Of a stretch of 64,000 nucleotides of DNA, positions 1 through 64,000 are shown piece by piece. The stretch lies in the NCBI GenBank assembly GCA_963666735.1, contig OY762926.1:3840001-3904000 (forward strand). Direction: 5' to 3'. Both the position numbers and the translations under genes were made by a program. Under the pieces are notes generated by a model, which ran no database searches, was not told where the DNA came from, and worked only from the letters and a program-made list of their open reading frames with translations. This stretch comes from Gemmatimonadota bacterium. Lineage in GTDB: Bacteria > Gemmatimonadota > Gemmatimonadetes > Palauibacterales > Palauibacteraceae. The stretch's first letter is position 1. The number at the start of each line of letters is the position of its first letter.

Positions 1-1914
1 CGCCTCGTACAGTTCCGGCGACGTCCACGGGTCCTCCCCCAATTGCCCCGAGAGCGCCAGCCGCAGGGCGTTGGCGCGCCCCCGCGTGGAATGACGTTCG
101 TCGCTCGTGGCGCGGAAGGACGGGCACATCACCCCGGGGCTCCGCTTGAGGCACGTTCCGTTGTTGTTGCACATGTCGACCGCCGGCGAGAATCCCCCCC
201 ACTTCTCCCAGTCGAGCGCCGTCGGGAGCTTCCGGGCCTCGAGCCCGTAGCGCGCCCGCAGGAGCGAGGCGTCGTTCATGCGGGGCGGGTCGACGATCTT
301 TCCCGGATTCAGCCGGTCCTCGGGATCGAAGCGGCGCTTGATCTCTCCGAAGACGGAGACGAGGCGCGCGCCGAGCATCGGCTCGAGGAACTCGGAGCGG
401 ATCCAGCCGTCCCCGTGCTCGCCGGAGTGGGATCCCCCCAGTTCACCCGCGAGCGCGAAGGCGTCTACCGCGATCGCGCGCAACCGCTCCACGTCGTCCC
501 CCTCCCGCAGGTCCAGCGCCGGCCGCACGTGGAGGCAGCCGACGGACGCGTGCGCGTACCACACGGCGTGGGTCGCGTGGCGGTCGATGATCTCCGTCAG
601 CCGGCGATGCCACTCCGGCAGCCGCTCGAGCGGGATCGCGCAGTCCTCGATGAAGGCGAGCGGCTTGCGCGCCGCGGGTTGGGACATCGAAATGTTTAGG
701 CCGGCCTTGCGCAGCGCCCAGATGCGGCCCTGGAAGGCAGGGGATTCCGCGCGCGTGACGCCCACGGCGATCCCGCCCAGCACGGACTCGAGCCGCGAGA
801 GGGAGGCCGAGACCCGCTCCGGGTCGTCCCCGGCGAACTCGACCACGAGGATGTCGCGCGGCCGGCCGCTCCCGTCCTCCCCGAGCTGTCGAAGCACGCT
901 CTCGAAACTCGGCATCCGCGCGGCCAGCCCGAGCACGGTCGCGTCGAACAGTTCCACCGCCGTCGGTTCGAGCGCGACGATCGCCGGAACCGCGGCCAGC
1001 GCCGCGCCGGTGCCGTCGAAGCGACACACGCCGAGCGCGCGCACGGCCGGAATGGGCTGAAGGTCGAGTTCGAGCGCGGTGAAGAGCGCGAGCGTCCCCT
1101 CCGAGCCCACGAGAAGATCCGACAGTCCGGAGCCCTCCCGGCCCAGACGGTGCAACGCATAGCCGGCCACATGCCGCGGAACGTCCGGCACCCGCCGCGC
1201 CAGCTCGTCGGCCTCGCGCCTGTAGAGCGCCCGCATGTCGGCTCCGAGGTTGCCCCCGGTCGCCGCGCCGATCGCCGCCCCCGGCGCCGCACCGGGTACC
1301 CCGCCGGGCATGGCGTCGCGGCGGAACTCGGCCCGCCGGCCATCGGCGAGCACCGCTTCGATGCCCCTGACGTGTTCGACCATGTGGCCGTAGCGTACCG
1401 ACCGCGACCCCGCGCTGTTGTTGCCGGCCATGCCCCCCAGCGTGGCGCGGCTCGCCGTCGCCACGTCGATCGGGAAGAAGAGCCCGTGCGGCCGCAGGAA
1501 CGCGTTCAGCCGGTCCAGCACGATCCCCGGCTCGACCACGACGCGCCGGGCGTCCGGATCGAAGTCGAGCACCCCGTCCAGCCCCCGGCTCGTGTCGAGG
1601 ACCACGCCGCGGCCGATCGACTGGCCGCTCTGCGACGTCCCCGCCCCGCGCACGACGACCGAAGTCCCGTGCTCGCCCGCCGTCTCCACCGCCCGCCGCA
1701 CGTCGCCGGCGGATTCCGGGAACACGACCCCCAGCGGCTCCACCTGGTAGATCGACGCATCCGTGCTGTACAGCCCGCGCGTGAAACGGTCGAAGCGGAC
1801 CTCGCCTCGGAGGCGCGCCCGAAGCCGAGCTTCGAGCCGAACCTCGGACGGAGCGGCGAGTCCGGACCGGGGCCGTTGCGAAGCGGCGCGGTCGTGAGAG
1901 ATTGGGCGGGTCAC
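1..1914 (-). CDS. FAD-binding (GlcD/D-lactate dehydrogenase-like) oxidoreductase, probably with C-terminal Fe-S domain; runs off the left edge
   Basis: Read manually on the minus strand from GTG at 1914: ...RLRGEVRFDRFTRGLYSTDASIYQVEPLGVVFP...RGAGTSQSGQ...ATLGGMAGNNSAGSRS; absent from the ORF track because it is open at the window edge. Confidence 0.85.
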   Translation of the reverse strand, partial: MTRPISHDRAASQRPRSGLAAPSEVRLEARLRARLRGEVRFDRFTRGLYSTDASIYQVEPLGVVFPESAGDVRRAVETAGEHGTSVVVRGAGTSQSGQSIGRGVVLDTSRGLDGVLDFDPDARRVVVEPGIVLDRLNAFLRPHGLFFPIDVATASRATLGGMAGNNSAGSRSVRYGHMVEHVRGIEAVLADGRRAEFRRDAMPGGVPGAAPGAAIGAATGGNLGADMRALYRREADELARRVPDVPRHVAGYALHRLGREGSGLSDLLVGSEGTLALFTALELDLQPIPAVRALGVCRFDGTGAALAAVPAIVALEPTAVELFDATVLGLAARMPSFESVLRQLGEDGSGRPRDILVVEFAGDDPERVSASLSRLESVLGGIAVGVTRAESPAFQGRIWALRKAGLNISMSQPAARKPLAFIEDCAIPLERLPEWHRRLTEIIDRHATHAVWYAHASVGCLHVRPALDLREGDDVERLRAIAVDAFALAGELGGSHSGEHGDGWIRSEFLEPMLGARLVSVFGEIKRRFDPEDRLNPGKIVDPPRMNDASLLRARYGLEARKLPTALDWEKWGGFSPAVDMCNNNGTCLKRSPGVMCPSFRATSDERHSTRGRANALRLALSGQLGEDPWTSPELYEA

Positions 1915-1964
1915 GAGCCAAGTTGTATCGGCGGAAGCCCCGACCTGACAAGAGCGAGCCACCC

Positions 1965-3134
1965 TTGACCTACCGCAGCGGCAGACACTTCCTCCAGCTC
2001 CCGGGCCCGACTGCGGTGCCGGGGCGCGTTTTCAGGGCCATGAACCGGTCCGTCATCGACCACCGCGGACCCGGGTTCGGGGAGATGGTGCTGGGATTGT
2101 TCGACGGCTTGAAATGGGTGTTCGGGGACCCCGCGCACGTCTTCATCTTCGCCTCCTCCGCGACCGGGTGCTGGGAAAGCGCCCTCGCCAACGTCCTTTC
2201 TCCCGGCGACCGCGTTCTCCTCTGGAGCAACGGGTTCTTCGCCTCGAAGTGGGGAGAGGTGGGACGGTCCCTCGGCCTGCGGGTGGAGGTCATCGACGGG
2301 GACTGGCGGCGCCCCGCGGATTCGGAGAGAATCGCGGCGCGGCTCGCGGACGACGCGAAGCGGCGGATCCGCGGGGTGCTCGTCGTCCACAACGAGACGT
2401 CGACGGGCGTGACCAGCGACATCGCCGCCGTCCGCGCCGCGCTCGATGAGACCGGCCATCCGGCGCTCCTCATGGTCGACGCGGTCTCCTCGCTCGCCGC
2501 CGCCCCCTACCGGCAGGCGGAGTGGGGCGTGGACGTCACCGTGTGCGGCTCGCAGAAGGGACTCATGCTCCCGCCGGGCCTCGGGTTCTGCGCCGTGAGC
2601 GAGAAGGCGCTCGCCCGCCACCGCGCCGGCCCCGGGACCCCGCGCTCCTACTTCGACTGGACGGCGATGCTGCGCGACAACGAGGGCGGCTACTTCCCCT
2701 ACACGCCGCCCACGACGCTCCTCTACGGGCTCGAGGCGTCGCTCGCGATGCTGCGGGAAGAGGGGGCCGAAGCCACCTTCGCCCGCCACGCCCGCCACGG
2801 CGAGGCCACGCGCCGGGCCGTCGCCGCCTGGGGTCTGCGCAACTACTGTCAGGATCCGACGGCGGTGTCGAGCGCCGGTACGACCGTGATGGTGGGGGAC
2901 GGGGAGGACGCCGAAGCGTTCCGCCTCGCCGTGCTCGAACGCTTCGACATGTCGCTGGGGACGGGTCTCGGCCCCCTCAGGGGGAAGGTGTTCCGGATCG
3001 GGCACCTCGGGGATCTCAACGAACTCACGCTGATGGGAGCGCTGGCCGGGGTGGAGATGGGACTGAAGATGAGCGGCATCGCGCACGAACCCGGCGGTCT
3101 GGCCGCCGCCGCCGACTTCCTGGCCGGGGCATGA
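1965..3134 (+). CDS. Class V PLP aminotransferase (serine/alanine-glyoxylate aminotransferase family)
   Basis: MTYRSGRHFLQLPGPT start, VHNETSTG, VDAVSSL, GSQKGLMLPPGL (PLP lysine), FRIGHLG. Confidence 0.92.
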   Translation: MTYRSGRHFLQLPGPTAVPGRVFRAMNRSVIDHRGPGFGEMVLGLFDGLKWVFGDPAHVFIFASSATGCWESALANVLSPGDRVLLWSNGFFASKWGEVGRSLGLRVEVIDGDWRRPADSERIAARLADDAKRRIRGVLVVHNETSTGVTSDIAAVRAALDETGHPALLMVDAVSSLAAAPYRQAEWGVDVTVCGSQKGLMLPPGLGFCAVSEKALARHRAGPGTPRSYFDWTAMLRDNEGGYFPYTPPTTLLYGLEASLAMLREEGAEATFARHARHGEATRRAVAAWGLRNYCQDPTAVSSAGTTVMVGDGEDAEAFRLAVLERFDMSLGTGLGPLRGKVFRIGHLGDLNELTLMGALAGVEMGLKMSGIAHEPGGLAAAADFLAGA

Positions 3135-4180
3135 AGCGGCTTGCGGGGCGGACGCCGAGGCTCGCCCGCGCGACGGCCGCCGCCGGGTCGGCCGTCGCGT
3201 CGGTCGCGGCGGCGCTCATCTCCTTCGGGTGCGCGGGAGAGGGCGGGGAGGCGGGGGTCGTCGAACTCTCCCTGGGCCACGTCGGCTCTCCCGGCTCGCT
3301 CTACGATGTGACGGCCAACGAGTTCGCGCGCCGCGTGAACGAACGGCTCGCGGGCCGGGCCGAACTCCACGTCTACGGCGCGAGCCAGTTCGGCGGCGAC
3401 GACGCGATGCTCCAGCGGCTGCGGCTCGGCACGCTCGACATGTCCATCCCCTCCACGATCATGTCCTCGATGGTCGACGCCTTCGGCCTGTTCGAGATGC
3501 CGTACCTCGTTCGCGACCGCGAGCACATGAAGCGCATCGAGGAGGTCGTGGTGTGGCCCGAACTCGCGCCCCGGGCGGAGGAGGCCGGTTACCGGGTCCT
3601 CGCGGTGTGGGAGAACGGATTCCGTCACATCACGAATTCCCGGCGGCCCATCCGCGGCCCCGAGGACCTGAGCGGGATCAAGCTTCGCACGCCCCGCGGC
3701 GTGTGGCGCGTGAAGCTCTTCCAGGCGCTGGGCGCGAACCCGACGCCGATGCCGTTCTCCGAAGTCTTCGTCGCGCTCCAGACCGGGGTGATGGACGGCC
3801 AGGAGAACCCGCTCACGCAGGTGACGAGTTCCAAGCTGCACGAGGTGCAGGACTACCTTTCCCTCACGGGACATGTGTACAGCCCAGCCTTCGTCACGAC
3901 GGGGGCGGGGCCGTGGGAGCGTCACCCGGCGGACGTTCGCGCCGAGGTGGAGGCGATCGCGCGCGAGATGCAGGCGTTCGTGTATGAGACGGCGGTGCGC
4001 ATGGACGAGGAGTTGCTCGCCGAGTTGGAGGCCACGGAGATGGAGATCAACGCGGCGGACCCGGCGCGCTTCGAGTCCGCCAGCGAGCCTGTGTACGAGG
4101 AGTTCGCCGCGACGGTCGAAGGTGGACAGTCCCTCATCGACAGGGCGCGCGAGGCCGGAACCCCGGAGGCGGACTCATAG
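3131..4180 (+). CDS. dctP: TRAP transporter substrate-binding lipoprotein
   Basis: ENGFRHITNSRRPI, GIKLRTP, EVFVALQTGVMDGQENP; lipobox-like ISFGC; ATG overlaps the upstream stop. Confidence 0.92.
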   Translation: MKRLAGRTPRLARATAAAGSAVASVAAALISFGCAGEGGEAGVVELSLGHVGSPGSLYDVTANEFARRVNERLAGRAELHVYGASQFGGDDAMLQRLRLGTLDMSIPSTIMSSMVDAFGLFEMPYLVRDREHMKRIEEVVVWPELAPRAEEAGYRVLAVWENGFRHITNSRRPIRGPEDLSGIKLRTPRGVWRVKLFQALGANPTPMPFSEVFVALQTGVMDGQENPLTQVTSSKLHEVQDYLSLTGHVYSPAFVTTGAGPWERHPADVRAEVEAIAREMQAFVYETAVRMDEELLAELEATEMEINAADPARFESASEPVYEEFAATVEGGQSLIDRAREAGTPEADS

Positions 4181-4187
4181 CCGGGTC

Positions 4188-4715
4188 ATGCTGAGGACGG
4201 GCGTCCGGCGCTTCCTGGAGGGAGCGGTGCTCGTCCTGCTGGCGTCGCTCGCCGTGGTCGTCGTGGTGGGGGTCGGCTTCCGGAAAGCGGGAGCGGCGCT
4301 CGTGTGGTACGACGAGGTGGCGTCCATCCTCCTCGCGTGGCTCACCTACTACGGGGCGGCGCTCGCGGCGCTGCGCCGGGCGCACGTCGGCGTGCCCACG
4401 CTGGCCCAGCGCCTGACGGGGCGCGCGCGGGTCGCCGTCGTGCTCGTGGCCGAGGGCGCGATCATTGCCTTCTTCGCAGCCGTCGCATGGTCGGGTTGGC
4501 AGGTTGTCCGCGTGCTCGAGGGGACCACGCTCGTGAGTCTTCCCTCCGTGCCCGCCGCGCTGGCGCAGTCCGTGATTCCCATCGGCGCCGTCCTCTTCAT
4601 CGTCGCCCAGCTTCTGGGGCTGAAGGACGCGCTTTCCCCGGAGACCGCCCGCTCCGACGAGACGGTCTCGGCCGGTGAGACGGCCGGCGAGGCGACTGGG
4701 GAGGACGAGCCGTGA
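4188..4715 (+). CDS. dctQ: TRAP transporter small permease
   Basis: Four hydrophobic segments, WYDEVASILLAWLTYYGAALA motif, lies between dctP and dctM. Confidence 0.88.
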   Translation: MLRTGVRRFLEGAVLVLLASLAVVVVVGVGFRKAGAALVWYDEVASILLAWLTYYGAALAALRRAHVGVPTLAQRLTGRARVAVVLVAEGAIIAFFAAVAWSGWQVVRVLEGTTLVSLPSVPAALAQSVIPIGAVLFIVAQLLGLKDALSPETARSDETVSAGETAGEATGEDEP

Positions 4716-5995
4716 CGTTCCTCATCCTCTTCGTCGGCCTGCTGATCCTCATCGCCCTCGGGGTCCCCATCGCGGTCGCGCTCGGGATCGTGGCGCTCGT
4801 CGCCATGCTCGCCTCGGGCGGCGTCGCCATGCTCCCCAACGCGGGCCTCGTCCTGTTCGACGGGGCGACCTCGTTCCCGCTCATCGCGATCCCCCTCTTC
4901 ATCCTCGCGGGCGCGATCATGAACGCGACCGGGATCTCGCGCCGGCTTATCGCCTTCGCCTCCGCGCTCGTCGGGTTCATCCGCGGCGGCCTCTCGATGG
5001 TCGGCATCTCCGCCTCCCTCTTCTTCGCGGAGATCTCGGGCTCGGCCGTGGCCGACGTGGCCGCCCTCGGCTCCATCCTCATCCCGGCCATGAAGAAGCG
5101 CGGCTACCGGACGCCGTTCGCCGCGGCCGTGATGTCTTCCTCGGCCACGCTCGCCGTCATCATCCCCCCGTCCATCCCCATGATCCTGTACGGCGTCATG
5201 GCCGAGGCCTCGGTCGTCGAACTGTTCGTCGCCGGCATCGTGCCCGGCGTGCTCGGCGGCCTGCTGCTGATGTTCGCGGCCTGGCTCTACGCCCGCCGCC
5301 ACGACTTCCCCGTGGAGGGACGGTTCGAACTCCGCCGCGTGTGGACGACGGCGCGCGAGGCGGGGTGGGCGCTACTCCTGCCCGCGATCATCCTGGGCGG
5401 GATCTTCAGCGGCTGGGTCACGGCGACCGAGGGGGCGGGGCTCGCTGTCGTCGCGTCGCTCGTCGTGGGCGGGCTCATCTACCGCGAACTCGACCTCGCC
5501 CACCTGCGCGAGGCGATGCTGGAGGGCGGCGTGCAGACGGCCGTCGTCATGCTCCTCGTCGCGACCTCCGCCCTGCTCGGCGACTACCTCACCGAACAAC
5601 GGCTTCCCCAGCAGGTCGCGGCCGGGATCATGGGGCTCACCGACAACAAGTGGCTCATCCTCGCGCTGCTCAACGTCTTCTTCCTCGTCATCGGTCTCTT
5701 CCTGCACTCGGCCGCGGCGATCATCCTCGTCGTACCCATCGTGATGCCGCTCGTGCGCGCGGCGGGGATCGACCCCGTACACTTCGGGCTCATCGTCACC
5801 CTCAACCTCGGCATCGGCCAGCAGACGCCCCCGGTCGCGAGCGTGCTCGTGACCGCCTGCTCGGTCGCCAAGGCGGACATCTGGGAGGTGAGCAAGGTCA
5901 ACCTCCGCTTCATCGCCGTCCTCGTCGCGGTCCTCCTGCTGGTCACGTACGTGCCGGCGATCCCCCTCGCCCTGGTGAACGTCTTCTACCACTGA
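4712..5995 (+). CDS. dctM: TRAP transporter large permease
   Basis: 427 aa hydrophobic; ISGSAVADVAA, IIPPSIPMILY, GIDPVHFG, QTPPVA motifs. Confidence 0.95.
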   Translation: MTFLILFVGLLILIALGVPIAVALGIVALVAMLASGGVAMLPNAGLVLFDGATSFPLIAIPLFILAGAIMNATGISRRLIAFASALVGFIRGGLSMVGISASLFFAEISGSAVADVAALGSILIPAMKKRGYRTPFAAAVMSSSATLAVIIPPSIPMILYGVMAEASVVELFVAGIVPGVLGGLLLMFAAWLYARRHDFPVEGRFELRRVWTTAREAGWALLLPAIILGGIFSGWVTATEGAGLAVVASLVVGGLIYRELDLAHLREAMLEGGVQTAVVMLLVATSALLGDYLTEQRLPQQVAAGIMGLTDNKWLILALLNVFFLVIGLFLHSAAAIILVVPIVMPLVRAAGIDPVHFGLIVTLNLGIGQQTPPVASVLVTACSVAKADIWEVSKVNLRFIAVLVAVLLLVTYVPAIPLALVNVFYH

Positions 5996-6102
5996 TGTGA
6001 CGCCGGACTGACACGAGCCATCGTACTTAGGGGGACGCGTGACCGGCGATTCGGCCTCTCGCCCGCGAATCCCTCCGCACGCAGCGACGCAGATACATTG
6101 CG

Positions 6103-6342
6103 ATGGTGGCGGGTGATGACCAGACAATCTGGCTCCGGGAGGGGGTCGGGGCCAGCGAGGGGCCGTCATCAAGGTGGGCGGCCTATCGCTTTGGACAGGG
6201 GTTTCTTGGAGTCGCCGCTCTCCCGGAGGGGCACGAGCTGATGGCTGAATCTGGAGGACTGCTTTGGACCAAGAGCTGGGACAGTCTGGGGCTGCCCGGC
6301 GTCACGGGGTGGAAGATCTCGTGGCCGGGAGGGTTGGAATGA
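6103..6342 (+). pseudogene. C-terminal remnant of a beta-propeller-type secreted protein
   Basis: Ends ...GVAALPEGHELMAESGGLLWTKSWDSLGLPGVTGWKI, resembling the C-termini of the propeller proteins at 26180, 27264 and 33481; no N-terminal part; stop overlaps the next ATG. Confidence 0.45.
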
Positions 6343-7022
6343 GACGAATGAGGGCTTCGAGGAGACGCTGCGCCTTCCGTCCGCCCACGAGGACGCTTGT
6401 TGCGGTGCTCGGGCTATGGGCCGCCGGGGGCGCGGATCTGACGGGCCAGGAGCCGGACTGCGGCGGGCGCGGCGTGCTCCGGGTGGTGGTACTCGACCAG
6501 TCCGGGTCGGTTCCGATCCCCGGGGCAACGGTCGTGCTGCGCTGGACCGAGGCGGAGAGCGCGCGAAGGCCGGTGCGCGAGGACGCCGGACCCGGCGGGC
6601 AACTCGTCCTGTGCGCCCCGCGCGACGCCCGGCAAGCCACGGTGTGGGCCGAGTTCGGGGACGCGTCGAGCGACGAGGCGGTGGTTCCCATCGCCGCCGG
6701 GGCCTCGCGCGAGGCGAGACTCCTGCTTCACCTGGGCGATCTGCGTACGGGGCGCCTGACCGGCGAGGTGCGCGACGCTCTCACGGAGAACCCCGTCGCG
6801 ACGGCGGCGGTGTCGGTTCAGGGCCGGGCCGAGGTGGCCGAGACCAACCGAATGGGGCGGTTCATCCTGAGCGGCGTCCCGGTGGGCGTCCACGAGCTTT
6901 CGGTGAGGCATCTGGGGTACGCGCCCCTTGTCCACGAAGTGACGGTGTCGCGCGGCATCACGACGAATGCAGACTCGTCAACGCTCGATGGACGTCGGGG
7001 TTCGAGCCGGGCGGCTGCGTGA
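6339..7022 (+). pseudogene. Secreted protein with two carboxypeptidase-regulatory-like (transthyretin-like) domains, truncated
   Basis: Signal-like N-terminus; VVLDQSGSVPIPGATV and LTGEVRDALTENPVATAAV...GRFILSGVPVGVHELSVRHLGY; an out-of-frame TonB-plug-like piece (GVVLDGTRL...IDQFVKPVEVAG) follows at about 7022-7110. Confidence 0.65.
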
Positions 7023-7170
7023 TGGGCGTCGTGCTTGACGGCACGAGACTGCGCGTACGGGAAGGGGACACGATTGACCAGTTCGTGAAGCCGGTCGAGG
7101 TGGCGGGACCCGACTCGATCCCGACCCACCTGACCCAGCCCTCGCGGGCGATCGTCGACGATCCTGCCCT

Positions 7171-7198
7171 TGTTAGGTTTCTCCGCCTCGCGGCATCC
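7171..7198 (+). promoter_or_regulatory. Putative ECF sigma-dependent promoter (autoregulatory copy)
   Basis: TGTTAGGTTTC-N8-GCGGCATCC about 95 nt upstream of the ECF sigma gene; same motif and spacing at 10328 and 32958. Confidence 0.6.
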
Positions 7199-7291
7199 AG
7201 GGAATACAGGCCGGGCATGCGTCGATGAATCCGGCCATGCAGCAGGGATCGAGAAATACGAAAGGAGTCGGGAAGAGACGCTGATGAACCC

Positions 7292-7813
7292 GTGGTGATC
7301 GAAGCAAATCGAGAGGGGCGACTGGTCCGGCAGGCCGCGGCCGGGGACCCCGAGGCTCTCCACGTACTGTACGAGGAGCATTCGGACACGGTGTTCGCCG
7401 TCGCGTACCGTCTTACCGACTCCTCCGCCGATGCAAAGGACGTGCTGCAGAACGTCTTCGTCCAGTTGCCCCGCGCCCTCGCGACGTTCGATCAGAGGAG
7501 TTCGCTCGGCACGTGGCTGCGCGTCGTCGCGACGCGAGCGGCCCTGCAGTTGATCCGGGCGCGCCGGCGGCGTCGCGAAGTTCCCTTCGAGCATGACCTG
7601 TCGAGCCGTCCCCCTCCCATCCTGGACACGATCGCGCTGGAGCGGGCCCTGGCCGCCCTGCCGGACACGCTCAGGACGGTGATCATTCTGAAGGAAATCG
7701 AAGGATATTCCCACAAGGAAATTGGCGAATTTCTTGAGATTGCGCCCTCGGCGTCCATGGTCCGGCTCTCGCGGGCCAGGGCCTCGCTGCGGGCCGCGCT
7801 GGGAGGAACGTAG
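7292..7813 (+). CDS. ECF (sigma-70 group 4) RNA polymerase sigma factor
   Basis: Region 2 (AAAGDPEAL...DAKDVLQNVF...TWLRVVA) and region 4 (ALPDTLRTVIILKEIEGYSHKEIGEFL...RLSRAR). Confidence 0.93.
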   Translation: MVIEANREGRLVRQAAAGDPEALHVLYEEHSDTVFAVAYRLTDSSADAKDVLQNVFVQLPRALATFDQRSSLGTWLRVVATRAALQLIRARRRRREVPFEHDLSSRPPPILDTIALERALAALPDTLRTVIILKEIEGYSHKEIGEFLEIAPSASMVRLSRARASLRAALGGT

Positions 7814-7815
7814 AC

Positions 7816-9927
7816 ATGCATATCGACTATTCGACGCTCAGCGCGTTCGCCGATGGCGATCTCGACCCGGCGATGTCGGAGGCCGTCAGCGCACACCTTC
7901 GCATGTGCGCGAAGTGCCGCGGAGAGGTCCAGTTCATCCGGTCGCTCGGCGATGGGCTCAGAGCCCTGCAGACGCCGTTGGCGCCTCGCAACGCCATCGA
8001 CGGCATCTGGCCCGAGGAACGAGAGGCCACGCGGATCCTCGGGCTGCCGCTGAAGCAACGCCAGCCCGTGCGGCGAGGGCCGTTGCTCGCGCTCGCAGCC
8101 GGTGTGGTGGGGCTGATGGCGGCGGCCCTCGTCCTCACCTTCGGCGCGGGTCGGGCCATGGCGGGGCCCAGTTCGCTGACGATGGAACGGGTCGACAGCG
8201 GAGTCATGACGCTGCGCTACGAGACCACCTCCCCGCTGGCGGCGGAAAGCCGCGTCCGCGCGCGGATCCGGTACTGGGTTCCCGACTCGCTCGGATTCTC
8301 GCAGAACGAAGGCGGTTTCAGCGAGATCGAACTTGGGCGGGAAGCTCCCGGACGTTTTGGCGGGGTCGTCGACCTGCCGCCCGGCACCGTCTACGCGGCC
8401 GCCACGGTCGAGGACCTCGAAGGGAGCCACGTCGACACCGATTTCGGCCGGTTCTGGGAGTATCTCGAGACCGACGCCGCCGGGCGCCCAACCCTGGAAT
8501 CGCGGCGCTACCAGATCCTGGCCGCCCTTGAGTTCAATGCTCCCCGCGCCGCAGTGCTGGCGCGGCGGGCCTCCGGGAAATTCCCGGAGCAGCCCCTGTT
8601 CTGGTTCTGGCGCCTCTCCTTCGACCTCGCCGCCCTGCCGCCGGCGTCGATCGACACCCTGCTACCGACCCACGCAGCGCGTCTCGATCTCTTGGCTCGT
8701 GCCGCCGAGGAACGGGATCCGGGACCGGTGGAGATCGACGCGCTCGTCCGCTACGCGAGACTTCTCGACCGCGCGGACCTTGCCGATTATTGGCAGAGCG
8801 TCCTGAGCACGCGCCATCCCCGCCACGGCGCGGCCGCCATGATCCGCATTCAGGACATCGTTCTTTCCCGGATTTCGACCGAAGAGAAGCTGGTTGCGCT
8901 CGAAGACGACTGGGAGAGCATCGGGGGCGAAGCCACGGCGCAACTCGGGTTGCGATACTCCCACGAGTTGGCGGACCCGGTGCTCACCGAGCGATGGCTG
9001 GACCGGTACGAGACCGGTTCCTGGGGACGCAGTCCGAGCGCCGATGCGGCAGTCGCGCGAAACTTGATGGACGTCCCCGCGCTCTGGGCCCTGGCCGAAC
9101 GCTGGATCCTCGACCGCCTCTCGGACAGCCGTGACTGGGTTGGCCCGGCACGTCGACTCGATGAGTCGCGTTACAACTTCGAGACGCAGACTCGGCGTAA
9201 CCGCGCGCGCCTCTACCTCGACCTTGCCCGTATACGCCTTGGTAACGGCGACTTGGCGGGCGGGATCGACGCATTGGAGCGATCAGTCGAGGAGACATGG
9301 GATCCACGGGTCTTCGCGCGCGCCGCCGAGATCCATCGCTCGCTGGGTTCCGAGGCTCGCGCCATCGAATTGAATTCACTGGCGCAAGCGGATCCGGTGG
9401 CGCCCCTCGAGCCGTATCTCTCGGTCGGCGGCGATGCCGGACCGCCCGGACTCACCGGTATCCAACGCGCTGCGGCGCAGGCGGCCATGCGGGAACGGGT
9501 CCTGGCGGGGCTGCTGGACGAGTACACCAGCCTGGACGTGCCACTTAGAACCGAGACCGGCGCCGGAACAACCCTCGAACGGGCGGTGCGTGCGGCTCGG
9601 GCAGCTCGTGGCGTCACGCTCGTCCTCCACACCATCCAGCCGGACCTCGTCCCCGATGAGGCGCTTGCACTTCTCAGGTTGAACTCCGACCGACTGGATT
9701 CGGCCGGAGTCGGGACGGTATTGGTGAGCGAACAGCCGGACCCATCGCCGAGCGACAACCCGGGGACGGAATTCCGCTTCCACTACGACCCGGATCACAG
9801 GGTGTGGACTGAACTCCGGGCTTGGCGCGAATTGCAGTACTTCGTCCTGGATGGCGACGGCAGGCTCCGCCACCGTGGAGAAGATCTGGAGACCGCACTC
9901 CGTATTTCACTCGTGCTCGCGATGTAA
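7816..9927 (+). CDS. Zinc-finger (zf-HC2) anti-sigma factor with TM helix and large extracytoplasmic region (TPR-like helices, C-terminal thioredoxin-like fold)
   Basis: LSAFADGDL...HLRMCAKC (HxxxCxxC) at the N-terminus, TM LLALAAGVVGLMAAALVLTF, directly downstream of the ECF gene. Confidence 0.8.
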   Translation: MHIDYSTLSAFADGDLDPAMSEAVSAHLRMCAKCRGEVQFIRSLGDGLRALQTPLAPRNAIDGIWPEEREATRILGLPLKQRQPVRRGPLLALAAGVVGLMAAALVLTFGAGRAMAGPSSLTMERVDSGVMTLRYETTSPLAAESRVRARIRYWVPDSLGFSQNEGGFSEIELGREAPGRFGGVVDLPPGTVYAAATVEDLEGSHVDTDFGRFWEYLETDAAGRPTLESRRYQILAALEFNAPRAAVLARRASGKFPEQPLFWFWRLSFDLAALPPASIDTLLPTHAARLDLLARAAEERDPGPVEIDALVRYARLLDRADLADYWQSVLSTRHPRHGAAAMIRIQDIVLSRISTEEKLVALEDDWESIGGEATAQLGLRYSHELADPVLTERWLDRYETGSWGRSPSADAAVARNLMDVPALWALAERWILDRLSDSRDWVGPARRLDESRYNFETQTRRNRARLYLDLARIRLGNGDLAGGIDALERSVEETWDPRVFARAAEIHRSLGSEARAIELNSLAQADPVAPLEPYLSVGGDAGPPGLTGIQRAAAQAAMRERVLAGLLDEYTSLDVPLRTETGAGTTLERAVRAARAARGVTLVLHTIQPDLVPDEALALLRLNSDRLDSAGVGTVLVSEQPDPSPSDNPGTEFRFHYDPDHRVWTELRAWRELQYFVLDGDGRLRHRGEDLETALRISLVLAM

Positions 9928-10319
9928 CGCGTCACATCTTCGACTACGAGGGCGTTCTCATCGCTCGCGCCGCGGTGCCCGACCCCTTCCGCCCCTCGTC
10001 TGAGCGGGGGAACTCCCGGGGCGACAAGGCGGTGATGTCGGTGGGCTCCGAGACCCGGTACGGGTTCACGGATGTGGCGGCGACGCGTCGCTATGTGTAC
10101 GGCCTGTTCTCCGGCGGGACGGTTTTGGAGGAGGGGACGCCATGGGCCACGAACGAGGTGCAGGTCTACACGTGGGACGGCAAGCTCGCGAAGACCCTGT
10201 ACCTCGACAGAACCGTGCATGCCGTCACCGTGGATGACTCCGATGCGTGGGCTGTACGCGAGCGGAGCGGAACCCCGCCCGTGGGTCGGGCATTTCCGGC
10301 TACCGGAGCCCGGGCCTGA
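9928..10319 (+). pseudogene. C-terminal fragment of a TolB-like/BF3164-type beta-propeller lipoprotein
   Basis: YGFTDVAATRRYVYGLFSG...EVQVYTWDGKLAKTLYLDRTVHAVTVD; no credible start or signal peptide. Confidence 0.55.
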
Positions 10320-10327
10320 CCATGCGA

Positions 10328-10355
10328 TGTAAGGTTTCGCAGGCCTGCGGCATCC
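10328..10355 (+). promoter_or_regulatory. Putative ECF sigma-dependent promoter (second copy)
   Basis: TGTAAGGTTTC-N8-GCGGCATCC, followed by RBS GAAGGAG and ATG at 10421. Confidence 0.6.
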
Positions 10356-10712
10356 ATGTATCAGGAGCACCCTTTTTTGTGCGAATTCCGCACCGAACGA
10401 CAAACCCGAAGGAGAGAGACATGCGACGTAACCACCGCCGCGGCGTCATCCGTCTCGGTTAGGCGCGCGCGAACAACGGCTCCCCGCGGAGCCACGCAAA
10501 GCACACGGCGGGCCTGCTCCGATCACCCAGGGGCGGGCCCGCCGTGCGATGGGGCGTGCCGCCGCCGGCCGGGAGCGAATGCCTCCTCGAGGACGTCATC
10601 GTCAAGGGTAGCCAGCGGCGACGAACGGCTCTCTCTTATCGACGGCCTTTCTCGAATCATCTTCTCCCATATCACGTTGTCAGTGCGCCGTTTAGCGAGC
10701 TGTTACCGGCCA

Positions 10713-11745
10713 TGCAAAGTTGCACAGATATGGCCGCTGAAAGGTGCACATTTCCGAGGCCGGGCGAGAGGGCCGGTAGGGGGTTGGGCCCGGATTCGGG
10801 GAGTGTTTTCGGGTCGGCCCGGTATTCTTGCGTCTCCATTCAACGGAGGAGGCGCGGTGATCGGGAGAGAGAAGCGGGTGCTCTTGCGACATTATCTCGA
10901 GCAGGGGATGCCGAAGGCGGCGATCGCCCGGCACTTGAAGATCAGCAGACGGACCTTGTACAACTGGATCGAAGCGGGGGAGCTGGACCGAGGCGCGGAC
11001 AGCAAGGCGGTGAGGTACGGACCGAGGCCGCAGCGGGCGTCGAAGCCTGACCCCCATAAGGGGATCATCGACGCGCGCCTGGCCGACTATCCGAAGCTGA
11101 GCGCCGCGCGGCTGTTCAACGAGGTGCGGGCGGCGGGCTATCCGGGTGGCTACGGGCAGGTGAAGCGTTACGTCCGCACGGTGCGGCCACGGGAGCCTGT
11201 GGAGCCGGTCCGGAGATTCGAGACCCCTCCGGGCCACCAGGGCCAGGTGGACTTCGCGGACTTCCGGCTGCCGTGGGGCAAGCGGCATGCCCTGATCGTG
11301 GTGCTGGGCTACTCGCGGTGGATGTGGCTCAGGTTCTGCGAGCGCCAGACGATGCCGGTTGTGATGCGGGGGCTGGAGAAGTCGTTCGCCTACTTCGGCG
11401 GCGTGCCGTCGGAGCTGCTGTTCGACCAGATGAAGGCCGTCATCACCGACGACAAGCGGAACGAGGGCGGACGGCTGACCGAGAACCCGGAGTTCCTGCG
11501 CTTCAGCCGCCACTGGCGCTTCCGGATCCGTGCGTGCCGTCCCTACCGAGCCCAGACGAAGGGGAAGGTGGAGCGGCCGGTCAGCTACATCCGACGCAGC
11601 TTCTTCTACGGACGGGACTTCGTGTCGGACGACGCCCTGAACGCCCGGGTGCTGGGGTGGCTCGACAAGGTGGCCAACGTCCGCGTCCACGGCACGCTGA
11701 AGGAGCGGCCCGTGGACCGGTTCGAGGCGGAGAGGCCGCACCTAA
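10713..11745 (+). mobile_element. IS21-family element, left part only (interrupted by IS1380)
   Basis: Starts TGCAAAGTTGCACA with internal repeat AAAGGTGCACA typical of IS21 ends; istA follows; no istB or right end found in the window. Confidence 0.8.
10857..11745 (+). pseudogene. istA: IS21 transposase IstA, 3'-truncated
   Basis: HTH N-terminus, RRFETPPGHQGQVDF, LGYSR, FGGVPSELLFDQMK, CRPYRAQTKGKVER, ANVRVHGT; homology stops at ERPHL. Confidence 0.9.
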
Positions 11746-11758
11746 TCCGGATTTCTCA

Positions 11759-13409
<1,651 letters not shown>

Positions 13410-13491
13410 CAGGATGAAGTAGGCACCGGCCTCCAGTAGTCGCTAAATTGTTCTTGCCCAAGAACATGACGGCTACACAAAAGGAGGACCG

Positions 13492-14862
13492 GTGCCGACA
13501 CAGCGTAAGCCCATCTCGTTCGCCTTTCAAGGCTGTCGGGGCCGCAAGGTCACGGCCGCATTCAACGGCGGCGCGATCACCTCCCACGCCGGGGCGCTGC
13601 TGCTCAGGGAGAGCGGGCGGGCGATCGGCCTGTTCGACCGCGTCGCCGCCTGCTTCACCGACCACCGCGATCCGCGGCTCACGGAGCACTCCGTCTCCAC
13701 GCTGGTGGCCCAACGCATCGTGTCCCTCGCCCTCGGCTACGAGGATCTGAACGACCACGACCAGTTGCGACACGATCCCGTGCCGGGCCTTCTCGGCGAC
13801 AAGACCGGGGCCACCCGGAAGGACTGCGCCGCCCTGGTCGGCAAGAGCACGCTCAACCGGCTCGAACACGCGCCCCGAGGTGGAGAGCCGGGCCGGTACC
13901 ACAGGATCAGCCACGACCCGCGGGCGATGCAGGCCCTCCTCACCGAGTTGTTCATCGAGTCACGGACCGGCCCGCCCCCCGCACGCCTGGTCCTCGACAT
14001 CGACTGCACCGACGACGAGACGCACGGAAGGCAACAGGGCCGCTTCTTCCACGGCTACTACGGCCACTACTGCTTCCCGCCGCTGTACGTCTTCTGCGGA
14101 CACCACCCGCTCGCCGCCGTCCTCCGGCCCGGCAACACCGATCCGGCCCGCGGCACCGTCGAGGAACTCGACCGCATCGTCACCCAACTCAGAGACCGCT
14201 GGCCCAACGTCGAACTGCTCATCCGGGCCGACTCCGCATACGCCCGCGAGGAGATCATGGCCTTCTGCGAGGCGCGGAACATCCACTACGTCCTCGGCCT
14301 CGCCAGGAACGACCGCCTCGCCGGAAGGGTCGGCCCCGAACTCCTCGCCGCCAAAGTCGAGTCCGAGGGCCGCCGCCCGGTGCGCTTCTACTCCGAGTTC
14401 GCACACGCCACCCGAACCAGCTGGTCGCGCCGCCGCCGCGTCGTCGCCAAGTGCGAGCACATCCCCGGAGAGTCCAACCCCCGCTTCGTCGTCACCTCGC
14501 TCCCGGATACGATCGCTCCCCGGACCGTCTACGAGCGCATCTACCGCCCCGGGGGCAACGCCGAGAACGCCATCAAGGAGCAGCAGCTCGACCTGTTCGC
14601 CGGGCGCACCTCCGCCACCCCCATCGCCGCCAACCAGCTCAGGCTCCTCTTCTCGGCCCTCGCCTCGGTCCCCATGATCCGCCTCCGAGCCGCCCTCGCA
14701 CACACGCGCCTCGCTCGAGCCACCGCCCACTCCCTGCGACTGAAGCTCCTCAGGATCGGAGCCCGCGTCTCCGTCTCCATGCGACGCATCGCCGTCGCCA
14801 TGGACGCCCACCACCCCTTCACCGCCGAGTTCGCCCGCGTCCACGCCAGCTTCCCCACGTAG
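13492..14862 (+). CDS. IS1380-family DDE transposase
   Basis: AAFNGGAITSHAGALLL, GYEDLNDHDQLRHDP, LDIDCTDDETHGRQQ, IRADSAY, NAENAIKEQQLDLF. Confidence 0.93.
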   Translation: MPTQRKPISFAFQGCRGRKVTAAFNGGAITSHAGALLLRESGRAIGLFDRVAACFTDHRDPRLTEHSVSTLVAQRIVSLALGYEDLNDHDQLRHDPVPGLLGDKTGATRKDCAALVGKSTLNRLEHAPRGGEPGRYHRISHDPRAMQALLTELFIESRTGPPPARLVLDIDCTDDETHGRQQGRFFHGYYGHYCFPPLYVFCGHHPLAAVLRPGNTDPARGTVEELDRIVTQLRDRWPNVELLIRADSAYAREEIMAFCEARNIHYVLGLARNDRLAGRVGPELLAAKVESEGRRPVRFYSEFAHATRTSWSRRRRVVAKCEHIPGESNPRFVVTSLPDTIAPRTVYERIYRPGGNAENAIKEQQLDLFAGRTSATPIAANQLRLLFSALASVPMIRLRAALAHTRLARATAHSLRLKLLRIGARVSVSMRRIAVAMDAHHPFTAEFARVHASFPT

Positions 14863-15192
14863 CGCCCGCTGCGGCACGCAACTCCGCCCCAGAGCCCGCA
14901 CAGCCGCCCCCGGCCCGGGCACCGGTGTCTCCAGGCACCGAGCATCCGACTCCGGATCACTCCTCACCGGCCCGAAACAGCTCCCTCCGACGCTCTCGGA
15001 ACTATCCTCGAACCCCAAATGGAGACATTACCCGGCCAACCATGGACGAACGGGCTTCCGCCGTTCACTTCCGGGGGGCGTGTGAGAAATCCGGGCTAGA
15101 CGGGGAACAGTCCACTGGGGCCGAACGTGCCGTAGATGCATGAGGGTCGAACAGGACGAGGGGCCATCAGCTGGCTCGGGGCGGAATCCCCG

Positions 15193-16953
15193 TTACGACC
15201 CCGCTGGCGGATCGAACACAATCCCTAGCAGGGTCCCGGAGGCTTCGCCATCGGTTAGCCTGCACCGAATGTGCTCATCAAAGGCGAATCCTTCGTGGAA
15301 CTCATCGTAAGGGACCATGTCCGAGTTCAGAGCACAGATGTATTGGGTACCGGTACGCGCGGCAACCTCGCTAGCCCGCTCAAGTGCGGCTGCCCGTTGT
15401 CGCGAGTCGACGCCATCGTACATTTCGCTGTCGTGGACCAAGAAGTCGATGGACAGGTCGCGACGGGCGCAGAATTCGAGAATCGCCAGGTCAAAACAGA
15501 ATATCTTCATCTTGCCAATCCCGTCGCTCCCGCTCTTGCTGATCTCGATATTGAACTTGAATCCAGAGTCGGTGGTGTCGATCACCAAGTGGCCGGGAGC
15601 TCTGTACAGCGCCTGAGAGTTGAGATTGAATAGCCGGACGGGGATATCCCAGGTGTCGCGGCGCTCCTCGTGATCGCGGGCAGCTAGATCCGTAAGGTCG
15701 GCCTTGTCGCGTGCGATCCGACGCTCATCGGATTCCATCTGGCGCCGACGCTTTATCTGCCTCTTCACATGTTCCAGCTCTTCGCACCTTGCGCCATGGC
15801 GCTCACGCAGCCTGACCATTTCGTTCAGCGCTCCGTGTTCGGTTAGTATCTGCAAGAGGTCGGCGCGCTTCTCCGTCAACTCCCTGATCTTGGTGCGCGT
15901 ATCCGTCATGGCGCGTTCGAGGCGGGAGATCTCATTCTCCAAGAAGCGTCGACGATCCTTCACGACTAGGCCGTAGAATTCCCTTGCCTCTGCGAGCGAT
16001 CTCCGTACGGCGTTAGAGAAAACCACTCCCATTTCCTTGTACACCTGCTCGACTGACTCCCCCGAAGGAGGTTCTTCCGACTCGATGGCCTGCCTGTAGA
16101 GCCTGAGGCGTCGGGCCGTAAGGATGTTCGCGTTCGTGGCCACGTGCAGTTCCTCGGTGAGCCGATTGGCCTCTTGCTGGATCGAGTCGTATTGGGGATG
16201 AACTTTGAAGTCGGCCAGGGCTCGGGAGCTCTCTTCGATCTCTTGCAACAGGGTCACGCGTTCGGCTTCAAGCTCTCCGATGCTGCCACCGACAAAAGGC
16301 ACGGCACCACGGTTCACGAGCTTGTGGAGGTCCTTCAGATCTGTGTCCCTGTCCTTGATCTGTTGCCACTGCGCTGCATGGTTCCACTCCAGCCCGAGCA
16401 GCAACGCCACATGTAGCTGCACATCCCATGTCCTCTGGTTTCGGAAGTGGGAGAAGGGGTCGCCGAACGCGTGGTGGCCCCGGCGGACGAAGTAGGAAAT
16501 GAGGCTTCGGAACGACGGATTGTATTTCGGAGCCTCGGGTGTCGGCAGCGAGAACAAGGCGTTTCCGAGAAACACCCGCCACTGCTTCTGCGTGAATGAG
16601 CGCTCGCCCATGAAATCGACGTCCGGGAGGTCTGGCCATTCTCCTGCCAGTCCAGCAACCGTCACGATGTTGGGTGTTTCGAGCGCCCTGGTGACGGTGA
16701 TCCGGTTGTCGCCGAGTGACATCTCCATGGTGAACGCCCATTCTGCAAGCGCCGGGATTGCCAGCCCGCGGCCGCTCCGAACCATAGCGCCCAGGCAGAA
16801 GTGGATGATTTCTATCAGGGTGGACTTGCCCAGTCCGTTGCGCGTGTCCTTTCTGGACGAGCCCTCGGCGCGCTCGGCCAAGACCACATTCAGGCCGGGC
16901 GTGAGCCTGACTGGTCGGAACGAGGCCTTGTTGGCGGTGATCTCGTGGATCAT
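15193..16953 (-). CDS. lmuB: Lamassu/ABC-three-component SMC-like ABC ATPase (DUF2326-type)
   Basis: Walker A NGLGKST, long coiled coil, KSGSDG signature, Walker B FLVHDS...DGVDSRQ, QYICALN. Confidence 0.88.
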   Translation of the reverse strand: MIHEITANKASFRPVRLTPGLNVVLAERAEGSSRKDTRNGLGKSTLIEIIHFCLGAMVRSGRGLAIPALAEWAFTMEMSLGDNRITVTRALETPNIVTVAGLAGEWPDLPDVDFMGERSFTQKQWRVFLGNALFSLPTPEAPKYNPSFRSLISYFVRRGHHAFGDPFSHFRNQRTWDVQLHVALLLGLEWNHAAQWQQIKDRDTDLKDLHKLVNRGAVPFVGGSIGELEAERVTLLQEIEESSRALADFKVHPQYDSIQQEANRLTEELHVATNANILTARRLRLYRQAIESEEPPSGESVEQVYKEMGVVFSNAVRRSLAEAREFYGLVVKDRRRFLENEISRLERAMTDTRTKIRELTEKRADLLQILTEHGALNEMVRLRERHGARCEELEHVKRQIKRRRQMESDERRIARDKADLTDLAARDHEERRDTWDIPVRLFNLNSQALYRAPGHLVIDTTDSGFKFNIEISKSGSDGIGKMKIFCFDLAILEFCARRDLSIDFLVHDSEMYDGVDSRQRAAALERASEVAARTGTQYICALNSDMVPYDEFHEGFAFDEHIRCRLTDGEASGTLLGIVFDPPAGS

Positions 16954-17177
16954 CGTGTGCCCCTTACGACGAGCCCGCCTTCGAACCGCACTGCCCGCAG
17001 CGAGTAGAGCATTGTGAGGGCGAGGACGAACCGCTCGAATGTCCCTACCGCCTTGGCCTCACGTACGGCTTCCCACAGGCCCGTGACGGTGCGCGCCTGT
17101 GAAAGCTCGGAGAATATCACGGCCCCGGCTCCGAGCAGGGTTTGCTCTGCGGGTATGTGCTTGGTCGGGTGGATCAT
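16950..17177 (-). CDS. lmuC: Lamassu/ABC-three-component middle component
   Basis: 75 aa MIHPTKHIPAEQTLLGAG...TFERFVLALTMLYSL; 4-nt overlaps with both neighbours. Confidence 0.82.
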   Translation of the reverse strand: MIHPTKHIPAEQTLLGAGAVIFSELSQARTVTGLWEAVREAKAVGTFERFVLALTMLYSLRAVRFEGGLVVRGTR

Positions 17178-17947
17178 TGCTCGAAGACCTCGCAGGTCTC
17201 GAACAGATAGACCAACACGGTCTCAGCGGCGTACTGGGTCTTGAAGTCGAGGAATCCGCGCCTAGCGAACATGCACATCGAATTGAAGAGATCTTCGCCG
17301 GAAGACGTGCCGTCCTTGCGGAGCTTGTAGTAATGTTCTAGGAAGCCAGAGATTAGACGGTCTGGAAACGCGGAATCGTCTTGGCTCAAGGCCTGAACGA
17401 ACGAGCGTACTTGGCGAGTCGCCGTGAGACGGGTACTGATAAGGTTCTGGGAGGAAACCGACAGACCGTGCTTCCGAATCTTGTCCTCAATGGGTATTCG
17501 AGAGAAATCCTGACCCGGCGGGGGAGGCGGGACCTCGGTGACCCATTGCGTGGCTTCTTCAAGTTCGCGGAAGCTCACGGAGGCCATCGCCTCTTCCATG
17601 GCTGTCGCAACTGCGCTTTCGTGGTCCGCCTTGATCGCAAGAAGTCGTTGCACGGAGTACTCCCGCTCTCCGTGTGGATGCGCGTCGATCTCAGCATGAC
17701 AGTTCCGGCAGACGTACAGAAGGTTGGTTAGCGAGTTCTGTTGCTCTCTCGTCAGCGTCGGATCAAACCGAGCCGACGGGCGGCCCCGCGCCCCTCCCCC
17801 GTGTTGTCCGGCGATGTGTGCGGCTTCACCCACCAGGACGACATCGTCGCCCCGAAGCTTCGAGAGCAGCCGGTGGCATGAGGGCATTGCGCATCGGTTG
17901 CCGCTGAGTAGAGCCAAACGAATCCGCGTGGCGTTGGAGACGCTCAT
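17174..17947 (-). CDS. lmuA: Lamassu effector: HNH endonuclease fused to the ABC-3C C-terminal domain
   Basis: LSGNRCAMPSC...GEAAHIAG...NLLYVCRNCHAEID (HNH/Zn) and C-terminal KIRKHGLS...VLVYLFETCEVFE. Confidence 0.85.
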   Translation of the reverse strand: MSVSNATRIRLALLSGNRCAMPSCHRLLSKLRGDDVVLVGEAAHIAGQHGGGARGRPSARFDPTLTREQQNSLTNLLYVCRNCHAEIDAHPHGEREYSVQRLLAIKADHESAVATAMEEAMASVSFRELEEATQWVTEVPPPPPGQDFSRIPIEDKIRKHGLSVSSQNLISTRLTATRQVRSFVQALSQDDSAFPDRLISGFLEHYYKLRKDGTSSGEDLFNSMCMFARRGFLDFKTQYAAETVLVYLFETCEVFEQ

Positions 17948-18287
17948 CGGGCGTAGCATCGTTGCCGAAGACGCTCGGATTCTTGGATCCAGTCCAGGGC
18001 GATGGCGAGTTGGCTGGGACTCCGGCCGGGTCGGGAGCGGCCAGCCCCTTTTGCCCCATCCCCGCTGGGCGACAAGTCTCGGAAAGTGATGGATTTCGGC
18101 ATGGACGGGATCTAGTTGGGGGACGGGGTCGCTCATATCGTCCCCGCTCATCGCTGACTACCCTCCGGTTGGGTCATGGGTCGGGTGTAATCGTCCCTTC
18201 CGACACCCCGCCGGGTCTCGGTTGGGGCGAGCGGAAGATCTTCATCTTGGCAACATACACGCATCGTCCCCCGCGTTCCACAAGCAG

Positions 18288-19560
18288 TCTTGTCCAACGG
18301 GACATGAGCCTGAACGAGGGACGGGTTTCCACCGGGAGGTGAGCCTGAGGCGCGGGGCGATGAGATCATGGAGGCAGATCGTGACGCTTCGCACCGAACG
18401 GATTCGGACGCTCGATGAGGTTCGCGCCTTCCTCGAGGGCAGCGAGCCGGTGGATTTCACCCTCAGCGACCGGGATTCGGCCCACCTCCTCGTCCGGCGC
18501 TCGCTGGAGAGGCTCCGCCACCACCGCCTCGGCAAGCGAGACAGGGGCCTCGTCAAGGCCTATCTGGCCAAGGTGACCGGCCTCTCGAGAGCGCAGCTCA
18601 CCCGGCTCATCGCCCAGCACAAGAGGACCGGCCACATCCGCGACCGGCGCGGGAAGCCCCCGGCCAACGCCTTCCAGCGGCGCGACGACTTCCGCAAGCG
18701 GCGAGACTACCGCCTGGGAGCCCTCTCGCTCGACAAGACCCGCCCCGTCCAGGTCTCCATCGGCGTCCGCCGCAAGCCCGATCCCGACGGCCGCCCCGGC
18801 TTCGTCCGCGTCGACACCGTCCACCAGGGTGACCGGGACGGCGAGAAGGGCCTCTACGCGCTCAACGTCGTCGACCAGGTTACCCGGTTCGAGCACATCG
18901 GCGCCGTCTCCCGCTTGACAAACATGAGAGCGTCAACGGCTCGGAGTACGTCAACCACCACGTCGCCGGCATGCTCAACAAGCTGCACATCGGCCAGTTC
19001 ACCAAGTCCCGGCCGCGTCACTCCAACGACAACGCGCTCGTCGAGTCCAAGAACGGGGCCATCGTCCGCAAGTGGCTCGGACGCGCACACATCCCCGCCG
19101 AGTGCGCCCCCGCCGTCAACGACTTCCTCCGCGACCACCTCCGCCCCTTCCTCAACTTCCACCGGCCCCGCCTCTTCCCCTCCGAGGTCGAGGGGCCCCG
19201 CGGCCGCATCAAGAAGCGCTACCGCCAACAGGACGTCGCCACCCCCTACGAGAAGCTCAAGTCTCTCGACGACGCGGAGAGCTTCCTCCGCGAGGGCGTC
19301 ACCTTCGAGGCGCTCGACCGCGTCGCCTCGGCCACCTCCGGCCTCCAGGCCGCCGGGACCGTCCGCGAGGCGCGCCGCGACCTCTTCCGCTCTCTCGCCC
19401 CCGCCGTATCGGTCGCCTGAGTCCCCGTGTCCGCTCCCCCCGGCCCCCGTTGCGCGACTCTCCCTCCAGCGAGGATTATCCGGGAGAGAGCCCAACGCCA
19501 ACGGCCCCGCGGGCCCGGCTCACCACTCCGCGTTCAGGCTCATCTCCGCATTGGAAAACA
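18288..19560 (+). mobile_element. Degenerate IS with rve-type integrase/transposase (ISNCY/IS481-like), deleted and frameshifted
   Basis: VTLRTERIRTLDEVRAFL, RRKPDPDGRPGFVRVDTVHQGD, then a second frame FTKSRPRHSNDNALVESKNGAIVRK; imperfect IRs TCCAACGGGACATGAGCCTGAACG / CGTTCAGGCTCATCTCCGCATTGGAAAACA; left boundary approximate. Confidence 0.8.
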
Positions 19561-20296
19561 CTCAAGCCCACCCCCGCGTTCGGGCGCTCCCACCGTCGCG
19601 TGAAGTACGCAAGTCGGTCGCAGGGACATGGCAATCTTCCAGAGGACTTCGATCTCCCCGAAGCTCCTCGTAGCGACGCGCTCGCGCACGTAGTATGGGC
19701 GATGAGGAAAGTGTTGACCCCCGACGCCTCTAGTGATTCGACGCCTCAAAGCGGTGCCCACAGCGCCCGATGACGAGTGCGGCGGGTTCGGCTCCAGACC
19801 GGTGCCCGTGGCCATCGACAGGTGCACTGGCGGGATCAGTCGCCGCTCGGGCTTCGGGGGTACATGGATGGCCCGGCATCGCTGGCCACCATCCCACCGT
19901 TGGCCGCGCTTCGGGAGGCCCGTTTGAACGGGCTCCCCGGAGCGATTGCGGTGGTGCGCCGCCACTGTATTGGCGGCAGCCGACGACGCGTCTCGGACAC
20001 GTCGCCGACGGGCTTGTCGGACGCCACTAAGGTGGGTAAGCCTGCTTACCCTGGGTTTAACCCGGGGGCTGGCGAGGGGATGGCTCCCGCCCCCCCTTCG
20101 ACCCCCCCCGCTGTTCGCGCTCCCGAGAAGGTCGCGCATGGGGGCGCCGCCCCCTTTCCCCGTGTCGGTGCGGCGTGATGCCTGAGCGCCGGACCGCCCG
20201 TCGTCACCGCCCACATATCGGCGGCCCAGTCCGCCTCGCACTTCGGACATGTCCACCCGTGCCGCTGGTATCGCTACCGCTGCGGACGCGCAGCGG

Positions 20297-20839
20297 TCAC
20301 GGCGAGACTCCATGAGGCATCACCGGTCCGGGCCGTGCGAGGCGGTATCCGATGCCGTGCTCGTTGAAGATGTAGGCGGGGTCGGCCCCGTCGTCGCCGA
20401 GCTTCTTCATGGCGGTGCGCACGCGGCCGGTGTCGTCGGAGATGTGGTGCCCCCACACCTGCCGGAGGAGCGTCTCGGTGGTGACGACCCGTCCTCCGGC
20501 TGCCGACGGGACGCGCAGCAGGTCGAACTCGGTGGCGGTGAGCCAGACCTCGTGGCCGGCCACGCTCACCCGGCGCAGGCGGTAGTCGATGGCGAGTTCC
20601 CCGCACGCGAGCGTCTCGGGCCGGGCGTGGGCGCGCAGCGCCGCCTGGACGCGAGCCACGAGTTCGGTCGGCGAGAACGGCTTGACGATGTAGTCGACCG
20701 TACCGCTGCCGAGCGCCTTGGCGATGGTCTCGTCGCGGCCGTAGCCGGAGATGAAGACGACCGGCAGCTCGGACAGTTCCGGGACCCGCTTCATCAGCTC
20801 GATCCCGTCCGTGCCGGGGAGAATAAGGTCGAGCAGCAC
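20297..20839 (-). pseudogene. OmpR/KdpE-type response regulator, N-terminally truncated
   Basis: Begins at LLDLILPGTDG (mid receiver domain); DYIVKPFSPTELVAR, LTATEFDLL, IFNEHGIGYR. Confidence 0.8.
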
Positions 20840-20966
20840 GAGGAACGAGCGTCGTCCGGGAGCCGGACTCCGGTATGGGGTTACGCTTACGTATACGACT
20901 CCCGTAGGGTTACGCCTGTCGGGTTGAACGGCAGAGGGTTAGAAGACGGGATCGGGGAGGTGACCG

Positions 20967-21152
20967 ATGGCAGAGAAGCGGAAGAAACCGCGCAAGCAGA
21001 AGGAACCGGTGGACGCTGAGCGGCCCATCGACGAGGGCATGATGCCGCCCCACCTCCGCTACGGCGATGCGTCGCCGGAGGACGTGGCGTCCGTGCTCAT
21101 GCGCCTGCGCCGTCCCCGCCCTGAAGATCCGGAGGGCGAAGGGCCGGTCTAA
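20967..21152 (+). CDS. Small hypothetical protein (61 aa)
   Basis: GGAGG RBS before ATG; charged sequence MAEKRKKPRKQKEP...DASPEDVASVLMR. Confidence 0.5.
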   Translation: MAEKRKKPRKQKEPVDAERPIDEGMMPPHLRYGDASPEDVASVLMRLRRPRPEDPEGEGPV

Positions 21153-21298
21153 TCAACGCTATAATTCCCTAATGTTGATCCCTGCTAAAGGAGTGTCAAT
21201 AAAAACCGGGTGCGCTATATCGCGCTGAAACGTTTTCTGTTAGACTGCACGCTCGCAAGCGATACAGCCCTGGCAAGAGATTCACAGTAATGCGCAAG

Positions 21299-22720
21299 CT
21301 AGCAGGCCGTGGAAGAAGTGGTCGCCGACGCGGGCGACTGTGGAAGCGGAAAGTGGCGGATGATTCGGGTGCTGTTATGCAAAAGGCGGCCCGGGGGGCG
21401 GCGAAGGCCGCGATTCGCGCCCCGGAGGCCGAGAATGCGCCCGATTCGGCCGAAGATGGCGGCAAAACCGCGTGCGGAGGCGTCCGCGAGGGCCGCGGTC
21501 GATGCCGCGAGGCCCTGCAGGCCGCGCGGGGTGCCGAAGCCGAAGCGGCCGCGCATCGCCAAGGAGAGGTTGAAGGCGGCGGCGTGAACGAGCATCCGTT
21601 TTCGGATCTCCTCCTGCCCGCGGACGTGAACGCGGCGCATTCCTCCGCTGCCGAGCAGGTGCGCGAAAGTCCGTTCCAGCTTCTCCCCGCGCTGGCGCTG
21701 TAACCGCTTCCCCCGCTCGCCGCGGATCCGGCGGCGGTTGCCGTACACGGCCTTCTGCGCGTCCCGCTTGCCCTTCCACTTCCGGCGGCCCCGGTTCGGC
21801 TCGCTGACATAGCTCCGCAGTCCCCGCTCCCTCACGCCCGTCATGGTCGCGTTCGAGTGGTAGCCCTTGTCGGCCACCACCTCCCTCGCCTCCGCGCCCG
21901 CCTCCGCCAGCCGCCGCTCCGTCTCGTCCAGCGTCACCGGCAGCGACGCGCAGTCGCCGCCGTCCATCGTCTGCACCGTCACGGCGACCACCGCGCCGGT
22001 CTCCATGTCGACCGCCTGCTCGAGCTTGTGCGCCAGGCGCGTGCGGCCGTCCTTCATCTTCGCGATCCGCGCCTCCGGGTCGTGCGGATGCTTCCAGTCC
22101 TTGTTCGACCCCTTCCCCGGACGCTTGCGGTCCAGCTTCGCAAGGTCGGCCCGCGTCGGCGTCTCGATCCCCGACGCCTTCGCCAGCTGTTCGAGCCACG
22201 CGTCGTACTCCGTCTCGTCGTCACGCCGCACGATCGCGCGCAGCGCCGCGTTCGCCTCCAGCGTCGTCGAGTCCACCCCCACCGTCCCGCCCCGCAGCAG
22301 CCCCGACTCCCGCAGCACCTCCAGCACCCAGCCGAACACCGCCCCGTGCGCCTCCACGCTCAGACGCTTGCGCGTCTTCGACAGCGTGGAATGCTCCGGC
22401 GGCGTCTTCGCCAGACCGTAGCCCAGGAACTCCCGCAGCGAGATCGAGTCCCGGCAACGCCACGCGATCCCCCGCTCCGAGCCGATCCCCTCCAGGTATC
22501 CCACCATCAGCATCCGGAAGTACACCCCCGGCGGAAGGCCCGGCCGGCCCATCCGCGCCGCGTAGAACTCCCGGCACGCCTCCTCGGCGAACTCGTCGAA
22601 GCCGCTCCCGCGCAGAAGCCTGTCCAACGCCGCGTAGAACGGGTTGTCCAGCGCACGCACCGCGCTCGCCGCAATGAACAGCTCCTCCTGACGCTCCCCC
22701 GGCATCCTGCCCACCGCCAT
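21299..22720 (-). CDS. IS1182-like (DUF772 + DDE) transposase
   Basis: GRPGLPPGVYFRMLMVGYLEGIGSER, PEHSTLS, GVDSTTLEANA, VADKGYHS, ERTFAHL; the TAG stop lies in the CTAG target site. Confidence 0.9.
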   Translation of the reverse strand: MAVGRMPGERQEELFIAASAVRALDNPFYAALDRLLRGSGFDEFAEEACREFYAARMGRPGLPPGVYFRMLMVGYLEGIGSERGIAWRCRDSISLREFLGYGLAKTPPEHSTLSKTRKRLSVEAHGAVFGWVLEVLRESGLLRGGTVGVDSTTLEANAALRAIVRRDDETEYDAWLEQLAKASGIETPTRADLAKLDRKRPGKGSNKDWKHPHDPEARIAKMKDGRTRLAHKLEQAVDMETGAVVAVTVQTMDGGDCASLPVTLDETERRLAEAGAEAREVVADKGYHSNATMTGVRERGLRSYVSEPNRGRRKWKGKRDAQKAVYGNRRRIRGERGKRLQRQRGEKLERTFAHLLGSGGMRRVHVRGQEEIRKRMLVHAAAFNLSLAMRGRFGFGTPRGLQGLAASTAALADASARGFAAIFGRIGRILGLRGANRGLRRPPGRLLHNSTRIIRHFPLPQSPASATTSSTAC

Positions 22721-22805
22721 CGCCAACCTCCCGTTGCCTTCTTGTCCCGCCCACAATCTAACCATCAACACCGGCGCGCGACATCGCGACTTTTTCCACG
22801 GGCTG

Positions 22806-24141
22806 TGGAGTTGCCCCGCTTTGACGGACACCTATCCATTGGGGTCAAGCAAGGAGGTGTTCCATGGCGGGCCGGAAGGGGCGGTATCCATCCGAGTACA
22901 GGGAGCGGCTGGTGGAACTGGTGAGGGGCGGGCGTAGTGCCGCGTCACTCGCCCGGAAGTTCGAGCCGTCGGAGCAGACGATCCGGAACTGGGTCCGGCA
23001 GGCGGATGTGGACGAGGGGTTCCGTAGCGACGGGCTGACAACGGAGGCGCGCAGCGAGTTGCGGCGCCTGGAGCGGGAGAACAAGCGGCTCAGGATGGAG
23101 CGCGACATCCTAAAAAAAGCCGCGGCCTGGTTCGCGAGGGAGAGCGGATCGATCCCCGGCGGGGGTATGCGTTCATGAGGGCGCACCGGGCCGAGTTCCC
23201 GCTTCGGGCCATGTGCCGGGTGCTGGGTCTCTCCCCCAGCGGCTACTACGACTGGTTGAGGCGTCCTCCCTCGGACCGCGCGCGTCGGGACGCGGAACTG
23301 GAGGCGCGGATCGCGAAGATATGGACCGGCAGCGGCGAGACGTACGGCCGTCCGCGGATCCACGCGGCGCTCAGGGCCGAGGGCGAGCGGGTGGGGCAGA
23401 AGCGCGTGGGGCGGCTGATGAGGGGGCTGGAGATCGAGGGCGCGACCAGGCGGCGCTTCAAGACGGCGACGACGAAGAGGGATACCGAGGCCCGCCCCGC
23501 GCCGGACCTGGTGGACCGTGACTTCTCGGCCTCGGGGCCCGACGAGCTGTGGGTGGCCGACATCACCTACGTCCCCACGTGGGCTGGCTGGCTGTATCTG
23601 GCCGTCGTGCTCGACGTCTGGAGCCGCCGCGTCGTCGGCTGGGCCATGGCGACGCACATGCGGACCGAGCTCGTCGAGACCGCGCTGGCGATGGCTCTCG
23701 CAAGGCGTCGTCCCGAGGGTCGTGTCGTGCATCATTCCGACAGGGGCTCGCAGTACACCTCGCTCGCCTTCGGGGAGCGCTGCCGCGAGTCGGGCATCGC
23801 CCAGTCCATGGGCTCGGCGGGCGATGCGTACGACAACGCCATGTGCGAGAGCTTCTTCGCCACCCTCGAGTGCGAGCTGATCTGGAAGCGCTCGTTCCGC
23901 ACGGCGGATGAGGCGCGACGGGAGGTCTTCGGCTTCATCGAGGGCTTCTACAACACCCGGCGGCTGCACTCGGCACTCGGCTACGAGTCGCCGGCCGACT
24001 ACGAGAGCAACCATGCGGCCTGAGGCGCACCCGCGGCGCGCACCGACATCCTCTCCCGAGCGCCTGAGGGAGGCTGAAAGGAGAAGAACCGGAGGCGATC
24101 AACCACAGAAACTAACCGTCCGTGAAAGCGGGACAGCTCCA
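22806..24141 (+). mobile_element. IS3-family element, complete
   Basis: IRL TGGAGTTGCCCCGCTTTGACGGAC, IRR GTCCGTGAAAGCGGGACAGCTCCA, 3-bp duplication CTG. Confidence 0.93.
22864..24023 (+). CDS. IS3 transposase OrfA (22864-23178) / OrfB (23175-24023), -1 programmed frameshift
   Basis: HTH OrfA ending ERDILKKAAAWFARE; AAAAAAAG slippery site at 23112-23119; OrfB WVADITY, HHSDRGSQY, DNAMCESFFATLECE. Confidence 0.93.
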
Positions 24142-24845
24142 CTGCTAGCCCGTCTCACCCTCACGGTACTGATCATCGGCGGTCTCGCCGCCTGCGGCGA
24201 TGACAGCCGCACCCCGACGGAAGACGAAGATCCCATCCGCACCGTGCTCGCACAGGCGGTGGGCGCGCTGAGCCCCGGGCAGTATTACATGTTCAACGGG
24301 TCGGCCGTGGACGGACCCTACGACCTTGACGCGGGGCCGTACCCTGAGGGGAGCGCGCAGGTGCGGGTGATCTTCTCGAAGATGGTGGAGCGGATCAACG
24401 CGGTCGTCGAGGGTACCGACAACGTGCAGACCGCGATGCACCCGAACTGCGAGCTTGCGCTGCCCGCCCCACAAGGCGACCAGGATGATTTTCTGGATTG
24501 CATCCTGAGCCTCGACACCTGCGGCGAAGTTCGGATCATCTGGCGGCCGTCGCAAAGAACCATCGAGGCGTGGTGCTACGAGTAGGAGAGAGAGCGATGC
24601 ACCCCGACTGGGGGCGCGATGCATCCTAATCGGTGGCTGCCCGCGAGCGACAAGCTGCGCCCAAAGGCCGCTTCCACCGCACTCACACCGCTTCACGCGA
24701 AACCCGCACAGAGCCAGCACACCGCAGGCCAGCACACCCCTGTTCTGATACGGTAATCACCTGACAACTGCCCCCAAGAAAGGGGACGGTGGCCACCCGG
24801 CCTCCGCCGAGGTTAGTTGACAAGTGTGCTTTTGCCTCGGTGCTG

Positions 24846-26148
24846 TGGGCTTACCCCGTTTTAGTGGACAGGTGAAAGTGGTGGTTTCCTCCATTCTCGC
24901 CACCTCGCGGGAGAGGGCCGCGGCCCGGGGGGTCACGCCGCCTCTCCTTTCTCGCGCGCCTCGAAGCTGGCGGGCGACTCGTAGCCGAGGCTCGAGTGCC
25001 GCCGGCGCGGGTTGTACCAGCCCTCGATGAACCGGAACACCCCCCGGCGGGCCTCGCCGGGCGTCCGGAACGAGCGCCGCCAGATCAGTTCGCACTCCAG
25101 CGTGGCGAAGAACGACTCGCACATGGCGTTGTCGTAAGCGTCGCCCACCGAGCCCATCGAGGGCCTGACCCCGGCCCTCCGGCAGCGCCCGCCGAAGGCG
25201 TAGGACGTGTACTGGCTGCCTTGGTCGCTGTGGTGGATCACCCCGTCGGGGCGCCGCTGCGCCAGCGCCATGTCGAAGGCATCCAGCACCAGGGACGTCC
25301 TCAGGTGCGTCGCCATCGACCAGCCCACGATGCGGCGGCTCCAGGCGTCGAGCACGACGGCCAGATAGAGGAAGCCCGCCCAGGTCGGCACGTACGTGAT
25401 GTCGGCCACCCAGAGTTCGTCGGGTCCGGAGGCCGAGAAGTCTCGGTCCACGAGATCCGGCGCGGGCCTGGACTTCGCGGCCCGCTTCGTCGTACTGCCC
25501 TTGCGGCGCCGGCTCACCCCTTCGATCTCCGCCGCCCGCATCAGCCGCGCCACCCGGCCCACACCCGCCTCGCGGCCCCGCGCCTTGAGTTCCGCATGGA
25601 CCCGCGGCGCCCCGTACGTCCCCCCGCTCATGGCGTGGATCTCGACGATCTCCGCACTGAGCGCCTCGTTCTCCCGCGCCCGCCGAGACGGCTCCCGCGT
25701 CCGCCACGCATAGTACCCGCTCGGGGAGAGACCCAGCAGGCGGCACATCACGCGCACGGGATACATGGCCTGGTGATCGCTCACGAACCGGAACCCCCCC
25801 GGGGGATCGATCCGCTCTCCTTGGCGAACCAGGCCGTGGCTTTTGCCAATATGTCGCGCTCGATCTTCACCCGGCGAAGCTCGCGCTTCAGTTCCCGGAC
25901 TTCCTTGCGCTCGACCGTCGTCAGACCGTCGGTGCGACGCCCCTCGTCCAGGTCGGCCCGCTCCACCCAGCGCCGGATCGCCGTCGCCGAGGGCTCGAAC
26001 TCGCGAGCCAGCCGGTCCGCGCTCCGTCCCGCACGGACCAGTTCCACCATCCGCGCCTTGTACTCCGGCGCGTATCTCCGTCCCGACATGCGACACCTCC
26101 TCGTTGTGACCAACGCTCAAAGGTGTCCACCAAATCGGGGTAACTCCA
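24846..26148 (-). mobile_element. Second IS3-family element, complete
   Basis: Ends TGGGCTTACCCCGTTTTAGTGGACA and TGTCCACCAAATCGGGGTAACTCCA; CTG duplicated at 24843-24845 and 26149-26151. Confidence 0.92.
24933..26089 (-). CDS. IS3 transposase OrfA (25781-26089) / OrfB (24933-25784)
   Basis: MSGRRYAPEYKARMVELVRAG...ERDILAKATAWFAKE; OrfB WVADITY, HHSDQGSQY, DNAMCESFF. Confidence 0.92.
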
Positions 26149-26179
26149 CTGGGTACCATCAGGTTCGCGTGGAGGCGTC

Positions 26180-27400
26180 GTGCGTGTACTGAGTTCCGCA
26201 TCTCTAGCGTTCGGTTCGCTGCTCTGGGCGGCGTCGGTTACTGCCGTCCAGTCCGGCGGTCTCCGCTTGGTCGAGGAACTCCGGTTGGGTCGTATCGAAG
26301 GGTTGGAGTCCGACCTGTTCGGCGATATCCACGACCTCGCCGTCGACGGCGATGGCCGGATCTATGTGGTCGATCCGGGCATGCAAAACGTGCGGATCTT
26401 CGACCGAGATGGACAAATCGTCCGTGAGATCGCGCCCGAGGGCGAGGGCCCCGGCGAACGTCGTCATCGCCGCATGTCGTACCTCGGTCCCACCAGCGTG
26501 ACGTGGGAACCGAACCGTGCGCGGCTCTGGATTGATGACGGTTTTCAACGGCAGGTGCTGGATTCGCTCGGGGTGGAGTACCGGCGCGACATGCGCACCG
26601 GCAACTTCTATACCAACCCAAGTATTCCAGCTGGCAAGATCGTGCAGTTCGATAAGCGGGGCCATATCTATGAGTACCAGCGCCTGCCCATCGGGGACAC
26701 CACTGTCTCATACGTCGCCCGTGGCGTCCCGACGGCGGAGTACGGTGTGGTGTTCAGCGACACGCTTACCATCGATTCCCGGGCTCTCGAGAGCGGTGAG
26801 ATTCGAACGACCGAGAGGACGATTGGCTCTTCCCGAGTCAGCATTGCCGTCTCCGACAAACGGCCCGAGCGCGATGAACACGCTTGGACCGTCTCGACGG
26901 CGCGCGGCACGGTCTGGATATCCGTCAACGAGCGCCGCCAGCTACACGAGGTCGCGTTCACGGGTGACACGCTCCGCACGTTCGATCTGGAAACGGCATC
27001 GAACGAACTGGATGTTTCACCCGAGGGTTGGATCTGGATTCGACACAGCGGTGCCAACCCCGAAACTACATGGGACCTGCTGGACAACTGCGGCGAGCGC
27101 CGGGGTTCCGTCTCGCTTCCCGTTCCCGTCTCGTTGACGCACGTGGGCCGTCGCGGTGTAGTACATGTGGTGTGGTCGGATGATCTCGACATCGAGTACA
27201 TCATGCGCCTGCGACTGGAAGGTGATGTAGACCGCCGGACGTGCCAGGCAAGCCAAACGCCCAATGTGGATCTTCCTCCTCGGCTTCGCCGCTGCTGCGA
27301 CCATGGCGCTCGCCTGCGGCGCCCCGGCGCCGGACGAGGGGACCGGCGAGGTACTGGAGTGGATCCTGCGACGGGGTCTCGCCATCGGAAGCGCGGATGA
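26180..27400 (+). CDS. Secreted 6-bladed beta-propeller (NHL/TolB-like) protein
   Basis: Signal peptide; EELRLG...FGDIHDLAVDGDGRIYVVD...VRIFDRDG...EGEGPGE; C-terminal DDLDIEYIMRLRL; the tail overlapping the next gene may be read-through. Confidence 0.8.
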   Translation: MRVLSSASLAFGSLLWAASVTAVQSGGLRLVEELRLGRIEGLESDLFGDIHDLAVDGDGRIYVVDPGMQNVRIFDRDGQIVREIAPEGEGPGERRHRRMSYLGPTSVTWEPNRARLWIDDGFQRQVLDSLGVEYRRDMRTGNFYTNPSIPAGKIVQFDKRGHIYEYQRLPIGDTTVSYVARGVPTAEYGVVFSDTLTIDSRALESGEIRTTERTIGSSRVSIAVSDKRPERDEHAWTVSTARGTVWISVNERRQLHEVAFTGDTLRTFDLETASNELDVSPEGWIWIRHSGANPETTWDLLDNCGERRGSVSLPVPVSLTHVGRRGVVHVVWSDDLDIEYIMRLRLEGDVDRRTCQASQTPNVDLPPRLRRCCDHGARLRRPGAGRGDRRGTGVDPATGSRHRKRG

Positions 27401-28448
27401 TCCGGCGTACGGACTCTGGGCCGTCGGCGGGGTGCTGGCCGACGAGGACCGTGTGCCTCGTGGCACGGGACGGCACGATCCGGATCTTCACTCGTGACGG
27501 CGAGTTCGTCCGCGACCTCGGGGGCCGTGGATCCGGCCCCGGCGAGCTGACACTCCCGACGACGCCGGGTTGGAGCGAACCGGGGACTCTATCGATCGGC
27601 GACGCGGAACTGCGGCGCTTCACGTTCTATGATGTCGCCACCGGCGAGGTGGGGACGATCCCTTACCACGCGTACTTGCCGGAGGCGCACGGAGCAACAG
27701 CATTCGATCCGGTGGTCGTACTGACAGATTTGCGTGCGGCAGCCGCGCTGCGGCCTTCGGACGCGGCTCCCGAGCGAGGGATCCTCACGACCGTACCCAT
27801 GGTGGTGTTGGACGCGGCGGGCGCGCTGCTCGGCTCGACACGCTCGCGCTGCTATCGGCGCAGACTTCCCGCAACGTCACAGCTGGCGTGGTGGCGGATG
27901 GCACGGTGCGCTTGGGACGCCCCGTTCAGCAAGGGGACAAGTGGCGATTCGCGCCTGACAGGTCGAGCATCGTGGTCGTCGAGGGCGGGACCTGGGCGGG
28001 GGAGGGCCCGGCCGAGTTCGGTGTGACAATGGTGGATTCCAACGGCGACACTCTGTTCCACCGTCGCATCGCCTATACACCGCGCCCGGTGCCGGACGGC
28101 TACTACGATGCCGAGATCGAGAAGATGTTTGATCATCGAATTATGGCTGAAGCCTTGGCTGACCGGCGTGCGGTCACGAACGCCGTACGGGGATTCTACG
28201 AGCAAGCCCGCTATTATCCTCCCCTTACCAACGTAATAGTGGGCAGCGACGGCACCGCTTGGATCGCGGGACTCGACGAGGATGGCGAGCGCGAGTGGCT
28301 CGTGCTCGATGCTTCGGGAGCGTCCATCGGGCGCTTACGGCTACCCGCCGGGTGGCATGTGCGCTACGGGAACCGGAACGAAGCCTGGATGGTGGAGCGG
28401 GATGCGCTCGACATCCCATACGTCGTGCGCTACGAGATCATGCACTAG
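27264..28448 (+). pseudogene. 6-bladed beta-propeller lipoprotein with at least two frameshifts
   Basis: ALAC lipobox and AIGSADDPAY in one frame, IRIFTRDGEFVRDLGGRGSGPGE in a second, VGSDGTAWI...RDALDIPYVVRYEI in the 27888-28448 ORF. Confidence 0.8.
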
Positions 28449-30093
28449 GAGCTTGCGCGGTAGAACGGTCGCGAAGGGCGGCGGATCCCGGGAAGCGCGG
28501 CCGCCCGGAGGCTGAGGGGCGCCGGTTGTCGGCGGGAGCCGCCGTCGCGCGGGCGAAGCCGCCGCGCCGGCGCCGTTTCCGGGTGGATCCGGCCGCGTTT
28601 CGGGCCCCGGAGGCCCTCCGGCGCGAAGATTTCGCCCCTCACGCGGCCCGAAGGACGTGGAGGCGCCGCGCGTTGAGCGCCAGACACACCAGATCCCACT
28701 CGCCGCGCACGTTCTCCAAGCCCCTGAGGCTGAACCTCCTGAACCCCATCGCCTCCTTGACCCACCCGATGGGCGCTTCGGCGATCCACTTGCGCTTGGC
28801 ATACACCGCCCGGCCTTGGGGAGTCTCCAGCTTCTTCGCCATGCGCGCCGTCGCCGGGAGCTTCTTCGGGTCGGGCTTGCCGGCCCCCTTGCCCTCCCGG
28901 CCCAGCGCCACGTAGCCGTCGATCCCCCGCGCATCCAGAGCCGCCAGATCCTCCTCGTTCGAGTAGCCCGCGTCGGCCAGCACCTCGCCCGGCGTCTCCC
29001 CCAACCGCCCGGACACCTCGTCCACCCGCTCCACCAGCTGCCCCTGGTCGCTCGCGTTGTCGGTCACCTCCGCCCCCAGCACCAGCTGGCTCTCGCCGTC
29101 GACCACCGCCTGCGCGTTGTAGCACTGCTGGTAGCCCTCCGTGCTCGTCCGCATGATCCGGCTCTCCGGATCCGTGAAGTTCGTCTGCGAGTCCGCCTCC
29201 GGCTCCCCGTAGGCCAGCTTGTACGGCGACCCCCCCTTCGGGTTGCGGTCCCACTCCGGCTCCCGGCCCCGCGCGTCGTCGCGCTCCCGCGCCTCCGCCT
29301 CCAGACGAGCCCGCGCCGCCCGGATCGCCGCCAGCCGGTCCTCCCGCCGCTTCAGCTCCTCCGGCAGCTCGTCGCCCCGAACGTCCTCCCCGTGCCGCTC
29401 GTCCTCCTCCGCGTCGGCCGCCTCCGCACGCGCCAGCAACTCCGCGATCTCCGCCTCCAGGCGCGCCTCCTCCGGACCCATCCGCCCGTAGCTCATCGCC
29501 TTCCGCTTGCTCGCGTTCGCCCGAACCTTCGTCCCGTCCACCGCCACCCGGCCCAGCCCCGCCAGACCCAGCTCCCGCGCCAGAAGCACCGCCTCGGCGA
29601 ACAACGCACCGAACGCCCTCAGGTTCTTCTTCCGGAACTCGCACAGCGTCCGGTGCGCCGGAAAGTTCCCCGCCGCCAGCATCCTGAGCGGCACGTCCTC
29701 CTCCAGCTTCCGCGCCAGCTTCCGAGACGAGAACACCCCCGTCGCGTAACCGTACAGCAGAACCTTCACCATCATCCGCGGATCGTACGGGCTCCGACGG
29801 CGTCCGTCCCCCTCGTACCGCGCGTAGAACGCCGACAGGTCCAGCGCGTCCACCAGATCGCTCACGTGGTGCGCCAGATGCCCCGCCGGCACCCACTCGC
29901 GAAGATCCTGCGGCAGCAGCAACCGCTGGTCCGGATCGTACGGGCGGAACCTCGTCCGCATCCTCTCCGGATCGTACGGTAGAGACCTCGCACTCATCGC
30001 CAACTCCCCGCGCCGAACTTGAACCCGTCACAGCACGCCATCACCATAACCACCCGAAACGCGCCGCACCATCGGTTTCTACGGCGCAGGCTC
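28449..30093 (-). mobile_element. IS1182-family element, complete
   Basis: IRs GAGCTTGCGCGGTAGAA / TTCTACGGCGCAGGCTC; CTAG duplicated at 28445-28448 and 30094-30097. Confidence 0.92.
28639..29961 (-). CDS. IS1182 transposase
   Basis: FRPYDPDQRLLLPQDLREWVPAGHLA, YDPRMMVKVLLYGYATGVFSSRKL, VDGTKVRANAS, LADAGY, MGFRRFSLRGL. Confidence 0.95.
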   Translation of the reverse strand: MRTRFRPYDPDQRLLLPQDLREWVPAGHLAHHVSDLVDALDLSAFYARYEGDGRRRSPYDPRMMVKVLLYGYATGVFSSRKLARKLEEDVPLRMLAAGNFPAHRTLCEFRKKNLRAFGALFAEAVLLARELGLAGLGRVAVDGTKVRANASKRKAMSYGRMGPEEARLEAEIAELLARAEAADAEEDERHGEDVRGDELPEELKRREDRLAAIRAARARLEAEARERDDARGREPEWDRNPKGGSPYKLAYGEPEADSQTNFTDPESRIMRTSTEGYQQCYNAQAVVDGESQLVLGAEVTDNASDQGQLVERVDEVSGRLGETPGEVLADAGYSNEEDLAALDARGIDGYVALGREGKGAGKPDPKKLPATARMAKKLETPQGRAVYAKRKWIAEAPIGWVKEAMGFRRFSLRGLENVRGEWDLVCLALNARRLHVLRAA

Positions 30094-31415
30094 CTAGGCG
30101 GTAGCTCGGGGGTTGACCCCGCGCCGCCGTCCTCGCTCCCGGAGCCCACGGCGCGCTGCAGGACCTCCTGGATGTCGAGGCCCAGCACCGACGCGAGCCC
30201 CTCCATCGTCCCGTAGGCGCCGCGCACCCGCTGGTTGAGCGCGTTGGACACGCCCTCGCCCTGGCCCCCGTCCATGACGACGACGCGGTCGATGTCCACG
30301 CCCTCCACGGCGCCCACGGCGATCTCGAGCAGTTCGGGGAGCTTCTCGGCCATGAACACGGCGAACGCGGCCTCGCCTCCGGTCTGAACCTCGGCGTAGA
30401 GCCGCTTCAGGACCTCGACCTGGGCCTTCCCGCGCTCCAGGATCGGCGCCGCCTCGGCCTCGGCCCGCGCGAACGCGGCCATCTTCTCGGCCTTGGCGGG
30501 CTCGATGACGTCCGCCCGCAGGCGCTGCTCCTCGCGCTCCACGCGCTTCATCTCGAGGATCTTCTCGGCCTCGACCTCGGCCTCCTGCGCCTTCACGCGC
30601 GCGATCTTCTCGGCCGTGTCGCCCTCGCGGTGCAGTTCGGCCTTGCGCACGCGCAACTCGTTCTGGGCTTCGGCGACCTTGATCGAGGCGGCCGCCTCCC
30701 GCACCTCCGCGCGCCGCCTCGCCTCGGCCTGGGCCTCGCGCGTGTCGGCTTCGGCCTGGGCCTCGGCGATCTCCGCGGCCCGGATCGCCTCGGCCGACTT
30801 TTCGCGGCCGATCGCCTCGAGGTAGCCGCGCTCGTCGCTCACGTTCTGGATCTTGAGCACGTCGAGGTGGAAGCCCAGCGATGCCAGATCCTCCCCCGCG
30901 TCCTCCGACAGCGCCTTGGCGAACCCCAGCCGGTCCTCGTTCACGGCCTCCGGGGTGAGCGTGGCGAGGACGCCGCGCAGGTTCCCGGTGAGCGTGTCCT
31001 GGGCCAGTTCGCGGACTTCCGTCTCCGTCTTCCCCAGCAGGCGCTCCACGGCGTTGTTGAACACCCACTCGGGCTCCGAGGCGATCTTCACGTTCGCGAT
31101 CGCCTCCACGTTGAGCGGGATGTTTCCCTTCGAGAAGGCGTTGGTGACGAAGACCTCGATGGGGATGGTCTCGAGGTTCATGTGCTGGACCGTCTCGATG
31201 ATCGGGATCCGGAGCGTGCGCCCGCCCGAAATGGAGCGGTAGCCGACGGCCTGGCCATCGGTCAGCATGCGGTTCCGGCCCGTGATCACGGCGGCGCGGT
31301 TGGGGGGGACGATCACGATCAGGTTCTTGATGGTGACGATCGCCACGAGCACGACGACGATGAAGACGGCCGCCATCGTGACCGGGGCGGCCAGGAGATT
31401 CAGAAAATCTTGCAT
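29994..31415 (-). CDS. Flotillin-like SPFH/band 7 protein (C-terminus extended into the IS)
   Basis: N-terminal TM, IVPPNRAAVITG, LTGNLRGVLATLTPE, LKIQNVSD, AEA-rich coiled coil. Confidence 0.9.
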   Translation of the reverse strand: MQDFLNLLAAPVTMAAVFIVVVLVAIVTIKNLIVIVPPNRAAVITGRNRMLTDGQAVGYRSISGGRTLRIPIIETVQHMNLETIPIEVFVTNAFSKGNIPLNVEAIANVKIASEPEWVFNNAVERLLGKTETEVRELAQDTLTGNLRGVLATLTPEAVNEDRLGFAKALSEDAGEDLASLGFHLDVLKIQNVSDERGYLEAIGREKSAEAIRAAEIAEAQAEADTREAQAEARRRAEVREAAASIKVAEAQNELRVRKAELHREGDTAEKIARVKAQEAEVEAEKILEMKRVEREEQRLRADVIEPAKAEKMAAFARAEAEAAPILERGKAQVEVLKRLYAEVQTGGEAAFAVFMAEKLPELLEIAVGAVEGVDIDRVVVMDGGQGEGVSNALNQRVRGAYGTMEGLASVLGLDIQEVLQRAVGSGSEDGGAGSTPELPPRSLRRRNRWCGAFRVVMVMACCDGFKFGAGSWR

Positions 31416-31422
31416 TTGGACC

Positions 31423-31983
31423 TCATTCCTCGAGCAGCTTCATGTCCACCGGCACGACGTTCGCGATGCCGTCCGTCATGCGCACGACGACGACCGACTG
31501 CCCGGCGCGCAGCGGCAGATCGTCCGGGCAGGTCGAGTCCAGGCGGGCCCGCACGCTGTAGCGGCGCTGCCCGCGCGACACCTTCACCGTACCCGCGCCG
31601 TCCGGCGCTATTTCCATCGTCACCTTGCCGGTCAGCCCGGCCAGCGACTGCTCGCCGAGCGCGGTGCCGGCGCCCGACCGCTTGATGTAACGGAAGGCGG
31701 CGCTGATGAAGGCCCCGGAGGCCAGCCCCGTGATGCCGGCGACGACGCCCGTGACCGCGGGACCCGTGAACCAGTGCAGAATGGACCCGGTCGCGCCGAA
31801 CCCGAACAGGGCGTAGACGATCGTCCGCAGCGAGAGGAGCCTCGCCACATCGGCCCCTCCCCCCGCGTCAAGTTCCGCGTCGACATCCACGTCGATGTCC
31901 ATGCCGTCCAGGAAGTCGCCGAAGACGGACAGCGCGAGGAACCCGCCGCCTACCAGGAGACAGAAGACGTATATCGTGAACAT
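31423..31983 (-). CDS. NfeD-like membrane partner of flotillin
   Basis: TM segments, acidic DIDVDVD linker, C-terminal OB-fold-like GLTGKVTMEI...GTVKV; directly upstream of flotillin. Confidence 0.8.
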   Translation of the reverse strand: MFTIYVFCLLVGGGFLALSVFGDFLDGMDIDVDVDAELDAGGGADVARLLSLRTIVYALFGFGATGSILHWFTGPAVTGVVAGITGLASGAFISAAFRYIKRSGAGTALGEQSLAGLTGKVTMEIAPDGAGTVKVSRGQRRYSVRARLDSTCPDDLPLRAGQSVVVVRMTDGIANVVPVDMKLLEE

Positions 31984-32031
31984 GAACGGCTCTCCCTTCG
32001 GGACCGGGGCGTCGAAACCTACCGGCCCGCC

Positions 32032-32907
32032 TCATGATGCGCCTCCGCCGGACCAGGCCGCGACCGTCTCCCGCACGAAGTCGTCGAACACGCGCGGCGC
32101 GTGGCCCAGCACATGACTCATCGTCGCGAAGTCCTCCTCGGTCGCGATGAGCCCGTCGGAGAGGAAGTGCTCCGACATCGCCCGCAGGTCCCTCACGAGC
32201 CAGCCCGGCAGCCGCCGGCCCGCGCGCGTCTCCCACGCGTCGAGGTCGTCGCCGGCGTACTCGATCTCGCGGTCGAGGTGATCGCTCCAGACTCGGGCGA
32301 CATCCTCGGACATCAGGAGTTCGGGCCCGACGACCGGATACCGGATCCCGGCATGGCCGTCGTCGAGGAGCGCGTTCACGGTGGCGTCGGCGATGTCGCG
32401 CACGTCGACCCGGTGCAGTCCCACGGCCCCGAGCGGCGCGGGATAGACGCCGGCTTCGAGCGACCGCCTCAGCCACAGGTCGTTCTGGAAATAGTGGTTC
32501 GGTTCGATCGTCACCCAGGGGACGCCGGAGGCTTCGAGCGCCGCGAGGATCTCCATCTTGCTCGCGAAGTGGGGGATGTGGGGCGCCGCATGCGCGCGGT
32601 GTGCGGAATGGAAGACGATCCGCTCGACACCGGCCTCCGCGGCCGCGTCGATCGCCCCGATGCCGAGCTGCGCCTCCCGCGGGTGGAGCGCGGTGAGGAG
32701 GTGCATGCGCGACACGCCTTCGAGCGCCGGCCCGAGCGTGTCGGGCTGCTCCAGGTCGCCCAGTACGAATTCGACCCCGTCGTCCGACGCTCCGGCTCTG
32801 TCCGCCGAGCGCGTCAAGCACCGCACCGATACTCCGCGGGCCGCCAGCCCGTCGACAACCGGACGCCCAACGGTCCCTGTCCCGCCGATGCAAAGCACAT
32901 CCGCCAT
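32032..32907 (-). CDS. NmrA-family NAD(P)-binding protein
   Basis: IGGTGTVG Rossmann motif, GDLEQPDTL, PHFASK, VDVRDIADA. Confidence 0.9.
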   Translation of the reverse strand: MADVLCIGGTGTVGRPVVDGLAARGVSVRCLTRSADRAGASDDGVEFVLGDLEQPDTLGPALEGVSRMHLLTALHPREAQLGIGAIDAAAEAGVERIVFHSAHRAHAAPHIPHFASKMEILAALEASGVPWVTIEPNHYFQNDLWLRRSLEAGVYPAPLGAVGLHRVDVRDIADATVNALLDDGHAGIRYPVVGPELLMSEDVARVWSDHLDREIEYAGDDLDAWETRAGRRLPGWLVRDLRAMSEHFLSDGLIATEEDFATMSHVLGHAPRVFDDFVRETVAAWSGGGAS

Positions 32908-32957
32908 CCATGCCTCCTGTTCTCCGTCGTTTCTCCGTGGCTCCGATTCTGCGATCC

Positions 32958-32985
32958 CGCAAGATTTCGACGATACGTGGCATCC
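32958..32985 (+). promoter_or_regulatory. Putative ECF sigma-dependent promoter upstream of the Cys-rich peptide cassette
   Basis: CGCAAGATTTC-N8-GTGGCATCC, same spacing as the copies at 7171 and 10328. Confidence 0.5.
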
Positions 32986-33179
32986 GGAGGGCAGGCGAGT
33001 GCCGTCAGGCGTCGCCCCGCCGCCGGCCCGCCGCGAGCGAGTTGAGGATCCGTTGATGGGCGGCCGGACTCTGGAGGTGAATCTCGGGAGGCACGGGGCG
33101 GAGGGTCCGTCCCGGAGGGTCGAAGCGGGCTGCGGCGGCCGCGACCCGGCCTCCCGAAGACCCGGAAGGGGAGGGGACG

Positions 33180-33437
33180 ATGAAGACGATGAAGACGATG
33201 AAAGCCGGGCGCTGGGTGCTGCTTGGTTTCAACCTCGTGCTGGCGACGGCCATCCTGGCGCAACCCGGTCAGGCCGCGTCCGCGCGCGGGGGCGACGACT
33301 GCATGATGGAGTGTTTCCAGGGATGGACGGAGTGCGTCCTGGACCACATTTGGGGCTGCAATTACGAACTCAACCAGTGCATGCGGGGATGCCTGTTTCC
33401 CGTCTGGGGGCCCCCCACAGATCCCTATCCCTTCTGA
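33180..33437 (+). CDS. Small secreted Cys-rich peptide 1 (6 Cys, Cx3Cx6Cx7Cx6Cx3C)
   Basis: GGAGG RBS; leader RWVLLGFNLVLATAILAQPGQAAS shared with 36819-37049. Confidence 0.85.
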   Translation: MKTMKTMKAGRWVLLGFNLVLATAILAQPGQAASARGGDDCMMECFQGWTECVLDHIWGCNYELNQCMRGCLFPVWGPPTDPYPF

Positions 33438-33480
33438 ATCGGTTCCGAATCGGTTCTGAAGCCCTTCTAACGGTGATCAC

Positions 33481-34755
33481 ATGAAGCTCGATACCACGGG
33501 GGCCGGCCCGCGGCCCCGGTACTGGACGACACTCGCGGCGGCGATGCTGGCTGCCGCGTGTCCGGAAGGGGAGAACCCCGCCGACACGGTCGGTTCGGCG
33601 GAGCCGGGAACGGACATCGGAACGGACGTCGGAGCGGACCCCGCGCACCTTCGCGCGGGGCCGCCCCGCGTGCGACTCGGAAGCTGGACCGGTGAGGGAC
33701 ACACGGACTTCCACGACATCGCCGGTGTCGTCGTCGACCGGTCGGCCGACGCCCTGATCGTAGCGAACCGGGGGGACGCGACCCTGCGCGCGTTCACCCT
33801 CGATGGGGAGTGGCGCAGCACGCGGGGAGGAGTCGGGAGCGGCCCGCGCGAACTCGAGGAACTGACGGCGCTGTTCGAATACCGCGGCGACTCCCTCGCC
33901 GCATACGATGGAGAACGGGGCGACGTCTCCATTTGGCCGTATGCCGGCGGGGACGTGCGGCGAGTTCCCGTCCCGACCCTTTCGGGGGACACGCTGCGGA
34001 CCCCGGGGTTCCACGGTTCCACGGTCGACGGCCGGCTGGTGTGGGCGGTGTCGAGACTCGACCGGATCGTCGACGAGATCGGCGAGTCCCACCCGCGGCG
34101 CCTTGTCATCTTCCTGACGTCGCCGGAGGGAGCGGGCTTCGATCCCATCGCCGAGACCACGGGTGAACGGTTCTTCCAGTACGGGGGAGACGCGTACATC
34201 TCGGGCAGGATTCCGTTTTCTCCCCGGGCCTTCGTGCTCCCACGCGACTCGGACATTCTCTACGGGTCCACGGAACGTCCGCGCGCGGAGCGCGTTGCGG
34301 ATACCGGCGTCTCGCTGGCTCCGATCGCATTCTCGGTCACGGCGGCTCCCGTTACGGCCGCGCATCGGGAGACGGCGCTTGCGGGCATCCGCGCTCGGCT
34401 GGACCGGCCCCTCCCGACCTCGCTTCGGACCCTCATAGCAACCACGCTCGATGTGTGGGCGTTTCCCGACTCCTTCCCGGTTCTGGGCGATGTCGCGGCC
34501 GGCGAGGACGGGCGCGTGTGGGTGACCGCCTCCCGGCCGCCGGAGGCGGACCCCACCCGCGCGGCAGTAGAGATCACGGTCTGGCGCGTGTACGCGGGAC
34601 CGGGAAGCCCGGGCCGGGACATCGAATTCCCCGGCGATTTCCGCCTGCTGTGGGCCGACGAAACCGAAGCCGTCGGAGTGGTGCGGGATGAACTCGACAT
34701 AGAACACGTCCTGGTCCTGCCGCTTCCGCCGGTCGCCGGCCCGATGGACTCATGA
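33481..34755 (+). CDS. 6-bladed beta-propeller-type lipoprotein
   Basis: LAAAC lipobox; FHDIAGVVVD, RAFTLDGEW...GGVGSGPRE, AGEDGRVWV, C-terminal RDELDIEHV. Confidence 0.8.
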   Translation: MKLDTTGAGPRPRYWTTLAAAMLAAACPEGENPADTVGSAEPGTDIGTDVGADPAHLRAGPPRVRLGSWTGEGHTDFHDIAGVVVDRSADALIVANRGDATLRAFTLDGEWRSTRGGVGSGPRELEELTALFEYRGDSLAAYDGERGDVSIWPYAGGDVRRVPVPTLSGDTLRTPGFHGSTVDGRLVWAVSRLDRIVDEIGESHPRRLVIFLTSPEGAGFDPIAETTGERFFQYGGDAYISGRIPFSPRAFVLPRDSDILYGSTERPRAERVADTGVSLAPIAFSVTAAPVTAAHRETALAGIRARLDRPLPTSLRTLIATTLDVWAFPDSFPVLGDVAAGEDGRVWVTASRPPEADPTRAAVEITVWRVYAGPGSPGRDIEFPGDFRLLWADETEAVGVVRDELDIEHVLVLPLPPVAGPMDS

Positions 34756-35396
34756 AGCGGCCCGGAGTCCAGGACATCGGCTTGGCGGTGTGCTTCCTCC
34801 TCCTCGCTGCCATCGCGTTCCGGCCATCGGGGGTCGTGGGTAGCCGTATCCGAGAGTGGAACGCCGAGCGGCAGGTGCTCGCGCTGTATCGCGAGGAAGG
34901 GAAGAAGGCCGCTGCGACCAGGAAGAGTGTGCTCGGAAGCGGCGATGCCGCGCACGTGATCTTCGAGTTCAGCGACTACCGCTGCCCCTTCTGCCGTTCG
35001 TCTCACGAGATCGTGGACGAGTGGGTTGCCGGCGACAGCGTGAAGGTCGTGCTGGTTCACGTTCCGCTCTCCGACCGCACGCGAGAGGCTGCGCGGACGG
35101 CGATCTGCGCGGAAAAGAGCGGGGCCTTTCGGCGCCTGCACGACTACCTCATGACGAACGACGACTGGGAGTCCATGGACGTGGCCTGGGAGTCCGTTGC
35201 CGCGGCGGCCGGCGTTCCCGCGGGAACGCGGTTCGTCCGCTGCCTGGAGTCGGCGGCGACGACCGAGCGCCTCGCCCGCGACGCCGCGCTCGCCGCCCGC
35301 TGGCGGGTCACCGGCACCCCGACCTTCGTATCGGAGCACGCCCGGATCGCCGGAGCCGTGTCGGAGGCCGACCTCGCAGAGTTGCTCGGCCGGTAG
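34752..35396 (+). CDS. DsbA-family thioredoxin-fold disulfide oxidoreductase, membrane anchored
   Basis: FEFSDYRCPFC active site, HVPL, VTGTPTF cis-Pro loop, N-terminal TM. Confidence 0.9.
   Translation: MKRPGVQDIGLAVCFLLLAAIAFRPSGVVGSRIREWNAERQVLALYREEGKKAAATRKSVLGSGDAAHVIFEFSDYRCPFCRSSHEIVDEWVAGDSVKVVLVHVPLSDRTREAARTAICAEKSGAFRRLHDYLMTNDDWESMDVAWESVAAAAGVPAGTRFVRCLESAATTERLARDAALAARWRVTGTPTFVSEHARIAGAVSEADLAELLGR
35212..35229. repeat. Perfect palindrome GCGTTCCCGCGGGAACGC (parS-like copy 1)
   Basis: 16-bp core CGTTCCCGCGGGAACG identical at 41155 and 58496. Confidence 0.7.
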
Positions 35397-35445
35397 TCCG
35401 TACCTATCCTTGCATATCACATATTGTACTATGTAATTTACAAGG

Positions 35446-36648
35446 ATGTTGATTCCAAGGAGTGCAGCGAACGACATCGAGCACGGGCTGGCGCGCCAAG
35501 CGGCCGTCGCCCTGCTCGGCGTGCGACAGGTGGGCAAGACCACCCTGGCCCTGGACATCGCCCGGCGAACCGGGGCGGTCTACCTCGACCTTCAGACGCG
35601 CTCGGCCCGTACGAAGCTGTCCGATCCGCAGTTCTTTCTGGGCCAATACGCGGATCGTCTCGTGATCCTGGATGAAGTTCACCGCGTCCCGGATCTGTTC
35701 CCCGAGCTACGGAGCCTCATCGACCGGGGTCGGCGCCACGGACGGCGGACCGGTCGTTTCCTCATCCTGGGATCGGCCTCCGTCGAACTGCTCAAACAGG
35801 CCGGCGAGAGCCTGGCCGGCAGAATCGAGTTCGTGTCCCTTGGGCCTCTGAACGTGCTCGAGAGCCAGGCCCACGCCGACACCGGAATACCGCTGTGGGT
35901 CCGGGGCGGGCTGCCCGACAGCTTCCTGGCCGCGAGCGATGAGGACAGCTACGCCTTCCGCAGGCACTTCATTCAGACCTACCTGGAGCGGGACGTGGGA
36001 GAGTTCGTGGCGCGGCGGCTGCCGGCGGAGACGCTCCGCCGCCTGTGGACGATGCTCGCGCACTGGCAGGGAGGGCTGCTCCGCGCCTCGGAACTGGCCC
36101 GAAGCCTCGCGATCAACACGGCGACGGTAGGCCGTTACATCGATACGCTGACCAGCCTCTTCATCGTGCGGCGGCTGCCTCCCTTCCTGACGAACGTGCG
36201 CAAGCGGCTCGTCAAGTCGCCCAAGGTCTATGTCCGTGACAGCGGCCTCGTACACGCACTCCTGCGCATCGGCGATTTCGAGGCACTCGCGGGGCACCCC
36301 GTATCGGGCGCCAGCTGGGAGGGATTCGTCATCGAAAATCTGCTCGCGGCGGCTCCGCCGGAAACCGGGGCGAGCTTCTACCGGACGCAGGCCGGAGCGG
36401 AAATGGACCTCGTCCTGGAGCTGCCGGGCTTCGCGAGGCCGTGGGCCATCGAGATCAAACGTGGTCTCGTGCCTCGGCCCGGCCGAGGGTTCCGAAACGC
36501 CCTGGAGGATCTACGGCCGGATCGCGCATTCGTAGTCTACGGAGGCGATGAGAGGTACGCTCTCGCATCCGGCGTTGAGGCGATCGGCGTGAAGGAAATG
36601 GCCAAGCTTCTCGCGAGTCTCCGCACTCCACGCGCGCAGGATCTGTAG
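35446..36648 (+). CDS. AAA+ ATPase with DUF4143 domain and C-terminal restriction-endonuclease-like motif
   Basis: GVRQVGKT, VILDEVHR, FLILGSAS, KRLVKSPKVYVRDSGL, EMDLVL...AIEIK; AT-rich imperfect inverted repeat at 35409-35444 upstream. Confidence 0.92.
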   Translation: MLIPRSAANDIEHGLARQAAVALLGVRQVGKTTLALDIARRTGAVYLDLQTRSARTKLSDPQFFLGQYADRLVILDEVHRVPDLFPELRSLIDRGRRHGRRTGRFLILGSASVELLKQAGESLAGRIEFVSLGPLNVLESQAHADTGIPLWVRGGLPDSFLAASDEDSYAFRRHFIQTYLERDVGEFVARRLPAETLRRLWTMLAHWQGGLLRASELARSLAINTATVGRYIDTLTSLFIVRRLPPFLTNVRKRLVKSPKVYVRDSGLVHALLRIGDFEALAGHPVSGASWEGFVIENLLAAAPPETGASFYRTQAGAEMDLVLELPGFARPWAIEIKRGLVPRPGRGFRNALEDLRPDRAFVVYGGDERYALASGVEAIGVKEMAKLLASLRTPRAQDL

Positions 36649-36818
36649 CGTCCCGTACCCCGCGGCGCCTGCGGCCTGCCTTTGAGACTGCGTTGACGCA
36701 CGAAGCCAAGTATGGGGTGGACCTCGGGAGCAAGGGACGGAGGGACCGTCTCGAGGGTCGGGCCGCGGGAACGGAACAGGGGCCAGCCCGGCGCGCCCGA
36801 ACGCAAGAAGGGAGGACG

Positions 36819-37049
36819 ATGATGAAGCGACGATGGGCACTCCTGGCTTTCAATCTCGTGCTGGCCACGGCCATCCTCGTACAGCCCGGCAGGGCGGCGT
36901 CCACATGCGACTTCAACGACTGCACCTGCGCATGCCTGGAGCTATGGGAGAACTGCTTCACGGACTGGGACGAGGTACGGAAGTGCGACTGGTTGTACGG
37001 GATCTGCATGTGGCTTACGTCGTGCGAGGCGGAGCCGACACGACTCTGA
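36819..37049 (+). CDS. Small secreted Cys-rich peptide 2 (8 Cys)
   Basis: GGAGG RBS; MMKRRWALLAFNLVLATAILVQPGRAAS leader followed by TCDFNDCTCACLELWENC...KCDWLYGICMWLTSC. Confidence 0.85.
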   Translation: MMKRRWALLAFNLVLATAILVQPGRAASTCDFNDCTCACLELWENCFTDWDEVRKCDWLYGICMWLTSCEAEPTRL

Positions 37050-37693
37050 TGGTCGGCCCGTCAAGCACCGGTGCGAGGAGGATCGCGGCCATCGTGATGA
37101 TGGCCGCGGTCCTCTGCGCACTCCCGGGGTGCGGTGAGCCTCCGGTCGAGTGGCCGGAGTCGAGTCCGTTCCCCACCCGGTCCATTCACCTGGGCATGAC
37201 GCATGGCGAATTGATGAGGGCACGCACCACGCTCTACGTCAACGAGGAGGGCAGGATCGAGGAAGCCGTCGTCCGAGGCTGGATGCACTACGGCTTCACG
37301 GCGTCGCGCCTTGGACCGCCGGACGCGGGCTCCAAACTCATCTACGTCGATATCGAGGAAAACGAGACGAATCGCCGGCGGGCAGAGACTCGATGGGCCA
37401 CACTCGTGGCCGACTTGGCGGAAGATCTCGGCGTGGAGCCCGAGTGCATGGAACTGAAGTACGGACGGCTCGACCTTCGGCGCGCGACGCTGCTCCCGCG
37501 CGATTCGACTCTCGCAGCGGCCGTCGAGGTCCACATCGAGTCGGAAGCTCCCGGGTCCGAAGTGGCCGGCGTGACCACCCGCATGTGGCTCCCGGAGCAC
37601 CCGTCGTCGCTCGCCGACGGCACACGTCTCCCGGGCGCGGCACTGCCCGATTGGCAGCCTTGCGAGGAGTCGCCGGGCTCCCCGCCCGGTTAG
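37049..37693 (+). CDS. Hypothetical lipoprotein coupled to peptide 2
   Basis: ATG overlaps the peptide TGA (TGATG); LPGC lipobox; IHLGMTHGELMRAR. Confidence 0.7.
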   Translation: MVGPSSTGARRIAAIVMMAAVLCALPGCGEPPVEWPESSPFPTRSIHLGMTHGELMRARTTLYVNEEGRIEEAVVRGWMHYGFTASRLGPPDAGSKLIYVDIEENETNRRRAETRWATLVADLAEDLGVEPECMELKYGRLDLRRATLLPRDSTLAAAVEVHIESEAPGSEVAGVTTRMWLPEHPSSLADGTRLPGAALPDWQPCEESPGSPPG

Positions 37694-38469
37694 CGCACTT
37701 CCGTCGGACGGGTCGCCCCGGGTCTCGCCCAGGCGGCGTCTCCCGTCGTGATGCGGGTCAGCGCGTTGTCGAGGTCGGCCATGTACCGGCCCACATCGGC
37801 CTCGGCGATCGGAGGGCCGTGGATCGGCGCGATCCAGGCCGGAGGATGCCGTTCCAGCATGGTGCGCAGGGCGCCCATGACGCGCTCCGGGTCCGCGTAG
37901 CGCAGCCAGGGCAGGGTCTGGGCGTGGAATTCGTGCACGCCTTCCGCGCGTCCGTCCTCCGGGATCCGTCCCCAATCGATGTCGCAGGCGCCGGGGGCGT
38001 GCAGTGTACCGAAGCCGTCCGCCACGAAGAGCGTGCGCGAGGCTGCGTCGTAGACCCACGTCGTGTGGTTGCGGTCGGCGAGCGGAGGGTCGAGAACCAC
38101 GAAGCGTCGGCCGAGGACGTCCGTCACGTCTCCGATCTTCGTGCGGCGCGCGTACGGGAGCCCCTGAAGGTCGGGGTCGCCGCAGGAGGCGACGATCTCG
38201 AAGTCGCCCCAGTCCCGGCGAAAGGCGGGAATGTTGCCCGAGTGGGGATAGTCGGAGTGGGACAGGATGATGGCCCCGACGCCCCGCCCGGCGGTGGCGT
38301 CGCGGATTCGGTCCGAGAGGCGCCGCCGGTGGTGGAAGGAGCCGGAGTCCAGGAGGATCGCCCCCTCCGGCGCCTCGACGAGATAGACCGAGACGTGGAT
38401 GTGGGCGTCCGTCTCCGGGAAGCACTCGTGGACCCAGGAGACCCCGCCGCCCAGATGGATGACGCTCAC
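37690..38469 (-). CDS. Metallo-beta-lactamase-fold protein (FprA/ODP-like)
   Basis: SVYLV...ILLDSG, LSHSDYPHSGN, TLFVADGFG, IAPIHG. Confidence 0.85.
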   Translation of the reverse strand: MSVIHLGGGVSWVHECFPETDAHIHVSVYLVEAPEGAILLDSGSFHHRRRLSDRIRDATAGRGVGAIILSHSDYPHSGNIPAFRRDWGDFEIVASCGDPDLQGLPYARRTKIGDVTDVLGRRFVVLDPPLADRNHTTWVYDAASRTLFVADGFGTLHAPGACDIDWGRIPEDGRAEGVHEFHAQTLPWLRYADPERVMGALRTMLERHPPAWIAPIHGPPIAEADVGRYMADLDNALTRITTGDAAWARPGATRPTEVR

Positions 38470-38503
38470 CGTGCGCTCCCGCTCAGGCGACGTGTTCGCC
38501 CGC

Positions 38504-39385
38504 TCACAGGACGCCGCCGCGCCCGCCCGCCGCCACCCGCCGCACGACCTCGTTCAGGCGTTCGTAGTAGGGCGCCGCGTCCTCCCCCGGGATCGGAAGT
38601 CCGTGCGCCGGCGCGAACCCGTAGCCGTCAAAGCGGGCCGCAAGCGCGCCCGTCGCCGCCGTCACCTTTTGCGGCACCACGTACTGGAACCAGAACATGA
38701 CCCGGCTGTGGAACTCCTCGAGGCGCCCCACGTCCACCGGCGTGTCGATTTCGTCCGTGCGCCGCAGGCATTCGCCGCTCTGGTGCGGGAACCCCATCCA
38801 GTCGACCGTGAAGAGGGTGCGGGTCGTCTCCTCGCTCATCCACGTGTGAATCGCGGCGTCGAGGAAGGTCGCCTCCGGAAAGCGGACCCGGAGCCCGCCG
38901 AGATCGATTTCGTCATCGGGCCCCACCTTCATCGCGTCGTCGAGGTGGTACAGCGCGTGCGTCTCGCCGGTCGCCGGCGCCACGAGACGGCAGTCCGGGT
39001 AGCGCCGCAGCACCTGCATCGTATTCCCCGCGTGCGGCACGTCGGGATGCGAGAGGGCGAGGTAGTCGAGCGGTCGCTCCCCAAGTAGTTCCTCGAGCCC
39101 CGGGACCAGGACATGGCCCGAAGCCGGAGAGAGGGTGTCCCAGAGCAGCGTCCGGTCGCCCGTCAGCAGGTACGCGTTCTGCGGAACGTGAAGCTCGTTC
39201 CCAGGCGTGTACCAGTCCGCGCCGCTCTCCCGCACCGCGCGCGCGATCCCGGCCCGGTGCCCGCCGCACTCCTGGATCCAGTGGATCCCGGGCCAAACGT
39301 CGCGCCGCCAGCCGGCTTCCGTTCGCGCCGTCGGCATCGGGGCCGCAGTCGGCGGCTTCGTGGCGTCGCTTCCGAGTTCGTTCAT
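38504..39385 (-). CDS. Metallo-beta-lactamase-fold protein (FprA/ODP-like), paralogue
   Basis: QNAYLL...LLWDT, LSHPDVPHAGN, TLFTVDWMG, FAPAHG. Confidence 0.85.
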   Translation of the reverse strand: MNELGSDATKPPTAAPMPTARTEAGWRRDVWPGIHWIQECGGHRAGIARAVRESGADWYTPGNELHVPQNAYLLTGDRTLLWDTLSPASGHVLVPGLEELLGERPLDYLALSHPDVPHAGNTMQVLRRYPDCRLVAPATGETHALYHLDDAMKVGPDDEIDLGGLRVRFPEATFLDAAIHTWMSEETTRTLFTVDWMGFPHQSGECLRRTDEIDTPVDVGRLEEFHSRVMFWFQYVVPQKVTAATGALAARFDGYGFAPAHGLPIPGEDAAPYYERLNEVVRRVAAGGRGGVL

Positions 39386-39448
39386 GCGCGGCAGTCTACG
39401 CGGCCCCCGCCCGTCGCCACCAGTCCGGGAGATCCGCGCCCGCCGGTC

Positions 39449-39832
39449 CTATCCCAGCCGGAAGTTCAGCGCCGCCGCACCCTCCGCCTGCCGTTCGTCG
39501 AGAGTGATGAACGAGATGGCCGAAGGCCGCGGGGCTACATGCAGGGCGCACGCCACGTGCCAGAGATCCGCGCCCCGCAAATCGCCGGCCCGGAGCGCGG
39601 CCCGCATCTGTCGCGACAGAGGCCGGCTCGGCTGAATCCAGCTGAACCCGGCGACCAGATCCTCCGGAAAGGGCTTTCCTTCTCTGGCGCAGACGGATCG
39701 CAGTTCGGCTTCCAGGAGGTTGGATGACATCAGGTCCCGGAACCTGCGCAATCGGCGGACGATCTCGTCCGCGCCGGCCTCGACGAAAGCGACCGAGACG
39801 AGCGCGGACGTGTCCACATAGGCGGCGCTCAC
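39449..39832 (-). CDS. vapC: PIN-domain (VapC-like) toxin
   Basis: AYVDTSALV, SNLLEAEL, LRGADLWHVACA, FITLDERQ. Confidence 0.88.
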   Translation of the reverse strand: MSAAYVDTSALVSVAFVEAGADEIVRRLRRFRDLMSSNLLEAELRSVCAREGKPFPEDLVAGFSWIQPSRPLSRQMRAALRAGDLRGADLWHVACALHVAPRPSAISFITLDERQAEGAAALNFRLG

Positions 39833-39935
39833 TCTCCCCGGTCGGCCAGAAAGCGTTTCAGGGTGCCCGGCACCGGCGTACCCAGCTCGAGGGGCTCCCG
39901 TGGCCTGTCCTCGACGAAGGCGTCACATTTCCTCC

Positions 39936-40928
39936 ATGAATGTCAGAGGATGGTCTACTCCATCATCAGGACGTCAATTCGCGTGGGCCGCGGCGGCCTT
40001 CGCGGCGGCCGGCTGTTCGCCGTCCGGAGAGGAGGCGGCGTTCCCGAGCCGGCCCATCGAGATCGTCTCGTGGGCGACACCCGGCGGACCGACCGACCTC
40101 CTCTCGCGGGCCCTGGCCGACGCCGCGCCCCCGCACTTCGAGGGTCGGCGCGTCACAGTCATGACGCGGCAGGGCGGGGCGGGCGCCGCCGGCATGCAGT
40201 ACCTGCAGGGGCGGGAAGCCGATCCGCATGTGCTCGGGGTCTTCACGGCGAGCGGCACCGTGAACATGGCGACGGGGCGGATTCCGTTCTCTCCCGAGGA
40301 CTTCACCCCCATCCTCCGCATCCAGATCGATCCCTTCCTGATCGCGGTGCGGGACGACAGTCCCTTCCACACGCTCGGGGACCTGTTCGCGGCGGCCCAC
40401 GCCCGGCCGGGCGAGGTCTCGATGGCGGGGTTCGGGGCGGCGTCGGCCCACTTCCTCGGCTTCGCCCGTCTGAGGGCTGCGGCGGGCGACCCGGATGTCC
40501 GCTGGATTGCGTACGAGGGGTCGGCTGACGCGGTGGTGGCGGCGCTCGGCGGGCACACGGACGCGGCGCACACGAACTACAACATCGTGCGTGAGCACCT
40601 GAGAGCGGGGACCATGCGGGTACTGGGCGTGGCGCTTCCCGTCGAGGCGCTGCCGGACACGCCGAGCTACGCGGAGCAGGGATACGACCTCCAGCCCGTC
40701 CATTGGCGGGGCGTGGTCGGACCGCCGGGACTCGCCCCCGAATTGCGCGCCGACATCCGCGCGCGGCTGCTGGCCGCCATCGAGGACCCGGGGTTCCGCG
40801 AATACATGGAGCGGGCCGCGCTGGAATACGCGACGATGGCGGACGCGGACGCGTTCGGCGCCTGGATGGCCGAGGAGGTGGCGACGAGCCGGGACATGCT
40901 GCGGCGGCTGGGAATCCTGGATGAGTAG
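39936..40928 (+). CDS. tctC: Tripartite tricarboxylate transporter substrate-binding protein
   Basis: AAGC lipobox, FPSRPIEIV..PGGPTDLLSR, GGAGAAG, HWRGVVGPPGL. Confidence 0.9.
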   Translation: MNVRGWSTPSSGRQFAWAAAAFAAAGCSPSGEEAAFPSRPIEIVSWATPGGPTDLLSRALADAAPPHFEGRRVTVMTRQGGAGAAGMQYLQGREADPHVLGVFTASGTVNMATGRIPFSPEDFTPILRIQIDPFLIAVRDDSPFHTLGDLFAAAHARPGEVSMAGFGAASAHFLGFARLRAAAGDPDVRWIAYEGSADAVVAALGGHTDAAHTNYNIVREHLRAGTMRVLGVALPVEALPDTPSYAEQGYDLQPVHWRGVVGPPGLAPELRADIRARLLAAIEDPGFREYMERAALEYATMADADAFGAWMAEEVATSRDMLRRLGILDE

Positions 40929-41418
40929 TTCCTCCGCGGGCGGGGCCGCGCGGTTGCGCCTGCTCGCGGAAGCCGGATTGCTCGCCGTCGTGGCGGCGGG
41001 GGTCCTGCTGGACTCGCGCTTCTACCCGGGATCGCTGGCCGAGGGAGCGCCGGGTCCGGCCTTCTTCCCCCGGCTGCTCGCCGTGCTGCTCATGGGTTGC
41101 GCGGCCTGGCTCGCGGTCCGGGCCGCGCGACAGCCCCCGGAGTCGGCCTCGGGACGTTCCCGCGGGAACGTCTCCGCGGGCCCGAGAGCCGGCCACGGCG
41201 CCCGTCTGGGGCTGGGAGCGGCGTGGATCGCCGTCTTCCTCCTCGCCTGGCCACGGTTCGGGACCATCGTGTCGGTGCCGTTCCTCGTGGCCGGGCTGAT
41301 GTGGCTGACGGGCGAGCGCTCGCGGCTCGCGCTCGTCTCCGTACCGCTCGTCTTCGCCGCCTTCATCTATCTCGTGTTCATGGTGGCGCTCGGCGTGCCG
41401 CTCCCGTCCGGGTTCTGA
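40921..41418 (+). CDS. tctB: Tripartite tricarboxylate transporter small membrane subunit
   Basis: GPAFFPRLL, YLVFMVALGVPLPSG. Confidence 0.88.
   Translation: MSSSSAGGAARLRLLAEAGLLAVVAAGVLLDSRFYPGSLAEGAPGPAFFPRLLAVLLMGCAAWLAVRAARQPPESASGRSRGNVSAGPRAGHGARLGLGAAWIAVFLLAWPRFGTIVSVPFLVAGLMWLTGERSRLALVSVPLVFAAFIYLVFMVALGVPLPSGF
41153..41172. repeat. Perfect palindrome GACGTTCCCGCGGGAACGTC (parS-like copy 2)
   Basis: Identical 20-mer at 58494-58513; lies in a tctB loop. Confidence 0.7.
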
Positions 41419-41428
41419 GCCGCCGCCC

Positions 41429-43012
41429 GTGTCCGCCTTCCTCGACGGCCTGCTGACCGCGCTCCAGCCGGGAAACCTCGCGGCCCTCCTCGCGGGAAGC
41501 CTGCTCGGCGTGTTCGCGGGCGCGATGCCGGGGCTGAGTTCGACGGTGGGCCTCGCGCTCGTCCTCCCGGTCACCTTCGCCCTCGACCCGACGCCGGCGC
41601 TCCTGATGATGGTCTCCATATACATGGCGGCGGAGTACGGCGGTTCGATCACCGCGATCGCGATCGGCGTGCCGGGGAGTTCGCCCGCCCTCGCCACGAC
41701 CTTCGACGGCTACGCGATGACCCGGCGCGGCGAGGCGGGACGCGCCCTGGGGATCTCCCTCTTCTCCAGCATGAGCGGCGGGCTCCTCGGCACCGTCCTC
41801 CTCGTCCTGGCGCTGGGGCCGCTTTCGCGGGCGGCGATCGCCTTCGGCCCGGCGGAGTACTTCGGGCTCGGCGTGTTCGGGCTCTCCATCGTCGCGAACC
41901 TCGTGGGGAAGGATCCGTTCAAGGGGATCGTGAGCGCGCTCCTCGGGCTCCTCTTCTTCGTCGTCGGACTCGACGTGCTCACGGGGGCGCCTCGGCTGAC
42001 GTTCGGCACCAACGCGCTCATGGACGGTCTCGGGCTCGTCCCGATGCTGATCGGCTTCTTCGCGATCGCCGAGGCGCTGGAGGCGGTGACCGGCCGGCGC
42101 AGATCGACGCCCCCCGGCGGCGGCATCGCGGGCGCCCTCCCGAAGGCCCGCGAGTTGTTTGGACTGTGGCGCACGATTCTGCGGGGATCCGCGATCGGGG
42201 GTCTGATCGGCGCGATCCCCGGCGCCGGGGCGACGATCGCCTCCATCGTGGCCTGGAACGAGGAGCGTCGCGTCTCGAAGACGCCGGAGCGGTTCGGGAC
42301 CGGCGTGCCCGCGGGAATCGCGGCGCCGGAGGCCGCGAACAACTCCTGCGTGGGGGCCGCGATGATCCCGCTCCTCGCGCTCGGGATCCCCGGTTCCGCC
42401 AGCGCCGCGGTCCTCCTCGGAGGCCTCACGGTGCAGGGCGTGGCGCCGGGCCCGCTGCTCATGACGGAGCGCTCGGAACTCGTCTACGCGCTGTACGCGG
42501 GATTCGTGGTGGCGGTGCTGCTCATGCTGGCCGTGGGGCGCCTCGGGATCCCCCTCTGGACGCGGGTGGTCCGGCTGCGGCCGTCGATCCTCATGCCGCT
42601 CGTCGTCGCCATCTCGCTCGTGGGCACCTTCTCCCTCCGCGGCAACGCGGCGGACGCGTGGGCTGCCCTCTTCTTCGGGCTCGTCGGCTTCGCTATGCTG
42701 CGAGGCGGCTACCCGCTGGCGCCGGCGGTGCTCGGCCTCATCCTCGGTCCCATGATCGAAACGAACTATCGGCGGGCGTTGAGCCTGTCCTCGGGATCGC
42801 ACTCGATCTTCCTGGAGAGCCCGATCAGCCTGGTGCTGCTCCTGCTGGCGGTCGTGAGCTTCGCGGCCCCGGCGGTCCGCGGCCGCCTGATATCCGGGAG
42901 GACGCGAGCGCCCGAGCCCGGACCCGGCACACACGACAACGAACCGCCGAAAACCGAACCGCTGGAAACCGAACCCCGACAAACCGAACCCCGGCAAGAG
43001 GAATACGAGTGA
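41429..43012 (+). CDS. tctA: Tripartite tricarboxylate transporter large permease
   Basis: GAMPGLS, EYGGSITAI, TFDGYAM, GAIPGAGATIA, PEAANNS, LALGIPGS. Confidence 0.94.
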   Translation: MSAFLDGLLTALQPGNLAALLAGSLLGVFAGAMPGLSSTVGLALVLPVTFALDPTPALLMMVSIYMAAEYGGSITAIAIGVPGSSPALATTFDGYAMTRRGEAGRALGISLFSSMSGGLLGTVLLVLALGPLSRAAIAFGPAEYFGLGVFGLSIVANLVGKDPFKGIVSALLGLLFFVVGLDVLTGAPRLTFGTNALMDGLGLVPMLIGFFAIAEALEAVTGRRRSTPPGGGIAGALPKARELFGLWRTILRGSAIGGLIGAIPGAGATIASIVAWNEERRVSKTPERFGTGVPAGIAAPEAANNSCVGAAMIPLLALGIPGSASAAVLLGGLTVQGVAPGPLLMTERSELVYALYAGFVVAVLLMLAVGRLGIPLWTRVVRLRPSILMPLVVAISLVGTFSLRGNAADAWAALFFGLVGFAMLRGGYPLAPAVLGLILGPMIETNYRRALSLSSGSHSIFLESPISLVLLLLAVVSFAAPAVRGRLISGRTRAPEPGPGTHDNEPPKTEPLETEPRQTEPRQEEYE

Positions 43013-44460
43013 GCGCGACGCGTGCGGTCATCGACTTCATACTCGAGACGACGATGGACGACTTTCCGGAGCGGCTGCTGTCCGAGGGACGGCGCTGCGT
43101 CACGGATGGGACGGGCGTGATCCTCGCCGGGTCGACGGATGCCTGTTCCCGCATCGTCCAGGACCAGATCGCGGCGCAGGGCGGGAACGCGCAGGCGACG
43201 ATCCTGGGTCCGCCGGACGTGCGCGCGCCGGCGTCGCTCGCGGCGCGCGCCAACGGAACGGCGGGCCACGCGATGGACTTCGACGACACGCAGCTCTCGA
43301 ACGCGCCCGACCGCATCTTCGGACTCCTCACGCACCCGACGGTCGCGCCGCTGTCGGCGGGATACGCGATGGCGGAGCGGGAAGGGGCGACAGGAGCCGA
43401 GTTCCTGGAGGCGTTCCTCATCGGGTTCGAGGTGGAGTGCAAGATCGCCGAGGCGATCGACCCGCGGCACTACATGGAGGGCTTCCACTCGACGGCGACG
43501 ATCGGCACGCTCGGCGCCTGCGCGACGGCGGCGACACTCGCCGGGCTCGAGGCGGACGACCTCGCCATGGCCCTCGGGATCGCCGCCAGCCTCTCGTCGG
43601 GGATCCGGCTCGGGTTCGGCACGATGACGAAGCCGCTCCACGCGGGCCGGGCCGCGGAAAACGGCATCCTGGCGGTGGACCTCGCCGCCCGCGGCTTCAC
43701 GGCCGGACACGACGCGCTGGAGGCGCCGTGGGGCTTCTTCCGCGTCTTCGGCGGCGGCTTCGAGCCCGAGCGGCTGGTCGGCGCCCTGGGCTCCCCCTAC
43801 ACGCTGCTCGACCCCGGCGTCTCCGTGAAGCCGTTCCCCTCGGGGAGCCTGGCCCACCCCAGCATGGCGGCCATGCTCGAACTCGTCACCGAGCACGACC
43901 TTGCGCCCGGCGACGTCGCGCACATCACCTTCCGCGCCGGACACAACATCCTGAACCCGCTGCGGTATCCGCGCCCGAACAACGAACTCGAGGCGAAGTT
44001 CTGCATCCCCTTCGTCCTCTCCAGCATCGTCCTGCGGCGACGGGCCGGGATCCGCGAGTTTCACGACGACTTCGTCCTCTCCGACGAGGCGGCGGAGATG
44101 ATGGACCGCGTGACCGTTCAGTTCGACGAGGAGATCGACGCCCGCGGGTACGACCGCATGCGGAGCGCGATCGACGTGCGGCTCCGTGACGGAACCGAGC
44201 TTCGCGCCGAGGCGGACACGTATCCCGGCGGACCGGAGCGGCCGCTCAGCCGGGAGGAACTGCACGGCAAGTTCCGCGATTGCGCGAGCCTGGTGATGGA
44301 CGACGCGCGGATCGACGAGGCGCTGGACCGGCTCGAACGCGTGGACGACCTGGGCTACATCGGCGACCTCGTGGACGCGCTCTCGACGGCCCCGGTCGGC
44401 GCCCCCGCCATGAGTCCCGCCAGAGGCCCCGCCATAGGCCCCCCTGGAGTCCCCGCGTGA
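43009..44460 (+). CDS. MmgE/PrpD family protein
   Basis: ANGTAGHAMDFDD, HYMEGFHST, FGTMTKPLHAGRAA, VKPFPSG, EAKFCIP. Confidence 0.92.
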   Translation: MSATRAVIDFILETTMDDFPERLLSEGRRCVTDGTGVILAGSTDACSRIVQDQIAAQGGNAQATILGPPDVRAPASLAARANGTAGHAMDFDDTQLSNAPDRIFGLLTHPTVAPLSAGYAMAEREGATGAEFLEAFLIGFEVECKIAEAIDPRHYMEGFHSTATIGTLGACATAATLAGLEADDLAMALGIAASLSSGIRLGFGTMTKPLHAGRAAENGILAVDLAARGFTAGHDALEAPWGFFRVFGGGFEPERLVGALGSPYTLLDPGVSVKPFPSGSLAHPSMAAMLELVTEHDLAPGDVAHITFRAGHNILNPLRYPRPNNELEAKFCIPFVLSSIVLRRRAGIREFHDDFVLSDEAAEMMDRVTVQFDEEIDARGYDRMRSAIDVRLRDGTELRAEADTYPGGPERPLSREELHGKFRDCASLVMDDARIDEALDRLERVDDLGYIGDLVDALSTAPVGAPAMSPARGPAIGPPGVPA

Positions 44461-46427
44461 GAGGCGCGAGGGTCGCGCTGCTGGGAGGGCTGTGGCTTGC
44501 GGCCTGCGGCGACGCGACCCGCTCCGATGAGGAGACACAGGCTGCCCTGTATGCGGCGGCGGACGCGGCCGGGCGCGGCCCGTACGATGCGCTCCAGGTC
44601 GAGACCGATCTCATGGTGGAGATGCGCGACGGCGTCCGCCTCGCGACCGATGTCTACCGCCCCTCCCGCGAATACGAACCCATCGCCGAGTCGTTTCCCG
44701 TCCTCCTCCACCGGACTCCGTACGACAAGACCTCGCGCGGACTCGTGGACCAGGCGCGCTGGTTCACGACCCACGGCTACGTCGTCGTGCTGCAGGACAC
44801 GCGCGGGCTCTACGCCTCCGAGGGCACGTTCCAGAAGTACCACGAGTTCGACGCGCCCGACGGCTACGACACCATCGAGTGGATCACCGGGCTCGACTAC
44901 GCGGAGGGATCCGTCGGCATGTGGGGCACCTCCTACGGCGCGCACACGCAGGCCGACGCCGCCAAGTTGAACCCGCCGGGACTCCGCACGCTCGTGCTCA
45001 CGATGGGAGGTCTCTCCGACTCCTGGACGCACAAGGTCCGCAACCACGGCGCGCTCGAACTAGGCCAGCAACTCGGTTGGGCTCACCTCCAGCTCGCGGC
45101 GGTGGCGGACGACCCCGAGATCCGCCTCCGGCTCGCCGAGGAGCCGCCGTCGGACTGGTTCCCCGACACGCCCTTCCAAAAGGGGGAGAACCCGCTCTCC
45201 GTCGCGCCGAATTTCGAGGACTACTACCTCACCATGCAGAACCACGGCGACTACGACGACTATTTCCGCGGCATCGGCCGCAACTGGGTCGAGTACTACG
45301 ACGAGACGTCGGACATCCCGATGCTGCATGTGGGCGGGTGGTACGACTCCTACGCCCCGGGCACGATCCAGAGCTTCGTCGCACTTTCGCGGCGGAAGTC
45401 GTCGCCCATGACGCTTCTCATGGGTCCGTGGACGCATGGGGGCAACAGCCGCTCCCATGCCGGCGACATCGAGTTCGGGGCCGAGGCCGCGATCGAGGAC
45501 TTTTCGCGCGAGTTCCACCTGCGCTGGTTCGACCGGCACCTCCGCGGGCAGGTCGCGAACGACCTGTTCGCGAGCGACGAGAGGCTGGCGGGCGAAGCCG
45601 CCGGCCCGGTCACGATCTTCGTCATGGGAGGCGGTGATGGCCGCCGGGACGGGAACGGGCGCCTCTTCCACGGCGGCGAGTGGCGCACGGCCGAGACCTG
45701 GCCGATCGAGGATACGGAAGCGACGCCCTTCTACCTCCGTGCGGGCGGCGGGCTTGCGCGGGCGGCGCCCGGCGCGGACGAGGGATCGACGGCCTACACC
45801 TACGATCCCGAGCACCCGGTACCCACGGTCGGCGGGGCCTTCTCCGGCGCGCTCAAGCGGGGCGGCTACGACCAGCGCGAGCGCACCTTCCGGTCGCTCG
45901 AGGGCGGCTCCGAGAACGGTTTCTTCGCTTCCGAGGTCGATGGCCGCCGCACCGCCGACCGGCCCGACGTCCTCGTGTTCGAGACCGAGCCGCTGGCCGA
46001 GGACCTGGAGGTCATTGGCCCGGCCGCGGTCACGCTGTGGGCATCCTCCACCGCCCCCGACACCGACTTCACCGCCAAGCTCGTCGACGTCTATCCGCCG
46101 AACGACGACTATCCCGAGGGATTCGACCTCAACATCACGGACGGCATCCTCCGCGCCCGCTACCGGGATTCCCGCGAGCGGGAGACGCCGATGACGCCCG
46201 GAGAGGTCTACGAAATGGAGATCCGGCTCTTCCCGACGGCCAACCTCTTCCGGGCCGGCCACCGAATTCGGCTCGAGATCTCGAGTTCCAACTATCCCCG
46301 CTTCGACGTGAACCCCAACACGGGCGAACCGCTCGGACGCCACACGCGCACGGTCCCGGCGGAGAACACCATTCACCACGCCGCCGCCCGCCCGTCGGCG
46401 ATCCATCTTCCGCTCCAAAGGAGATAG
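44457..46427 (+). CDS. CocE/NonD-family (S15) serine hydrolase lipoprotein
   Basis: LAAC lipobox, MRDGVRLATDVYRP, RTPYDK, GMWGTSYG, GGWYD, GPWTHG, ISSSNYPRFD. Confidence 0.93.
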   Translation: MRGARVALLGGLWLAACGDATRSDEETQAALYAAADAAGRGPYDALQVETDLMVEMRDGVRLATDVYRPSREYEPIAESFPVLLHRTPYDKTSRGLVDQARWFTTHGYVVVLQDTRGLYASEGTFQKYHEFDAPDGYDTIEWITGLDYAEGSVGMWGTSYGAHTQADAAKLNPPGLRTLVLTMGGLSDSWTHKVRNHGALELGQQLGWAHLQLAAVADDPEIRLRLAEEPPSDWFPDTPFQKGENPLSVAPNFEDYYLTMQNHGDYDDYFRGIGRNWVEYYDETSDIPMLHVGGWYDSYAPGTIQSFVALSRRKSSPMTLLMGPWTHGGNSRSHAGDIEFGAEAAIEDFSREFHLRWFDRHLRGQVANDLFASDERLAGEAAGPVTIFVMGGGDGRRDGNGRLFHGGEWRTAETWPIEDTEATPFYLRAGGGLARAAPGADEGSTAYTYDPEHPVPTVGGAFSGALKRGGYDQRERTFRSLEGGSENGFFASEVDGRRTADRPDVLVFETEPLAEDLEVIGPAAVTLWASSTAPDTDFTAKLVDVYPPNDDYPEGFDLNITDGILRARYRDSRERETPMTPGEVYEMEIRLFPTANLFRAGHRIRLEISSSNYPRFDVNPNTGEPLGRHTRTVPAENTIHHAAARPSAIHLPLQRR

Positions 46428-46430
46428 ACC

Positions 46431-46835
46431 GTGCACGACGTCAACTGGCTCGCCGTCCTGGTCGCCGGAATCATTCCGCTGGTCGTCGGTTTCCTGTGGT
46501 ACGGCCCGATCTTCGGAAAGCAGTGGCTCTCGCTCATGGAGACCACCGCCGAGGAGATCCAGAAGGACTTCAACCCGGTGAAGACGCACGGGGGGAGTTT
46601 CGTCCTCTCGCTCGTCACCGCCTACGTCCTGGCGCAGCTTCTCGCCGTGATGGGGGGCTCCGGCGCCATGGTCGGGGTCCATGTGGGACTGCTCGTCACG
46701 ATCGGGTTCGTCCTCAACGTCGGATACCAGGGCGTGGCCTACGAGCAGCGCAAGCCGGGCATCTTCTTCCTGAGTCTGGGCTACAACGGCGTCGCCCTCA
46801 TTGCGCAGGCGGTGCTCCTCGCCGCCTGGCGCTGA
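46431..46835 (+). CDS. DUF1761-type membrane protein
   Basis: NWLAVLVA...VGFLWYGPIFGKQW, YEQRK, four TM segments. Confidence 0.85.
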   Translation: MHDVNWLAVLVAGIIPLVVGFLWYGPIFGKQWLSLMETTAEEIQKDFNPVKTHGGSFVLSLVTAYVLAQLLAVMGGSGAMVGVHVGLLVTIGFVLNVGYQGVAYEQRKPGIFFLSLGYNGVALIAQAVLLAAWR

Positions 46836-46844
46836 ACGAGGCGC

Positions 46845-46892
46845 TTGAAGGTCGATTGAAGGCCGATTGAAGGTCGATTGATGGCCGGTTGA
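46845..46892 (+). repeat. 11-bp tandem repeat (TTGAAGGYCGA, about 4 copies)
   Basis: TTGAAGGTCGA TTGAAGGCCGA TTGAAGGTCGA TTGATGGCCGG TTGA. Confidence 0.85.
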
Positions 46893-46958
46893 TCCGGAGG
46901 AGGAAGTAGAACTCGGAAGCTTTGCCTGGCATTCTGATTCAGAGCAAATTTCCGAGTA

Positions 46959-48362
46959 ATGGATCTGAACGACCTACTCATCCGGCCCGAGGGCAAGACT
47001 CTCGAGTTCAAGCGGGATCTTTCGTCTCCGCCGGGATTCCTGCGCACCGTCGTCGCGTTCGCGAATACGGCGGGCGGTACCGTCCTCATCGGGGTGGAAG
47101 ATCGGCCGCGCCACGTCGGGGGCGTCCGCCGCGCGCTCGACATGGAAGAGCGGGTCGCCAGCCTCATCAGCGATTCCATCCAGCCCGCGCTCTGGCCGGG
47201 CCTCGAGATTCTGAGGTTCCGAGGCACGCAGGTACTCGCCGTGCGCGTCCATCCCAGTCCCGCCCGGCCGCACTACCTCGCCCGGCAGGGACTCGAAGCG
47301 GGGACGTACGTGCGAGTGGGCTCGACCAACCGCCGTGCGGACCCTGAACTGATCGCCGAGATGCGGCGTTTCGCGTCGGGCGAATCCTACGACGAGCGGC
47401 CGGTGCCCACCCTCGACTCGGAAGCCCTGGACTTCCGAGCCGCTTCGGAGTCGTTCGCTCCGGTACGGAAACTGAGGCGGCGCGACCTGGAAACCCTGCG
47501 CCTCGTGACCACGCATCAGGGCCGGTCCGTACCGACGGTCGCCGGCGTGCTCCTGTTCGGCCGCGAGCGTCTCGAGCATTTTCCCGACGCCTGGATTCAG
47601 GCCGGCCGTTTTTCCGGGACGGACCGGGCGGACATCTTCGATCAGGCGCGCCTCGACATGCCGCTGATCGAGGCGGTCGAAGCGGCGGTCGCGTTCGTCA
47701 GGAAGCACTTGCTCCACGGGGCGACCATCGGCCCTCTACGGCGAACGGACCATTGGAGCCTGCCGCCTGCGGCCGTGCGGGAAGCGCTGGTGAATGCGGT
47801 GGTCCACGCCGACTACTCGCAGCGGGGCGCGCCCATCCGCGTCGCGATCTTCGATGACCGTCTGGAGATCGAGAACCCGGGGCTGCTCCCTTTCGGCCTC
47901 ACCCTCGAAGATCTGCCGCTGGGTGTCTCCAAGCTGCGCAACCGGTTGCTCGGGCGCGTCTTCCACGAAGTCGGGCTCGTCGAGCAGTGGGGAAGCGGCG
48001 CGCAACGCACGATCGCGGCCTGTCGGGACGCAGGGCTGGCGGCGCCCGAGTGGGAAGAGATCGGGATCCGCCTTCGCGTCACTCTGCGTACGGGCAAGGT
48101 GGCGCCGGCGAGGATCGATGAGCGGGACAGTACGATCCTCACGCTCCTGGAAAGCGGGGAGAGTTGCGGTACCCGGGAGGTCGCCGAGGCGATCGGTCTC
48201 TCGACCCGATCCACGCGGACCCGCCTGGCCCGGCTCGTCGAACGCGGGCTGGTGCGCGAAGTCGGCACGGGTCCGAACGACCCGAAGCGGGTCTACGTCA
48301 GGTCTTCCTCGCCCGTCGCGGATGATCTGGAGGATTTCCGGGGCTTCCGGACGAAGCGGTAG
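46959..48362 (+). CDS. AlbA_2 (Schlafen-like) + HATPase_c_4 + wHTH protein
   Basis: EGKTLEFKRD, VAFANTAGGTVLIGVED, REALVNAVVHADY, IENPG, VEQWGSG, C-terminal HTH. Confidence 0.9.
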   Translation: MDLNDLLIRPEGKTLEFKRDLSSPPGFLRTVVAFANTAGGTVLIGVEDRPRHVGGVRRALDMEERVASLISDSIQPALWPGLEILRFRGTQVLAVRVHPSPARPHYLARQGLEAGTYVRVGSTNRRADPELIAEMRRFASGESYDERPVPTLDSEALDFRAASESFAPVRKLRRRDLETLRLVTTHQGRSVPTVAGVLLFGRERLEHFPDAWIQAGRFSGTDRADIFDQARLDMPLIEAVEAAVAFVRKHLLHGATIGPLRRTDHWSLPPAAVREALVNAVVHADYSQRGAPIRVAIFDDRLEIENPGLLPFGLTLEDLPLGVSKLRNRLLGRVFHEVGLVEQWGSGAQRTIAACRDAGLAAPEWEEIGIRLRVTLRTGKVAPARIDERDSTILTLLESGESCGTREVAEAIGLSTRSTRTRLARLVERGLVREVGTGPNDPKRVYVRSSSPVADDLEDFRGFRTKR

Positions 48363-48550
48363 ATGAGGTAGCCGGCGACGCCGAGCACGAGGACGGTCGG
48401 AATCCAGCCCAGGAAATTGAAAATCGTGCCCGCGGCGACGGCGGCCGCGATTCCCTCGATGCGTCCGACGATTCGGTGTCGCCGGCGGGCCTTGTCCAAT
48501 TCCTGCCGGGAGTAGAGTTCGGGCAGGAGATCCGAATCCACGTCCTTCAT
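48293..48550 (-). CDS. Small two-TM hypothetical protein
   Basis: GGAGG upstream; MKDVDSDLLPELYSRQELDKARR...FNFLGWIPTVLVLGVAGYLIYRF. Confidence 0.65.
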   Translation of the reverse strand: MKDVDSDLLPELYSRQELDKARRRHRIVGRIEGIAAAVAAGTIFNFLGWIPTVLVLGVAGYLIYRFVRKPRKSSRSSATGEEDLT

Positions 48551-48664
48551 CGGGCATACCTCCGGTGTCCGGGGCTGGAAGATCCTACGATGACGGGCCG
48601 CGGACCGTTTCCGCCACCGCCGCCACCGGCTGCGCTCTCTCTGCGCCCCCGAGCGCGCCCCTAG

Positions 48665-50537
48665 ACCTAAAACAGGCGCGATCCACGCGCGAACCCTTGT
48701 TAAAAGGTACCGGAAAGGCTTATCCTGATTGTCGATAGCGGATTCGAACGATGGACGCCCGATCCCAACCAGGAGGCCTTTCCGGTGAACGGAATATCGC
48801 ACAGGCAGAGCCGAAGGAACAGTGCCCGGCGGAAGCGGAGAGTGGAGTCGCGGCGGGCGGGGGCGAGGCGGCGGGGCTCCCGGCCGAAGCCCGTGTTTTC
48901 GGCGGGCGGGCTCCGCTACGAGATCGGGGCGCGGACGAGCGCGATGAGCTTCGGGGGCATCGGCGCCGTGCGGCGCCTGGTGTCGAAGCTTTCGCTGGCG
49001 CGGGAGATCGACCGGCGACTGGATCTTCTGAAGCGGCACCTGCCGTACCACGAGTCGGACCACGTGCTGAACATCGCCTACAACCTGCTGTGCGGGGGCG
49101 CGCGGCTCGAGGATCTGAACGGCCTGCGCCACGACGCGGCGTACATGGACGCCCTGGGCGCGGACGTGATCCCCAGTCCGACGGCGGCGGGCGACTTCAC
49201 GCGGCGCTTCTCCGAGTCGGACGTGGTCGAGCTCATGGAGTGCGTCAACGCGGTCAGGCCCAAGCTGTGGCGGGGCCGGGGCCGGGATCTGCTGGAGCCG
49301 GTGGCCCATATCGACGTGGACGGGACGCTGGCGCCCACGCTGGGCCGCAAGAAGGCGGGCATGGACATGTCCTACAAGAAGGTGTGGGGCTACCACCCGC
49401 TGGTCGTGTCGCTGGCCAACACGGCCGAGGTGCTCTACGTGGTGAACCGGCCGGGCAACGCGGTGAGCCACGCCGGCGCGGCGGAGTGGATCGACCGGGC
49501 CATCGACCTGGTGGCGCCGTACGCGGAGCGGGTGTGCGTGCGCGGGGACACGGACTTCTCGCTGACCGTCAACTTCGACCGCTGGAGCGAGCGGGCGGAC
49601 TTCATCTTCGGCTACGACGCCCATTCGGCGCTGGTGCGGCGGGCCGAGGCGCTGGAGGAGGACGACTGGAAGCCTCTGGAGCGCAAGCCCCGCCACGTGT
49701 CCCGGACGGGGAAGACGCGGAGTGGGCGGGAGGACGTGAAGGGGCGGATCGTGCGCGAGCGCGGTTACGTGAACAAGCGGCTCAACTTCGAGGAGGTGGC
49801 CGAGTTCGACCACCGGCCCGTCAAGTGCCGCAAGACGTACCGGATGGTGGTGGTGCGCAAGAACATCAGCGAGATGAGGGGCGAACTCGCCCTCATCGAG
49901 GAGATCCGCCACTTCTTCCACATCACCACCCGGAGGGACGTGAGCGCGGCCGAGGTCGTCCGGCTGGCCAACGCCCGGTGCGGCCAGGAGAACGTGATCG
50001 CGCAGCTCAAGAACGGGGTGAACGCGCTGCGCGTGCCCGTCTACGACCTGGTGAGCAACTGGGCCTACATGGTGATGGCGGCCTTGGCGTGGAACCTCAA
50101 GAGCTTCCTGGCGATGATGATGCACCTGAAGGCCGACCGCCGGAAATACACCGCCATGGAGTTCAGGCGCTTCGTCCGCGAGATGATCCTCGTGCCCTGC
50201 CAAGTCATCCGCCGCGCCCGCCGCACGACCCTGCGCATCATCGGCTGGCGGCCCTCGGTGGACCGCCTGTTCAGCACCTGGAACACCATCGAGCGGACCG
50301 GCTTCACGTAGCACCCGCCGCCGGGCCCGGCTCGCCCGAAGGCGTCAACCGCCTCCCCGGGGACCGGTGTCTCCCCGCGCAAAACGCCGGCCCCGCACCC
50401 TCCTTCCGCCGAGCGACAAACCCCGAATCCCCGCCTCGGAACCACGGAAACACGGCTTCCCGGCGGCCTCCTCCGCCCATAATCCGCCGCCCGAAATCCA
50501 AGTGACGCCTCGCCAGCCCTACTCGCTTGTTTTAGGC
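48665..50537 (+). mobile_element. IS1380-family element, complete
   Basis: IRs ACCTAAAACAGGCG / CGCTTGTTTTAGGC; CTAG duplicated at 48661-48664 and 50538-50541. Confidence 0.92.
48785..50311 (+). CDS. IS1380-family transposase
   Basis: HLPYHESDHVLNIAYN, IPSPTAAGDFTRRF, IDVDGT, GYHPLVVSLANT, RGDTDFS, QENVIAQLKNGV. Confidence 0.92.
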   Translation: MNGISHRQSRRNSARRKRRVESRRAGARRRGSRPKPVFSAGGLRYEIGARTSAMSFGGIGAVRRLVSKLSLAREIDRRLDLLKRHLPYHESDHVLNIAYNLLCGGARLEDLNGLRHDAAYMDALGADVIPSPTAAGDFTRRFSESDVVELMECVNAVRPKLWRGRGRDLLEPVAHIDVDGTLAPTLGRKKAGMDMSYKKVWGYHPLVVSLANTAEVLYVVNRPGNAVSHAGAAEWIDRAIDLVAPYAERVCVRGDTDFSLTVNFDRWSERADFIFGYDAHSALVRRAEALEEDDWKPLERKPRHVSRTGKTRSGREDVKGRIVRERGYVNKRLNFEEVAEFDHRPVKCRKTYRMVVVRKNISEMRGELALIEEIRHFFHITTRRDVSAAEVVRLANARCGQENVIAQLKNGVNALRVPVYDLVSNWAYMVMAALAWNLKSFLAMMMHLKADRRKYTAMEFRRFVREMILVPCQVIRRARRTTLRIIGWRPSVDRLFSTWNTIERTGFT

Positions 50538-50608
50538 CTAGAGCCCTCTCCCGCGCGCGAGCGGATTCGGTAGGTTCAGGCCGTTCCACCCTCCAACGGA
50601 GATTCGAG

Positions 50609-52048
50609 ATGCGCGTTTCGACACCAGGCTCCAGAGGTTGCCGGGTGCTGCCGGCCGGTCTGCTCCTCGCGCTGGCCGCGGCCCTCGGTCCGTCGCAGGC
50701 GACGGCCCAGGCGGCGCAGTCGGCCCACCCGCCGCGCGACGAGTTCGCGGACGCCCAGAGGACGGATGGGGCGATGCCCGTCATCCTCCCGCTGCGCGAG
50801 CGGGCCGCCGTCATCGACCGCTGGCTTGAAAGGCGGCTCGAGACCGTCGCGCCCGAGGTCATGCGGCGCGAGGGAGTCGACCTCTGGATCGTCGCCGCGC
50901 GCGAATACAACGAGGATCCGGTCATCGAGACGATGCTGCCCTCCACGTACATGGCGGCCCGCCGGCGCACCGTCCTCATCCTCCACGACCGGGGGCCGGG
51001 GCAGCCGCTTGAGCGGCTCGCGGTGGCCCGGTACGACATCGGTCCCTTCCCGCGCGCCTGGGATCCGGACACCGAGCCCGACCAGTGGGGGCGGGTGGCG
51101 GAGGTCATCGCCGAACGCGACCCGCGGCGCATCGCGGTGAACCGTTCCTCGACCTTCGCGCTGGCGGACGGGCTCACCGGAACGGAGTACGACGCGCTGA
51201 TGGCCGCGCTGCCGGCGAAGTACCGCGAGCGGGTGGCCGGGACGGAGCGCCTCGCGATCGGATGGCTGGAGGCGCGGACGCCCGAGGAGATGGAGGTCTA
51301 TCCCCAGATCGTCCGGATCGCGCACCGGATCATCGCCGAAGGTTTCAGCGCGCAGGTGATTCAGCCGGGCGTCACGACGACCGAGGATGTCGTGTGGTGG
51401 TACCGCGAACGGATCCTCGATCTGAAGCTCGCGACCTGGTTCCAACCCAGCGTCTCCGTGCAGCGCCATGAGAAGGCGGGGGGCGCGAGGGAAGGGGAGG
51501 GGGACTTCTCCGCCCGTCCGGACGAGAACGTGATCCGCCCGGGCGACCTGCTGCATGTGGACTTCGGGATCAAGTACCTGCGGCTGAACACCGACACGCA
51601 GCAGCATGCCTACGTGCTGAAGCCGGGAGAGGACGCGGCCCCCGGGGGCCTCGTCCGCGCGCTCGCGGCCGGGAACCGTCTCCAGGACATCCTCACGGAG
51701 AACTTCGCGGCGGGGCGTTCGGGGAACGAGATCCTCGCGGGCGCGCTCGAGCAGGCGAGGGCCGAGGGGATCGACGCGACGATCTACACGCACCCGATCG
51801 GCTTCCACGGCCATGGCGCCGGACCCACGATCGGTCTCTGGGACAACCAGGGCGGCGTGCCGGGGCGCGGCGACTATCCGCTCTTCCCGAACACGGCGCA
51901 CTCGATCGAACTCAACGCGGCCGTCCCGGTGCCGGAATGGGGCGGACAGACGGTGCGCATCATGCTGGAGGAGGATGCGTTCTTCGACGGCGAGCGCACA
52001 TGGTACATCGACGGACGCCAGACCGGCTTCTGGCTCATCCCGCGATGA
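50609..52048 (+). CDS. Secreted M24 metallopeptidase (Xaa-Pro aminopeptidase-like)
   Basis: GDLLHVDFG, LNTDTQQHAY, HPIGFHGHGAG, SIELN, LEED. Confidence 0.9.
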   Translation: MRVSTPGSRGCRVLPAGLLLALAAALGPSQATAQAAQSAHPPRDEFADAQRTDGAMPVILPLRERAAVIDRWLERRLETVAPEVMRREGVDLWIVAAREYNEDPVIETMLPSTYMAARRRTVLILHDRGPGQPLERLAVARYDIGPFPRAWDPDTEPDQWGRVAEVIAERDPRRIAVNRSSTFALADGLTGTEYDALMAALPAKYRERVAGTERLAIGWLEARTPEEMEVYPQIVRIAHRIIAEGFSAQVIQPGVTTTEDVVWWYRERILDLKLATWFQPSVSVQRHEKAGGAREGEGDFSARPDENVIRPGDLLHVDFGIKYLRLNTDTQQHAYVLKPGEDAAPGGLVRALAAGNRLQDILTENFAAGRSGNEILAGALEQARAEGIDATIYTHPIGFHGHGAGPTIGLWDNQGGVPGRGDYPLFPNTAHSIELNAAVPVPEWGGQTVRIMLEEDAFFDGERTWYIDGRQTGFWLIPR

Positions 52049-52695
52049 CCGCGGCTCGGAGGCTGGCGTCGTCGTCGATCGTCGCGTTCGGAGCGCTGGC
52101 GGGGGCCGCCGCCGGCGAACTCGCCGCGCAGATGCCGGACGCGTGGGTCCTCGTCGGACAGGACGCCGCCGATTATCGCCTCAGGCTAGACCCCGAGGTG
52201 GCCCATTCCGGGTCTTCCAGCATGCGGCTCGAGGCGCGGGGCAACCGGCGCCGCAGCCAATGGGCCGCGAGCGTGCAGCTCATCGACGCCATCGCCTACC
52301 GCGGAAAGCGGATGCGCCTGCGCGGATACCTGCGGGCCGACGACGTCGACTCCGGCGGCCTGTGGGTGCGGGTGGACGGCATCCTCGAAGGGAAGTATGC
52401 GATGCTCGCGCTGGACAACAGCGAGGACCGGCGCGTCGAGGGAACGCGGGACTGGGAGACACGCGAGATCGTGGTGGACATCCCCCCGGAAGGCGTTACG
52501 ATCCTCATCGGGGCGATGATCACGGGCGATGGAGAACTGTGGGTGGACGACCTCTCCTTCGAGGCGGTCGCCGAAGATGTGCCGCTTACGACGGAGCCGG
52601 AGATCGTCATCACGGACCAGCCGTACGCTCGCCCGCCCGGCGTCTTCCCCGCACCCACGAACCTGGATTTCGAACGAGAGATGAACGGGAGCTGA
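52045..52695 (+). CDS. Secreted beta-sandwich (galactose-binding-like) hypothetical protein
   Basis: Signal peptide; YRGKRMRLRGYL, GLWVRVDG, LDNSEDR, GELWVDDLSFE, PTNLDFE. Confidence 0.7.
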   Translation: MTAARRLASSSIVAFGALAGAAAGELAAQMPDAWVLVGQDAADYRLRLDPEVAHSGSSSMRLEARGNRRRSQWAASVQLIDAIAYRGKRMRLRGYLRADDVDSGGLWVRVDGILEGKYAMLALDNSEDRRVEGTRDWETREIVVDIPPEGVTILIGAMITGDGELWVDDLSFEAVAEDVPLTTEPEIVITDQPYARPPGVFPAPTNLDFEREMNGS

Positions 52696-52702
52696 ACGCG
52701 AG

Positions 52703-53311
52703 ATGAAGCATGCGATGGAATCTGGAGCCGAACCGATCAGGCGCGCAGTATTGGCGGCCCTGGCCGTGGCGGCTTTCGCGACCGGTTGCCGCGGGGGTGA
52801 GCACACCGAAGCGGCGGGAGACGCCGCGCGGGCCCCGGGACCCACCGAAAGCGCGCCGGCCGAGAGCGCGCCGGCCTCGTATCGCCCGCTTCCGGCGCTC
52901 GAGGTGACCCACCTCGACGGTCGCCCCGCGGATCTCGACCAGTTCCGCGGCCGGGTCGTCGTCCTGAACCTGTGGGCAACCTGGTGCATCCCCTGTCGCG
53001 ACGAGATGCCCGAGTTGCAGCAGATGCACGCCAGGTACGCGGCGGATCCCCTCGACGTGGTCGGGATCTCCATCGATGAGGGAGATGTGGCGCTCGTCGA
53101 GGGATTCCTCGAAGAGTTCGACATCACCTATCCCAACTTCCTCGGCGATGGCTCCGGACTCACGCAGGCGCTCGATCTCTACCCCGGCGTGCCGCACACG
53201 CTGCTGGTGGACGCGGAGGGTCTGATTCGGGGGTACTGGGGCGGCCGCTTCCACCCCTTCGAGCCGGAAACCGCGGCGCTCGTCGAGAGGGTTCTCTCGG
53301 AAGCCCAGTAA
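52703..53311 (+). CDS. TlpA/ResA-like thiol-disulfide oxidoreductase lipoprotein
   Basis: ATGC lipobox, LNLWATWCIPCRDEMP, GVPHTLLVDAEG. Confidence 0.92.
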   Translation: MKHAMESGAEPIRRAVLAALAVAAFATGCRGGEHTEAAGDAARAPGPTESAPAESAPASYRPLPALEVTHLDGRPADLDQFRGRVVVLNLWATWCIPCRDEMPELQQMHARYAADPLDVVGISIDEGDVALVEGFLEEFDITYPNFLGDGSGLTQALDLYPGVPHTLLVDAEGLIRGYWGGRFHPFEPETAALVERVLSEAQ

Positions 53312-53317
53312 CCGGCC

Positions 53318-53911
53318 GTGGAGACGTCGTCCCGAGTGAGACGGCCGGGTGGGGACCGCAGCGTGAGACCGCCGGATGATCAGGATGATGGCGGGTTGAC
53401 GAGTCCGGGCATCCTCGAGATCCGCCCGCTCCGCCCCGAGGACTGGGGTCCGGTGCGAAGGATCTATGAGGAAGGGATCGCGACGGGGGACGCGACGTTC
53501 GAAACGGAGGCGCCCGCCTGGGAGTCGTGGGACGCGAACCACCTCGACACCTGTCGGTTCGTGGCCGAGCGGGAGGGTCGCGTCGTCGGGTGGGCGGCGC
53601 TGGCGCCGGTCTCCGGGCGTTGCGTGTACGGCGGCGTGGCCGAGGTCAGCGTCTACGTCGGCGGGGACGCGCGCGGGGGCGGAATCGGCCTCAGGCTCCT
53701 GGCCGCGCTCGTCGAATCCTCCGAGCGGGCCGAACTCTGGACGCTGCAGGCGGGGATCTTCCCGGAGAACGTCGCGAGTGTCCGCATCCACGAGCGAGCC
53801 GGCTTCCGCCGCGTGGGGCGGCGCGAGCGGCTGGGAAGGCTCCACGGCGAGTGGCGCGACGTGCTTCTGCTCGAGCGTCGCAGCCTCCGCGTGGGGAGCG
53901 AGACCGACTGA
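53318..53911 (+). CDS. GNAT N-acetyltransferase (phosphinothricin/YncA-like); start uncertain
   Basis: IYEEGIATGDATFE, VYGGVAEVSVYV, IFPENVASVRIHERAGFR, GEWRDVLLLERRS. Confidence 0.9.
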   Translation: METSSRVRRPGGDRSVRPPDDQDDGGLTSPGILEIRPLRPEDWGPVRRIYEEGIATGDATFETEAPAWESWDANHLDTCRFVAEREGRVVGWAALAPVSGRCVYGGVAEVSVYVGGDARGGGIGLRLLAALVESSERAELWTLQAGIFPENVASVRIHERAGFRRVGRRERLGRLHGEWRDVLLLERRSLRVGSETD

Positions 53912-54210
53912 CACCCGGCTGACACCGGGCTGATATCGGTGCCCCCCTTGACGTTTCGGGTACGAGAGGCGATCATTGCGCGCGTTCGGACGCGTCCGGC
54001 GGTGCCGGAGCACGGCTGAACTGAGAAGGCAGGATCGCAGGATCGGGGGGGCCTCTCAACAACGGGTCGCCCCTTTTTCTTTAGTTTCTTTGGTTTTTTT
54101 CTGCGTGGCGAGTGCCACGACCCTGGCGCGGGGGAGACCGCGTCGAACAGGTCAGCGGTCGGCAGCGACGGGTTTCCCGAACTCCGACATGACTAACGAA
54201 GGAGTAGGAA

Positions 54211-54420
54211 ATGCGTACGAGAGGTACCGTGAAGTGGTTCAACGACCAGAAGGGCTTCGGGTTCATTACCCCGGAAGAGGGTGGTAAGGACTGCTTCGTA
54301 CACCACACGGCGATTCAGGCGGATGGCTTTCGGACCCTCAAGGAGGGCGAGGCTGTCGAGTTCGACGTTACGGACGGGACAAAGGGCCCGGCCGCGGAGA
54401 ACGTGACCCGAGTCGCGTGA
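54211..54420 (+). CDS. Cold-shock protein (CspA family)
   Basis: [15 protein letters not shown] (RNP1), DCFVHHTAI (RNP2), KGPAAENV. Confidence 0.96.
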
Positions 54421-54453
54421 TTTGCCGACCGCCACCAGGCGTAAGGTGAGTTC

Positions 54454-54488
54454 AAAAGGGCCGCCCGGCGACGGACGGCCCTTTTTTT
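54454..54488 (+). terminator. Rho-independent terminator, likely bidirectional
   Basis: AAAAGGGCCG...CGGCCCTTTTTTT hairpin after the csp stop. Confidence 0.85.
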
Positions 54489-54498
54489 GTCAGGTTTG

Positions 54499-54816
54499 TC
54501 AGGTAGGTTGGCTGGCCTCGGCGCCACCGCCGAAACCGATCTGCGGCCGCCGCCGGTCGATCTCGTCGAGGCGCACCTCCACCCGGTCGAAGCGCCGATG
54601 GACCGCGTTGAACATGTCATCATAGTGGCCGCGGTCGTCGGCCGCGCGCTCGCGAAGAGCCAGGACGGATTCTCGCAGTTCAGTGAAGCGCCCGTCCCAG
54701 CGGGCCTGAACGCGGTTCAGCCTCAGATCCACGCCGTTCAGGATCGTTTCGACGGCGTTCCGCAACTCGGCTACGGTCGCGGTCCTCCGTTCCGCCTTGT
54801 TTCCGCCGGGGGCCAT
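54499..54816 (-). CDS. Small coiled-coil hypothetical protein
   Basis: AAGGAGG RBS; ends RFDRVEVRLDEIDRRRPQIGF. Confidence 0.6.
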   Translation of the reverse strand: MAPGGNKAERRTATVAELRNAVETILNGVDLRLNRVQARWDGRFTELRESVLALRERAADDRGHYDDMFNAVHRRFDRVEVRLDEIDRRRPQIGFGGGAEASQPT

Positions 54817-55006
54817 GGTGCTTCCTCCTTGTTCTGCAATGTGAACGTTAGCCGCGTCGGGCCGGTCACACAAAAGTCGCGGCGGGGATCAACGGATCGT
54901 GAACTGGAAGCGCGATCGCGGGGATGGTGCTGTTCCACTCGACCCGTGCCTGTCTATGATCCAGCAGTGTCAACGCAGCCCGCGTCCCAGCCACGGAGAG
55001 CGTCCG

Positions 55007-57106
55007 ATGACCGCCCCGCTCAGCAGTGCCCGAATTTCCCTCCTGTCTCTTGCCGCCGCAGCCTCCCTGTGCCTCGCCGTGCCGGCGGTGGGGCAGGCGG
55101 GGGCCGAGTCCGGGCCGCTTCGCATGGAGGACATCTTCGAGGTCGAGATCGCGGGCGACCCGCGGATCTCCCCGGACGGGCGCCGGGTCGTCTATGTCCG
55201 CCAGCGGGCCGACATCATGACGGACAGCCGCTTCTCGAACCTCTGGATCGTGGGCACGGACGGGTCGGGGCACCGGCCTCTCACGACGGGGGACTTCAAC
55301 GACAGCTCGCCCCGCTGGTCGCCCGACGGTACGCGGCTCGCTTTCATCTCGAACCGGAGCGGGAGCGCGCAGATCCACGTCCGCTGGATGGATTCGGGTG
55401 AGACCTCGGTGGTCACGAACGTGACCGAGCCGCCCCGGTCGTACGCATGGTCGCCCGACGGTACGCAGATCGCGTTCGGGAAGTTGGTGCCGACGCCGGC
55501 GCCGGCGATCGGGGGGATGCCGACCCCACCGGAGGGCGCGCATTGGGCCGAGCCCGCGCAGGTCGTCGAGCGGCTCGTGTACCGCTTCGACCAGTTGGGT
55601 GATCTCCCGCACGGGTTCGTCCACGTCTTCGTCGTCCCGTCCGAAGGCGGAACGGCCCGCCGGATCACGAGCGGCGACGGCCACTGGGCCGGGAACGGGA
55701 TCGGCGGCACGCACTTCTCGTGGACTCCGGATGGCGCGGGCCTCGTCATGTCGCGCGACCCCCGCGGGGGCGACACGGAAAGCGTGTTCGTGGCGGACAC
55801 GGAGGTGTTCGAGGTTTCCGTGGCCGACGGCACGGCCACGCAGCTCACGGATCGCCGGGGGCCGGACGACGGGCCGATCGTCTCTCCCGATGGCCGCCAC
55901 ATCGCCTACTTCGGGATGGACGACCGCTTCCAGGGCTACCAGCTCACACGACTCTACGTCATGAACCGGGATGGGAGCGACCCGCGTTCGCTCTCCGACG
56001 GTCTCGACCGCGAGGTTTACGGGGCCGCGTGGACTCCCGACGGCTCGGGCCTGTACGCCCTGTACGACGACGAGGGGATGACGAAGCTCGCGCTCTTCCG
56101 CCTCGACGACGACGGGAGCGGCCACCGCGTGCTGACCGAGAACGTCGGCGGGGTCGGCCGCGCCTACGCCGGAGCGACGTACTCCGTGGCCGACGACGGC
56201 AGCTTCGCGATGAACTACACCACGCCGGCCGTCATCTCCGAAGTCGCGACGGGTCGCCCCGGCAGCGAGGTCCGCGTGCTCACCGGGATCAACGACGACC
56301 TGATGGCCAAGCGCGAGATCGGCGAGGTCGAGGAGATCCGGTACGAGTCCTCGCACGATGGCCGGCCGATCCACGGCTGGATCATCAAGCCGCCGGGCTT
56401 CGACCCGTCCCGCGAATATCCTCTCATCCTCGAGATCCACGGGGGACCGTTCTCGAACTACGGCGCGCGCTTCGACCTCGAGAAGCAGCTCATGGCAGGG
56501 CAGGGGTACGTCGTCCTCTACACGAACCCGCGCGGGAGCACGAGCTACGGAGAGGAGTTCGGGAACCTGATCCACCACGCGTACCCCGGCGACGATTTCT
56601 ACGACCTCGTCTCAGGGGTGGACGCCGTCATCGACCGCGGCTACGTGGACCCCGGGCAGCTTTACGTCGTGGGCGGGAGCGGGGGCGGCGTCCTCACGGC
56701 TTGGCTCGTGGGCCGGACGGACCGGTTCCGCGCCGCGGTGTCGTGGTATCCCGTCATCAACTGGTACAGCTTCGTGCTTACCGCGGATATGGCGGCCTAC
56801 GGCGTCAACTATTGGTTCCCGGGCTTCCCCTGGGACCACGTGGAGCACTACGAGTCGCGGTCGCTCCTGAGCGTGGTCGAGAACGTGACGACGCCGACGC
56901 GGATCGTGACGGGCGAGGAGGACTGGCGCACGCCGATGTCGGAATCCGAGCAGTACTTCAAGGCGCTCAAGCTGCTCGGAGTGGAGACGTCGCTCGTACG
57001 CTTCCCCGGCGAGCCGCACGGTATCCGCCGCCGCCCGAGCCATCACATCGGGAAGATGCTGTCCACCCTGGAATGGTTCCGCCGCTATTCCGCCACGACG
57101 TCCTGA
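55007..57106 (+). CDS. S9 family peptidase (acylaminoacyl/dipeptidyl peptidase-like)
   Basis: PD40 repeats (WSPDG), IHGGP, NPRGSTSYG, GGSGGG nucleophile, GEEDWRTP, EPHG. Confidence 0.94.
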   Translation: MTAPLSSARISLLSLAAAASLCLAVPAVGQAGAESGPLRMEDIFEVEIAGDPRISPDGRRVVYVRQRADIMTDSRFSNLWIVGTDGSGHRPLTTGDFNDSSPRWSPDGTRLAFISNRSGSAQIHVRWMDSGETSVVTNVTEPPRSYAWSPDGTQIAFGKLVPTPAPAIGGMPTPPEGAHWAEPAQVVERLVYRFDQLGDLPHGFVHVFVVPSEGGTARRITSGDGHWAGNGIGGTHFSWTPDGAGLVMSRDPRGGDTESVFVADTEVFEVSVADGTATQLTDRRGPDDGPIVSPDGRHIAYFGMDDRFQGYQLTRLYVMNRDGSDPRSLSDGLDREVYGAAWTPDGSGLYALYDDEGMTKLALFRLDDDGSGHRVLTENVGGVGRAYAGATYSVADDGSFAMNYTTPAVISEVATGRPGSEVRVLTGINDDLMAKREIGEVEEIRYESSHDGRPIHGWIIKPPGFDPSREYPLILEIHGGPFSNYGARFDLEKQLMAGQGYVVLYTNPRGSTSYGEEFGNLIHHAYPGDDFYDLVSGVDAVIDRGYVDPGQLYVVGGSGGGVLTAWLVGRTDRFRAAVSWYPVINWYSFVLTADMAAYGVNYWFPGFPWDHVEHYESRSLLSVVENVTTPTRIVTGEEDWRTPMSESEQYFKALKLLGVETSLVRFPGEPHGIRRRPSHHIGKMLSTLEWFRRYSATTS

Positions 57107-57134
57107 TCGGCGACAGCAGAGGCTTCAGACCGGA

Positions 57135-57179
57135 AGATTGTTGAATACCGAACTCCTGGCGTCCGATATTCAACAATCT
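57135..57179. terminator. AT-rich inverted repeat between convergent genes
   Basis: AGATTGTTGAATA...TATTCAACAATCT, 13-bp arms. Confidence 0.5.
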
Positions 57180-57197
57180 CCGCGTCTCAAGGAGGGG

Positions 57198-57830
57198 TCA
57201 GCGAGCCACCTGGAAGGGAACGGTCGCGACCTGGTCGTCCCACCAGATCGTGAACACGCCGCCCTCCTGCGTCATGTCCATGAACGAGATCGTGAGTTGG
57301 TCGGCCGACATCATGATCGTGTCCACATCCATCGTCGTGCGCAGCACGTCGCGGTCGGGCGTGTAGCCGTAGGACCCCCAGAGCGCGTCCGGGTTCTCCT
57401 CGCGGAAGTTGTCCTTCGCGCCCCAGTTCGAGAAGATGAGCGTCCACTCGGCCTCGGTGAGTTCCGCGAACACGCTGTACTCGCCGGCCGGCAGGCGCTC
57501 GCCGCCGAACATGAGATCCACCTCGGTCATGAAGCGCGTGGACTGGTCCGCGCCGACGCGCCACAGCGGCGCTCCGCGAAGGAACTGCTGCCCATACTCA
57601 TCGCCCGATCCGAACAGGTCTCTGCCGCGCAGGATGGGGCGGCCGTACGTCACGACGACCCAGGAGCCGCCCTCGTAGCCGCCTTCGTCGTTGACCGAGC
57701 CTCCGACCTGGGTGGCGGCCTCTCCGCGCGGACTCATGCGCCGGTCCTGGGCCTCCGCGGCCGTGGCGAAAGCAAGGGCGACGCCGAGGGCGATCGCCAG
57801 ACAGGGGACGGCGCGGAACATCTTCTTCAT
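57198..57830 (-). CDS. DUF2911-type secreted protein
   Basis: MSPRGEAATQVG, VTYGRPILRGR, WRVGADQSTRF, LPAGEYSVF. Confidence 0.88.
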   Translation of the reverse strand: MKKMFRAVPCLAIALGVALAFATAAEAQDRRMSPRGEAATQVGGSVNDEGGYEGGSWVVVTYGRPILRGRDLFGSGDEYGQQFLRGAPLWRVGADQSTRFMTEVDLMFGGERLPAGEYSVFAELTEAEWTLIFSNWGAKDNFREENPDALWGSYGYTPDRDVLRTTMDVDTIMMSADQLTISFMDMTQEGGVFTIWWDDQVATVPFQVAR

Positions 57831-57979
57831 TCGTACCTCCAAGCAGGTTCAAGCGCGGCATCGCCGGCCGGCGATGCGCGAACAATCCCTAAGCGCGACG
57901 GGCATCCTACGGCGGCGCGCGCGAACCCGAAAGCCGGGCGCGTCGCCGCGGCAGGCGGCCTCCGATACAATACCGACCC

Positions 57980-58459
57980 ATGAAGAGAATACGGCCCGCA
58001 AGAGGAACGTTTCGGTTCATCCTTGCGGCGGGCGGCCTGGTCGCGGCGGCGGCGTGCGGAGGCCGGACGCCGGAGGTGGGCGAGACCGGCGGGGCAGTCG
58101 CCGTCGAGGCGGTGCGAGCGGAGATCGAGCGCGTCACCCGGCGTTGGGAAGCCTCGCTGATCGCGGGAGCGCCCGGCGAGGCCGTCGTCGACGTCTTTAC
58201 GCCGGACGCGGTGCGTCTGCCCTCCGGGGAGCCGGCGGTGCGGGGGCACGACGCCATCGTGCGCGCGCTGGCCGGTTCCGCTCCACTGCGCGAGGCGCGG
58301 TTCACGATCGAGGACATCGAAGTGGATGGAAACCTGGCGTTCGCGAACGGGACGTACCGGGTGCGCGGTCCCGGCGATGTCGAACTCGATGGCAAGTTTC
58401 TCGAGGTGTGGAAGCGGCTCGAAACCGGGTGGCGTATCCACCGCGTCATGTGGGACTGA
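57980..58459 (+). CDS. NTF2-like (DUF4440/YybH) lipoprotein
   Basis: AAAC lipobox, FTPDAVRLPSGEPAVRG, GKFLEVWKR..GWRI. Confidence 0.85.
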   Translation: MKRIRPARGTFRFILAAGGLVAAAACGGRTPEVGETGGAVAVEAVRAEIERVTRRWEASLIAGAPGEAVVDVFTPDAVRLPSGEPAVRGHDAIVRALAGSAPLREARFTIEDIEVDGNLAFANGTYRVRGPGDVELDGKFLEVWKRLETGWRIHRVMWD

Positions 58460-58493
58460 CGCCCTCGTTCGAAGCAGCTCGCGCGCGCGGGAA

Positions 58494-58513
58494 GACGTTC
58501 CCGCGGGAACGTC
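58494..58513. repeat. Perfect palindrome GACGTTCCCGCGGGAACGTC (parS-like copy 3)
   Basis: Intergenic; identical to 41153-41172. Confidence 0.7.
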
Positions 58514-58583
58514 GCCGCGCGTTGTATGGCCTGTTGCATGGCCTGTTGCCTGGCCCTTGGATGACTCCAGGAGATACGGACGA

Positions 58584-59795
58584 ATGATGGGAACGGCGAG
58601 AACACCGGGACCACCGGGAACGGGAAGGGCGGCGTCCACCGACGCCGTGCACGCGGGCGAGCAGGAGCCGAGGCCCGAGGGGGCTGTCGTCACGCCGATC
58701 TACCAGACGGCGAACTACGAGCTTCGCGGCGAAGACTACCACGACATCGGGTACATCCGGCTCAGCACGACGCCGAACCATCGCGTGCTGGGGGAGCGCA
58801 TCGCGGCGCTGGAGGGGACGGAGGCGGCGCTCGCCCTCGCGAGCGGGATGGCGGCGATCTCGGGGTCGCTGCTCACGGTGCTCTCTTCCGGGGACCACGT
58901 GCTCGTGCAGGACACGCTGTACGGCGGCACGGCCAGCCTGCTGCAGCAGGACCTGCCGCGCTTCGGGATCGGGCACACCGTGATCGACCCGCAGGATCCG
59001 TCGGGCTGGGCCGCCTCGCTGACGCCGACGACGCGGGCGATGTACGTGGAGACGCTGACGAATCCGCTCGTGCAGGTGGCGGATCTCGAGGCCGTGGTGG
59101 CGTTCGCGCGCGAGCACGGACTCGTGACGATGATCGACAACACGTTCGCGAGCCCGATCAACTTCCGGCCGGCCGAGATCGGCTTCGACCTCGTCCTCGA
59201 GAGTTGCACGAAATACATGAACGGGCACAGCGACATCGTGGCGGGGAGCGTGGCCGGGCCGGCCGACCTGGTGCGCCGCGTGAAGGTGATGCAGGACCAT
59301 CTCGGCGGCTCTCTCGACCCGCATGCGGCGTTCCTGCTCGAGCGCGGGCTGAAGACGCTGAGCGTGCGCGTCCGCGAGCAGAACGCGTCGGCCGGACGGC
59401 TCGCCGCGCGCCTCGAAGCCCACCCCGCCGTTTCGGTCGTGCACTACCCGGGGCTGGAGAGCCACGCCCAGCACGAGCGCGCCGCCCGTCTGTTCGATGG
59501 CTTCGGCGGGATGATGTCGTTCGAACTCGAGGGCGGAACCGACGCGGCCGAGGCCTTCATGTCCGCGCTGGAGATCCCGATGGTCGCGGCCAGTCTCGGG
59601 GGCCCGGAGTCGCTCGTCGTGCGGCCCGCCGCCGCCGTCCACGCGGGCATGTCCGCCGAGGAGCGGGCCAAGGCGGGCATCAGGGACGCCCTCATCCGCT
59701 TCTCCACCGGACTGGAGGCGACGGAGGATCTCGCGGCCGACCTCGACCGGGCGTTGGCGAGCCTGCCGCGGGCGGTCGCGGGCCTCACCGCGTGA
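58584..59795 (+). CDS. Trans-sulfuration PLP enzyme (cystathionine gamma-synthase/lyase or methionine gamma-lyase family)
   Basis: TPIYQT, ASGMAAI, ETLTNP, IDNTFASP, SCTKYMNGHSD, ASLGGPESL, IRFSTGLE. Confidence 0.93.
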   Translation: MMGTARTPGPPGTGRAASTDAVHAGEQEPRPEGAVVTPIYQTANYELRGEDYHDIGYIRLSTTPNHRVLGERIAALEGTEAALALASGMAAISGSLLTVLSSGDHVLVQDTLYGGTASLLQQDLPRFGIGHTVIDPQDPSGWAASLTPTTRAMYVETLTNPLVQVADLEAVVAFAREHGLVTMIDNTFASPINFRPAEIGFDLVLESCTKYMNGHSDIVAGSVAGPADLVRRVKVMQDHLGGSLDPHAAFLLERGLKTLSVRVREQNASAGRLAARLEAHPAVSVVHYPGLESHAQHERAARLFDGFGGMMSFELEGGTDAAEAFMSALEIPMVAASLGGPESLVVRPAAAVHAGMSAEERAKAGIRDALIRFSTGLEATEDLAADLDRALASLPRAVAGLTA

Positions 59796-60742
59796 AGCCC
59801 CCGGGGCTGCCGGAGATGGAGGCGGCACGGGAACGGGTCTACGCGGCGGCCCTCCGCTCGCCGCTCCTCCGCCTCGGCGTCGACGAGGGGCCCGAGATCT
59901 GGCTCAAGCTCGAAAACCTGCAGCCGATCGGATCGTTCAAGATCCGGGGATCCGCGAACGCCATCGGCCTCATTCCGCCCGAGGAGCTGGTGGCGGGCGT
60001 ATGGACGGCGAGCGCGGGGAACATGGCGCAGGGCGTCGGCTGGAACGCGCGCCGTCTCGGCGTCCCGTGCTCGGTCGTCGTCCCGGAGACGGCGCCGCGG
60101 CTCAAGCTGGACGCGATCGCCCGCCTCGGCGCGACGGCTGTCAAGACCTCCGTCGCCTCCTGGTTCGAGGTGTTCCGCACGCAGCGCTTCGATGGAATGA
60201 GCGGGCGGTTCGTCCATGCCTTCATGGACCGTGACGTGATGGCGGGGAACGGAACCATCGCGCTCGAACTGGTCGAGGATCTCCCCGCTGTGGACGCCGT
60301 CGTCGTCCCCTTCGGAGGAGGCGGCCTCGCATGCGGGATCGCGGCCGGCATGCGGGCCGTCGCGCCGCACGTTCCCGTCTTCGCGTCCGAGGTCACGGGT
60401 CAGGCGCCGTTCGCGGAGTCGCTGCGCGCGGGCCGGGCCGTCTCGATCTCCTATACACCCTCGTTCGTCGATGGAATCGGAGGACCGCACGTCGAGCCGG
60501 ACATGTGGGATTTGGCGCGGGATCTCCTCGCCGGCTCCGTCGAGATCACGCTCGAGGACACCGCGGCGGCGGTTCGCCTGCTCGCGACCCGCAACCGCGT
60601 GGTCGCCGAGGGGGCCGGCGCCTCCTCCGTCGCGGCCGCCCTTTCGGGCGCGGTAAAGGGGGACAGGATCGTCTGCATCGTGTCCGGGGGGAATCTGGAT
60701 CCGTCCAGCCTCGCCACCATCCTCGCGGGCGGCGTGCCATGA
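59792..60742 (+). CDS. Threonine/serine dehydratase-like PLP enzyme
   Basis: KLENLQPIGSFKIRG, ASAGNMAQG, PFGGGGL, EGAGA, VSGGNLD. Confidence 0.92.
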   Translation: MKPPGLPEMEAARERVYAAALRSPLLRLGVDEGPEIWLKLENLQPIGSFKIRGSANAIGLIPPEELVAGVWTASAGNMAQGVGWNARRLGVPCSVVVPETAPRLKLDAIARLGATAVKTSVASWFEVFRTQRFDGMSGRFVHAFMDRDVMAGNGTIALELVEDLPAVDAVVVPFGGGGLACGIAAGMRAVAPHVPVFASEVTGQAPFAESLRAGRAVSISYTPSFVDGIGGPHVEPDMWDLARDLLAGSVEITLEDTAAAVRLLATRNRVVAEGAGASSVAAALSGAVKGDRIVCIVSGGNLDPSSLATILAGGVP

Positions 60743-61377
60743 GCGACATGACCGACCCGCCCGTCCCCCGCGAATCTCCCGCCCCCGCTCCTCCTGCGAC
60801 GCTCACGGCCTCACAGGTCTCGCAGATCCTGAAGCGGGCGGCCGAGATCGACGCGCGCGGCGATTCGATGACCGTGGAAGAGCTGGAGCGCATCGCCGGC
60901 GAGGCGGGGATCGACCCGCGCGCCACACGGACGGCGATCGCGGAACTGGTCGCGGAGGAGACGCCGGTTCCGGCCCCGCCACCTCCGGCGGTCCCCGCGA
61001 CGCGCGCCGGAAACCCGGCCTCCCCCTCTCCCGGACGCATCATCGCGGGCGGGGCGGTCGGCGCGGTCTTCGGGTTCCTCTTCGCGAGTTCACTCGGGGG
61101 CGCCATCACGGGGGCCGGCGCCACGGTGATCTACCTCATACTGCGTGCCGTGCAGGCCATGAAGCGCGGCAGCCAGCTCGACTTCCAGCTCCAGAACTTC
61201 ACCTTGTGGTTCGTGTCGACACTGATCATCTCGGCCGCGGGCGGGCTCGAGGAGTTCCTGTTCACCCTGCTCTGCTGGATCCTCACGTCGGTCATCGGCG
61301 GACTCCTCGTCCGCTTCGGCCCCCGGGAGGAGGAGCCGGAGGAAGGGATCCCACAACTCGAATCCGGAGGCCGCTGA
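60739..61377 (+). CDS. Membrane protein, paralogue A of a tandem pair
   Basis: SQVSQILKRAAEID...TVEELERIAGEAGIDP, four TM segments, ends PQLESGGR. Confidence 0.8.
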   Translation: MSDMTDPPVPRESPAPAPPATLTASQVSQILKRAAEIDARGDSMTVEELERIAGEAGIDPRATRTAIAELVAEETPVPAPPPPAVPATRAGNPASPSPGRIIAGGAVGAVFGFLFASSLGGAITGAGATVIYLILRAVQAMKRGSQLDFQLQNFTLWFVSTLIISAAGGLEEFLFTLLCWILTSVIGGLLVRFGPREEEPEEGIPQLESGGR

Positions 61378-61380
61378 CGC

Positions 61381-62010
61381 ATGACCGACCCGCCGCTGAA
61401 GCTCACCACGTCGCAGGTTTCCCTCATTCTCCAGCGCGCGGCCGAGATCGACGCGCGGGGGGACACCCTGAGCGTCGAGGAGTTGGAGCGCATCGCCGCC
61501 GAGGCGGGCATCGACGTCCGGGCGACGCGGACGGCGATCGCGGAATTCATCGCCGAGGAGATGCCCGTCCCCGCTGCCGAACCCGATGTTCCGGCGGTCC
61601 CCCGGGCTCCGGAAGTGCCGCGGACGCGCACCCGCAAGTCGAGTTCGCCTTCTCCCCTGCGCATTCTCTCCGGCGGCGGCGTCGGGGTCGCGTTCGGGTT
61701 CCTCCAGGCGCTCTTCGAGTCGGCCGCCTTCCTGGGGTTCGGCGGCGCCGTGCTCTACCTCGTGCTGCGCGCGGTGCAGAGCATGAAGCGCGGAGACCAG
61801 CTCGACTTCCAGCTCCAGAACTTCGCCCTCTGGCTCGGCACTCTGATGAGCACCCTCGCCACGGATGTCCTCGAGGGGGACGAGGTCACCGCGATCATCC
61901 TCTTCGTCTGGCTGGTCACGTCGTTCCTGGGCGGACTGCTCGTCCGCTTCGGCCCTCGGGAGGAGGAGACGGAGGAAGAAGTCCCACAGCTCGAATCCGG
62001 AGGCCGCTGA
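61381..62010 (+). CDS. Membrane protein, paralogue B of a tandem pair
   Basis: SQVSLILQRAAEID...SVEELERIAAEAGIDV, QLDFQLQNF, ends PQLESGGR. Confidence 0.8.
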   Translation: MTDPPLKLTTSQVSLILQRAAEIDARGDTLSVEELERIAAEAGIDVRATRTAIAEFIAEEMPVPAAEPDVPAVPRAPEVPRTRTRKSSSPSPLRILSGGGVGVAFGFLQALFESAAFLGFGGAVLYLVLRAVQSMKRGDQLDFQLQNFALWLGTLMSTLATDVLEGDEVTAIILFVWLVTSFLGGLLVRFGPREEETEEEVPQLESGGR

Positions 62011-62120
62011 CGCAGGGCGGTTTCGCCCAGCCCCGCATCGCCTTCGCAACTCCAGTTGACATCTGCATGCACTACGCTATCGTTATGATATCAGGGATCG
62101 AACTTGGAGCGTATCGGAGC

Positions 62121-62356
62121 ATGGGAAACCTGACCGTAAGGAATCTGGACGACAGCGTCATCGCGCGGCTGAAGGCACAGGCGAGGGAAAACGAACGCTC
62201 GCTCGAGGGGGAGATCCGGCATGTGCTAAGAAGGGAAGCGTCGAAGCCTCGGCGCGCGGCCGAGTCTTCGCGCGAGCCGATGAGTTGGCGGCGACGACGG
62301 TTGGCACGCGGCAGACGGACAGTGCGGCCCTGGTCAGGGAGGATCGGGCTCGGTGA
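62121..62356 (+). pseudogene. FitA-like ribbon-helix-helix antitoxin with a frameshift near 62265
   Basis: MGNLTVRNLDDSVIARLKAQARENERSLEGEIRHVL; the typical ending FARADELAA...TDSAALVREDRAR* is in another frame and its TGA overlaps the toxin GTG. Confidence 0.8.
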
Positions 62357-63183
62357 GAGTCACGGTGGACGCGAGCGTCGCCGTGAAATGGTTTGTCGAG
62401 GAGGAAGGGCGCGGTCAAGCCCTCACGTTGACAGCCCCCCGACTCGAAAGGCACGCCCCGGATCTCATGCTGCCCGAGTGCGCCAACGTGATCTGGAAGA
62501 AGCAGCGCCGCGGCGAGATTACTTCGGCGGAGCCGTTCATCGACCAAATCGCGCAGCTGTCGGAAGTCATGACCCTTCACCCCGGTGCAGCACTGGTGCG
62601 CGAAGCGGTAGGGATCGCTCTGGAAGCCGAGCACCCGGTGTACGACTGCTTCTACATTGCGTGCGCGAAGCTTACGGACTCGGTCCTGGTGACCGCGGAT
62701 CGTCGACTGGCAGAGATCGGATCGCGGTCGCCCCACCCGGTGACCGCCGTCACCCTCGAGGACGGGGAAGCGATCGGCCGGATCGAAGCGGCTGGCGTTC
62801 GGTTCGTCATCAGCCCGGCGAAGGTGGAGGCATTGATCGAAGCGTGGGATCGCTTCATGGCCACATGGGACAGTGTCCTGAGGGACACGTTCTCGTCGGC
62901 ATCAACAGAAAGAGTGCGGATCATCAGCCACGAACACCGAGATCTTGCAAAGAGCCTTGTGCAGACGTCCCCCACCTACCGGCGGTTGATTGAGATGGTT
63001 CAGAATCTGGATCAAGACGAACGCGTGGATCTGCTCGTGCTTGCGTGGACCGGAGGGGGCGAGGCGACGACACGCCGGCATCTCCTTGATCGCGCGCTCC
63101 GCACGGTCGACGAGTTGGACGTCATCGATATCGCGCATCTGGGTGTGGACTGGCGCGAAGGTCGCGCGCATCTGGCCGAGTAG
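62353..63183 (+). CDS. vapC: PIN-domain (VapC/FitB-like) toxin with a C-terminal DUF3775-like extension
   Basis: TVDASVAVKWF, ECANVIWKK, HPVYDCFYIACA, LVTADRRL; extension with NLDQDERVDLLVLAWTGGG. Confidence 0.85.
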   Translation: MRVTVDASVAVKWFVEEEGRGQALTLTAPRLERHAPDLMLPECANVIWKKQRRGEITSAEPFIDQIAQLSEVMTLHPGAALVREAVGIALEAEHPVYDCFYIACAKLTDSVLVTADRRLAEIGSRSPHPVTAVTLEDGEAIGRIEAAGVRFVISPAKVEALIEAWDRFMATWDSVLRDTFSSASTERVRIISHEHRDLAKSLVQTSPTYRRLIEMVQNLDQDERVDLLVLAWTGGGEATTRRHLLDRALRTVDELDVIDIAHLGVDWREGRAHLAE

Positions 63184-63343
63184 GAACCATCCCAAACGGC
63201 CGAGACGCCGCAGGAGGTGCAGGCGGCCGAACCGACCGGCATCTATTGCTACAACGGCCATATCCTGGAGAGCTTCCTCGCGACCCGGCTCGTGGTGGAT
63301 CCGGGGACAGGTTACTTCGGCATGACGCGGGAGGAGGGGAGTG

Positions 63344-64000
63344 ATGACGGCTCGGACGACACTCATTGCGGTGCTGGCGCTCGGCACCGGCGCCATGGAG
63401 GCCGGGGCGCAGACGCCGGGTTCGATCCCGACGCCGGAGTCGGTGCTGGGGCACGTCGTGGGGGCGGACTTCCACCTCGCGACCTACGAGACCTCGATCG
63501 AATACTTCCAGGCGCTGGACGCCGCGACGGACCGCCTCGAATTGCGCGAAGTGGGGCGTTCGTCGTTCGGCCGGCCGGTGTACCTCGCGCTGATCTCGAG
63601 CGCGGAGAACCTCGCCAACCTCGACCGCCACCGGGAAATCGCGCAGCGGCTCGCGCATCCCCGCGGACTGACCGACGAGGAAGCGCGGCAGCTCGCGGCG
63701 GAAGGGAGGGCCCTGGTCTGGATCGACGGAGGCCTGCACGCGTCGGAGGTGGCGCACGCGCAGCACACGATTCAGCTCGCCTACGACCTGGTGACGGGGG
63801 ATGTGGACCCGGAGACCGCGGCGATCCTCGACAACGTCATCCTCCTCCTCTGGCCCTCGATCAATCCCGACGGGCAGACGCTCATCGCGGACTGGTACGA
63901 CTCGAACGTGGGCACGCCGTACGAGGTCGCGCCCGCGCCCTTCCTCTACCAGAAGTACATCGGGCACGACAACAACCGGGACGGCTACATGATCAACCAG
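63344..64000 (+). CDS. M14 zinc carboxypeptidase-family protein, runs off the right edge
   Basis: Read manually: signal peptide, PTPESVLG, GLHASE (HxxE), PSINPDG, YIGHDNNRD. Confidence 0.9.
   Translation, partial: MTARTTLIAVLALGTGAMEAGAQTPGSIPTPESVLGHVVGADFHLATYETSIEYFQALDAATDRLELREVGRSSFGRPVYLALISSAENLANLDRHREIAQRLAHPRGLTDEEARQLAAEGRALVWIDGGLHASEVAHAQHTIQLAYDLVTGDVDPETAAILDNVILLLWPSINPDGQTLIADWYDSNVGTPYEVAPAPFLYQKYIGHDNNRDGYMINQ

What the first reader, a model, noticed from the sequence alone, without database searches (positions are those of the whole stretch)
33180..37693. Candidate undescribed system: constant-leader/variable-core Cys-rich secreted peptides, each paired with a lipoprotein, plus a dedicated DsbA
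Seen: two small ORFs with strong RBSs (33180-33437, 36819-37049) share a leader identical at 20 of 24 residues (RWVLLGFNLVLATAILAQPGQAAS vs RWALLAFNLVLATAILVQPGRAAS), also conserved at DNA level. After AAS the cores diverge except for a Cys scaffold, D-C-x3-C-x3-W-x2-C...C-x6-C-M. Peptide 1 is followed by a beta-propeller lipoprotein and a CPFC DsbA-family protein; peptide 2 is translationally coupled (TGATG) to an unrelated lipoprotein. No RiPP-modifying enzyme or peptidase-ABC exporter is nearby. Established: DsbA forms disulfides in exported proteins, and a signal peptide more conserved than its cargo is the hallmark of diversifying peptide families. Inference: a family of Sec-exported, disulfide-stapled mini-proteins (toxins, signals or metal binders) with cognate immunity/receptor lipoproteins, loosely like NVEALA peptide/propeller loci of Bacteroidota.
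Basis: partly seen in the sequence, partly recalled or inferred. Interest (0 to 1): 0.9.

Follow-up and report, generated by a model that had tools for sequence, protein, structure and literature searches.

The report
Cys-rich mini-proteins with propeller and DsbA
A sponge-associated bacterium encodes two small exported cysteine-rich proteins next to a beta-propeller lipoprotein and its own disulfide-forming enzyme, one instance of a recurring and so far uncharacterised gene module in its phylum.

Summary
Two small ORFs (33180-33437, 36819-37049) share 20 of 24 leader residues and a Cys scaffold, and they are real, conserved genes.

It is not a large diversifying peptide family:
- The genome has only these two copies.
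- 22 of 35 other genomes of the genus have one or two.
- An exhaustive profile search of 1.84 billion proteins found about nine true clusters.

The neighbourhood matters more. pep1, a 424-aa lipoprotein and a DsbA form a complete triad in 16 of 20 related loci. The triad recurs in another family of the class.

The 424-aa protein is a divergent 6-bladed beta-propeller with about 61 paralogues in this genome, many of them DUF5128 (PF17170). It is homologous to the C-terminal domain of a conserved DsbA-propeller fusion protein (hhalign 97%).

Five of seven DsbA-like genes here adjoin or are fused to such a propeller, and four follow an unrelated signal-peptide Cys-rich ORF. Ten of 14 small secreted Cys-rich ORFs genome-wide lie beside a propeller gene.

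Best reading: periplasmic modules in which a dedicated DsbA and a propeller fold or hold a co-encoded disulfide-stapled mini-protein. The peptide's target is unknown. A toxin/immunity role is not supported but not excluded.

The parts
33170..33174 (+). Shine-Dalgarno GGAGG of pep1
   Evidence: Read from the sequence.
33180..33281 (+). pep1 leader (34 codons): basic n-region, h-region WVLLGFNLVLATAIL, c-region AQPGQAAS
   Evidence: Nearly invariant in 17 family members, including polar N18, T23 and Q28-P-G. dN/dS 0.07. The cleavage site is inferred by eye; no SignalP was available.
33282..33437 (+). pep1 core: 51 aa, pI 4.1, 6 Cys spaced C-x3-C-x6-C-x7-C-x6-C-x3-C, invariant W49
   Evidence: Alignment A1. 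AF2 model with helices 38-55 and 60-72, pLDDT about 80 in the core. Peptide properties.
33481..34755 (+). 424-aa lipoprotein: divergent 6-bladed (NHL/DUF5128-like) beta-propeller with a single Cys (lipobox C27)
34752..35396 (+). Membrane-anchored DsbA-family oxidoreductase, CPFC active site; its start overlaps the propeller stop (ATGA)
   Evidence: Pfam PF13462 and PF01323. Cys positions. Overlap read from the sequence.
35446..36648 (+). AAA_14 + DUF4143 ATPase gene. Not part of the module: a variable insertion between the DsbA and pep2.
   Evidence: Pfam. Absent at this place in G017, G014 and G007; elsewhere, or as fragments, in other relatives. At least 17 paralogues in the genome.
36810..36815 (+). 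Shine-Dalgarno GGGAGG of pep2
36819..37049 (+). pep2: same leader (20 of 24 residues); 48-aa core, pI 4.05, 8 Cys
37049..37693 (+). 214-aa lipoprotein (lipobox LPGC) of no known family, translationally coupled to pep2 (TGATG)
   Evidence: No Pfam or NCBIfam hit. Follows pep2 in 6 of 6 loci that have pep2 at this place. The Atlas gives only 'lipoprotein'.

Best explanation
This is a periplasmic module for making a disulfide-stapled mini-protein. The ancestral operon is pep1, propeller lipoprotein, DsbA, pep2, 214-aa lipoprotein.

The pre-peptides are exported by Sec through a canonical but unusually constrained signal peptide. In the periplasm, the membrane-anchored DsbA paralogue encoded in the operon oxidises the six (pep1) or eight (pep2) cysteines. 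The core then folds as an acidic, Trp-rich helical hairpin. The mirror-image Cys spacing (4, 7 | 7, 4) allows three disulfide rungs: C41-C71, C45-C67 and C52-C60.

The 6-bladed propeller works together with the DsbA, most likely as the peptide-binding platform of a two-part foldase or holdase. In paralogous modules the same two proteins are fused into one polypeptide.

The folded mini-protein is the product of the module. Its target (another cell, the sponge host, or a periplasmic partner such as the 214-aa lipoprotein for pep2) is unknown.

Shown: gene reality, conservation, synteny, homology of the propeller to the fusion's C-terminal domain, DsbA family membership, and the recurrence of peptide-propeller(-DsbA) modules.

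Inferred: leader cleavage, disulfide pattern, that this DsbA oxidises these peptides, that the propeller binds them, and that the peptide is released.
For: 1. Real, conserved genes. 22 of 35 other same-genus genomes match pep2 at E <= 1e-9. The Cys and W49 are invariant in 17 members. dN/dS is below 1. SD sequences and GC3 look like genes. Contigs of an RNA library cover 33187-33555 and 34107-34426, which is a weak hint only.

2. Synteny. The complete pep1-propeller-DsbA triad is present in 16 of 20 related loci. Two more are cut by contig ends, one has a deletion and one lacks the propeller. The triad recurs in genus g50 of another family: a 73-aa 8-Cys homologue, then a propeller at 40% identity, then a DsbA at 53-55% identity in 2 of 3 loci.

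3. Split/fused evidence. The prop424 profile matches the DsbA-propeller fusion profile at 97.3% probability, E 1.9e-11, over 295 columns. The fusion is a conserved family of 51 clusters, and full-length copies occur in a second family.

4. Recurrence in this genome. Of 7 DsbA-like ORFs, 5 adjoin or are fused to a propeller paralogue and 1 adjoins VKOR. Four of the 5 follow a signal-peptide Cys-rich ORF of unrelated sequence.

5. Genome-wide association. Of 14 small signal-plus->=4-Cys ORFs found by a genome-wide filter, 10 lie within 700 bp of a propeller-family hit on the same strand. Only 4.7% of the genome lies within 800 bp of such a hit.

6. Other genera. Cys-rich signal-peptide ORFs also sit beside DsbA or fusion genes in other genera, in 10 of 30 loci judged by eye.

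7. Substrate logic. The propeller has one Cys, the lipobox one, so the peptides are the only Cys-rich substrates encoded in the operon.

8. Fold. AF2 gives a helical hairpin for the core.
Against: - No direct evidence of peptide-propeller or peptide-DsbA contact.
- Most of the 61 propeller paralogues have neither a peptide nor a DsbA beside them. The family's general role therefore cannot be peptide folding alone.
- One relative (G007) keeps pep1 and the DsbA without the propeller.
- pep2 pairs with an unrelated lipoprotein, not a propeller.
- Gene order differs between the split form (propeller then DsbA) and the fusion (DsbA then propeller).
- The AF2 models have only moderate confidence: pLDDT 65 and 63.
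- Leader cleavage and lipidation rest on motif reading only.
- Sec alone leaves the peptide in the periplasm of a diderm cell, so 'released product' needs a further step that was not identified.
Confidence: 0.4

Rival explanations
1. Stable heteromeric complex. The mini-protein is a permanent small subunit or ligand of the propeller lipoprotein (and pep2 of the 214-aa lipoprotein). The DsbA serves only as an assembly factor. This resembles the small Cys-rich light chains that sit on the propeller heavy chains of TTQ amine dehydrogenases.
For: - Tight gene pairing and a 43-bp spacing between pep1 and the propeller; translational coupling of pep2 with its lipoprotein.
- Peptide-propeller pairs without a DsbA exist elsewhere in the genome.
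- Heavy chains of aromatic amine and methylamine dehydrogenase are among the propeller matches, at Z 9.5-9.9. They are tied with many unrelated propellers.
Against: - No cofactor-maturation gene was found among the ORFs scanned between 23908 and 40928.
- The core is a 35-residue helical hairpin, unlike the beta-rich roughly 125-aa TTQ light chains (the latter recalled).
- G007 has pep1 without the propeller.
- The DsbA-propeller fusion argues that the propeller's fixed partner is the DsbA.
Confidence: 0.25
2. The mini-proteins are toxins or bacteriocins, and the adjacent lipoproteins are their cognate immunity proteins or receptors.
For: - Conserved leader with a faster-evolving core.
- Unrelated cores in paralogous modules.
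- Modules B and D are flanked by transposase genes.
- Strict pep2 plus 214-aa lipoprotein pairing with translational coupling.
- Sublancin-type bacteriocin operons carry their own thiol-disulfide oxidoreductases (recalled).
Against: - No export route across the outer membrane and no peptidase-ABC exporter nearby.
- The cores are acidic (pI about 4.1), unlike most membrane-active peptides.
- Core dN/dS is 0.46-0.58, not above 1.
- There are one or two copies per genome, at a fixed chromosomal place between housekeeping genes.
- The propeller is fused to DsbA in paralogues, which is odd for an immunity protein.
Confidence: 0.15
3. Membrane mini-protein. The conserved N-terminal segment is not cleaved. 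It is a signal anchor whose invariant polar residues (N18, T23) mediate helix-helix contacts in the inner membrane. The Cys-rich hairpin is displayed in the periplasm as a regulator or subunit of a membrane complex.
For: - Extreme conservation of the hydrophobic segment, including the polar residues, with dN/dS 0.07.
- The Asn in the h-region is kept even in the distant g50 homologues.
- The DsbA itself is membrane-anchored.
Against: - The segment has a textbook n-h-c layout with Pro/Gly and small residues before the core (AQPGQA-AS).
- The g50 homologues end in a canonical A-M-A site.
- The unrelated peptides of the other modules all have A-x-A-type sites.
Confidence: 0.1
4. Thiolate metal binder. 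The cysteines stay reduced and bind Cu or Zn, and the thioredoxin-fold protein acts as a reductase or metallochaperone.
For: - CxC and CxxxC motifs, especially C-T-C-A-C in pep2.
- Paralogous module E lies directly upstream of a multicopper oxidase gene.
Against: - The adjacent enzyme is of the DsbA/BdbD type (PF13462), an oxidase family, and it sits in the oxidising periplasm.
- The mirror-symmetric Cys spacing on two helices fits disulfide rungs.
- No metal transporter or sensor is in the operon.
Confidence: 0.07

Closest known systems
Bacteroidota loci pairing NVEALA small proteins (PF14055) with 6-bladed beta-propeller lipoproteins (PF17170 DUF5128). The pairing is recalled from genome annotation. 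No paper in the library holds 'NVEALA' or 'DUF5128'.
   Same: A small signal-peptide protein sits next to a roughly 400-aa 6-bladed propeller (lipo)protein of a much-expanded paralogous family. Propeller paralogues here pass PF17170: 23 places over the cut-off, including one in the window at 26180-27400. Function is unknown in both.
   Different: The small proteins here are Cys-rich and do not match PF14055. prop424 itself does not reach PF17170 directly. DsbA genes and DsbA-propeller fusions are part of the modules here. The phylum is Gemmatimonadota.
Dedicated DsbA paralogues for one substrate: DsbL for the propeller enzyme AssT in uropathogenic E. coli, and BdbA/BdbB in the sublancin operon of Bacillus subtilis (recalled)
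   Same: An extra DsbA-family gene is encoded beside its presumed substrate, in addition to a housekeeping system. Here the housekeeping system is DsbA-VKOR at 2.00 Mb.
   Different: Here there are five such paralogues per genome. Each sits with a propeller that has no disulfide of its own. The presumed substrates are roughly 50-aa peptides.
NHLRC2 / SOQ1: thioredoxin-like domain fused to an NHL beta-propeller (PMC6107167, abstract and passages read)
   Same: A thiol-disulfide oxidoreductase fold is joined to a 6-bladed NHL-type propeller. In NHLRC2 the conserved residues line the cleft between the two domains, which the authors propose as the binding site for a partner.
   Different: NHLRC2 has a TlpA/CcmG-like Trx domain with a CC(I/V)NC motif, and the authors found no conserved operon partner. 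Here the domain is DsbA-type (PF13462/PF01323) with CPFC, CPAC or CRYC, and a Cys-rich peptide gene sits beside it.
Disulfide-stapled helical hairpins: twin CX3C small Tim proteins, CHCH (twin CX9C) proteins such as Cox17, and plant alpha-hairpinins (recalled)
   Same: Two antiparallel helices are pinned by Cys pairs placed one or two helical turns apart. The AF2 model and the Cys spacing fit this. There is a faint NDUFS5 (CHCH) hit for a g50 homologue at E 0.14.
   Different: There are three rungs instead of two. The protein is bacterial, Sec-exported and periplasmic. No sequence family match was found.
Animal cysteine-rich peptide families with a conserved signal/pro region and a variable mature core: conotoxins (recalled) and mussel MgCRP-I (PMC4558851, abstract seen in the listing)
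   Same: The leader is more conserved than the mature peptide, and there are six invariant Cys.
   Different: Those are large multigene families under diversifying selection. Here there are one or two genes per genome and core dN/dS is below 1.

Membership tests
NVEALA (PF14055) | Match to the family HMM | tested here: not met
   No Pfam family for pep1 or pep2 at E <= 0.01. The best PF14055 hit in the whole genome is 14.4 bits against a cut-off of 27, and it lies elsewhere.
DUF5128 6-bladed beta-propeller (PF17170) | Match of the 424-aa protein to the family HMM | tested here: inconclusive
   No direct hit up to E 10; only NHL at E 0.12. However, the A2 profile finds paralogues that pass the PF17170 cut-off, for example 2414969-2416324, 2661510-2662673 and 3251756-3252979. 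The nearest named Atlas clusters are Gemmatimonadota clusters carrying PF17170, score 0.97.
Beta-propeller fold | All-beta blades arranged as a propeller | tested here: met
   The AF2 model is all-beta (pLDDT 62.8). The listed top Foldseek and VIA matches are almost all propellers, with Z up to 10.3 and TM 0.3-0.4. NHL profile hit at E 2e-4. The blade number was not counted.
DsbA family (PF01323 / PF13462) | HMM match over the cut-off, CxxC active site, cis-Pro loop | tested here: met
   PF13462 63 bits and PF01323 53 bits. CPFC at residues 78-81. A G-T-P-T loop was read in the sequence. Oxidase activity was not tested.
NHLRC2/SOQ1-type Trx-NHL proteins | TlpA-like Trx domain with a CC(I/V)NC motif, fused to an NHL propeller | tested here: not met
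   The active sites are CPFC (window) and CPAC (fusion), and the domains match DsbA-type Pfam families. The motif definition is from PMC6107167.
Double-glycine-leader bacteriocins / class II microcins | GG-type leader and a C39 peptidase-ABC exporter in the locus | tested here: not met
   The leader is a hydrophobic Sec-type signal ending in AAS. No C39 or ABC gene was found among the ORFs scanned between 23908 and 40928.
TTQ/CTQ amine dehydrogenase light and heavy chains | Cofactor-maturation genes (MauG or a radical-SAM QhpD) beside a small Cys/Trp-rich subunit and a propeller subunit | tested here: not met
   No such gene in the scanned neighbourhood. The heavy-chain structural matches are tied with generic propellers. 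The rest of the genome was not searched for these genes.
Bacterial lipoproteins | Lipobox with an invariant Cys after a signal sequence | tested here: met
   LAAAC with C27 invariant in 23 sequences. LPGC in the 214-aa protein. Lipidation itself is not testable here.
Sec/SPase I signal peptides | n-h-c regions with small residues at -1 and -3 | not testable with these tools
   The layout was read by eye (K/R-rich start, 15-residue h-region, AQPGQA-AS). No SignalP was available. AF2 models residues 9-26 as a helix.

The most novel reading that the evidence does not exclude
Gemmatimonadota (and, through the DUF5128 propellers, perhaps Bacteroidota) carry a class of genetically encoded, disulfide-rich peptide products. 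These are matured in the periplasm by a bipartite foldase, a DsbA-type oxidase plus a 6-bladed propeller, either split or fused. The unusually conserved Sec signal peptide doubles as the recognition leader that holds the precursor at the membrane next to the anchored enzyme. That would be an enzyme-light, RiPP-like pathway, and it would give a first function to a large family of uncharacterised propeller lipoproteins.
Probability: 0.2. Interest if true: 0.8.

Novelty: new variant of a known kind. Interest (0 to 1): 0.62.

Why it matters
- Dedicated DsbA paralogues and peptide/propeller gene pairs are each known from annotation, but their combination has no description in the papers searched. 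The combination includes a conserved DsbA-propeller fusion that follows a Cys-rich peptide gene.
- It offers a testable handle on the function of DUF5128-type propellers, which number about 61 in this 4-Mb genome.
- It points to a source of small, disulfide-stapled, probably very stable mini-proteins in uncultured sponge-associated bacteria.
- The near-invariant signal peptide is an unusual case that could show a role for a Sec leader beyond targeting.

Tried and rejected
- Complex prediction of the pep1 core (residues 35-85) with the propeller (residues 55-424) gave no verdict: score 0.01 against a mark of 0.32, and the controls were not run. This counts neither for nor against binding.
- The PDB profile search with the peptide alignment found only chance-level hits, the best at E 0.035 to a histone-fold protein.
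- The structure search with the peptide model gave generic helical hairpins, Z <= 6.2.
- Pfam and NCBIfam gave nothing for pep1, pep2 or the 214-aa lipoprotein. The Atlas gave only 'lipoprotein' for the latter.
- Rfam and the promoter/terminator scans of the locus showed nothing useful.
- A regex and six-frame scan for more leader copies in the genome found none.
- Weak profile hits in 6 other genomes (E 6.6e-4 to 4e-3) were not counted as members. The three that were fetched (L058-L060) hold a different 4-Cys small protein. The other three were not examined.
- Long repeat proteins that matched the profile (P0056-P0063) share the Cys spacing but have no family. Homology is not claimed.
- In one search, I dropped by eye ORFs in L069, L071, L073, L076, L080 and one in L088 as out-of-frame-looking (Arg/Ser/Pro-rich).
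- Parts of the locus without cover in the RNA library (the DsbA, pep2) are not evidence of silence.
- The search of earlier findings returned nothing for this place.

Full report
**Where the window lies.** The window is G000:C1:3840001-3904000 of a single 3.98-Mb contig. Names carried by homologues place it in the genus Candidatus Palauibacter, phylum Gemmatimonadota. Near-identical DNA is held mainly by sponge metagenome runs.

**The observation.**
- Both small ORFs are present as described.
- Their leaders agree at 20 of 24 residues, and the cores share D-C-x3-C-x3-W-x2-C ... C-x6-C-M.
- They find each other in the genome at E about 1e-12.
- Each has a strong Shine-Dalgarno sequence and GC3 of 0.81-0.82, like the flanking genes.
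- pep1 is followed after 43 bp by a 424-aa ORF. The stop of that ORF overlaps the start of a DsbA-family gene (ATGA).
- The pep2 stop overlaps the start of a 214-aa lipoprotein gene (TGATG).
- Pfam and NCBIfam recognise only the DsbA (PF13462, PF01323; CPFC) and the AAA_14/DUF4143 ATPase gene that lies between the DsbA and pep2.

**Size of the peptide family.**
- The family is small. The genome has just these two copies by protein search and by a six-frame motif scan.
- Among 35 other genomes of the genus, 22 match pep2 at E <= 1e-9, with one or two copies each. None of 25 genomes from other genera of the order matches below E 0.1.
- A profile of 17 members (A1) found the family in 15 of 19 further-sampled genomes of the genus. 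It also found it in three genomes of one genus (g50) of another family, at E about 1e-9.
- Read against 1.84 billion representative proteins, the profile gave 16 hits at E <= 1e-3. About nine are small true members.
- Two more small proteins (P0062, P0064) have the same Cys spacing behind a different leader.
- Six hits are long repeat proteins with a similar Cys hairpin and no Pfam family.

**Leader against core.**
- In A1 the invariant positions are R11, W12, L14, L15, N18, L21, T23, A24, L26, Q28, P29, G30, A32 and A33 in the leader. In the core they are C41, C45, W49, C52, C60 and C67.
- Over 13 pep1 orthologues, the 24 leader codons have dN/dS 0.07 (dS 0.15). The 31 scaffold codons have dN/dS 0.46 (dS 0.45), or 0.58 without the Cys codons.
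- The core is therefore relaxed; positive selection is not shown.
- The two paralogous leaders differ at nine synonymous positions, so the constraint is on the protein.
- As an internal control, the signal peptide of the propeller in the same operon has no majority residue at most of its first 26 positions.
- The lower dS of the leader remains unexplained.

**The core.**
- Mature pep1 would be 51 aa (pI 4.1, 6 Cys, 3 Trp) and pep2 48 aa (pI 4.05, 8 Cys).
- The Cys spacing is 4 and 7 on one side and 7 and 4 on the other.
- AF2 with the family alignment models helices 38-55 and 60-72 with pLDDT about 80, and the leader as a separate helix.
- I infer a hairpin with three disulfide rungs. The pairing is not shown.

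**Synteny.**
- I fetched 20 loci from 19 genomes of the genus and mapped the window's proteins on them.
- The pep1-propeller-DsbA triad lies at the same chromosomal place, between an NmrA-like gene and two metallo-beta-lactamase-fold genes. It is complete in 16 loci.
- Two loci end after pep1 and the propeller. One (G014) has a deletion from the middle of pep1 into the end of the propeller. One (G007) has pep1 and the DsbA without the propeller.
- pep2 plus the 214-aa lipoprotein occur in 6 of the 20 loci, always together and directly after the DsbA. A seventh locus (G029) has a pep2-like gene next to pep1 and a remnant of the lipoprotein.
- The AAA_14/DUF4143 gene is absent, displaced or fragmentary in the relatives, and it has at least 17 paralogues in the genome. 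It is an insertion.
- In genus g50 of another family, a 73-aa, 8-Cys homologue with a diverged leader keeps the Asn in the hydrophobic stretch and ends in A-M-A. It is followed by a propeller of 40% identity and, in two of three loci, a DsbA of 53-55% identity.

**What the 424-aa protein is.**
- It has one Cys, the invariant lipobox C27.
- A profile of 23 orthologues hits NHL-repeat structures at E 2e-4. Six of 23 members touch the Pfam NHL repeat weakly.
- The AF2 model is all-beta with pLDDT 62.8. It matches almost only beta-propellers, none standing out: Foldseek TM 0.3-0.4 and VIA Z up to 10.3.
- Profiles run over the six-frame ORFs of the genome find 61 paralogous ORFs of about 400 aa, several in tandem arrays.
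- Pfam PF17170 (DUF5128, '6-bladed beta-propeller') hits 45 places in the genome, 23 over its cut-off. These include paralogues that the prop424 profile also finds, and a gene in the window at 26180-27400.
- prop424 itself does not reach PF17170. However, its nearest named clusters in the ESM Atlas are Gemmatimonadota clusters carrying PF17170, score 0.97.

**The key result: DsbA-propeller modules recur.**
- The genome has seven DsbA-like ORFs.
- One adjoins the only VKOR gene and is the likely housekeeping oxidase. No DsbB was found.
- Five adjoin or are fused to a propeller paralogue.

| Module | Gene order |
|---|---|
| Window module | pep1, propeller, DsbA (CPFC) |
| B | 73-aa peptide, DsbA (CPFC), 446-aa propeller (PF17170, 29.4 bits), 67-aa peptide |
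| C | 77-aa peptide, then a 599-aa DsbA-propeller fusion (CPAC) |
| D | 79-aa peptide, DsbA (CRYC), 430-aa propeller |
| E | truncated DsbA, 420-aa propeller, multicopper oxidase |

- The peptides of B, C and D have Sec-type signals with A-x-A-like ends and 6-8 Cys. They are unrelated in sequence to pep1.
- The fusion is a conserved family of 51 clusters, annotated only as thioredoxin-domain or DsbA-family protein. Full-length copies occur in a second family of the class.
- Profile-profile comparison aligns prop424 residues 113-422 with fusion residues 288-597 at 97.3% probability, E 1.9e-11.
- The window's adjacent, translationally coupled propeller and DsbA genes are thus the split form of a protein that exists fused elsewhere. 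This is classical evidence that the two act together.

**Peptides and propellers genome-wide.**
- A filter applied to the whole genome picked 14 ORFs. It required 40-140 aa, a basic then hydrophobic N-terminus, at least 4 Cys after residue 20, low Arg, and polar content.
- Ten of the 14 lie within 700 bp of a propeller-family hit on the same strand. Only 4.7% of the genome lies within 800 bp of such a hit.
- The four exceptions are pep2 (2 kb away), one ORF without a signal, one fragment of a larger enzyme, and one orphan.
- Three more peptides missed by that filter are also adjacent to a propeller.
- In 30 loci of other genomes fetched with the fusion protein, I judged 10 to hold a convincing signal-peptide Cys-rich ORF beside the DsbA or fusion gene. 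Several share the motif C-x4-5-G-C-x2-C ... C-x4-C. Rows I dropped are named under Tried and rejected.
- Most of the 61 propellers nevertheless have no such neighbour.

**Expression.** One RNA library holds contigs over 33187-33555 (pep1 and the spacer) and 34107-34426 (the propeller) from a close relative. The tool warns that DNA can be present in such libraries, so this is a weak hint only.

**Interpretation.**
- The conserved parts of the modules are the DsbA and the propeller. The variable part is the Cys-rich peptide.
- The propeller has no disulfide to form.
- A housekeeping DsbA-VKOR pair exists elsewhere.
- The two conserved parts are sometimes one protein.
- The simplest reading: the DsbA paralogue oxidises the co-encoded peptide, and the propeller is its binding platform or holdase.
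- This is comparable in architecture, though not in family, to the Trx-NHL proteins NHLRC2 and SOQ1. There the conserved cleft between the two domains is the proposed partner-binding site (PMC6107167, passages read).
- The rival readings are a stable peptide-propeller complex, toxin plus immunity, an uncleaved membrane mini-protein, and a metal binder. They are weighed in their own sections.
- The function of the mature peptide and of the 214-aa lipoprotein remains open.

**Novelty.**
- No paper in the library holds 'NVEALA' or 'DUF5128'.
- Searches for dedicated DsbA with cysteine-rich peptides and for 6-bladed propellers with small proteins returned nothing relevant.
- The nine papers that mention Palauibacter were seen as a listing only.
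- I rate this a new variant of known kinds (peptide/propeller loci, dedicated DsbA paralogues). It has an undescribed combination and a fusion that makes the link testable.

Noticed in passing
window 35446-36648: The AAA_14 + DUF4143 ATPase gene is inserted between the DsbA and pep2. It is preceded by an AT-rich stretch (35400-35445). It has at least 17 paralogues in the genome and occupies variable positions in relatives.
   Followed up: partly
window 24933-28448: An rve-type transposase gene (24933-26201, minus strand) lies next to a DUF5128 propeller gene (26180-27400, 28 bits). A second propeller-like reading frame is split over two ORFs (27241-28026 and 27888-28448) and is possibly frameshifted. 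In some relatives a DsbA-like gene plus a propeller lie at about this distance upstream.
   Followed up: partly
G000:C1 2382507-2391171 and other arrays: The genome has about 61 paralogous ORFs of about 400 aa in the DUF5128-like propeller family, several in tandem arrays of up to eight. This is a striking expansion for a 4-Mb genome.
   Followed up: partly
L058 6877-7650, L059 7229-7456, L060 6714-6968: A different family of small signal-peptide proteins with 4 Cys (G-C-L-G...Y-G-E-C-L-G...) occurs in genomes of another Gemmatimonadota family, with two tandem copies in L058. It was picked up weakly by the pep1 profile.
   Followed up: no
P0056, P0057, P0059, P0060, P0061, P0063: Long repeat proteins of 133-509 aa, eukaryote-like by their Ser/Thr-rich linkers, carry 2-7 repeats of a Cys hairpin with nearly the same spacing as pep1. 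They have no Pfam family. Convergence or distant homology is undecided.
   Followed up: partly
L061 6797-9361 and L062 5347-6237: Modules B and D are flanked by transposase genes (HTH plus DDE) and have lower GC3 than the rest of the genome. This suggests mobility of these modules.
   Followed up: no
L063 5544-7835: Module E (truncated DsbA plus propeller) lies directly upstream of a three-domain multicopper oxidase gene.
   Followed up: no
window 33180-33281: The synonymous rate in the pep1 leader (dS 0.15) is a third of that in the core (dS 0.45) among 13 orthologues. Whether this reflects an RNA-level constraint near the start or sampling noise in 24 codons is open.
   Followed up: no
window 9993-10238: A TolB_like (PF15869) 6-blade propeller match over the cut-off, 41.6 bits. 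Another propeller-type gene in the window.
   Followed up: no
L025 7350-7734 (G014) and L027 (G007): There are natural variants of the module. G014 has a deletion running from mid-pep1 to the last 50 codons of the propeller. G007 has pep1 and the DsbA with no propeller between them.
   Followed up: partly
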